From: Sminthopsis crassicaudata
Lineage: Eukaryota
NCBI RefSeq assembly: GCF_048593235.1
Contig: NC_133617.1
Location: 488,726,958 to 488,790,957 of the forward strand
Direction of reading: 5' to 3'
Length of the DNA stretch: 64,000 bases
Below, piece after piece: positions 1 through 64,000 of the stretch (positions are counted from its first letter, which is position 1; each line of letters starts with the position of its first letter). Made by a program: the position numbers and the translations under genes. The notes under the pieces are model-generated. The model did not search any database and had not been told where the DNA came from. It worked only from the letters and a program-made list of their open reading frames with translations.

Positions 1-1199
1 TCAGATACACAAAACCTACAGAAATACAAAAATACTTATTGTCATTTTTTTGTCTTAATAGCCCTCCCCTTTCTTTTAGCAGACCTGTGATTTCATTGGC
101 ATAGGAAACTGAGGAGAATCTCTCCATTAATTTGTTACCAGTTCTTTGACTTACAACTTTCTAAGTTGGTTGGAGGAATTAAGAGGTAAAATTACTTGCA
201 GAGCGTCATACAGTAGGGGCAGGATATTTTGACCTGGAGACCAGCTATCCTCTTCTATGTGGGCCAGCGGTCTGATGGTCTAGAAACAAAAATCCTAAAT
301 ATCTTAAAACCTGAGTTTAAATTCCAACTCTGTCACATGCTATTACTAGTTCTCCGATCTGAATAAATTACTGAATCTCTTTTGCCTGTTTCCTCATCCA
401 CAAAAGAGAGATGATTGGACTGCCTATCTCAAAAGGTAACATGGGAAAAAAAAGCATTCTGTAAAACCTTAAAGAGGTACTTAAGTATTATTTTTAGAAT
501 TCTGAGGGACCATCTGAAAGTAAAATTGGGAGGCAACTTGGCCATTTGAAAGATAGCTAGTTATTGGGATGGGATGGGTTGGGATCAGGTAGAAAAAGTT
601 TTTTAAAATGTGTTTGACCTTTGCAGGTATTCTTAAATTCTGTTTTTTTGAGGGTTAAATGGTCAGGAAAAAAAATTGATTGATATCAACGTGGTTTCTC
701 TACTTTTGTTTGTTGACAACCGTGGAAAGCAAGTCTGTATCCCCAAGTCTGAGGACAAGAGAAAGTTTTCATGACTTTTAACAAGTCATTTCACTTCTGT
801 AAAAAAGGCATTCCAATCCGTGCCCCACCTATTTTATATGGAGCTTTCGTGAGCAGATATTGAGGATATATATGTTTATGGAAGCCCTTTGAAACCCGTA
901 CGTTGAGCGCTATACCCATATAGGTGGTTCTTCTTGTTCTCTCCACCTGCCTGCTGACCTATAGTAACGGGCCCCTTTCAGGTTTACATCACTCCCTTTG
1001 CACCCAGTGCGAGTACTTACTCCCATTTTACAGATGAGCAAAGAGAGGCCGGGAGAGGTGAAGAGATTTCGCCAAGATCTCACAAGAGATCCCCTCCCCC
1101 ACCCCCACAGGAAACCAGATGCTTCCACCACCTGGCTTGTCCCCTGGGGGCCCACATTTTCCTTTCGAAGCACTCTGGGTCCGAGGTCCCGCGTCCTTT

Positions 1200-1960
1200 C
1201 CCTGAACCCCTCCCCAGCTAGGAGCTTACAACACGGCAGACAGGGGCTCGGGCGTGTCCGGGCCGAAGGCGAGCGCGGGGGGCGCTCGCCCTGGGCTGGC
1301 AGCCCCGCTCAGTCCTCGACCTCAGCCTCCGGAGGAGAAGGGGAGGAGGAGGGGGCGGCGACGGCAGCAGCCTACGGCCTCGCGCTTCCAAAGCCAACCG
1401 TTTGTGAGTTCCAGCCCCGCGCGTGGGGTCTAGTGGGGAGGGAGAATGAGAGAAAACCTCCAGAGCCAATCACAGGTGGGCATAAAGGTCTGGAGGCGGA
1501 GCTTTGGGGGAGACTGCTCGAGGCTCTCGGTTTCCTCGGGAGTAAGAGATCTAAAGAATCACTTCTCTCTGCCTTCCAGTGGACTGAATCCTTTCCCTTG
1601 CCAGCCGCCCTCCAAGTGTAGCCAATTAGAAAGAAGGAACCCTTAAAAGGCCGGGCCGAGGAGCGCTTTGATTGGCTGGCTGGCTCGTTGGTTCGGGACT
1701 GCCCTGAGTAGGAGATGTAACATAGAGTTGAAGGGACTCGGGCCCAGGTAGGCGTGAGGCAGCAGATTTAAGTTTCATTCCTAGCTGGGACTGAGCTTCC
1801 CCGCTCGCTGGTCTCAGGCCGCCTCGGATCGGCAGGGCTACTGGTCAGGCGTTCCCGCTCCTTCCAGCGCTCCGAGCGGTCGGTAATTGTGGGGGCGGGG
1901 CGGGCTCTAAGTGACCTCCCCCTGGCCGCAGCCCTCAAGGGAGTTTCCGCCCAGCCACTC
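1200..1960. promoter_or_regulatory. CpG-island promoter, probably bidirectional; gene unassigned (ZNF629-like by synteny only)
   Basis: High CpG density. CCAAT at 1466 and 1622, ATTGG at 1671, GC box GGGGCGGGGCGGG at about 1893. Candidate donors: minus-strand GTAAG (plus cttac 1224-1228) and plus-strand CAG|GTAGGC at 1748. Confidence 0.7.
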
Positions 1961-2494
1961 CTCTAGAAAAACTAGCCATCTGAAATTTAGCGAGAAATTT
2001 GGTCCCTCGGCTTGCAGATGGGGAAACTGAGGCCTCCCGAGGGGAAAATGACTAAAGCAGAATGGCATAGCTAGTTAGCTACACTGCCAAGATAGGTGTC
2101 CGGGATTTATTCCAGTAAACCAGTTGTCTCTGATGCGGGCTCCAAATTTATCCTGGAGTGAAGTTAAAGGTCTAAGAAAATGAGTTAGAGAATCGATGAG
2201 ATCTTGCAACTCCTTCGGTCTGCCTGAACTTGTCCCCAAGGATGTCATTATCTCTATCCGACCAATTCTGAGTTGTCCGGTTTCCTAAACCCCAAACTTT
2301 CTATGTCAGCATTTTCAGTGACAGGATGATGGTCTTCCAAACCCTTCCATCCATGGATGAAGACCTCAAGGGGGAAAGAGTATTCTAAAAAGAGTATTCT
2401 CTAAGATTTAGGGAGAGAATCCAAGGGGTTCTCAGGCGGTTGAAAGGTCTCCTTCACAGCTAACACTGACCTGTGGAATGCCAGACCAACTCTT

Positions 2495-3075
2495 AGATTT
2501 TTTTTATTTTATTTTAGTAATAGCCTTTTATTTTTCAAAATACATGCAAAGAGTTTTCAACGTTCACCCTTGCAAAACCTTGCAATTTTTTGCCATTCCC
2601 AATTTACCCCCTCCCCTCGACAGCAAGTAATCCAATATAGATTAAATTTATTATGCTGCATAAGAAAGATCAAAAAGGGGAGGGGGGAGAGTGAGAAAAA
2701 TAAAAAGCAAGCAAACAACAAAAAAAAAGGTGAAGATTCTATGTGTGACCCACATTCAGTCCTCTTTCTGGTTGGAGATGGCCCTCTCCATCCAGTTTTG
2801 CCCTTGTGGATCCTTATCCCTTTTTCATGATCTCATTGAGTTACAAACCTAGTAGAGACACTGCTGGATTAAAGGGTGTATACACAGTTTGATAGCTCTT
2901 TGGGCATAGTTGCAAATTACTCTCCAGAATGGTTGAATCAGCTCACAACTCTACCAATAATATATTAGTATCCCAGTTTTCCCATTTATCCAAGACTTAT
3001 CTTTTTTTTTTTTTTTTTGTCATCTTAGCCAATCTGAGAAACTGTGCTATGGTATCCCAGAGTTGTCTTAATTTA
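2495..3075 (-). mobile_element. Old L1 3' UTR and ORF2-end fragments
   Basis: Shares marsupial L1 3' motifs (aaaatacatgcaaa, ttgctctccagaatggttg, ccagttttccca) with the better-preserved L1 at 42155-43067. Confidence 0.7.
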
Positions 3076-4713
3076 GACCAGCTCATAGACTTAAGATAAT
3101 AACATTTTAAAATAGTATAAAAACATTTTCATAAGATAAGATTTAGCACACATCAAACCATTCTATGTGTGAAGGCACTGAGATAACAGAAAAACAATGA
3201 ACACATTAGGGAGAATATAGGTATCAAAGACTCAAAAGTGCTCTGAGAAGTTTTTTGGAGAGAAACATCTGTGCACAAAAGAATGAAAAGAATGAAGGTA
3301 AGTAAGGGGAAGATCAAATCCAAGCCTTTACTGAAATATTTAATTTGACCCTCTGTGTTCCAGTCCTAGCCAACTTTTCCAGGGTCATTTTCCATGACTT
3401 TCCTTCTTGGATTTTATGCTCTCTCCAAGCTGGATTATCTTCCCCTTATAGCCATGCTTTTGTGTATACTCTCCCCATTCTGGCACAGATTTATTCCACA
3501 TATCTACTTTAAAGGCCATTTCTTTAAATTTTTCCCAGGTGCTACATTGTCCATTAAGTCTAATTCTATACTATCAACTACATGGACTTTCTCCTTCCAT
3601 AAAACTTTTTATACCTCTCTGATGTTTCTTATAATCTCCCATGTATTACTGATGAAGTCTTGAATAATGTGCCATTGGGAATTCTTCACATGACCAAACC
3701 ACATCACTTTGGTTTCCAAACCACATCATTACCAAAGCTTTAAATCTTCAAGGGCAGACTCTGAGTCATGTTATCTATCTTATATGCCTAACACATAGTT
3801 GATGTAATTGTAATGTTAATTTGAATAAATATTTTGTATGTGAAGGGAAATAGCATGAGATAATGCTACAAAAGTTCAATGGCATTAGACTGAAGAGAGT
3901 AACTTAAATGTCAAGATAAAAGACTTATTCTCTATGCAAATGTATGCACTAAGGAGTTACTATTACTTCAAAACAAAATGTATCAATAAAACGTTTATTA
4001 TTCCTTCTTAATAAGTAATATCTTTATATAATATACATATATATATAATAAGTAATATCCACAAGTACTGTCCCTTTGGAAGACAGTAGATAGCAAAAAC
4101 TATTATAGCAATTGAGACTGACAGCTCATATAATATTCTGCTCTTATAATTAGTTCATTTCCCCTTTTTCCCTTTAATCATATTTTTTTTGCTTTTTTTT
4201 TTTTCCATTTCTCACTATATCCCTTTCATAGAATCTTTAATAAGAAAAATTTGGACAAAACCCAAGAGGCAAAATGACTGTATCTGACATTATATGTGGT
4301 ATTCTGCATCTCTACCAAGAGGAAGGAAGGAAATTAACATTTGTTAGATACCTACTCTGGGCCAGGCACTGTATTAAACGCCTTACAGATATCATCAACA
4401 ACATTGAGAGAAGGCAGACAGAGGTTAACTAGCTTGTCCAGAGTCACAAAACTAATAAATATCTAAGGTTGGATTTGAACTCCTGACTCCAGGTCCAGCC
4501 CTCTATCCAATGTGCAAATATTCCCTAGAGACTTCTGCAGAAGAAAGGGAATATGTTTTATCCTCTCTGTGATCAAAATTGATTATTGATATTCATTTGA
4601 ATTAACAGAATTTAGGTTTTTTTCTCTTTATGTTGTGGTAATTTTATATATTGTTTTCAAGGTTCTGCTTAGCTTGGTTTTAACAGTTTAATTTATAGTC
4701 AAAAGGATACGAG

Positions 4714-4747
<34 letters not shown>

Positions 4748-5103
4748 CTGAGAACCCCTAGTGTATTGTATGGATCAGAGATCTAAATTATTGTCAGAGA
4801 AGAAGGGTCTCTAGGGAATATTTGACATTGGAGGGTGAATGTGGATATCCGGATGCCTGTACTAAACATTCATATACACAAGACTGTTACAAGGTAGGAT
4901 GACTATAGAAAAGAGCAATCATACTCCTTAAGGCAGAAAATGGAATGCTGAGTTCAGGAAACAGCTAATATAGGATTGTAATATGAAAAGAATTTTGAAC
5001 TAGAGATAAGAACCAGAGAGCTTTAAATGATGTTAAGGAGAGCACTTTGTGTTTTATCCTACTGAAAAAGGAAGCTCACTTTAGTTCAATTTTCTCATAT
5101 TTG

Positions 5104-5245
5104 GGGCAATTAGGTGACGCAGTGGATAGAGCACCAGTCTTAAAGTCAGGAGGACCTGAGTTCAAATGTAACCTCAGATACTTAACACTTCCTAGCTGTG
5201 TGACCCTGGGCAAGTCACTTAACCCTATTGCTTCAGAAAAAAAAA
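5104..5245 (+). mobile_element. tRNA-derived SINE (WSINE1-like)
   Basis: A box (gcagtggatagagc), B box (gagttcaaat), CORE-like body and A tail; imperfect TSD ttctcat(a/g)tttg. Confidence 0.85.
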
Positions 5246-5685
5246 ATTCTCATGTTTGATTTTCTAGTTTCTTTCAGTTTTAATGATTATATATTATATT
5301 CATAAACCATAATTTGTTCAGTCATCCCACAATCATTAGGCACATAATTTTCCCCCAACTTTCTTGTATTTCAGATTATCGGAATGTTTTTAACCAGAAA
5401 AATTATAGAGCAGTATTTTTAGAATATTAAGATGCAACAGTGTAGAAAATGGATTGGAGAGGAGTATTTGGTCAAAGAGACTAGTTTAGGAGGCTAATCC
5501 AGAGGAGAGACCATAAAGACAATTGTCCCCTTATAAACACATAGATTCTTTTTTTTTTTTTAAGTGCTTTTTATTCAGAATTTAAACCCTCCAAATCACA
5601 TTTTGGTATTCACATTGGAATACAGAGTATTGTATATGAAATTGTATGTCCCTATATTGCTTCATTTTTAAAAGAGGTATAAGTT

Positions 5686-5828
5686 TGGGCAGCTAGGTGG
5701 CGCAGTGGACAGAGCACCAGCCTTGAATTCAGGAGGACCCGAGTTCAAATTTGGTCTCAGACACTTAACACTTCCTAGCTGTGTGACCCTGGGCAAGTCA
5801 CTTAACCCCAGCCTGGGGGGGGGGAGGG
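5686..5828 (+). mobile_element. Young WSINE1-like SINE with G-rich tail
   Basis: Full head and body; perfect 14-bp TSD aagaggtataagtt at 5672-5685 and 5829-5842. Confidence 0.92.
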
Positions 5829-6329
5829 AAGAGGTATAAGTTCTACATATTACTTTCAAAGCTGTCTCATTTATCCAAAGCAATATATTATCTCTTTTAT
5901 TTTGTTGGGGGTTACAGGAGGGAAGAGGGAGGTAATTAGGGCTAAATGACTAGCCCAGGGTCACATAGCACATGTCTGAGGTCAAATTTAAACTGAGGTG
6001 ACCCTGACTTCAGTGCTGGTGTATCCACTGCACCACCTAGTTAACCCCACAGCAATATGATCTTTTTTTTTTTAATTATTATTAGTAGTAATATTTTATA
6101 TTTCATTCCCCCCCAACAATCACTAAGGTCAATTGCAACTTTAAGTCCAAGATGTTATGAAAATTCTTAATATGAAGGGGGTACAGGATTAGGAACCAGG
6201 AATGGAATGGCATAATTAGACTCTCTTGTACACGATCAAATATCTAGCTGATTTTGTTTGCTACTTCAAGAATATATTGCTTTTCAAAATACTAGTTAGA
6301 CTAGAGCTACATCTCAAAAAGAGATAAAA

Positions 6330-6840
6330 AATTAAAAGGCCTTATATGTACACAAAAAATATTTACAGCAGTTTTTTTTTTGAAGGCAAAGATTTGAAAA
6401 TTGAGGGGATGCCCATCAACTGGGAAATATTGGGAAATGGCTGAATTAAATTCTGGTATGTAATTATTATGGAATCCTATTATGCTATAAGAAATGATGA
6501 GCAAGATGCTCAGAATCTGAAAAGATTTTTATAAGCTGATGCAAATCAAAATATGCTGTGTACAAAGTAACAGCGATATTATAAGATGATTAATTGTGAA
6601 TAGTTTCAGAAATACAATAATCCAGATGCTATCCATACCCAGAGAAAGAACTGAAGGTGTCTGAATACAGATTAAAGCATACTCTTTTTACTTTATTTTT
6701 CCTGAGGGGCTTTTTTGTGAAATTGATTTTTTGAACCAAGTATAATAATGTCATTACTCTCTTAAAATTCATCATATTAGATTTAGCCCAGTTATCTAGG
6801 TTGTTTAGATCTTTTGGGATCTTGACTCTGTCATGCAATA
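6330..6840 (+). mobile_element. Old L1 ORF2-end/3' UTR fragment
   Basis: gatgcccatcaactgggaaat...ggaatcctattatgctataagaaatgatgagc is the degenerate L1 ORF2 C-terminal segment (CPSIGEW...EYY). Confidence 0.7.
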
Positions 6841-9779
6841 TGTTATTTATAATTCAGCTTTGTAAACTCCAAAAATTTTATAAATATCTCATCTAAACCT
6901 TTATCCAAATCATTGATTAAAAAAAAAAAAAAAAAACCAATAGTACAAGCTGAATAAAGCAGAAATTTCTGAAACATTGGACCAAAATCTTCCTTTTTAG
7001 TTATAAGTTCCCATTAATGATTAATTTTAATCCATTTAGCCAACTATAGTATACATTTTCATTTTATCTTTCCTTGTCAGCTTTAGTTCATTTTGAGCTT
7101 TAGTCTTCTTGATATTATTTCTATGGGACTATGCCATGCTTCTGTGTCTATCCTCTATTAAGTGCCCTTGCTTGGATCTTCTGTATGTCTTTTTAAAATC
7201 TAAGTTTGTTGATGGCTTCTTCTGCATACACATCACTCTTTAAACATTTCACCCATTTGTAAATTAGAATTGTTTCTCATTGTATCTTTTTTTATGTCAC
7301 GTCAAACATATTTCCATATGTTAAAAAAAAAAAAACCAACCCCACAAAGAAACTTTTTTTTTTTTTTTTAAAGTATGCTTCACTCTATTTTTAGAGTTCA
7401 TCAGTTTTCTCTCTGGAAGTAGATATCTTCATGGGTATTTTAGATCATAATCTTGATTTGAATAGTTCTTTGATTAGTCTTGATTAGTGTCTTTCACATT
7501 TTATCATCCTTATTACTGTTACTGTGTACAATCTTCTTCTGGTTTACTCACTTTGCCTGAGTTTTTCCAGGTTTTCTGAAACAATTCTGCTGGTCACATA
7601 TCACAATCATTGTGTCTTAATTTCATTTTGGAGATTTCCATACCACCCAGGTTCATTTGTAGAATTTTATTTTATAGGATACTGTTTGCTTTGGAATCTG
7701 TTCTCTCAAAATTATTTCCACCCAATAAACCAGTTCTTCCTTATTAGAGAAATCTAAGTCTAAAACTTTTAGACTTAGTTGTTTCCTCTGGCTTTTGAAG
7801 GAAATTATCATTAAAGTAGAATATGAAATTATTAATATTAACCAATCCACAGAGAGGTCCTTCAGGCATCTATATAAATAAAGCTTCATTATCATAATAT
7901 TCTCTCTATGCTCTCTGTGATATTTCCCAAACATATGCTTTCTTTCTTAAAAGGTGGTCTGTAGTAAATTCTAACAATATCCTATTTTTATTCATCTACC
8001 TCTATTGTTCTTAATCTAAATGATCTCTACAATGCTTTCTTTCCCTTCTGATTCATTAATTTCTCCATGTAAGTACTCTTACTGCCTTTCCCTTTTGCCT
8101 TGTGAATAAAATATAACCTTCCAGAGCCATGGTCTGGTAATGGCCTATCATTTGATATCAATATATAATACAATGCAATATACCTCTATACAAATAGTAG
8201 GCCATTTGATATTATTGGTATCAATGTTCATACTAAATTTGTCCCCTTGCATTATTTCTAATTCACTTACTATTTTATCTCTTTTACTATATTTGTGTCT
8301 TAGCTCCTGAGTTTTATTCTTGGATCTTTTCTTGAATTTTTTTCTTTGTCTTATAGTATACCTACATTCTATGGTACATAATAATGTGGATTTCAATAGG
8401 TAGTTTATTACTTCACCTTCATTTTCAGTTTAGAACCCTTATGATTAGATTTATAAGAGTTCATGCAAATGTGTTATTAGATTTGCTTCAACAGAGCAGT
8501 TTGGTTGGGAGTCAGAGTGAAAACTTACACAGGATTCACTTAAGTTAAAACTTTATTTTATCAAAGCTAGTGTGACAAATAGCATGGGCAACTAATTGGC
8601 AATTAGGGTCAAAGGGGAACAAAGCTTTTATGCCAAAATTTTGGCTCTAAGGAACATGAGGAATACTTAGACTGCTAAAAACAGTATTTTTTTTTTTCAG
8701 ACAGTAACTTTGACATGAGATCTCTTAAAAACAGAGTTAAACAAAACAACAATTTGGTTGTCTGGGTTCAAGGAAGAGTTTACAAGACAAGTGTTCCTTT
8801 TTTGAGCCCAACAAATCTAAACATCCTTGTTTTAGTGATTTTAGTAAATGTTTATGTTAATAATTTTCATAAGCCAATCTAGGGCTTGGGGTTAGGGTCT
8901 AGCAGGACCCTATCATTACATCCCTGCTTAGGAAACTTTCCTTCTTAAATTTTAAGCAGACTTTAAACTGAATGTACCCAGAATTTGGGATCAGTGTTAG
9001 AAAGTGTTAGCCTATGAAATGGAATCTAATAATCAGCATTAAACAGAACCAGGGTTTAAGAATAATGGAAATTGTTTTGATCTGGGGAGTCAAGAACTTT
9101 TAATTCTAGTCACAATTCTGACAGGTAGCCCTGTCACCTTGGGCAAGCCACCTCTCTACTTAATGTTTCATTTGTCTCACTTGTAAAATGAAAGCTAGAT
9201 TAATTTTAGGTTACCTTCCAACTTTAATTCTGTATGCTGGCTTTATTGCCAGCTGACATTTTGTTCTGAATTAGCCAGCTGAAGAAACAACAATGTATTC
9301 TTTGTGCTTTTAAGTTTTAATGATTTAAAAAAAATTTTTTTACATAATTTCGTAGATTAATCTCCCTCCACTTCCAGAGAGCTCTTTCATAGAAATTCCA
9401 AAAAAGGGAGGGAAGTTGGAAAATTCAGCAAAATTAGCCAACACATCAACCTAGTCCAGGATTTCATGCAGTATGGAATACCCACTATCCCTCACCTCTG
9501 CAAAGAGGGGAGGTGCATTCTTATAGCTCTCCTTTAGGGCCTTTTGCAGAATAAAGTTGATTGTATCTTTTGCATTGTTGTATATGTGTTGACATCCTAA
9601 TTCTGCATACTTCACACCTCTTTCCAATTCTGTTGATCATTTCCTTGATTCCTGGAGATTTAATCTTAAACATATCTCTTCCCTGAGCTTATCTCCAACA
9701 GTTCTCAACTTCTGAAAAAAAAAAATGCTGGACACCAAGGAAGCGACTCTGGAAAAACCAAGCGGAGTATAGGTATCTT

Positions 9780-10100
9780 TGGACTTATTCTGGATAAACC
9801 TCGCGTTCGGGCCGCCCTCATTCATACGGCAGGTTCTGATTGGTCCCTGGGATGTGGTCTCCGCCTCCAGACTCTGATTGGCTGGAAGAAGCACGCCGTG
9901 GGCGAGGAACAACGCTCCTCTCCAAACCTGTGGCGGTTCTTCTGCGCCCCTCATCCGCACCCTTCTTCGTTTCTACTGTATACTCGACAGTGGCACCCCA
10001 AAAATAGCGTCGGGAAAGGGGTGTGCGAGGAAAATAGACGGTATTTCCTTCCCCTGGGCAGCGCTAACACCTGGGTCGGATCACAAGTACGTGGTGAGTT
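9780..10100 (+). promoter_or_regulatory. Orphan CpG/CCAAT promoter with candidate first exon
   Basis: CpG-rich patch; two CTGATTGG (reverse CCAAT) motifs at about 9835 and 9874; donor TG|GTGAGT at 10094. Confidence 0.6.
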
Positions 10101-10499
10101 TGGTGCCCGGCCTGCACCCCTGCCCCCTCGCCGGTGGAAGGCTGCCTTCTCTCCCTGCCCCACCCCGCCCCACAGTCACGCAGTGATCCATTTTTCCCTT
10201 TGGGACTCCCCAAGCCTCTTTTTTTTTTTTTTTTTTTTTCTTGGCGGACTTGTAGAGCTGGCTTTTCTGTGTTGACCGGTGATTTCATTGCTGAGAGAAG
10301 ACGTGCCCTCTGCTCCTGTTCTTGAATTCAAGTTTGGGAGAGTAGCCTGAGAAGCGGGGCCCCCGGGCTCCAGCCAGGCCTGCTGTCCAGACACCAATCC
10401 CGAATATACTTTGGGGGAACTCAAAAGAGAGCAGTGTGTTAGAGTGGACAGAGACGCTTAGACTTAAAGGTTCAGACTTTTAGAGCTGAAAGCATCCTT

Positions 10500-10640
10500 A
10501 GTGCTGCCAAACTCAAATAGAAATAGGGCCCTATACAGACTTAGGAAACCTTGTATTTAGTTTATTTTGTTAAATATTTTCCTATTCCTATTAATCTTGT
10601 TGGGACCACACTCGATAGTGGGCCTTATGTGACTCCTCTG
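10500..10640 (+). mobile_element. Interspersed repeat, probable non-autonomous DNA-transposon (MER/hAT-like) fragment; related copies near 26765-26980 and 61540-61790 (minus)
   Basis: aactcaaatagaaatagggccc recurs as a reverse complement at about 26950 and about 61750. Family assignment is inference. Confidence 0.5.
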
Positions 10641-10869
10641 ATAATGTAATCCCAGATTTTACAAGTGAACAGCTTTGGATCTTTTCTTCCTGAGGTCACA
10701 CAACCAGTAACAAACAGAACCAGAACACATACTGCCATCTCTGACTCCAGTGAACTTGTGCAAAGGGCTTCAACTCCCATGAGTAGAAGAGATAATCTCT
10801 GAAGTGCTTTCAAATTGTGCTGTTATCTACTTCATATTCCTAAAAGAGCTAAGTCTGTCATGGTTGATC

Positions 10870-11290
10870 ATCATATAATATACCTGTGTAAAATGCTTTC
10901 CTGGTAAACTTCATTCAGCATCAGTTCATGTAAATCTTTCCAGTTTTTTTCTGAAATATGCCTGCTCATTATTTATAGAACAATAGTATTCTATTGCATT
11001 CACATACCACAACTTATTCCCCCATTCCCCAATTGATGGACATCCTTTCAATTGCTTTGTCACCACAAAAAGGGCTGCTACAAATATTTTTGTAAGTATA
11101 GGTCCTTTTCCCTTTTTTATGATCTCTCCAGAATACAGAACCAGTAGTGGTATCATTTTTGGTGGTATTGGATATGAAGTTTAATAGCCCTTTGGGCATA
11201 GTTCCAAATTGCTCTCCAGAATGACTGGATCAGTTCAAACTCCACCAACAATGTATTAGTGTTCCAGTTTTCCCACATTTATCATTGTCT
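10870..11290 (-). mobile_element. L1 ORF2 C-terminal fragment, degenerate
   Basis: Minus ORFs give CGKTGTLIHCWW and IFVAALFVV...GCPSIGEWGNKLWY, typical of the L1 ORF2 end. Confidence 0.9.
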
Positions 11291-12289
11291 TTGAGAGAAA
11301 AATTCTTAATCATGAAAGAAATAAGAATGGATGAAGGAAACCTGTGAAATATCCCTTCTGAAGGTTTTTTTTTAAATGGCCAGAGTTCCTTATCTACTTT
11401 GTTCCTGGGCCTTAGTCTTCTCATCTAAGGACTAAAAGGCCTCTGACGTCCCTTCAGGCCCAGAATCTATGATCCTTCCCTCTTGTGATGGATTCCCAGG
11501 CCTAGATCTAGTATTTCTTAGAGCAACATTTTGGTGAATGCTTTGAGTTTTTTTTTTTTTGTTTTGTTTTGTTTTTTTTTTAATGTCTGAGGCTCTCATA
11601 AGAGAGATTTGCTTATCATAGTATCATATATTAGGGGTTCCAATTAACAAACCCCTAGTTGCCAAGTAGTGAGGTTAGAGAATAGATTTTAAGAGACCCT
11701 GAAAGGGAGTCTTCCTGGATACTAAAGATCTTTTAAATCCAGTAGCCAATCTGATTTGGTTCCTTAAAATGCATGTATCACTATGATTTTCAATTAGCTT
11801 AAACTGTTTGTGAATTTTTGTGTGTAGTGTTTTCTGATAAAGCATAGTTTACTTTGAACAGACTAAAGTTACCATCTTCAAGATGGATATAGTTGCCCGA
11901 ATCATGTTAATTTATTCCAGAAATCTTTTTAAATTAAATCAGCTTTTATAATTTAATTTGGGGGGGGGTAGTAGATTTTTTTAAAAATTTGACTTTTACA
12001 ATTTTTACTTTTGACAAACCACAATTCTAGATGTTTCATGGTGAAATGTGCTACCTACATACTGATAGAATGGTGAATCATCTCTGCAGACTGAGGTGTG
12101 TATGTGTTTATGAGAAAGAATGATATAGCCAATGTGGGAATTTGTTTGTCTTGACTATAAATGTAACAGAGATTTGTTTTCTTGTTTTCTGCAAGTAGTG
12201 GGATCGAGATGGGAGGGTATTGCTGGGTCAGGAAGAGAAGGTGGATCTTCATAAAAATAAAATTTAAACAATAAATGTTGATTCTTTTT

Positions 12290-12730
12290 CTTTTTTTAAA
12301 ATTAAAGCTTTTTATTTTTCAAAACAGTGGATAATTTTTTGACATTAACCTTTGCAAAACCTGTGTTCCAGTTTTCCCCTCTTTCTCCCACACCCTTCCC
12401 TGGATTGTAAATAGTCCAATATATGCTAAATATGATAGAAATATGTTAAATCCTATTTATTTATTTATTTATTCATGCTGCACAAGAAAAAAAAAGTGAA
12501 GTAAAATGCAAGCAAACAACAACAAAAACAGTGAAAATGCTATGTTGTGAACCACACTCAATCCCCACAGTCCTCTCTCTGGGTATAGATGGCTCTCTTC
12601 ATTACTGAATAATTGGAACTGGTTTGAATCATCTCATTGTTGAAGAGAGTGGCCTTCATCAGAATTGATCATCGTATAATCTTGATATTGCCATGTATAA
12701 ATATCTCTGGTTCTGCTCATTTGACTTAGC
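12290..12730 (-). mobile_element. L1 3' UTR fragment
   Basis: Matches the L1 3' UTR motifs at 2495-2830 and 24540-24965 (atgctgcacaagaaaa, aattgatcatcg, ctggttctgctcattt). Confidence 0.75.
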
Positions 12731-13615
12731 AGTGTTGATTTTTTTCAAATCATTTCTGCTTACATTGTTCTTTTGTATGAACAGCTAACATTAAAATTCT
12801 GGACAAGAGTTATGATGTTTGGGGAGGGCCTTAGGGAATGGAGAAACCCTAGTTCTTGTTCCACTATGCCATTAACTAACTAATTACTTATTTCTATAAT
12901 TATAGGAAAGTAATTTATTTGATCTCTGTCTACAGAATAAGGTGTTTTGACTAGGTAATTTCAGAGTTCTGTGAGGCTATGAAACATATCATGTTTTAAA
13001 TGGCTACTTTACGAAAAACAAAAATAATAAATATTTCAACTATAGCTCTCATATGCTTACCTAAAGCACTAATAGCACAGAATCATAGTAGTAAGGAGAA
13101 CTACATTTATATAGCACTCCAAAGTTTGCAATGTACTTTATATCTATTTCATATGATTCTCCCAATAATCCTGTAAAGTAGGTATCATTATTATTTCCAT
13201 TTTACAAATAAGGTTAAGATGGTTAAGTGACTTATGTAAGATCATATTAAATGTCTAAGGCAGGATCCTAACTTCTTGTCCTAATGGACTACAAGTCTAT
13301 CTTTCTATCCACTGTACTATCTAACCCCTTAACATAAGAATGAAAATTTAAAAAAAATGTATTGTTTAGGATTATCCTAAAATATGGAACTAATTAAACA
13401 ATTGAACTAAAATGGGACTAATTAAAAATATGGGATTAATTAAACATCAACATTTTTAAAAATTGTTTAGGTTTATCCTAAAATATGGAACTAATTAAAT
13501 AACAAATGAAAAATCAGCGTTCTTACGGTTCATCCACTAAGATATAGAAATGGCTTTATTATACAGAAAGCTTTTCTCCAATATCAAGAAATATTTATTA
13601 AGAATCTACCATATT

Positions 13616-13754
13616 AGGGACAGCTAGGTGGCGCAGTGGATAGAGCACCAGCCTTGAATTCAGGAAGACCAGAGTTCAAATCTAGTCTCAGACACTTAAC
13701 ACTTCCTAGCTGTGTGACCCTGGGCAAGTCACTTAACCCCAGCATCCAAAAAAA
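13616..13754 (+). mobile_element. Young WSINE1-like SINE
   Basis: Full length; perfect 16-bp TSD aagaatctaccatatt at 13600-13615 and 13755-13770. Confidence 0.93.
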
Positions 13755-14579
13755 AAGAATCTACCATATTCAAAGGACTATGCTAAATGCTGAAGGAGAC
13801 ACAAATAATACAGAATTCACTGAACTGGGAGAAGAGAGCTATAGTCACTTTCCTCCATCAACAAATCTGAATTGTTCTAAATTGCAATTTGGTCACTCTC
13901 ACATTTGCTAATATTAATAATTACTATTATTTGTATAATTAGGGCAAAAAAATTATATCAGTATCTGAAAATGACCTAGAGATCAATTCTCTCTTATTAC
14001 ATTTTGACAATTCCCTCCAGCATTTCCCTAACTCATTTTCCTTTTTCACTATGTGTTTAGAAAAAAAGTTTTCTGGAATAGAGACTAGACTGTTGGTATC
14101 TAGACTAACTGCCTTCCCTGGCAGAAAATTTATTGCAATTTTTTCCTGAGAGCTCTCTCTTATTAAAATGGATTTCCTGAACACTTTAAAAAATTTTATA
14201 CATAGCTGTATGACTCTAGATCCATCTGTAGTTCCAGTTGATTTAGCTACGTTCATTCACATTTAGAACTGAAATGGTCTCATAGCTTCAATATCCAGCT
14301 TGCTTCACTGTACCTCCTGTCCAGTTCTATTCCCAACTAGTTACATCTCACAAGCATAGATAATTGGTGTCATTAAAGCCTACCTGATTATTACCATATC
14401 TTCTGATTATCATGGAACATAAGGGAAATAGGAGTGAGGATAATTTAAAGGTCTCTGACTTCTAAATGTATTATCTAATGTTTCTGCAGCAGATTTACCT
14501 TATTCTGTTTGATGTGGAGTATTATTTCACAGACCACATACCAGTAACGCTGAAAAGAAAACAAGAAGGTGGTAAATAA

Positions 14580-16075
14580 GCAGATATACTTCAAGATAAA
14601 CATTTTTTGTGGATAAACCATATGTAGATTACCGAAGATTGAATGTGGATAGTTATTGCCCTTACCAGTGTACTAATCACTGTAAAGGTATTGTCCATAG
14701 TGAATTTCAGGTCCCTTGATAAAAAATATACTATAAGATTCCAGACAAGTATTTGAGTAAAATGAAGAACTCTAATCTCTTGCACAGAACTTCTTCCCAT
14801 TTACAAAGAAATTCTAGGTTTTCTGTACTGGAAAAATCACATCTTTGATGTGTCTATGGCCAAATGCCTTGGCACAATTAGTACATTTTGAGGCCTTTTC
14901 CCCTGTGTGTATTCTCTTTTTTTTTTTCTTTTTCCCCTGAGGCTGGGGTTAAGTGACTTGCCCAGGGTCACACAGCTAGGAAGTATTAAGTGTCTGAGAC
15001 CAGATTTGAACTCTGGTCTTCCTGAATTCAAGGCTGGTGCTCTATCCACTGCACCACCTAGCTGCCCCCACCCTGTGTGTATTCTCTAATGTTGAATGAG
15101 GTGGGCATCCTGACTGAAGCATCTTCCAGTCAAGATATTTGTTATGTTTTTCTCCCCATTGGTTCTTAAGGTGATGGATGGAGTAAGAACTACATTGAAA
15201 AAATTTCCCACCGTCATTACATTTAGACAATGTGAATACATTGGTGTGTAATGAGATAGAACTACAGCTAAAATTCTTTATACAAAAAACTTAATTTTTC
15301 TCTAGTGAGATCTCTAGTGAGTAGCAAGTTAAAACTTTGATTAAAGCCTTTCTCACATATGGAATATTTGTAGGACTTCTCGCCTGTGTGTATTCTCTGA
15401 TGCTCAACAAAAATGGAACTCATACATTGACAGGGTTTCTCTGTCCCATGGCTTCTTTGGTGCTGAACAAGATTTTTGTGCTTCCCAAAGCTTTTCCCAT
15501 ACCTATCACATTTACGAAGTTTCTCAGAGGGTGGTGTGTTCCTAGTGCTGAAGCAAGCTGGAGGTTTGTTACTGTATGTTTTTGTGCACTTGGAACCAGC
15601 AACTTTATTAACACTCATAGTGGATTCTTTGATCCACATTAAGATGAGAAATCTGGCTGAAGCCCTTCCCATATTCAGAGAATCTTTAGGTCTTCAGCGT
15701 GTTTATGTACCTAGAAGGAAAAAGAAATTTTTCTCTCCAATGTCTCCTCTGAAGAGAGGGCTTCTCTCTTCTCTCCCCCTCTGCTTAGGGCCAACTTTGT
15801 TTTTATGCTCTACTCATTCATTTGATTTTCTTTTTTTCTGGGACTCTGGACTATGTTACCTTTATATCTTGTAGGTTTACTTTGATGATCTTCATCCATA
15901 AAAGATCCAGGTAGGTCTTCAGAGAATGACTTTTGAAGCATTTTGTCTTTAGACTTTTCCCACTGGATATTCTGCAGTCTTTCTCTGTAGAGTATCTTTG
16001 CCTTTCTACTTCACCCCTTTACATCAGATAATTTTCTTAGGAGAACTTCTGCTTCTAAATTTAGTTGATCATATT
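14580..16075 (-). pseudogene. C2H2 zinc-finger exon of a decayed KRAB-ZNF pseudogene
   Basis: Minus translation gives degenerate fingers (KCDRYGKSFGKHKNLVQHQRSHGTEKP, EHQRIHTGEKSYKYSICEKGFNQS, HLIQH*RIHTGEKASKCTNCAKAF) with lost Cys/His ligands, a nonsense codon at 15086-15088 and a SINE insertion. Candidate acceptor ttcactag near 16075; boundaries approximate. Confidence 0.85.
14918..15070 (-). mobile_element. Young WSINE1-like SINE inserted in a zinc-finger HTGEK linker
   Basis: 17-bp TSD ccctgtgtgtattctct at 14901-14917 and 15071-15087. Confidence 0.93.
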
Positions 16076-16938
16076 CTAGTGAAATCAGTGAAATCTAGTG
16101 AAATTAGTTACATGAAAGTGCTTTGTTAAAAACACTGTACAAATGTAAGAGATTACTGTCATTATTATTCTGAAAAAGTTATAGCTCCAGATTCAGTTTG
16201 TTAATCAAATTCAAGACACATTTATTACTTTATTCATTCACCTGCTGCTTACACAGCAATATGCTGGAAGCTTGAGACATATTGTCTGCCTCCATGGAGT
16301 TTATAATTTGTTCATAATAATAGAGTATAGTTCACTTGAAATTTTTTGTCCAGAATCTCTATACAATTTAAATGAAATTCCTGCTGTACTCTGTAGGATA
16401 AATATAAAGGTATAACAGGTGACTAGCAATATTCCTGGGATCTATTCATTCAAAAACTTTTTAAGTACCTTCTCTGCATAAGACCCTGCTAGGGATACAA
16501 AATTAATTATGAGGTAGGCCTTGATTTCAATAAGCTGACAAATGAGGGAAAGGGGGGACATACTTTAAGGATTTACTATTCTAGAAATATGGTACAGTGG
16601 GTGGAAAGGTTAATTTGGAGTCAGAGGTTCTGGCTGTCCATTCCAGAACTACTACTTATCATTATGGCTTTAGACCCTCAATCTCTCTGGGCCTCAGTTT
16701 TATAGTATCATTAATCAAGAAATGGAAGGAACTAGAGAGATACATTTTCCAAGTGAGCAAATTAAGAGAGATTAAATGACTTCCCCAAAGTCACATAGAT
16801 AGTAAGTGGCAGAGCCAGGATTTCACACTTTTTTGTCTAGCTAACTTTTAAGGTCCATTCCTGTTTTAAATCTAAGATCCTTTAATCCCCTTATACAGAT
16901 AAAGATTGTAACCCCTGTCTTTTAAGTTTCCAGATATT

Positions 16939-17080
16939 GGGCAGCTAGGTGGCACAGTGCATGGAGCACCTCCTGACTTCAGGGAAGACCTGAGTTCAAA
17001 TTTGACCTCAGACACTTAACACTTCTAGCTGTGTGACCCTGGGCAAATCACTTAGTCCCAGTTGCCTCAGCCAAAAAAAA
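16939..17080 (+). mobile_element. WSINE1-like SINE
   Basis: gggcagctaggtggcacagtg head, B box, A tail; imperfect TSD gtttc(c/t)agatat. Confidence 0.88.
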
Positions 17081-18079
17081 TTCGTTTCTAGATATATTTC
17101 TCTCATTGGCCCCATAATCAGTCTTCTCAGAATGGTAGCATCTCTCAGGACTTGAGCTTCATTGGCATTACCTTTAAGAGTCTAGTTTCAACTTATCACT
17201 TCTGCCATTTTAGTAACTGAAATTCACAGGAGCTGGTAGAAACATGCCCATTTCCTCCCACTTTGAGATATACCATTTCCTCCCCAAATTCTGCCTTTCC
17301 TCTTATCTCCCAAATTACTTACATCATTGCCACCTTTCCTAAAAGTGAAGTGCTGATATACATACAACCTACTCCAAAAGGCCAGTTGAAACCTTGAGTT
17401 CTGCAAATGACACTCACATTGTAATCACTGTAGATACTATCACCATAATCTGATAAAGACTTTTTTAGACCAGATTGGGATCATTTATATCTGCACAAGA
17501 AAGACAAAGATAGCTACATTGTCTGTGATCCTCTGGAAGGAGAAGCTAGTTCAGATTAGAGCAATCTAGTCCAAGGGAAGGAAAAGAGGATTTTATTTGA
17601 TGAAATTCAACCTCCCAAAGTGCTTTTCAGGCATCTAAATGCAAAATACTGACCACTAAATTTATTAAGTGAAAGTTTACCTCTGAAGCCATCATGAGTA
17701 CTGATAATAAGCAAGTCTTCTCAAGGGCAAGATCCAGGGATACTTTTTACCTGAATTTTTTTTCCTAGGTGACAGGGAGATGTAAAGAACAGATTTTAAT
17801 CTCTTTAACTATGGAATTTAGTCTCTTAGCCAAATGGTATTTATAATTAGCTGGCAGAATTGGACTATCCCTCCTACTGGGCATTTAGGTGCTTGGTAGC
17901 ATTCTATACTTTTCTTTGGAGGAAAAGAGTGAGGGCTGGCCACTCAATTCCACTACTAACTTTCTCTACCAATTCTGTGCATCAGTCTTCCTCCTAGCAA
18001 CATATTAAGAATCCTCAACACAGTCGTTTAGACATTATATATTGCTCCCTGGATATAGCAGGCTCTTAAATTTATTTAA

Positions 18080-18590
18080 TTAAACTGGCACTTTATTTGA
18101 GGATTGAAGGAAGAGAAAGCTTTGAATAAACTGAAATGGAAGGGAATCTATTCTAGATATAGTGGACAGCATGAGACAAGAGAAAACAGAAAAAGAACAG
18201 GTGGCAGAAAGCAATACAGTTGGACAAGATTGTAAGCTACAGGAAATAGAGTAACATAAGATTAAGAAAGGTAGGTTACAGCCAGATGGTAAAGAGTTTT
18301 GAGTGTCAGGAAACTCAGGAGAAATTGGGGATAAAGACAGAGATTTGGAATTCATCTATACACAGATGCAAATTGAAGGCATAGGAGTTAGTAAGACAGG
18401 GTGGAGAAAGAAGGCCACTGACAAAATCTTTGGTAAAATTGATACTTAAGAGCTGGTGAGAGAATGAGAAATATAGAGGAGTGGGGGGAAGGGGAGATAG
18501 AAAATGGATGAATTTCAGGGTGACAGATGAGGAAGGCCAAGGCACCAAGGGTAAAGATATATGGAGAACTTTCTAGTGGTCTAGTAGATG
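18080..18590 (-). mobile_element. Ancient L2 LINE remnant
   Basis: Minus translation SYAFNLHLCIDEFQISVF resembles the L2 RT motif (GFNYHLYADDSQIYI); pyrimidine-rich L2-like composition. Confidence 0.65.
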
Positions 18591-19858
18591 AAGTCAGGAG
18601 GACCTGAATTCAAATCCCATCTCAGACAGTTAATTGTCTGTCCCTGGGTAAGTCACTTAATCTCAATTGTCTACAAATACATTTATGTGTGTATATAGAT
18701 ATATACATAATATATACATCTAACCATATCTAAATAAATACTTTTAAATTATTTTAATAGCATTTTCAGTGCATCTAGTTTCATTACTGTTATTAAAATA
18801 GCTTGGTAGTTAAAATTGGTACAATGGTACTTAGGGCAAACTTTGGCATTAAATATTTAACATGGCCACACTTCTTCATAGTTGCTTTTCATTTGTGTGT
18901 GGCTTGTGACTTTTTTTTTTCCATCTAAAAAATACCCAATGGCCTCTCATAGAAGAAATGTTTCTCATTTTTCAAAGGTGGGAAAAAAGGATCTGGTTGC
19001 ACAGGATAATTGCCATTTCTTAGAAGCCCAGGTTTCCCATCCTAACCCTAACCTCAATTATTGTAATTTGAAGTTTGTCTGGAACATGGGGGGGGGGTTA
19101 ATTTTAATTTAATATTTTGATGGTTGTATTTTACCACAGTTGGTTTCTTTTATAATGCTATGTATTTTATGTTATATATATTAAAATCATTATTCTTAGA
19201 AGGGGCCCATATCCATAGACTTTATGAGCTTGTCAGAGGAGTCTGTGACACACCAAAAAATGTTAAGAATCTGGTTTTGGGCTTGCAAAACAATATTCAG
19301 AACCCTAAGAAAAAGGTGGGAATCTAAAACTATTGGGGAATAGCCTCATCAAAGAAAAAAAGATGAACCAAGATAAGGCAATAGGCTTAAAAGTGTATAT
19401 TAAGATACTAAAGATTGGGAGGAAGAAGCATTGGAGGAGCACCAATCTGCAGGAAGCCTCTTTAGACACAACCAAAATCAAAATTCTGACTAGGGCAAAT
19501 AGGCCTGAGGATAGGCATTGGAATGTGAAGAAGGAAAACTAGTTTCTCTGGTAGATTTGATCCTGCTCTCCCATTTCTGTTCATCCTCAATCTGTATCCC
19601 TTCCTCTTTCTTTTTAAGTGTATTAACAGATGGGCATGTCAGGGAAAGGAGATACATTCCAGATGTTCTGTCCAGATGCTACATCTCATTTCAAGCCCTA
19701 ACATGGAATTTGAAGGAAAATAGCTTTGATGAATTAAGACAGACCCAAAGTAGAAATCCAGACTTTCCCCTATAGTATGCAGGCATAATGGGAGACATTT
19801 TGGGGTTTAGCAGCAGGCTGCCCGGGTTCTGAGAGAGAACCAGAAAAAAGGTGCTTAC

Positions 19859-19983
19859 CCATTGGAAACAGGTTCCAGTAGTTTTCAGACATGATGTGGC
19901 TCTATAGCAGCCCTGAATAGGAAAGGAGACAACCTGAAATTCCCCAAACATGTAGAGTCATACTGAATGAAACCCTAGTTAAT
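19859..19983 (-). pseudogene. Degenerate KRAB-A exon
   Basis: ttttcag acceptor and a 125-nt segment ending L*SHIMSENYWNLFPMG|gtaag, matching the KRAB-A end (LYRDVMLENYRNLVSLG, phase-1 donor). Tyr codon is mutated to TAG. Same strand as, and upstream of, the finger exon. Confidence 0.6.
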
Positions 19984-20399
19984 CTGAAAACCCTCTAGTG
20001 AGTGGAACAGGAAGTTGCTTTCCTCAGCCTCTCTAGGATTTAAAATAGTCACTTGCTGAGTTTAACCCTTACCTCTCCAATCAAAAGTGAAAGAAAAATC
20101 TTTTTTTTTTGATAAAGTTATTTATAGGAGAAATTAGATTCAAGCCCAGACACTCCCAGAATTCTTATATTTACAACCACAAGCCATTCAGTTCTACCAA
20201 ACCCTGTCAATGACTTCCACAGAAAAAGCCTTGAATTTTAGGATAATGGAATCAAAGAGTTAACCCCAAACATGGGAAATTTAGATTGTTTCTAGTCACT
20301 TCTCGGACCCTCACTTCCTTATTTGCAAAATGAAAATTTTGGATTAGATAATCACCAAAGTCTTTCCAACTTCTGATATTTTGAAATCCTAGTCCCAGC

Positions 20400-21270
20400 A
20401 AAATTTATCTTGTCTTGACAAATTTCACCTTTGCATCATCTTCCTAATAAGCCTCCTTTTCTTGTCTGCACCCTATTCCTGGTGCATACCCTTATCCCTC
20501 ACACCTGGACTACTTTAAGAGACTGCTTGTTGATCTGCCTGTCACAAATCTCTTCCCTATTCCATTACACCTTCCATTTAGCTGCCAAAATGATTTTCCT
20601 AAAATTCAAGTTCAGCCATGTCACTCCCCTAGTGGCTCCCTGTCACCTCCAAGATCAACTACAAAATCCTCTGGCATTCAAAACTCTTCATTAACTAGTT
20701 CCCCTTTTCCTCCACCACTGTCTTTCCTATCTTCTTATACTATATTCCCAACTAAGGGGCAGCTAGGTGGTACGGTGGATAGAGAACCAGCCTTGAATTC
20801 AGGAGGATCCAAGTTCAAATTTGGTCTCAGACACTTAACACTTCCTAGCTGTGTGACCCCCCAGCCTCAGGGGGGAAAAAAAAAAGAAAAAGAAAAAAAA
20901 CTATATTCCCAGCAGCATCTTTTTGCTGTGGTGATATTGTCCTCCTTATTGTTCCACAAACAAGATACTCCATCCTCTGGATTTTTCTCTAGCTGTCTCC
21001 CATGCCTCAAATGATCTCTCCTTGTCTTTAACTTCTGGCCATCCTTTTAAGTACCAACTAAAATTCTACCTTCTACAAGAAGCCTTTCTTAGTTCCTCTT
21101 TAATTCCAGTGCCTTCCTCTATTAATTATTTTCTATATATTTTGTATACATAGTTTGTATATATTTATTGGCTTGTCTCTCCATTGTGAGCTGCTTGAAG
21201 GCCAGAACTCTTTTTGTCTTTCTCTGTATTCTCAGCACTTAGCACAGTACCTGCACACATAGTACGTGAT
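20400..21270 (+). mobile_element. L2 LINE 3' remnant, interrupted by a SINE
   Basis: Ends with the L2 3' terminal motif cagcacttagcacagtacctgcacacatagta; typical L2 body phrases. Confidence 0.7.
20756..20899 (+). mobile_element. Young WSINE1-like SINE with internal deletion
   Basis: TSD actatattccca at 20739-20750 and 20900-20911; body lacks the tgggcaagtcacttaa segment. Confidence 0.88.
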
Positions 21271-21789
21271 GAGGAGAAACTGAGGCTCTAAGCTGATAAG
21301 GATCAGCTTTTTTTCTGGTGGTGTAATTACCTCTCACTCCTTCCCCAAAGTACCAAGGGCCAGGTTCGTATAGGAAATTAATTCTATATTCAATACTGTG
21401 TTAAAGATCTTTATTGATAGTAAAGGGATAGACAGGCATTTGGCCTCTAGAAAGGCCAAACTGCTTGGCTACAATTTTAGAAATTCATTTTATACATAAC
21501 CAGGGTCATAAAACAAAGTTTGTATAGAGATGTTATCCAAGAGATTCCGGAAAGATTTGTAAATAAGACAAGAATTTCTAAAATTCTATTAATTATTTGT
21601 CTCAAATCATCTCCTTTAACCTCTCCTAAAACAGGAATTTCCTGTTGATTATTTGTATCTTGGGCTATCTCTTTTTGACCTTATCAGAGGTACTTTGTTG
21701 CTGTTGTTGTTGTTCAGTCATTTCAGTCATGACAAATTTTGGTGCCATTTGGGATTTTCTTTTTAATTTTGTTCTGTTTTGTTTTGTTT

Positions 21790-21919
21790 TCGGTAAGGCA
21801 CTTGGGGTTAAGTGACTTGTCCAGGGTCATATAGCTGATGAGTGTTAAGTGTCTGAGGCCTTATTTGAGCTTAAATCCTCCTGATTTCAGGGCTGGTGCT
21901 CTGGCCACCTAGCTGTTCC
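21790..21919 (-). mobile_element. WSINE1-like SINE
   Basis: Reverse complement of the SINE head and body (ggggttaagtgacttgtccagggtc...ccacctagctg). Confidence 0.8.
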
Positions 21920-22451
21920 TCCACTCCACTCCCATGGGGTTTTCCTAGCAAAAATACTAGAGTGATTTGCTATTTCCTTATTTAGGAAATACATTTGTCA
22001 AGTAATCAGAGGTTAAGTGACTGCCCAGCTAGAAAGTATGTGAGGCTGGATTTGAATTTAGGTCTTCCAACTCTAGTCCCAGTGCTTTATCCAGTGAGCC
22101 ACTAGCTGCCTCATAGTTAGGAACTTGTGTGCTTATTGACTGACCAGCTGACTAGGTCTCCAAACATTTGAATCCCAGTTTCTCATTGGTTTAAATTTGC
22201 CCTCAAAAAAGGCTTTTTTTTTTCCCCCCCAAATAAAGTGTCTATTTCTTATTCAATTTAACAAATATTTATTAAGCACTTACTCCGTGGAAGACGTTGT
22301 GAATTTTCAGTCAATTAATTTACTAAGCTCTTACATTGTGCCAAGTACTGTGCCACATGCTTGGGACAAAAAGGCAAAAACACTATCCCTGCTTTCAAGG
22401 AGTTAATATTCTAATGTCTAATTGACAATATATAACTTACATGTACAAAAA

Positions 22452-22453
<2 letters not shown>

Positions 22454-22495
<42 letters not shown>
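22454..22495. repeat. (TG)n microsatellite, about 20 units
   Basis: Read directly from the sequence. Confidence 0.98.
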
Positions 22496-22497
<2 letters not shown>

Positions 22498-23059
22498 AGA
22501 ATAGAAAAAAAGGAAGGAATGAAGGAGGGAGGGGAGTGTTGCCCAGTCCTCTGGGGGCCAGCTCCTACTTCACAGACCATTACATCAGAGAGGCAATGCC
22601 ATGACATGCAAGTTTAATTGCCTCGGAGTAAACCATTACTTGGACCTGTTTGACTGAAACCTGTTAAAAGATCCTAGTTTTAAAAAACCAAGGTCTCCCG
22701 CAGCATGCAAGGCCATCTCCATCCCATCTGATTTGTATATGGCCCCTGGACCCAGATGGTTCCGGATGAGAATGTGATGCTGGTGACTTTGCATAACCTC
22801 CATCACCCAGGTTAGAGTAGAATGAAATGGGAAGAGGGAATCGTCCAGTTCTTTTGTGCCAGAAAGGTAGTTTAGAAACCTTTAGTCCAATCAAAGGAAG
22901 GCAAGTGTGCCATTCACTTTCTGACAAAGGGATGAATTTAAAACGAATATTATCTGATATATATACAGTGGAAGAGAAAGATTAATTTTAAAAAACAATT
23001 AAAATAGAAACACAACCCCATTGCAATGTAGGGAAAGAGTTTTCAATTCATTCTCTAAT

Positions 23060-23620
23060 CTGTCCAATGGAGATACTTGGCCCCGCCCCATCCCAGCCAG
23101 GATTAGCCAATTGGGGGTAGCAAGGGCTGGGCCTTCTAGATTTGCTCAAACCCTTTTAAAAAGGGGATTAGTCTGTGGCAACAGCTTCTCCCTTGTTTTA
23201 ACGCCAAAAGCCGTGGGATTGCTGCTCGATCCTTTTCTTGTTCACCTTTTGCCCTCTCTGGGAGTCTTATCTGGCCTGGTAAGAGGCCGCCCCAGTTATT
23301 TAAAACTGAAGTTCATCTGTGGGTGGAGGAAGGAACCTTGGCGCCATCGCCGTGGAAATTGTGCTTCGCTCCGTACTGGGTGCAGGGATCACGTTGGGAC
23401 TCCAGCGTGGGCGACATCTCCTGCCACTCGTTACAGAGACCCTGCCGATCCTCCCAAGGCCGGGACCTCGAAAAATGCGGACCCTGATACTTCGACCTCC
23501 TCCCAGCCTTTTAGCACCACGTTCGCCTGACGCCAGCTGTGTAATGCAAGTCCTGGTTGCTCCTGCCTCAGATTTCCCGCCTTTGAGCCTGTGCACCAGA
23601 CCCGGGAATGCTCAGAAAAA
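23060..23620. promoter_or_regulatory. Orphan CpG-island promoter
   Basis: CCAAT at 23064 and 23107; CpG-rich 23200-23620; YY1-like GGCGCCATC at 23340; plus-strand donor TG|GTAAGA at 23279. Confidence 0.6.
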
Positions 23621-24539
23621 TCCAGGCGAGGAGGGACAAGAAAGATGGAAGAGAAAAAAACAACCAACCCTGATTTGTTTTCAGTGTTTTCCCATTTACA
23701 AATCATTATATTAAAATTTTTTTATCTGTGACATCTGTGATCAGAAAAGGTGATTCTGTGCAAGGTATCCAGAGCTGGGGAAGGACACTATATTTAGGTG
23801 ATAACCTTAAAAAGCTAAAATTCCTAGAGCTTGCCTCGAGCGCATTAGGCGCTGGACTTGTGAGAAGACTGAAACAAGAATCACCCCAAATGTGTAATTT
23901 GCACCAGAGAGGCATTACAGAATGTAGACACATTTTCCTTTTTTGTCATGTTAGGCAATCTGATGAGCATGAAATGGTGCTTTTAGAATTTTTTCGTTTC
24001 CATTTTTCTGATTATGTAATTTAAAGCATTTCTTCATATGTGTCTATTGATATGTGTATATGTATCTATATATCTACATTTATATATATAGAGAGAGCAC
24101 TTTGATTTATTCTTCTTAAAATAGCCTGTTCATACCCTTTGACCATTTATCAATTAGGGATTCCCAGAAATTTCTAATCCCCTTCCCAACCAAGAAGACA
24201 ATAAACAATAAGATCTCCCCAAATGGGAGTAGTAAGAGCCATTATCCTTTTGTACTGATAACTCAGTAAGCCCACAAAAAATCTATAATGGAATAGGATA
24301 AGAATCCATTCAAGAATGCTCAATCTGTTTTTTGCATGCCTATTCCTGAAAAACCAGTAGTTATGTTGTAGATCCCTATGGATCCCTACTGATTTTCTAT
24401 TTTCTATTTTGACAACCGTCAGTCTTCTTGGCCTCCAAATACTCACACCTAATTGCTCCCAGACCCAAAACTCAGAGGGATCACCCCATCTCCACTAGCT
24501 AAGCTATTCTTAATTGGTTATCTCTTTTACACCCTTCTT

Positions 24540-24965
24540 TATTTCACTTTTTAAAATTTTTAAAAATATTTTTAAATACATTTCCTCATGAATCATCTTG
24601 AGAAACAAAAATAAGAAGGAAAGGGAAACATCACAAAAGGAAAAAAAAAAAAGGGAAAAACTGAACATAGCATATGTTGATTTATGCTCTCTCTGGACAT
24701 AGATGGAATTTTCCATCCAAAGTTTATTGGGATTGCCTTGGATCACTGAACCACTGAGAAGAACCAAATCTTTTATAATTGATCATTGCACAATTTTACT
24801 ATGCATGATATATTTCTGGTTCTGCTTGTTAATGCTCAGCATCAGTACATGTAAATCTTTCTAGGCCTTTCTAAAATCAGCTTGTTCATCATTTTTTATA
24901 GAATAGTAATAATCCATTACTTTCATATACCATAACTTATTCAGCCTTTCTGCAATTCATGGGCT
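24540..24965 (-). mobile_element. L1 3' UTR/ORF2-end fragment
   Basis: ataattgatcattgcacaat, tggttctgcttg, cttgttcatcatttttatagaatagtaataatccatt are reverse-strand L1 ORF2-end motifs. Confidence 0.75.
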
Positions 24966-37341: not shown

Positions 37342-39996
37342 TTATGCCACATATTTGGCCTTAAGAAGAGCCATGTCCCGCACAGCCCTGTCTGTCCAGT
37401 GTCCATATTCTCGGGTCACCACATAGCCTCGACATTTCCTCTCAAATGCAGAGGCTCCAAAGGGTGCAGGTCCAAGAGCATCCACTTCGGGAGGAATGGA
37501 CACTCCCAGAACTGTCATAACAGAAGCCATATTGCCCATCAGGCCCTGGGCCCGGAGCCTTGCAGCTGCCAATTGAGAAAGCAAGACAGAACTTCCAGGG
37601 TTGAGGTCAGCCTGGTCATCATTCACAAGCTGAAGATGCTGGGCCAGGGCTGAGAAAGCACCTCGAGTCTGGATTAGCCTCTCACCATCTCCCAGGCCTC
37701 TCCACAACAGAAAGGGGACAGCTGCAGGGGGGAGGCTGCTCAACTGGAGCTCAGGGGCTGAAAAACCTGGGTCACTGAAGGGACTACCTTGGTACTGGAG
37801 CTGTGGAAACAATAGAAAGTACATAGAGTGTAAGCAAGTGTAAGCAAGATACTCCAGTCACATAGGCCCCTAGATGGAACAGGTTCAGGACCCAGGTGAA
37901 AGGATTTAGGTGATACAGTGGATAAATCACTGGAGTACAAATCCCACCTCAGATACTTTCTAGCTGTCTTCTAGATGGGCAAGTCACTTAATAAACACTT
38001 TGCCTCAGTTTCCTCAGTTGTAAAATGTGGATAATACCACCCACCTTGCAGGATTGTTGTGAGAATCAAATAAGATATTTGCATAATGCCTGACAAAAAG
38101 TAGACTCTATATAAATGCTTATTCTCTTCCTTTCTCCTTTGAATTTCTACAACCATAGAATCTTACAAATGGAAAGGACCTTAGAGATTATTCAGTCACA
38201 GATTCTTAAGGTGGAAGGGGCAAAAGGATCTTCTACTACACTTCATCCTGACATGAGAATCCCTTTGGACGATAAATAGCAACTGACATTTTTACATTCA
38301 TTTCAAGTTTGCAAAACACTATATATATTTCATCATAATTGATTCTCGATACAACCCTGTGAAGGAGGTACTTTATGTGTCGCTATCCTAATTTTATAGA
38401 TGAGGAAACTGAATTTAAGAGAGGTAAATTGACCTCTTCATGGTCATACAGAAAATATTGAAGAGATGAGATTCAATTCCTGTTCTTTTGAAAGTAATTG
38501 GTATTAAGTGACTTGTCCAGGATCACACTGCTAGTAAGTTTCTGAGGTCACATTTGAACTCAAGTCCTCCTGACGCCAGTGTTCTATCTCCTGTTCTCTA
38601 ATTCTAAATCAATTGTTTCTATTATATCAACTACCTTTTTAAATTTTATTTTAATTTTTTTAATAACATCCCTCTCAAGTGATCAGGCTTCTGCTTGAAG
38701 ACCTCTCTTGATATGGAAACTTACTCCTTGTAGAGGCAGCTAGTTCTACTTTAGACAACTCTAATGGTTAGATAGTTTCCCCTTCTATTAGGCCTAACTT
38801 TAATATTTTGCCACTTCTACCCTTTGGGAGTCAAAAAGATAAAGTCTAATCTTTCTTCCACATAATAGCCCTTCACAGAGTTCTGATTTTCCAATTCTAG
38901 CCCAATAAAGATATAAAATCTGTGTTAACTTTCAGTTTATAGAGAAGGAATCCAAATGCCAGAGAAAAATAACTTGTTCACCCACTTGGTAGGTGAGCTG
39001 TGACTAGAATCTGAGACATGCTGGTAGATATTTCCAGAAAAATAAATGTAGGAATGAACATTTAAGATTAATCTGAACTGTTAATATTTTCTCCATCATT
39101 TTCTTAAGTCTAGACAGTCAACAAAACAATAAATCAGGCTCTGATTTGTAGCCATGTGCCAGTTTCTGAGGTGTAAATGCATACTCTGAAAATTTCATAC
39201 TTGTATCTCAGGAGCTGGTGGGAGCAGGCTCCAGCACACCTATAACTAAAACCCAATTCTCCTGACTGCTAATAATCTCCATGGCAGGTCTTGAGGTAAT
39301 AATAAAAATTACAATTTGTATTTATATTTGACTTTATAATTTTCAAAATGGAGTTGAGACTTTTCTTTATCCCTTCCCTCAGTTTTCTATTCCTAAAGTC
39401 TCCTTCCTTTCCTCTATTGAAGGAGGCTTCTCTTTGACAACCCTTACTTTTCCCCAGAAGGAAGAACCCCTTTCCTGCAGCCCTATCTTATCTCCAGTGT
39501 AAGAACCTCCTCCACCTGGCCAGCAGTCCACCCTCACTCACGTAAGTCTGCAGCAGCACCGATGTGTTCTTCTGCATGTAGAGGGCCAAGTTATAGGCTT
39601 GGTTGATGGGATCAGCCAGGGATACTGGGGCACCCAGGGTAAAGGGTTCCAGCAACAGAGACAACAGGCAGGGGACAACTGGTTGAAATACAGAGAGAAA
39701 GTCAGAGGCAGGTCTGAGACTTCTCTGTGAGGATCCAACCTCCATTTCTTCAGAAGGCAAGAGCCTTGTCCTATAAAAATTCCCAGCAGATAAAGAGAAA
39801 AAAAGACAAATCTCCCCAAACCAGGCCCAAAGGCACCTGCAGACAGGTTCCCTGAAAGGATAAACAGATAGATGTGTAGAATGGGCCCTCCGGGTTCTCC
39901 CTCCGATTTCTGATCCAGATCCTCTGTCCTTCAGGTTCTATGATTCAGGACTTCTGTCCTCCACAAGTTCAGCTACTTACCTACTAGATTGATCAT
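37342..39996 (-). CDS. CTF2: Cardiotrophin-2/neuropoietin, intact; join(complement 39981-39996, 39542-39678, 37342-37800), 612 nt, 203 aa
   Basis: MINLVVVPCLLSLLLEPFTLG (signal peptide) APVSLADPINQAYNLALYMQKNTSVLLQTY|LQYQGSPFSDPGFSAPELQLSSLP...AARLRAQGLMGNMA...FGASAFERKCRGYVVTREYGHWTDRAVRDMALLKAKYVA. Closely matches recalled rodent neuropoietin; canonical splice sites. Confidence 0.93.
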
Positions 39997-40072
39997 GTTT
40001 GTTCCTCTTTCCTTTGCTCTCTGTCTCTAGGTCCCAGGGGCACCTGTTCTCTCTGGCCCTACCCTGAGGTCC

Positions 40073-40078
40073 TTTATA
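40073..40078 (-). promoter_or_regulatory. CTF2: TATA box of CTF2
   Basis: TATAAA on the minus strand, about 77 nt upstream of an ATG with A at -3. Confidence 0.6.
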
Positions 40079-42154
40079 CCTTTTATCCCTGAGGCTGTGG
40101 ATGGGACAGGCAGAGGACCACACCCTGGAGGAGGGAAGAAGTGGGGGGGGGGAGCCCAGGAAGCAGAAATGGGAATTGGACAGAGAAGAGGGTGACAGGA
40201 AAAAAGAAGGAAGGAGGATGTAGAACATGAGAGATGCCATGGGAAAGAAGATTTGGGAGACTCATAGGAAAAGGAAGAAGGAAAGATAGAAAGAAAGGGG
40301 ATAAATGGAGAGGAAGCCAAGGTAAACCCAATGGGAAAAGAGCCTGAGAACAACAAGGTAAAGAGGCTGCAGAGGGATTCCCCAATAGGATAACCATGGC
40401 CCCCAGCCCTGTTTTCCTTGGTTCCCCCCACCCTTCTTCCATTGCCTGGCCCATAAAACACCAGAAGCAAAGGAGGGAGAGGGCTGAGGGCGGGGAGCGG
40501 ATTATGGGGGACAATGGGGCCGACCGGATCCCTGCAGCTCCGCACGTCCTGAGATCTAGTTTCCCCCAGAGGCGGCTCTACTCCGCCCCTCAGCAAAGGC
40601 TTTCTCTGTCTTTCAGCACCCTCCCAACCCTACCCCCACTCCACCCTTGGCACCCAGTAAGCCATGAAGACTGTTGGCTGGGAGAAGAGGGCAAATGGTG
40701 TCCTAGAGGACAGGAACATCTGGATTCTGAGCTGCGACCAATTATTCTACAAAAATTCACCAAATACTATGGGGTTCCTCTCTATGGCTGGGGATACCAA
40801 AAATAGTTCCCTAAGAACATGGGTCTGAGGGCAGGGCAGCTGGATCCCTGAAATAGGGGTACCCATCTTTTAGGCTATAGTCTGAGAAGGTGGGAGGGGC
40901 AGTAGTCAGTACAGGGAGAATTTGTCTCTAAGTTACTTCAAGGTGTATAAGACTCAATGTGCATATCAAACTATGTCATTTTTATCTCTATTGAACGAGC
41001 ATACCATAACATCTCACACATTACTATTTTTCAAATTTGTTGTGAGTAATAAAATACAAATTCACTTGCACATCATTGGATTTATACCTTTTGTTATTAT
41101 GTATTTTTTTCAAATAGATATGATTAATATAACTACTATCAAAAGTTAATGTTCTGTCACTTAACAAGAATTATCATATTTTTTAAAGTTGAGAGAAATT
41201 GGGAGAAATCTTGCTTTCCTGATCTTCAATGGGTTCTGTGTTCAATCACCTATTGCCCAAACCTCAGAGTCACTCAATGGCCAGGCCCCCAGTCTAACCC
41301 CCATCCAGGCCTTGGAGCCAAGATACTGTCCCACCCTACCTGCCCTGAGGCCTCCACTTCTGGGTAGAAGGATAGGAGCAGCAACTAAATGCCTGGGACT
41401 TAGACATACCAGCTTCCTGAGGTCTTGAAGCTGACAGGGCAGGCCAGGAAGTAGAAGTCTAGCTGGAGAATTAGAGCAAAAAAAAGGTGACCTGGGAACC
41501 AGCTCCAAGATGGCAAACCAGGAGCAAAAGCATGGACAATATTTTTGGAAGCTGACGTGAAGCCAGATATGTAGAGAAGAGCGAGAGCCCTTTGGCAAGC
41601 AGTCCTCTGGCTGAGGGGGGCTGTATGGGGGGAGTAGGTGATGTCAGAGGATTAGCTTGGACTCATTGAGAGGGCTCAGTGAGGCGTGGGGCTGGCAGGA
41701 GGGGGAAGGAGGCAGGAACCCGATCTGAGACCTATTCACAGGTGAAGGGTATACGTGGAGGCAGGAGGGGAGGAGGCAATTTAGGGTGCCTGGATACAGG
41801 TTATTCATTTGGTGACCCGGTATTCCTCCTCTATCACCTCAGCATCTTTATTTCCCATGCTTTATGTCTTAAGGTTCTGCCCCTATTCTCTGTCCAAATC
41901 TTGTGCTATTACTAAGATCTTATTTTCCCTCTTCTAAGACCTATTCTCACTTCTCTCTGAGCTTCATCTTCCTCTTTCACTAGTTTTCATTTCTCTCTCC
42001 CCTTTCTAGGTTTCATTTTTCCTATGTCTATCCCATTCCCTTGACTCCAATTTTACTTCCCTTTTTCTTCCCTGGTCTCAGACACTTCTCCTGGCCTCTA
42101 CACTCTCCCTAGGGAACAGAGAGGTCCTCCCAAGAAAACTGAGACCAGATTATT

Positions 42155-43067
42155 ATTTTTTTTTATTCATTTTTCCAAATTATCCCCTCCCTCCCTCCAC
42201 TCCCTCCCCCCGATGGCAGGTAATCCCATACATTTTACATGTGTTACAATATAACCTAGATACAATATATGTGTGTAAATACCATTTTCTTGTTGCACAT
42301 TAATTATTAGCTTCCGAAGGTATAAGTAACCTGGGTAGATAGACAGTAGTGCTAACAATTTACATTCGCTTCCCAGTGTTCCTTCTCTGGGTATAGTTAT
42401 TTCTGTCCATCATTGATCAACTGGAAGTGAGTTGGATCTTCTCTATGTTGAAGATTTCCACTTCCATCAGAATACATCCTCATACAGTATTGTTGTTGAA
42501 GTGTATAGTGATCTTCTGGTTCTGCTCATTTCACTCAGCATCAGTTGATTTAAGTCTCTCCAGGCCTCTCTGTATTCCTCTTGTTGGTCATTTCTTACAG
42601 AGCAATAATATTCCATAACCTTCATATACCATAATTTACCCAACCATTCTCCAATTGATGGGCATCCATTCATCTTCCAGTTTCTAGCTACAACAAAAAG
42701 CGCTGCCACTAACATTTTGGCACATACAGGTCCCTTTCCACTCTTTAGTATTTCTTTGGGATATAATCCCAATAACAGCAATGTTGGATCAAAGGGTATG
42801 CACAGTTTGATAACTTTTTGGGCATAATTCCAGATTGCTCTCCAGAATGGCTGGATTCTTTCACAACTCCACCAACAATGTATCAGTGTCCCAGTTTTCC
42901 CACATCCCCTCCAACATTCATCATTATTTGTTCCTGTCATTTTAGCCAATCAGACAGGTGTGTAGTGGTATCTCAGAGTTGTCTTAATTTGCATTTCTCT
43001 GATCAGTAGTGATTTGGAACACTCTTTCATATGAGTGGAAATAGTTTCAATTTCATCATCTGAGAAT
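42155..43067 (-). mobile_element. Young 5'-truncated L1 (ORF2 C-terminus, 3' UTR, A tail)
   Basis: ORF 42467-42949 carries the L1 ORF2 end (CWRGCGKTGTLIHCWW...); one nonsense codon just upstream; 15-bp TSD tgagaccagattatt at 42140-42154 and 43068-43082. Confidence 0.96.
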
Positions 43068-43742
43068 TGAGACCAGATTATTTTCAAGAGACAGTCTCAG
43101 AAAAGGCAGTTCTAATGATGAGTCCTGAATGCTTTCAATGTTCAAGATATACTCATAGAATATAGAAAGGGACCTTACAGTTCATTGAGTCCAGCCCCCT
43201 TATTTTGCAGAGGAAGAAACTTAAAAGACAGAGAGGTAAACTGATTTACCTAGGCTCACACAGCTACCAAGTATCTGAGGCAACATCTGGAGGCAGTCCT
43301 TCCTGACTCCCAAGTCCAGCACCTTGCCCATACTGCCACGATGCTTCTCACAGACTGGTAGGAATCCTGATACCACAGACCATAGGTTTTCCTCACATTA
43401 TTAATGGAGAGCTTGACCCCTCCTGTTCTAAAGCTAGACTTGATTCTCCAGGTATTTATCACCCCAACTCTTTCTTAGATGTGTAGATAAATCTGTGACC
43501 TTATAAATGTGGTAACCCCTTCTGCCAAATCCAATTGATTCTTGCCCCTGTCTTTCTACATAATATCCATAGAAAATCCATCCAGTGAGCTAGAGGTCCT
43601 TCTTATATTTTCTTAATAGCCTACCGGGAAAATATTTGGGCTAGCTACATATTCACTCTTCTGACTACATGATCTATCCACCTCATTTTGGGATTATTCT
43701 TGTTTTTTATAATGCCCTTTAATTTTGAAAAGCAATGTGGCT

Positions 43743-43878
43743 AGGGCAGCTAGGTAGTACAGTGGATGGAGCCCTTGAGTCAGAAGAACCTGAATTCAAA
43801 TTGCGCCTCAGACAGTTACTAGCTATGTGACTGGGAGCTAGTCACTTAACTCTGATTGCCCCCCCCAAAAAAAAAATG
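43743..43878 (+). mobile_element. WSINE1/MAR1-like SINE
   Basis: gggcagctaggtagtacagtggat head, B box, A tail. Confidence 0.8.
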
Positions 43879-46800
43879 AATATGGCTAGTAGGTCAAAGT
43901 TCATGGCTCTTCAATCATCTTTCCCCAGAACTTAGTCAATAATGATGATGAAAATATCCTCTACAAAAATCAATAACTTCAGTTCTATTGATATCTTTGC
44001 ACATAATTTTATAGGTATGTCTAATGCCAATTCTGTAGGTATGGGATCAATGTAGTTATTGGAAGGAACACTGAATCTGGAGGCAACAGAACTAGGGTAA
44101 AGTCACCTCTGTGTTATTTACATCTGTGTGACTTAGAACAGACTCAGTTTTCTCATATGTAAAATGACAAGGCTAGATTAGTGTGCTTCCATTTTAAATT
44201 GGATATTATGTATTCCTAACTGCAACACTACTGGTATCCTCAATCTGAATGCCATAAATAGTCCTAATCTCATGAGAGATAATATAGACAGTAGATAGCA
44301 CAGATTACATAGAGAAGAGTATCAATGCCATATTAACATGATGCTGATCTGGCCAGAGGCAGGTGTCCATATTGGAAAGCAGTGGGAGACAAAGTGGTGG
44401 GGGGGGGCAGATTATGGGAAATGCTGAAGGTTAAATATAGATTTGATGTAGTGAGCCGTTACAATTTGGATCCTTGGCCGAAGAATTATGTATATTGGAA
44501 GAAGGCTATTAGGCATCTGTTGGAGGAGGATGGAATAAAAAGAGAAGAGACTAGAGGTCAAGGTGATTAGGGGTGAGAAGATAGCAATTCCTGAGAAACT
44601 CCATGGCTCAAGCTTGGGCAATACCACAAACAATACTGGCTGTTAGAGAGCAATCTGTTGGTCAGTGAAACATAGAATTCAATGAGGGGGAACTACTCCA
44701 TTCCTCAACTGTACCTCTAAGCCATAAAATTAGCAACAACCTCATTCCTGTAAAATTATCTTCTTTTAATTCTTTGCTAGATCCCCATGGAATTTTGGCT
44801 GGCTTCAATTCGCATTACAATTATAAATTTGCCCTTTGACTTGGAGGGACACTACTGCACCCCTATCACTCCTCAATTTTACCTTTAAGCTATAAAATTA
44901 GCATTAAAAAACTATTTCTCTTTCTCATAAAATTATTTTCTTGCTCCTGATTCTTTGCTAAATTCCCTTGGAATTTACATATCCCGCTACTGATAGCTGC
45001 ATAATAAATCTTTGCCCCTTAACTTGGAATAAATTTGCAAATTATTTTACCATACCTACCCATGACACCGACCTGGGGACCCTCATATTGTTAGGATGTC
45101 TTCCACCTCAAGAAAGAGATCTGACTTCTAATTGTAACGCCAACCCTAAATTTACTCCAAGCAAATCATTTCCTCCCTCCAACCTTTAGTTTCTCCATCA
45201 AATACAGGTCCCCTGTCTCTAAGCCCAGTGTTTGGTCCATGGAATACTCAAATCACATGGAGGGGAAAAAGTACTGGATTTGTAGACAGAGAATTAGGAG
45301 TTTGAAGAGATCTCAGAAATCATTTGGTCCAATTTGTCCCTAAATAGAAATTTCCTCTACAGTGTCATTGACAAGTGGTCATCCAACCTATCTGTGAACA
45401 TCTCTAGTAAGAAGGAACCCATCACCTCCCAAAACAGCCCATTCCAATATGGGACAGTTCATGTTATTAGACAAGTTTTCCTTTCACTGGGTCCAAATCT
45501 GTCTTTGGATACTTTCATTATCACTAGTTTTGCCCTAAAATACACCTTCCACATGACAGATCTTCATATAGTTATCATTCTCTCATCTCCAGACTAAACA
45601 ACCTTCCTTCAACTAATCTTCATAAGCAGATATTCTCAGTCCTTTCACCTATTCTGGTGAGATAGACTTTAGCTTATCTATGTAAATCCTAAAATGTGTG
45701 CAAAACTCAACACATTATTTCAGATGATTCCTAACCAAGACAGAACTATTATCTCCCTCTTTCTGGACATTGATTCTATTAATGTAGTTTAGGTCATCAT
45801 TAATTTTTCTTTTTTGAGGCAGTGAATAGAATGCTAGGCCTAAAGTCAAGAAGAGACCTGAGTTCAAATTTGATCTCAGATACAACTATGTAAACGCTGG
45901 CAAGTCAGTTAACCTCAGTTTTGTTTTATGTAAAATGGAGATAATAATAGCACTTACCTCATAGGGGATATATAATCAAATGGGATAATATTTATAAAAT
46001 GCTTGGCACATGGTAGGTGCTTAATAAATCCTTGCTTCCTTCCTCCCAACTCTTTTTGGCTGCCCTGTTGCACTGCTAATTCATCCATTAAGCCCCTCAG
46101 ATCTTTTTCTTTTTTAGGAAAAAAAATAAGTATTATTGATGCATCTTTTTATATTATCTTGACCTCCCAATACATTTCACTTTTCTACTCCTACAAAGCC
46201 ATTCCTTATCGTAAATAAAACGGGGGGGGGGGGGGGAAACACAACAGTTCAGCAATACTAACCAATATAACAATGAAATCCCAAATTATATGAAGTGTTC
46301 CATAACCCTAGTATTTCACCTTTGAAAAGAAGATGCTTTATCATATCTTTTAAGGCCAGACTTGATCATTGTAATTGGATTATTTCGTTCATTGGTCTAT
46401 TTACATTGGTTTTAACTAAAAGTTGGTACAGGGGGGGTCTAACACAAAACATCCTTAACTGCTTCTGGCTGACTGTAAATTTGAGCTCAGTGCTCAGGTA
46501 CTTCGGGATTGACAAAGCAACCTCCTTATTGGTCACTCTAGCTGGCATTGATGATGACTCAATGGACCTTTAAAAAGGAGTGACTCTGCCTTCAGGCTCT
46601 GTCTTCCTTTGATTCTTCAGGTGGTATTATGTAATTCTGAGACTTCCCATGGTGGTGGTGGGAGGAAGGGCAGCTAATTAATTTTCTCATTGCAGAAACA
46701 CTTGGGAGCTAAAGCATAAACTCAGCCCTACGAGGCCTTAGAAGGGAGATATATATATATATATTAGCTGCTTCTTCCATTTTGGGTTTCTTTTTTGAAT

Positions 46801-47957
46801 GTGGATGCTGGAAACAAACCTTGAAGTGAATCCAAGTTTGGAGATAATCTTATGAGTTCAAAAGATATGGAGGAAATTGAGTCTTTTGGCACAGCAAGAG
46901 CCTGGCAACAAGGGGAGCTTGTACTAATTAATTTTGCAGCAGTTCATGTAAATCTTCCCATGTTCCTCTTGGTCCATCATACATATCATCTCTTAAAATG
47001 TAGTTAACACTTACTACATTAGTTCTCATTGCCTGAAAGTTAGGTATATTATATTTTAGCCCTCCTCCACTGTCCTCCAACATCCTTAAGGAGATTTGGG
47101 ATGCCTACACTTTCTGCAAATGGTTCCAGCCCCTACCAAGGATTTTCTACCAAGTTGGGGGTGGTAGTGGAACCTCCGTTAAATTTTGCTTTTAACAGAA
47201 TAACTTTTACAAAGTAGTATTTATTTTAAAAGGTAGAGTAGCAAATATACAAACTTAATCTTCCCAACACATGGGAGGCATAATTCCCCTTGCTTCCTAT
47301 ATCAACTCAGTCACTAGAAAAGGGTGGAGATTAGGTTAATAATTTGACTCAGTTTCTGTATAACACATAGTTCTCTTTCCAAGTCCAAAACCCATTAGAA
47401 TCTCAAGCATCTTGGTTTCTTTAGGTTTCTCTGCCACTGCTAGTGGCTGAACACATCTTATCTGCAATTTTGGCTCCAAAATTGCCTTGGCTCAAACTCC
47501 TAGAGTTTGATGGGAGATTACCATTGGTTTCCATAGCTCAAAAAGTCAAATAATGCAAAACAGAGATCCCAGGCCCATTTCTCCATGCTAGGTAAAAGGC
47601 AAGGGGATGGGAAAAGATACTTCCTCTCTCGATTCAGCCTCCCTGTCAAATGGGAAAATCAGACAACTGTTAGATAGAATTAGGACTAAACGAAGGGATA
47701 GGATTTTGATGAACAGAGAGGAAGGGGAAAGGCCATTCCAATGACGGGGGAAATAAACTAAGCAAAGGAATGATGTTGAAGAATGAGGATAGCCTATTTT
47801 GTGGAACCATAGGAAGACTGACTTGACAGGAGGAGAAGGTCCACATAGCAGTAAAAAAACAAAACAACAATAAAAACACACACATATGGGTAAAAGAAAA
47901 TAAGAAAGATTTTATTTAAAAAATAGAAGAATAGAACACTCTTAAGAAAGTAAGGGG

Positions 47958-48767
47958 CGCAAAAAGTTATCAAAATGTGCATACCCTTTGACCCAGCAGT
48001 GCTACTACTGGGCTTATATCCCAAGGAAATACTAAAGAAGGAAAAGGGTATGCCATATAAAGAAGGGAAAGTATGTGCCAAAATGTTTGTAGCAGCCCTT
48101 TTTGTAGTGGCAAGAAACTGGAAAATGAATGGATGTCCATCAATTGGAGAATGGTTGGGTAAATTATGGTATATGAAGGTTATGGAATATTATTGGAATA
48201 TGGAATATTAAGAAATGACCAGCACGAGGAATACAGAGAGGCTTGGAGAGACTTACATCAACTGATGCTGAGTGAAACGAGCAGAACTAGGGGATCATTA
48301 TACACTTCAACAACAATACTGTATGAGGATGTATTCTGATGGAAGTGGATATCTTCAACATAGAGAAGAGCTAATCCAGTTCCAATTGATCAATGATGGA
48401 GAGAATCAGCTACACCCAGAGAAGGAACACTGGGAAATGAGTGTAAACTGTGAGCATTTTTTTTTTGTTGTTTTTCTTCCCAGATTATTTTTACCTTCCG
48501 AATACAATTCTTCCTTTGCAACAACAACAATAACAAAATTCGGTTCTGCACATATATATTGTATCTAGGATATACTATAAGATATTTAATGTGTATGAGA
48601 ATGCCTGTCATCTAGGGGAGGGAGTGGAGGGAAGAAGGGGGAAAATTCGGAACAGAAGGGAGTACAAGGGATAATGTTGTAAAAAAAAAAAAAAAAAAGT
48701 ACCTATGCATATGTACTGTCAAAAAATGTTATAATTATAAAAATTAATAAAAAATAAATTTTAAAAA
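47958..48767 (+). mobile_element. Young 5'-truncated L1
   Basis: ORF 47975-48211 (CIPFDPAVLLLGLYPKEILK...VAALFVVARNWKMNGCPSIGEW), 3' UTR and A-rich tail; 14-bp TSD aagaaagtaagggg at 47944-47957 and 48768-48781. Confidence 0.95.
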
Positions 48768-48777
48768 AAGAAAGTAA

Positions 48778-49095
48778 GGGGTGGCACAGTAGATAGAGCA
48801 CAAGCCTTGAATTCAGGAGGAGCCAAGTTCAAATCTGGTCTCAGACACTTAACACTTCCTAGCTGTGTGGCCCTGAGCAAGTCACTTAATCTCAATTGCC
48901 TCAGCAAAGAAAAAAAAAAAGAAAAGAAGAGAAAGGAAGGGGAGCGAGATGATACAGTGGATAGCACACCAGATAATTAGCACATGGGTCCTGGAGTCAG
49001 GAGGACCTAAATTCAAATCTGACCTCAGACACTTGACACTTAACATTTATAGCTTTGTGACCTTGGGAAGTCACAACTCCAAAAAACCCAAAAAA
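48778..49095 (+). mobile_element. Two tandem tRNA-derived SINEs (48778-48929 and an older copy at 48943-49095)
   Basis: Two successive A-box/B-box heads and bodies. Confidence 0.82.
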
Positions 49096-50415
49096 GAAAA
49101 TAATAAACACTGTACTCTTATTTCCTGAATAATGGTTAGTAGAATGGTAAGATATTGATAGATTGCTAAGGGCCCTGAATGCCAGGCTGTAAAGATTTAC
49201 ATTTTATTTTATAAGCAATGATCTCCATTGCTAAATTGTTTTTGAGCAAGGGATAAACAAGGCCAGATTTGTAATTAGAAATAATTTTGGGAAGCTTGTG
49301 AAAGATAGGTTAAAGAAATGAGAAGTTAGGAAGCTCTCACTATACTTCCAACACAAAAGTACCAGGGCTTGACCCTAAAGACATTGGAATGAGAATAGAG
49401 TAAAGTGGATTAATGGGAAAGATATTATAAAGGAAAGAATGAAAAGCCTTTATGACTGATTAACTTATAAGAGTTCAATTTAATTTAATAATCATTTATC
49501 AAGCAATTATTTACAGGATAATATTCTAGTTGTTAAAAATATAAAGGCATAAATTCAATTATTCCTGGTTTAATGAAGCTTATATTTTTCTCAGGGAAAG
49601 GGAAATATGCAACATGTACATACAAGTATAAGGAACATTGAGAACAAAGACCCCCTAATAACTTGGTCAACTCTTTTGCTCTATGTATCCTCACTGATTG
49701 CTTATAAGGGTATAAGCCAGCAATCCTGATCCAGATGTTTCCAATCTTGGTTGCTACTTCATGAGTTGGGGGGTATGTGAGTACCTGAGTTGATAGCTGA
49801 TTCAATGATGGTTGTCCAACAGAGGATTCCTGTGTGAATGGAATCAACAAGATTGTTCGGACCATGAAGGCACTAGGTAGAGGTGCCTGAGTGGCCAGCA
49901 GATTTGGGCCTCAGACAATGAGCTGAGGCAAAGTCCAGCAGCCTCACAAAATACCTTTACCTTTTACAGAAATTAAGATGATGAATCATTGTTTTACCCC
50001 CCAAATATTTGTTAATGTATGCTCAAAGGTCTTTTGTTTTATGCTTTTCTCCATTGGTAGAAAAAATAAATTGCAGTACTGTACCAGATATTTGTATATT
50101 GAACAACTTTATGAGAAAGGATCCTTTTAATCTACTTGTGGGAAGATGCTAGATGCTAGATACATACCATACTTAAGCTTTATTTAGAAATGTCCCCTGG
50201 AACTCTTAAGTGGGGAGCAATGAGAGAATGAAAGAAAAACCTGACTCTTCTCTTTAGGGTCAAACTGCTTCTAGAATGAATGACGCCCCTATGTAAATAC
50301 AGAACAAGAACCTCTTTTCTGGGAGGAGCCACAAATACATACAAAAACATGTAAGAATATCCACATATAAATCCAGATAGGTGGCAAGGGAAAGCAGATA
50401 AGAATGTTAGACTCG

Positions 50416-50540
50416 GAACAGCTAGGTGGCACAGTGGTTAGAGCACCAGCCCTGAAGTGAGAAGGATCTGAGTTCAAATTTGACCCCAGGCACCTAACAC
50501 TTCCTAGCTGTGTGACCCTGGGCAAGTCACTTAAAAGGGA
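50416..50540 (+). mobile_element. WSINE1-like SINE, 3' truncated
   Basis: Head and body present; agaatgttag direct repeat at 50401-50410 and 50542-50551. Confidence 0.82.
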
Positions 50541-51099
50541 GAGAATGTTAGGCTTAAATCTTGGATTTGAGTTAATTATCTGGCATTTCCTAACTAGTTG
50601 ATCCTGGGTAAGTCGTTTTACTGCTGGATCCCTTAGGCAACTGTTCAAGACTTATCTATTAAGTCATGTTTGGGCATGATGCTTTGGTGATGTGGTAATT
50701 GGAGTTCAAACGCTCCTGAGCCCATGATCATATGATCGAATGTATGTGACAGCCTAAAGAACGCTTCCCACGGTTGCTTTAATAAACTTCCTTTTTTCTT
50801 TTCGCTGATAATGTCTGACACGGAAAAGGCAGAAAATTAATGATACCTTGAAGGGCCACGCTGTGTCAAATGATGCAGTCCATTTTTTAAATCCATAAGT
50901 TACACAAATAACGCATAACGGGAATAGAATGAAAATTTGTATGTCAAATCAAAACTGTAATACAAATGTTTGCATCGGATCTGCTTTTCTCTCATTTCTT
51001 CGCCTCAAGGAGAAGGATCGCCTCTCGCATCCTCCAATCTTCCCAAAGCATCCTTCAACACTGGGAATAAACACTATCCCCTACATGTGCTTTTAAGCT

Positions 51100-53350
51100 C
51101 CCATACAAATGTTCAAGTTTTTAATTAACCTCAAGATGGCGCCAAAACATCTCTAATGATGGATGGGGGGCCGGCCAGAGAGCGTGTTGGAGCGGGAGGA
51201 GAGAGGGGGACACCGCACGGTGTGCTCCGCTGTCCGGGGTCCAGCTGTGTCTGCAGACAGGGAAAAACCTTTTAGAAAGCAAACTTTTCAAACGCAAACG
51301 TCACTATTGCCATTCCTCGAAGTGTGTTTGATGCGAGCGCAGGGACGGAGGTCTCGCATCCCCCGGTACTTGCTCCTCCTCTCCCAGCCACAGGTGGCCT
51401 ATTTGGACAACTTTGCTCTGCTACAATGAAGAACTTTCTGTTGTAGGGAGCATTCGGGCTCAGAAACTCTTTGGCCCGGAACACACGAGCCGAGCCTGCC
51501 ATTCCCACAGCAGCACAGGGGAGCTGGGGGGTGGAGTTGACAGGACATTGAAAGAGGCAACCATCTGGAGCTTTTCTCATTTCTCCGGTTGTCTCAGAAG
51601 ATGGGGCGAGAGGGAAGAACTACTAAGTAGGACGCTTGTATCCTGTTTAAATGGTGACGAGATCTCGCGCTGTGCCTTTAAGAGACCCCTTTAAAGGAAA
51701 GCACATTGTCACAAGAACTATAAATCCCAGCATGTCCTGTGTGGGCCTTTTTCCTCTACACATTTGGTTGGGACCTCTATCCTCTGCCTCTATCCTCCGC
51801 CAATAGAAGCCGACTACATTTCCCAGCAAACTGTGGAATGTGACCGGTTTTCTATTTTATCCTGGTTGATTTCTCCATTTACGTCACGACCATGACACAA
51901 TCTTCCACTGTCCAACCTACCTTCTTTCTTGGGCTAAGGAAGGTACTACGCCTCCCAGCATACACAGCGCAGGTAAAGATTGCTTATGTCATTCATCTTC
52001 ACTACAATCCTTTTATAAGAAGTCTGACATGAGTAGCTATGGGCTGCAGACTACAACTCCCAAAAGCCCAGAAATGCTCATTTCATTTTTCCTTTTGCCG
52101 CCATCTTGCCTATAGTCCCCGCCCCATTCCCTTTTCCATTGTCTCCGCTGAAGAGAAAAGAGGTGGAGTCTGGAAAACTGCAACTCCCATAGTGCCTTGC
52201 GCTATCGGATGGCTTTAGATATTGGTGGTGAGATACAGAGCTAAAAAGCGGCAGCGAGGAGAATGTCAATCTTGGTCGCCATCTTGATTGTAGTCTTATC
52301 CCTTTTCCGGGTTCGTTGTCCTAAAGTATTGTTGCAAGCTAGCGGACTACTATTCCTAGCGCACCCCGCGCGACAGGCGAGCCAGTTAGTCACTCTACCG
52401 CCATCTTGCATGTAGTCCTTATCTGTCTTTACCTTCCCATTGTTCCTAACGGGATAACTGGAGATTAGGAAGTAGACGGACTAAGACTCCCGTGGGGTCC
52501 CACACGCGCAGAGGGTTGTAGAGGGAAAGAGGCTGAGAGCCTGAAGAGGAGGGCGGAGGAAGATGCCATCTTGTTTGTAGTCCCTGTTCTTGTTCCCGTT
52601 CTGTGTTCCCCAATGAAATTCTCAGGGCCTGTTGGAATACAACTCCCGTCGTCCTTGGTTTGCAGGGAGGTCCCCAGCCGGGCCCGTTGGCCGCCATCTT
52701 CTATGTAGTTTTTGCCTTCCCCGGCGTTCCATTGTTTTCCACGACTGCGCCCAGGGCTAGAAGACTACAATATCCGTCGTGCTCCGCGCGCCTCAATTCA
52801 GGAAGGTGGAGGTGTAGGGGGAAAGGGGGAGGGGTTGGCTTGGAAGAAGGAGGGAGGGAGGGAGGGAAGAAGGAGGAGAGAAGGAGGGGGGAGGAGAGGA
52901 GGAAGGAGGAAGGAGCTGAGGAGGGATGAGAGAGGCGGCTGGGGCCCGGGGCCGAAGCAGCGCGGGGCCAGGGGGCCGGGGGGGCTGAGACACCCCAACT
53001 GCCCCCTCCCCCTCCCCTCCCCCTCCCTCCTTCCCTCCCTTCCTTCTACTCGAGGGGGGGTTTTATTCAAATTTATTTAAATTTACTTCTTCATAGGGGC
53101 GATTGCGGGGGAGGGGGGTGGGGGGGCGCACGGGCCGGGGGGGGCGGGGCCAAAGTCGCTTCCTTCACCCCCCCCTCCCCACCCCCCTATCCTGCCACGG
53201 AGGGGGTCACCGGAGGGTGAAACGAGCTCGGGGGAGGGGGGAAGGTTAAGGTGACCCCCCCTCCCCTCCCCAGGAACCAGCGGTGGGAAGGGCTTGGACC
53301 CTGGGAAACGGGGAGGGGGGGGTGGGCCTGGACCTCAGGAGCAGCTGCAG
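51100..53350. promoter_or_regulatory. FBXL19: FBXL19 CpG-island promoter region, likely bidirectional
   Basis: CpG-rich; YY1 motif AAGATGGCG at about 51133 and five reverse copies; nine ACTAYRnnnCCC-type motifs; G-rich tracts at 53107-53150. Confidence 0.85.
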
Positions 53351-55330
53351 GGGGGCTAGGGTGGTGGGGAGGGAAAGGTGGGAGTTATTAGGCCAGAGCC
53401 ACTTCGGAGAGAAAAAGGGTAGGAGCCACTGAAGCAGGGAAGGGGGAGAGTTTGGATCCCTAAACCAAGAGACACTGGGAAAGGACTTGATCTCCCAATA
53501 GCCAAGGAACCCAAGAACCTGAGCCTATTGACTTGGGGGTGGGGCTGCAGAACTGAGTCCCCCCCAAAGCAAGGACTCTCCTGAAAACCTAGAACCAAAA
53601 CCAGTGCAAAGGCCTGTCCTCCAAGGGGATCCACACCTGAGCACCCCAATAGGTGCTTTCACCTATCTCTACCTACTGCTCCAGCCTCCAGGAGAGGCTG
53701 TGCAGCCTCAGGGGGCCGTGGACCCCGGAGTTCTGAGCACCCAGCGCCCTCCGCCCCCTGTCCCCCCTGCTGATGGCCGACGACCCACCGGGAGCTTCCG
53801 AGAAGGGAGAGATGGCTCCTGGGACACGTGTGAGGTGGGTTGATGCCTCTCTTCTTCCTTCTGTGCTCCCCACAAATCTAGATTTCTTTCTCATCTCCTT
53901 CGATTCATCTTTAGCTCATCTCCAGCTCTTTTCAGGCCCCTTTGATATCTCTGACTTTCCCATGGGGCTTTTCCTCATACCCAGAACTGAGCCCCTGGCT
54001 TCCTTCATCCCAGTTTCTGTTTCACTCCATAGTTCTGGTCATTTTACAATCCTGTGGGATTTATATACCCTTTGTGGGTCTTGGCTCACCCTTGGAAATC
54101 CTTAGAATTTTTCCTAATCTCATTTTCTTTTCTTTTATGGACTAGAGAGAGCTAGAGATCCCTAGAGAATTAAGAAAACTTAGAAGCCATGGGGAATTGG
54201 GAAGGGAGCTGGGGAATGCCATTGAATGAAATCTCAAGACTAGGAGGATGGGGGGTGGAAAACTCCCAGCAATCCAGAGATTTCCATATGGGATCTTTGA
54301 GAATCTGGTTACTATGGAAAGGGGAGCAGAAAACAATTTAAGGGATCTGGGACTCTGGAATAATGTTGATCAGATTGAATTCTGAAATTTTTGAGAATCT
54401 GGGTGAGTGCCTAAGTAAACTGAAGAACCTGAAGGTAGGAAGTCTAGGTTTTATGAAGGAGCCAAGTGTCTTGGAATCTGGGAAGAGGAGAGTTTACAGG
54501 ATCATGAGTGTCTCTTTCTAGTCAGGAGCATTCTAGGGAATTGGGAGTCCAAGACTAAAGAAAAAAGGATAATAGATGAAACCCAGAAGCCTTGTGGGCA
54601 AGGGATACAAGATCTGGGATATGTAGCAAAGATATAGGCTTTTTGAGAACTTGAAAAATTTTGAGGAGAAATCAGAAGTTGAGGTGGAATCCTAATCTTA
54701 AAGGCTTCTTGAGGGTTGGTTTGAGAAGAGATTGGTGGGCAACATCTAGTTTGTTTTATACGGTAGGGACGGGTGGTTGGGAAAGTTTGGAATTCACAGC
54801 CTGGGAACAGAGGGGACCTTGGAGGTATATCTGGGAATTTCAGGTTGGGGAGAGCCTGGGGAGAGCTGCATTTGGAGATCGAGGGGAAGAGTCAGGAGAT
54901 TTCTGAGGTAACCTCCATTGGGATGTCTTGGCCTTCCTGGGGAGTTTCAAGGTGGGAGTATCAGAAGAGACTGGGACATACTAAGGGAGGCACTGAGGAA
55001 GGTGAGGGGGTGGATCTGAGGTCCGGAGGTTGAGGGATCTATGGGTCCGTTGCAGAATTCTGAGGAGTAGAGGGAGATGGGGTGTGGACTGAATGGGGTG
55101 GCCTTTGGCCTCCAGGAGGGAGGGAGGGCAGAGGGAGGATCTGATTGAAAGACAGCCTTGGGAAAAGTTTAGGACTTCTAGATTCCATTATATCTTCTGG
55201 AGAAGAGAAGAGAAAAGAGCCGGATAGAGGTTATTATAGAGGCAATGTAGAGAATAAAGAAAAGAGAACTGGGCTGATTTTTCTTGATAATTTTCTTCCC
55301 ATACAGCCCTCGGCGTTGCTGACGCCCCCA

Positions 55331-58300
55331 ATGTCGTCCAGCGGCCGGGGGCCGGGGGCCGGAGCGCGCAGACGCCGAACCCGCTGCCGGCGCTGCCGGG
55401 CCTGTGTACGGACCGAGTGCGGGGACTGCCACTTCTGCCGGGACATGAAGAAATTCGGGGGTCCCGGGCGAATGAAGCAATCCTGTCTGCTCCGACAGTG
55501 TACTGCTGTGAGTCTTCCTTTTTTCCATTCCTCAGTCCATCAGTTGATTTGCTTGGGCCTATCAGCCTACTAGGCCATTTCTAGGCCTCTGGTCCTCTCA
55601 TAAGGGTTATGCTCTTACTGCACTCAAATAAGCTGCATTTAGGAGCTGGTGTCACCTGGCAGAATATACCTTTCCCATGACTGACTCAAGAGAAAGCCTC
55701 AGTTTTTTTTTTTGGGTGTTTGCTCTGCAGGGTAGACAATGTATTTCTGATTTACTTAACCACTTCGAACACTGGTCCAGAGCTTACAGTGGGAAATAGT
55801 CTTTGTCCCCAAAATGGCTTGATCCAGAACCAGCTGTTAGGAGCTCCCAATCCAACATCTTTCTCTCCCCTCTTTTTTTTCCTCCCCCTACCCCAAAAAG
55901 ACTGGTGGGGAAGTGTTATATGTCTTCCCAGTCTTCCCAGTGACTGATGGCCAGATGCTGGCTCTTTGACTTTTACAACTGTCTTCTACTCTTGTTGCTT
56001 CTTTTCCTTCTTGGTTCCCCTTCTCTTTTTTGTTTATCTCTGCCCTTCGGTTTCTTATTGCCTAATTCCTCCTGTCTCCCTTTTCCCTACCCTTTCTCCA
56101 GATTCTACCTTTAAGCCGGCTGGATCTCTTGTTTGACTTCTCTCCCCACCCCTCAAAAGCTGTTTTATCTCCTTGCTGGGACATCTATCCTGGAGATGGT
56201 TTGGGAGTTCCTCTTCTTTTTGCCTTATTGAGTCTGTCTGGCAAATCCCAACACCTACAGACTCTCAGTTGTGGCTGCTTTCCTCCCCAAAGTCACTCTG
56301 TTATATTCCCATGGCCTCCTGCTCTTCTCAGATCCTCTGTATTAACCAGGGACTGTCTTGTCCAGAAACCTTTGGGTCCCTCTATTAACCTCAGCTGCTA
56401 ACTCTTCATTCACTGGACCGACCACAATTTATTTTGTGCTTCAATTCACTTCAGCAAACATTTACTAATTGATTATTATGTGCTGGAAAGATGTCTTTCT
56501 CTATACCTCAGAGTCGTTCATAATTGTTTGATTAGCCACTAGTTCTTTCTTTTCCTGTGCCCAGTGAGGGAGTCCTGACTTTCCTTTTTTTTTTTTTTTT
56601 TTTTTCCCCCTGCAGCCCGTGCTACCCCACACAGCTGTGTGTTTGCTGTGTGGAGAGGCTGGAAAGGAGGATACAGTGGAGGGAGAAGAGGAAAAATTTG
56701 CTCTGAGCCTCATGGAGTGTACAATCTGCAATGAGATCGTCCACCCAGGCTGTCTCAAGGTAAGGTTTGGGAACTGGGCTGGGGGGGTGAGATTGCTTGG
56801 ACCAGAGCAGAAAAAGCTACAAAATGCTTAATGCTGGAAGGGAAGGACTAGGAAAGAAGGTATGAGAAGAGGCTGGGAGACAGAGCTGAAGGCCAGCTGA
56901 AGGAGAGTATAGAATAGGACATGAGAAAGATACTTGGGGCAGAATGTAACAAAGGGGTATTAGCTTCTAGGTAAGAATAGGATACACACAACTCCCTCTT
57001 CCCTTTTTGTTTCTACTAGATGGGAAAGGCCGAGGGTGTCATCAACACTGAGATCCCAAATTGTTGGGAGTGTCCTCGATGCACCCAGGAAGGCAGGACC
57101 AGCAAGGTAGGGTGGAGATCTGAGAGCCAGAGGTGGGAGTGGGGTGGGGTGGGGTGGAATAAAGAGTGACCTGGCTTCTTCTGTATATCAGCTGGATTAG
57201 AGGTTGGAACTCTGGGAGGGAAGAATTTGGAAGAAATGAGGGTAGAGGATGGATCTTCACCTCTTCTTTCCCTAGGATTCTGGGGAGGGGCCTGGACGAA
57301 GAAGAGCTGACAATGGGGAGGAGGGGCCAGGGCTGGGAAGTGGCTGGAAGCTAACTGAGGAGCTACCACCACCCCTCCCCCGACGAAAAGGCCCCTTGCC
57401 TCCAGGGACTCCCTCAGAGGATGGTCCTGGACCTCACAAGAGGAAAGAGAAAGAGGTGGGGAATGAACCCCCCACACCTAGGAAGAAGGTAAAGGCTGGA
57501 GGGAGGGGGGAGATCACGCCCTCTGAGGGCCAGGTAGAAGGGATTCTGGAGGATGTAGTTTTGATGACAAAAAAAAGGGATGAAGGATTGGGAGTCAGCA
57601 CTTTGTGGGCTTCCTGTGGGATTTCTGGGAGATGTAGTTCTGGAGCTAGAATGTTGTTTAAGGGATGGGTGGGGAATTGGGGGAGGGTGGAGCATGCTCA
57701 GTATGGTTTGTAGGAGTCTGGGAGGTATAGGTAAAGGAGGGGGTGGTAGGGGAACTCCAGGGAGTAGGAGAGTAATTTAGACAGAGTTGGAGAGAAGGAG
57801 AGAGCATGCTCAAGTTGGCTCCTAGGGAGGAGGAAAAAGGAGGGGCTGGAGAGGGCCTGAGTAGGAAGAAAGAAGAGCAGGAGCATGCTCAGTGGAAAGG
57901 AGACGGTATGATTGAAAGGTGAGCATGCTCAGAGTCTTGTCTGGGATGGGGACTTCTGGGATTTGTAGTCCAAGGTAGAGGCAGAAACTTGAGTTTTACA
58001 GAGGGTTAAGGGCCTAACAGAGTTTCTTTACTTTCTACACTCTCCACCATCCCACCCACCCAAACAGATAAAAGGAGGAAGAGAGAAGCACCTGAAGAAG
58101 GTGAGTGCAGATGGATGACTGCCTGTTCCCCTTGAGGCCTCATCAGATTGGAACTGGGTGTCCTATTCTGCCTCACCTTAGTCCTCAAGGTGTTCTGGAT
58201 AAGAGCCAAAATGTTATAGCCTTCTACCTTGGGGCAAGATCTTAAGATCTAAGAGTTTGAGTGGGAGGGAAATCATGGCTTTCACCTACCATGGAAATCT

Positions 58301-59587
58301 TAGCTGTTTGTTTTTCAACTAGTTCTAGGAGGTTGGAAAAGAGAGGAAAGAGAAAGAAAATACAAATGGAATGAGGTTGAAGAATCCTAAGATTCAGATT
58401 TCTAGAGCTCAGAGGGTAGTCTAAGCCATGGCAATGATCTAAGATAAACAGAAATGAACAAAGGATCTTTGAGAGTCCACTCCACCCTTTCACTAGAAGG
58501 ATAATCATGGGCACATCATTTACCTGCCTCGAACTTCAGTTTTCTTATACGGAACATGGCGATACCTGCTTAAGTCACAGTTGTTGTTAACACAGAATCA
58601 GAAAGTGTATGTTGAAAGCATTTTGTAAACCTCTTCTTTTTACTAACTGTATGATGGTAGGAAAATTTTTCTAATTCTCTTAGCCTTAGTTTTATAATCT
58701 GTAAAAGAGGGACCATAATACAAAAGCCACCCATTTTACAGAGTTTTGATATTTGGTAAAGTAATACACTCTATAAATGTGAGCTATTATTGAGTGCTAC
58801 ATAAATGTAAGTTATTATTAAAATACTCATCTAGTCTAATCTCATGAGGATGCCTTAGAGAGCTTAAATAGCTATCCAAAGTCTTAACTGCTTAGCAACA
58901 GATCTAGAACAAGAACTTGGGGCTCTTGCACCTTCAATGTTCTCTGTGTACTATTTCATGCTATCTTTTATATTTTTATTGAAATGTAAGGCTGCATAGT
59001 TCTTTTTCAATTCAACTCCTTGGGACTTCTTTAGGGTAGTCATTGAATAAATTTTTCATCTGCTTTTTCCTCTAGAAACCAAAGCCCCCTTCAGCATCTC
59101 CTGAGGGTCCCGCAGCCCCAGCCCCTTCCCCACAGCGGGAAAAGCTAGAGCGTTTCAAGCGGATGTGCCAGTTGCTCGAGCGGGTGCCAGACACTTCTTC
59201 ATCTTCCTCAGACTCAGATTCAGATTCAGACTCATCAGCTTCGTCCCTCAGTGAGGACGAGGCCCCTGGGGAGGCCCGAAATGGGCGGCGGCCCCCACGG
59301 GGCAACTCTGGGGAGAAGGAGAACAGGGGTGGCCGTCGGGCCTGGCGGCCTGGAAGTGGGGGTCCTCTACTCAGTTGGCCCTTGGGTCCTGCACCTCCAC
59401 CCCGCCCCCCGCAGCTTGAGAGACATGTGGTGAGGCCACCACCACGGAGCCCAGAGCCTGATACATTGCCCTTGGTAGCGGGGCCTGACCACCCTCTACC
59501 ACGGGCTGCCTGGCTTCGAGTCTTCCAGCATCTTGGGCCCAGAGAATTGTGTATCTGCATGAGGGTCTGCCGGACCTGGAGCCGATG
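55331..59587 (+). CDS. FBXL19: F-box and leucine-rich repeat protein 19, 5' part; join(55331-55507, 56616-56759, 57020-57106, 57276-57488, 58068-58100, 59076-59587), continues beyond the window
   Basis: CXXC finger ([45 protein letters not shown]), PHD (CLLCGEAGK...[14 protein letters not shown]...CWECPRC), Ser/Asp tract, F-box ([31 protein letters not shown]). All introns GT-AG and in frame; LRR exons not found before 64000. Confidence 0.97.
57690..57969. repeat. Four copies of palindrome GAGCATGCTC in an FBXL19 intron
   Basis: Exact copies at 57690, 57802, 57881 and 57921. Confidence 0.9.
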
Positions 59588-59854
59588 GTGAGTGGTTCCT
59601 TGGCTAGCACATTACAGAAATTGGAGGGTCCTGGTTCCTAGCTATGGTTGCATGGCAACAAGTTTCCCTCCATTGAACCAGTTCATTTCACCTTCCTCTG
59701 TATTCTCCCTTTGATAACTTTGGATGGGGTGAAGGGTCTGTATAAATGGTTTTTACCTGTGTGTAAGTCAACGAGCATTTCTTAAGGTCCTGCTTTGTGT
59801 CAGACACTGTGCTAAGCAATGGGTATTCAGAGAACAGCTTAAGATGGACCCTGC

Positions 59855-60000
59855 ATGGGGCAGTTAGGTGGCGCAGTGGATAGAGCACCAGTCTTGAATT
59901 CAGGAGGACCCCAGTTCAAATCTGGTCTCAGACACTTAACACTTCCTAGCTGTGTGACCCTAGGCAAGTCACTTAACCCCAGCCTCAGAAAAAAAAAAAA
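59855..60000 (+). mobile_element. Young WSINE1-like SINE
   Basis: Full length; perfect 14-bp TSD aagatggaccctgc at 59841-59854 and 60001-60014. Confidence 0.93.
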
Positions 60001-60039
60001 AAGATGGACCCTGCTTTTAAGAATAGGAGATAAAACATA

Positions 60040-62390
60040 CAGCTCTGTTAACAAATGTTATATAGACAGAATAAATTGGAGATAATTGACAGAGGGGAGG
60101 GACAGTAAAGGGGTAAGAATTGGGGACTTGAGCTGAGACTTGAAGAAAGAGAAACAAAGAAGAGCAGATGAGAAAATAGATATCCAAACAAGGGGGAAAA
60201 GTAAATGAAAATGCCCAGTCAGGAGATAGAATACAACAAGCAACACTGGATCACAGAGTAGATGAGGTATTGGGGAGATGGTATTAAGTATAAAAATACT
60301 GGAAAGAAAGGAAGGGGCTTTTAAAAAACAAAAGATTTTATTTGACTTTGAAGGTATCAGGGAGACACTGATATAATTAGACCTATGCTTTAGAAAGATC
60401 AGCTTAACAGCTGGTGTGGGGAGATTTGAGGGAGACAGTCCCTCTACTAAGCTGCTGTCAGAAGCAGGGAGATGCTTCCCATCTTGCCTTCAAGTGTTAG
60501 ACAAAGAAAAGGGGCAAGAGATATATAAGCAGAATTCTCCCTAAAGACAACTATATTTATCTTTTAAAATTCACAACTGAGGGACAGTCTCTACTATTAA
60601 CAGAGAGATATGGCTAAGTTGTAACTAATTCATTGAGTTGAATGAGGAGCAATAAACATCAAGTTTATCAACAAAATTTATCAACATTTAACACATAGAT
60701 ATTAACTGCTAGAGGTATGAAGATTTTAAAATGACAGTCCCTGATCACAAGGAGCTTGTCTTCTTCTGGAAGAATCAGGACAAGGTTGATGATATTTACG
60801 TGGGGAAACTGGTATAATTCAGGGTAGGAAGTGTGAATTGGAACACAGGTGAAAGAGCTTGGCATTCTAGGAGAGAAAATGAGTTTTCTATGATCCTTCC
60901 CCCAACTAAAAATCTAAGGAAAGGTAACATCTGAGCTACATTTTGAAGATAATAATGAAAGACTTGCTTGAATGAAAGTGAAAAATGGTAAGTTCAAGGA
61001 ACTCACTTCCAGTTTGAGTCATAGAACATATAAGGGAGGTAATTTGAAATTAATCTGGAAAGATAGTTGAGATCCAGATTACATATGACCCTAAATACCA
61101 AGATAAGGAGTCTGTAGTTTATCCTAAAGGCAATAAACCAAAAAACAGCATCATCAGATCTCTGTTTTGAGGATATTTATTTTGGCAACTGTGTAGAGGA
61201 TGGATTGAATTATTTATATTCCTGAAACAGGAATTAAGAGCTATTACAGTAGTCCAGTCAAAAGGTGTTAAGAGCCTGAACTGGGATCATATGTGAGTGG
61301 AGAGATAAGGAGATGTCTGTGAAGGATGTAATGGAGGTAAAAACAGCAAAACTTGGCATCTGAATGTGTGTGGGAGAAGAGGCAGAAGGAAAAAATCTAA
61401 GATAATTCAAACCTGAGTGACTTGGGAGATGGTAAAGCTATCAACAGAAAAAAAGAAGTTGGTATTAGGGGTGTCAGGGACATAATTTCTCAGATAAGTT
61501 AAATTTGAGGAATCTATAGGACAAATATATCAAATATGAGGCCAGGCTGCCACATTTTGGCTTGCAATATTCCTGGGCTCAGCTGAAACCATATGAAAAT
61601 ATAATTAGAAAATATTTAACAAAGCAAATAAAAATGTAAAAAATAAATAAAATTTTTAAAAAACCAAATTTAAAAAAAATGAAGAAGATGATGTTAACAT
61701 GTGGTTTTCTAAGTCAGTATATGGCTTATAGAGGGGCCCTTCGAGTTTAGTGGCCCCCATTTCTGTTTTGAGTGTAATATCACTGCTTTAGAACATCCAA
61801 GAACAGATGACCAGTAGGTCTTTGGAAATGTGAGGAGTGAAGTTTGGGGGAAGAGATTAGGAATTTATGTGTAGATTTGAGAGTCATCAGTGACACTTGA
61901 ACTCATGACAGCAGGTAAGATTATCAAAGAATAATATATATAGAGAGAGAACATAAGAACTAGGACAGAACCTTGAGGGAACACTCATATTTAGGGGACA
62001 GGAGATAGTTGTAAATAAGGAAAGGAGACTGAAGAGCAGTTAGATAGATAGGATGAAAGCCTGAAAAAAGCTGTATTATGAAATCAAGGAAGGACTGGTC
62101 AGCAGTATTGATGTAAAAAAAAATCAAGGAGAATGAAAAGTCCACTGGCTTTAACTAAAAATCAAAAAGCTGTTAGTGAACTTTGGGAAGAGTAATTTCA
62201 GTAGAGTGGTGGAATCACAATCCATATTACAAAGACTTGGTGCAGAACTAGAGGCAAGGAATGTACACTACTCTTAAAGAGTTGAGCAATGAGGTCATGG
62301 CAGGGTCAAAGAATAGTTTTTTAAGATAGTCAATAAACATTTATTATGTACCTACTATGTATCAGGCACTGTGCTAAGCACTGCTAGGGG
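60040..62390 (-). mobile_element. Fragmented ancient L2 LINE remnants in an FBXL19 intron
   Basis: Purine-rich antisense-L2 composition; reverse L2 3' motif taaacatttattatgtacctactatgtatcaggcactgtgctaagc at about 62335-62380. Boundaries approximate. Confidence 0.55.
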
Positions 62391-64000
62391 AAACCTAAGC
62401 ATACTTGTAAGCATTGGGGACTTAACCTCATAGAATAGTTGATGAGGGGGAAATTCCTGAAGAAGATGAAAACAAAGGCTCATAGGGAGGGATTAGCTTT
62501 GGCAAAGAAAAAGGCCTTTGAGACTGGGGCAAAGGAATGGGTAAGAAGTTTTGAAGTTTGGAGGAAAAATGAGGGTATTCATGAGAGAAAGCCTCAGTCT
62601 TCTCAATGAAGCTTGAAGCAAAATCATCTATTTTTAGAGATGGGATTGAAGAGGGAGCTGGAGATCTAAGGAGAAAGAAGTTTGGAACAGCTATTCTGAG
62701 TCATACAGTAGTCATTCAGAGATCAACAAAAAGATTGTCATGCTGTCATGAGCACTCATTTGAAGTTAGCTAATGTGAATTTGTAGGGAGCTCAGTTAAC
62801 ATGATTGGGATAGATTGGGAATAGAAAATAGTGAGGAGGAACCAAAATTAACAGTGTGAACCCCACAAAGACAAGAAGAAAAGTGATTCAAAGATGAAGG
62901 ACAATATCGTTTTTAATTTGTTAACTAAAGATTCTAAGTTGAATGAGGTCAGAACAGAGATGAAGGCATAGAAAAGGCGGGGGGGGGGGGGGAGAGATCA
63001 TAGGATCAGAGATCGCTATCAAGATAAAGAACAGGTTTAAGAGGTTCAGTAAGAGATGTAGAAGAACTGAAGATTGTGATCATAGGGGGATTTTAAAATT
63101 CAAGATCTTTAAGTAGAATGGTCTTGGTTGATGTTTGAATTTAACTAACCACAACTGTTGGTAGCCAAGGTAATGTAGAGAATGGAGTTCTAGGGATTGG
63201 GGGTTTTGATAAACTAGGAGGTCAAGATGTTCACAGGGTCAACATAAATATTGTTGTCACCAAGGACAAAAAGAGGAATTCTGGGTAAGAGAGACTCTTT
63301 CATCTCTACTAAGCTCATTGAGAAAGGAGGAAGAGTGATTTGGAGTTTGATAGGAAAAAGAACCTAGACAAGTGCTAGAGATGGATAATGTAAAGGACTT
63401 ATTAAGTATACATTATGGTAAAATAGTATATGTAAAAGATAGAGCTGACTTCAGTGTTAGAGATCTGTTAAAGATCTGCTTCATAGTAATTGTGTGATAT
63501 TGGACAATGTCTCAGAGCTCTATCTAGGGAGTTCTCTGAGGCCATCATTTGCAGAAATAGTGCTGGTCTCTGTTGGTAGAAGAAATTAGAAGAAAATCTT
63601 CACTGAGAACCCTGTATACCAGGGATAGGGAACATCTGCTCTGTGGGCCTTATACGGCCCACAAAATCATTTGCTAAGACAGCTCCTGGCAATTATGAGC
63701 TGAAAGCTAGGTACAACAACTTCCCAATGCTTGAGTTCTATAAGATGATAATTTTGTGTGGCCACAAATGATGTTATAAATATCCAAAGGGCCTTTGGAG
63801 GAAAAAAAGGTTCTTTAAGCCCTCCTCTACACCAGTAGTAACACAGTTTTAGGGGAAAATGTGCAAGGCCCCTCAGCTCTGCCTACTCTCTGCTATGAAT
63901 TAAGGATACAAAAAGGAATAAGACATGGTCCCTTCTCTCTAGGAGTTTGTAATCCTAATTAGGGAAATAGAATATGGACACAAATAACTACAAAAGATAT

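Follow-up and report, generated by a model that had tools for sequence, protein, structure and literature searches.

Introduction

What kind of element arises when two promoter motifs are repeated side by side over a kilobase in front of a single gene, and why would that gene need it? Few words of mammalian promoters are as conserved as the M4/SBS2 and YY1 motifs, which have been studied as single sites, and at active CpG-island promoters ZNF143, THAP11 and YY1 coincide with the co-activator HCFC1. FBXL19 itself encodes a reader of unmethylated CpG islands, and the array described here raises the question of why it needs such multivalency. The array lies 1-2 kb 5' of the annotated FBXL19 start codon (53773) in a stretch of 64 kb from Sminthopsis crassicaudata (hereafter dunnart), the whole of which is called the window. 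We consider it likely that this array is an ancient single-locus tandem amplification of promoter modules 5' of the FBXL19 first exon, predicted to act as a multivalent ZNF143/THAP11/YY1 platform.

The locus amounts to a natural experiment, in which a two-motif module is repeated at least five times, each copy has kept its position for at least as long as mammals have existed and the intervening DNA has gone to background; it is a ready phylogenetic footprint of which bases matter. Should eutherians also have the array, the platform idea could be put to the test at once with ChIP-seq, CAGE and Micro-C data that are already available.

Locus and sample

Orthologous loci were reached via FBXL19 proteins and comprised the dunnart, two other dasyurid assemblies, koala, a third marsupial lineage (L003), platypus (L006) and one lizard; the dunnart alignments cover the region up to 52868 and again from 52941 on. 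The FBXL19 exons are on the + strand downstream of the array, the first coding exon being about 1 kb 3' of it, and a CNTF-family gene lies on the other side. The AT-rich TATA-like element listed in Table 1 is a candidate core-promoter element. The array core has a GC content of 0.51 and a CpG observed/expected ratio of 0.73 in the dunnart (0.75 and 0.92 in platypus), above the CpG-island limits of 0.5 and 0.6 for DNA adjoining a gene start. A coding function of the array was rejected, as all six reading frames of its core are interrupted by stop codons and the indels do not come in multiples of three; for ten ORFs within or next to it, the protein collection contained no exact match. Rfam at gathering threshold gave no RNA family across the window, and a bacterial-type promoter and terminator scan, a type of scan irrelevant to this DNA, found nothing.

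Table 1. Features of the FBXL19 upstream array and its surroundings, in window coordinates
Feature	Coordinates	Strand	Description
SBS2/M4-like U1	51717..51741	+	ACTATAAATCCCAG...; exact ACTAYRnnnCCC; kept in marsupials, not alignable in platypus
SBS2/M4-like U2	51813..51837	+	GACTACATTTCCCAG; exact; kept in marsupials only
SBS2/M4-like U3	51945..51969	+	exact M4; platypus ortholog GACTACAACTCCCGG at L006 6584
Decayed sixth YY1/ACTAYR composite, U3	51990..52009	-	aligns to CACCATCTTCRCTAGAGTC in koala and two other dasyurid assemblies
SBS2/M4-like U4	52050..52074	+	exact M4; kept in marsupials, decayed in platypus
Composite 1	52099..52117	-	ACTAYR-N2-CAAGATGGCGG; orthologs in 5/5 other mammalian loci
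TTCCATTGT tail, short unit U4	52134..52142	+	+35 from composite; identical in platypus including ~60 nt around
SBS2 U5, best full-length match	52177..52201	+	1 mismatch to 25-nt SBS2; kept in platypus
Purine-rich insert, long unit U5	52203..52276	.	variable; length species-dependent
Composite 2	52277..52295	-	platypus copy CTCCATTTTG..TGTAGTC, inside CCATnTT range of YY1 sites
SBS2-like U6	52346..52370	+	two mismatches to M4; platypus ortholog GACTACCGTTCCCG retains CCC
Composite 3	52399..52417	-	motif match; orthologs in marsupials and platypus
TTCCCATTGT tail, short unit U6	52434..52443	+	+35 from composite; platypus retains CCATTGTTCC
SBS2-like U7	52480..52509	+	one mismatch to M4; platypus ortholog GACTACGACTCCCGG
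Purine-rich insert, long unit U7	52510..52563	.	TGTAGAGGGAAAGAGG repeated 296 bp further on, at 52813
Composite 4	52564..52582	-	motif match; orthologs in marsupials and platypus
SBS2-like U8	52636..52660	+	one mismatch; ACAACTCCCGTCGTCC retained in platypus
Composite 5	52692..52710	-	motif match; orthologs in marsupials and platypus
TTCCATTGT tail, short unit U8	52727..52735	+	+35 from composite
SBS2 U9, array's last	52764..52788	+	2 mismatches to 25-nt SBS2; identical across marsupials; platypus retains CCCGTCGTGCCCCGCGCGC
AT-rich TATA-like element	53061..53083	+	TTTTATTCAAATTTATTTAAATT; identical in platypus locus L006, ~7750-7772
First coding exon, FBXL19 isoform X1	53773..53835	+	MADDPPGASEKGEMAPGTRVR; annotated gene start maps to 53773; tblastn 100% identity

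Site composition

The earlier note on this DNA had described nine co-oriented ACTAYRnnnCCC-like sites and five copies of a 19-mer containing a YY1 core, and both sets were recovered in place, far above chance. All nine sites carry the M4/SBS2 core ACTAYRNNNCCCR on the + strand with 0-2 mismatches. Relative to ACTAYRnnnCCC, four are exact (U1-U4), four have one mismatch (U5, U7, U8 and U9) and U6 has two. The 1,060-bp span contains 9 of the 25 + strand matches with at most one mismatch in the window (Poisson P ~7e-10), one of these nine being a chance overlap at 52109. Against the full 25-nt SBS2 consensus no match is expected, and U5 and U9 come within one and two mismatches. The adjoining 18-nt ZNF143 core (TTCCCA..TGC..GCG) is present in these same two sites; the other dunnart copies are loose, among them U4, U6, U7 and U8, and the platypus orthologs of the loosely matching copies are nearer the ZNF143-core consensus than those of the dunnart.

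The 19-mer CGCCATCTTGnnTRTAGTC, as read on the + strand, is exact in composites 1-3, has one mismatch in composite 4 and two in composite 5; it is absent from the rest of the window, where 100 shuffles gave an expectation of 0 matches. With 0 composites expected in shuffles and the SBS probability given above, a chance cluster of motifs was rejected. Read on the minus strand, each composite consists of an ACTAYR half, two free bases and a YY1 core, and all YY1 cores are in the sense direction on that strand. Four of the five match AAGATGGCGG (the YY1 core AAnATGGCG(G) / CCATnTT) with at most one mismatch, and the fifth, in composite 4, has two, both within the last three bases. A decayed sixth composite in U3 carries a 1-nt insertion and substitutions in the dunnart, and also aligns to a weaker L003 site found by a looser pattern.

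Unit structure

From U4 on, SBS sites and composites alternate strictly, as the earlier note had it. Spacings are 127/169/134/156/128 between SBS sites and 178/122/165/128 between composites, with dimer sums of 290-300, in agreement with the dimer period of about 285-300 bp claimed previously. From unit to unit the elements keep their order, their orientation and their distances from one another. Within a module the opposite-strand bipartite site follows the SBS2/M4 site by 23-74 nt, and because the two sit on opposite strands their ACTAYR hexamers face each other. The tail that had been noticed in three copies (TTCCATTGT or TTCCCATTGT, at 52134, 52434 and 52727) was located at a fixed +35 from its own composite each time. 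The short units U4, U6 and U8 are alike and carry CCATTGT, and the long units U5 and U7 are alike and carry a purine-rich insert. The common order, orientation and +35 tail are those of a tandem repeat derived by duplication.

Identity between copies is 0.83 in the composite, 0.26 in the upstream flank and 0.36 in the downstream tail, with spacers at 0.26, which is background. With the units this diverged and the spacers no more alike than background, Tandem Repeats Finder reported no repeat across the array. With the motif cores removed, residual similarity is weak among U4-U8 (z 2-5) and there is none for U1-U3; the leftmost two sites (U1 and U2) have no spacer similarity to other units and are conserved in marsupials only.

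Conservation and age

Alignment to orthologous FBXL19 promoters, the check that the earlier note had named, found the motifs kept in marsupials and platypus at a level above the spacers. Each of the five composites has its one-to-one counterpart, and the alternating spacing is nearly unchanged, in the two other dasyurid assemblies, koala (181/122/168/129), L003 (190/122/171/128) and platypus (206/119/155/126). Between dunnart and platypus, motif columns are 72% and spacers 49% identical (p=1e-11); between dunnart and koala the values are 95% and 88% (p=3e-4). In a local profile that covers the entire dunnart locus, the array as a whole is 86-97% identical to that of koala, as against 72-82% for adjoining non-coding DNA; it is contiguous with a conserved, CpG-rich promoter block. 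Spacers are also fairly conserved among marsupials (87-88%), which indicates some constraint outside the named motifs. A comparison of 23 copies of the composite, drawn from five lineages, shows no variation in ACT, in ATGG or at two other A positions. Changes are confined to the Y and the R in ACTAYR, to both bases of the spacer and to the degenerate third position in AAnATGG, all of which the M4 and YY1 consensus sequences themselves leave degenerate; the YY1 core variants (AATATGG, AAAATGG) are inside the known range. Because orthology holds copy by copy, motif columns exceed spacers and variation falls on degenerate positions, the array arose by duplication and its motifs have been under purifying selection since before the monotreme/therian split. 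The proposed ancient amplification upstream of FBXL19, with motifs kept and spacers diverged, is thus borne out, also by the common anatomy of the units. Motifs of this type are as a rule found once per promoter, and their retention unit by unit from platypus to marsupials is unusual.

In the lizard, 4-5 similar units of ~120 bp, in the same order and orientation, occupy the same relative place upstream of FBXL19 and are followed by the same GGA-rich tract. The lizard array gave no BLAST alignment to the mammalian one and its profile E-values are modest (1.6e-4 to 8e-3); architecture and position suggest that the two are probably homologous, and the array then probably dates to the ancestor shared with lizards, that is, the amniote ancestor. 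The lizard period is plain, ~120 bp, and therefore the ~290-bp dimer looks secondary, the result of an insert in every other unit. The suggestion of a nucleosome-scale dimer period thus survives in part: the alternation of short and long units is real and old, but does not look like a nucleosome-sized design.

Proposed function and alternatives

Each module consists of a + strand SBS2/M4 site (ACTACA + TCCC.. + ..GCG, the ZNF143/THAP11 element) followed by the minus-strand ACTAYR-N2-CAAGATGGCGG, with CCATTGT at a fixed +35 in the short modules alternating with the purine-rich insert in the long ones. SBS2 has been defined, and its binding by THAP11 and ZNF143 described (PMC3627581), and HCFC1 coincides with ZNF143, THAP11 and YY1 (PMC3668359). 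We infer that the array serves as a multivalent docking platform for these three HCFC1-linked factors, which would drive initiation and hold open the CpG-rich promoter of FBXL19. The SBS sites are directed towards FBXL19 and the YY1 cores away from it. Since YY1 motifs are enriched just downstream of sense-direction start sites (10.1101/2024.05.13.594008) and are here oriented away from the gene, the cores may also set several upstream antisense starts, and the promoter is possibly bidirectional.

A bolder version, which we hold tentatively, is that ACTAYR-N2-CAAGATGGCGG is a distinct, undescribed bipartite element in which YY1, not ZNF143, is the partner of an ACTACA reader (THAP11 or a relative), and that its face-to-face pairing with SBS2, repeated five- to six-fold, forms an amniote-old HCFC1-recruitment hub and a multi-start bidirectional FBXL19 promoter. 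The factor reading the ACTAYR half is a guess, since no description of an ACTAYR-N2-YY1 composite was found in the literature searched. A fixed ACTACA-YY1 pairing, to which the array points, would widen the rule by which ACTACA acts only beside a ZNF143 core. FBXL19 had no match among ZNF143 targets in the published supplements searched.

The orientation of the YY1 cores bears on a different reading, which we judge unlikely: that the array is chiefly a promoter with multiple starts, together with the first exon, for an antisense non-coding RNA upstream of the gene (the FBXL19-AS1 counterpart), with each minus-strand ACTAYR-N2-CAAGATGGCGG acting as a YY1-positioned initiator and the repeats perhaps acting in the RNA or tethering it, as YY1 sites do at Xist. 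In its favour, an antisense transcript that diverges from the FBXL19 promoter is annotated in human. Every YY1 core is in sense orientation on the minus strand, which fits the usual place of YY1 motifs just 3' of start sites (10.1101/2024.05.13.594008). The SBS sites, however, are all oriented the opposite way, the spacers that would form the body of the RNA are the least conserved part, and no Rfam family matches. A literature search on FBXL19-AS1 together with YY1 returned unrelated cancer papers only. This reading is compatible with the promoter platform, and the two are not mutually exclusive.

The position of the array between the CNTF-family gene and FBXL19 could instead suggest an architectural or insulating element, not a promoter, whose ZNF143 and YY1 sites anchor loops or keep the CTF1/CTF2 cytokine genes, which are tissue-specific, apart from the FBXL19-ORAI3-SETD1A block, which is broadly expressed. 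Both factors have been tied to looping (PMC7154149, 10.1101/2023.09.27.559875) and directional anchors typically have co-oriented sites, but depletion experiments published recently argue for a ZNF143 function that does not depend on looping (PMC11687419), and the array runs without a break into the conserved CpG-rich promoter block, ~1 kb from the first coding exon. We regard this reading as improbable. Least credible, to the point of being nearly dismissed, is a functionless relic of a satellite or mobile element, for instance a set of L1-like 5'UTR monomers that carry YY1 sites: tandem monomers containing YY1 sites make up the mouse L1 promoters (PMC11602158), MLT1J elements contain SBS2 sites (PMC3627581) and ACTACAACTCCCA is present in a lizard MITE-like repeat, but the unit profile finds no further copy in the window, the composite occurs nowhere else in the 38-kb dunnart FBXL19 locus (L001), no L1 reading frames adjoin the array, and one-to-one orthology across the monotreme/therian split with motifs above spacers is not how neutral relics behave.

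Comparison with known systems

Co-occupancy of promoters by THAP1, YY1 and HCF-1 has been reported (PMC13631171), and the array combines THAP-type and YY1 motifs. It differs in its fixed-spacing ACTAYR-N2-CAAGATGGCG composite, of which no description was found in the literature searched: the known ACTACA submotif is coupled to the ZNF143 core, whereas the composite pairs ACTAYR with a YY1 core. Mouse LINE-1 5'UTR monomers are similar to the array units: they too are promoter units of 100-200 bp arranged head to tail, and each has a YY1 site that activates transcription (PMC11602158). Those monomers are young, exist in many copies and belong to a mobile element, with element reading frames and many dispersed copies, whereas the array is found at a single orthologous locus, is at least as old as the mammals and is attached to no element.

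With the M4/SBS2 element (ACTACAnnTCCCAnnnTGCnnnGCG; ZNF143 and THAP11 with HCFC1) the array shares the 25-nt motif, its degeneracy (ACTAYR, CCCR), the CpG-rich promoter setting and conservation across species (PMC5006282, PMC3627581). Most M4 genes have a single copy (PMC5006282), and the largest tandem case found in the literature searched is the PCDH HS5-1 enhancer with two tandem sites (10.1101/2023.09.27.559875); the array has seven to nine co-oriented copies at steps of ~100-170 bp, interleaved with YY1 sites. Imprinting control regions (Peg3-DMR, Xist/Tsix, Nespas) carry one-orientation YY1 tandem arrays in CpG-rich DNA with poorly conserved spacers (PMC2665242), and the array is alike: four composites, all in one orientation, lie in 52099-52582, against a threshold for such clusters of three co-oriented YY1 motifs per 500 bp close to the start of a gene. 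Unlike them, it mixes two site types, pairs each YY1 core with an ACTAYR half at a constant distance of two bases and lies upstream of FBXL19. Motif number and spacing vary among mammals in the imprinting regions (PMC2665242), whereas in the FBXL19 array both are nearly fixed from platypus to marsupials.

Motif content and unit structure

Reading of 51400-53200 placed every motif where the earlier note had put it: five copies of the composite, a 19-mer of the form CGCCATCTTGnnTRTAGTC, and nine ACTAYRnnnCCC-like sites of the ZNF143/THAP11 type (SBS sites), all on the plus strand. The reverse complement of the composite is ACTAYR followed by two free bases and CAAGATGGCGG, and its YY1 cores differ from AAGATGGCGG by at most one mismatch in four of the five copies and by two in copy 52564. 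No further composite occurs in the window, and zero matches are expected in shuffled sequence. Four SBS sites are exact, four carry one mismatch and one (52346) carries two. Nine of the 25 plus-strand ACTAYRnnnCCC matches of the 64 kb fall within 1,060 bp (Poisson P ~7e-10), a count that includes a chance overlap at 52109. The array sites exceed the short M4 word: against the full 25-nt SBS2 consensus (PMC3627581), 52177 has one mismatch and 52764 two, with none expected, and the distal GCGC is retained in several further sites.

The array was cut at the SBS sites and the pieces were aligned, giving a common plan: SBS2 site, spacer of 23-74 nt, composite, pyrimidine-rich tail, and the next SBS site beginning 69-81 nt past the composite start. 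The short units U4, U6 and U8 carry TTCC(C)ATTGT exactly at +35 from the composite, the three tail copies previously described, while the long units U5 and U7 and the start of U9 have a purine-rich insert ahead of the composite and a degenerate tail. By similarity score short units group with short and long with long; the dimer period proposed in the earlier note is therefore real, at ~290-300 bp. Tandem Repeats Finder reported no repeat across the array, because the upstream flank and downstream tail are only 0.26 and 0.36 identical between copies, versus 0.83 for the composite. With motif cores removed, weak residual similarity persisted among U4-U8 and none was found for U1-U3.

Coordinates of the array and of other features (window positions unless a locus is named)
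Feature	Position	Strand
SBS sites opening units U1-U9	51717, 51813, 51945, 52050, 52177, 52346, 52480, 52636, 52764	+
Composites (19-mer as written; YY1 cores read on the minus strand)	52099, 52277, 52399, 52564, 52692	+
Decayed sixth composite	51990-52009	
Lone YY1 core CAAGATGGCGCC	51132-51143	+
Moderately CpG-rich patch	51150-51400	
GGA-rich tract	52840-52870	
CCCT-rich tract	53002-53044	
AT-rich TATA-like island (TTTTATTCAAATTTATTTAAATT)	53061-53083	
FBXL19 isoform X1 start codon (annotated)	53773	+
Small second coding exon of isoform X1 (LGRAWGELHLEIEGKSQEISE)	54839-54919	+
FBXL19 CXXC exon	near 55304-55555	+
Later FBXL19 exons	as far as 59588	+
Exons flanking the intronic cluster	57276-57500, 58047-58121	+
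Intronic motif cluster	57548-57969	-
SINE-like marsupial interspersed repeat	48761-49128, 50289-50648, 59839-60085	
Lizard composites (L007)	1405, 1532, 1649, 1767	
Lizard palindromic MITE-like repeat (L007)	10540-10660, 17490-17610, 41287-41350	

Genomic context

The F-box exon served as the start of a protein search, which led to full-length FBXL19 models taken from the database. The last SBS site precedes the isoform X1 start codon by ~1 kb. The FBXL19 locus of the dunnart Sminthopsis crassicaudata (L001) shows the same motifs, all displaced from their window positions by one fixed offset, which assigns the window to this species. The array core is CpG-island-like in composition with stop codons in all reading frames; an RNA family search gave no match, and the unit profile scanned over the window found no further copy. 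A conserved block contiguous with the array runs from the last units through the TATA-like island to the first coding exon. This island, ~270 bp downstream of the array within GC-rich DNA, is unchanged in platypus (L006 about 7750-7772); we regard it as a candidate FBXL19 core-promoter element.

A GGA-rich tract, with its middle at 52875-52940, comes after the array, as one does in platypus and lizard; the CCCT-rich tract follows ~100 bp further on. The lone YY1 core, ~600 bp left of the array and opposite to it in orientation, borders the CpG-rich patch. The small second exon sits in a locally conserved patch (bin 54773-54972, 200 bp: 94% identity to koala and L003; platypus 70% over 61% of the bin). 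The intronic cluster contains ACTACAnnTCCCAG-like motifs and four palindromic GAGCATGCTC, each with GCATG; it is 94-99% identical among dunnart, koala and L003, exceeding the coding exons in conservation. Its core did not align to platypus, and neither the platypus nor the lizard locus contains the palindrome. Possible roles for the cluster are intronic enhancer, alternative promoter or splicing-control region. The SINE-like copies were recognised by a recurrent pseudo-peptide, LSDLPRVTQLGSVKCLRPDLN, in ORF translations of both strands.

Conservation and age

The loci compared were those of koala (L002), L003 (GCA_019393635.1, which we take to be Dromiciops), the dasyurid L004 (GCA_048593225.1), Antechinus flavipes (L005, GCA_016432865.2), platypus (L006) and the lizard Zootoca vivipara (L007). 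The five composites are found one-to-one in every marsupial locus and in platypus, spaced 178/122/165/128 in dunnart, 181/122/168/129 in koala, 190/122/171/128 in L003 and 206/119/155/126 in platypus; a sixth, weaker composite survives in the remaining marsupials but has decayed in dunnart. In the multiple alignment, platypus sites pair with the SBS sites in U3 and in U5-U9; the U4 site is decayed in platypus, and U1 and U2 are found only in marsupials.

The tandem array arose by duplication, and purifying selection has acted on its motif positions over the long term. Motif columns are 95% and spacers 88% identical between dunnart and koala (p=3e-4), and 72% and 49% between dunnart and platypus (p=1e-11). 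Together with the shared unit plan, this agrees with the earlier proposal of a tandem amplification that kept its motifs while the spacers diverged. Dunnart-koala identity is 86-97% in the array, equal to or above that of coding exons, and 72-82% in adjacent non-coding DNA. Five lineages together supplied 23 copies of the composite, in which ACT, ATGG and two more A's are invariant. The positions that do vary are the Y and the R in ACTAYR (giving ACTACA, ACTATA or ACTACG), the third base in AAnATGG and the pair of spacer bases between the half-sites, all of them degenerate in M4 and YY1 motifs as published; the YY1-core variants (platypus CTCCATTTT; lizard and L003 GCCATATT, GCCATTTT) all fit CCATnTT.

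The lizard has four composites with a period of 117-127, ~8.2 kb upstream of the exon aligning to the mammalian CXXC exon. Each is preceded by a plus-strand AACTAC..TCCCA SBS-like site, and beyond them come a decayed fifth unit and a GGA-rich tract, as in mammals. BLAST gave no alignment between the lizard and mammalian arrays, but the mammalian-unit profile matched the former (E-values 1.6e-4 to 8e-3), and matches covering both motifs occurred there only; a pre-mammalian origin is accordingly likely but not proven. Since every lizard unit is short, the alternation of long and short units either arose later, on the mammalian branch, or has disappeared from the lizard array. Both arms of the MITE-like repeat in the lizard locus contain GGGACTACAACTCCCATCATCCC, an M4/SBS2-like word here dispersed by a mobile element; the repeat lacks a YY1 part.

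Proposed function

SBS2 is bound by ZNF143 and THAP11 (PMC3627581), HCFC1 is found together with ZNF143, THAP11 and YY1 at CpG-island promoters that are active (PMC3668359), and YY1 motifs are positioned just downstream of start sites (10.1101/2024.05.13.594008). Drawing on this literature, the most economical reading would be a multivalent platform that loads ZNF143/THAP11/YY1/HCFC1-type factors repeatedly, which would hold the FBXL19 promoter open and drive it. The SBS sites point toward FBXL19 and the YY1 cores upstream, and the latter orientation makes several antisense start sites plausible. THAP proteins form dimers, and one shares promoters with YY1 and HCF-1 (PMC13631171); that a dimeric reader bridges the facing ACTAYR hexamers of each unit is speculation.

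As a rival reading, the array might serve as promoter or first exon of an antisense RNA, which would be compatible with the platform. It could also form an architectural boundary that separates FBXL19 from the CNTF-family genes, but this is less likely, because the array runs on into the promoter block. A mobile-element relic is disfavoured by orthology at a single locus and by conservation biased toward the motifs; no mobile-element reading frames were found beside the array.

Comparison with known systems

The array can be classed as a clustered transcription-factor-site promoter array, and our literature search found no description of it or of the ACTAYR-N2-YY1 composite. M4 genes usually have one M4 copy (PMC5006282), and a published tandem SBS case has two sites (10.1101/2023.09.27.559875), compared with seven to nine co-oriented sites here. 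Imprinting control regions contain clustered YY1 arrays, but with motif number and spacing that vary by species (PMC2665242), and L1 monomers are tandem promoters bearing YY1, yet mobile and young (PMC11602158). What distinguishes the FBXL19 array is the mixture of two site types, the fixed composite and the copy-by-copy stability.
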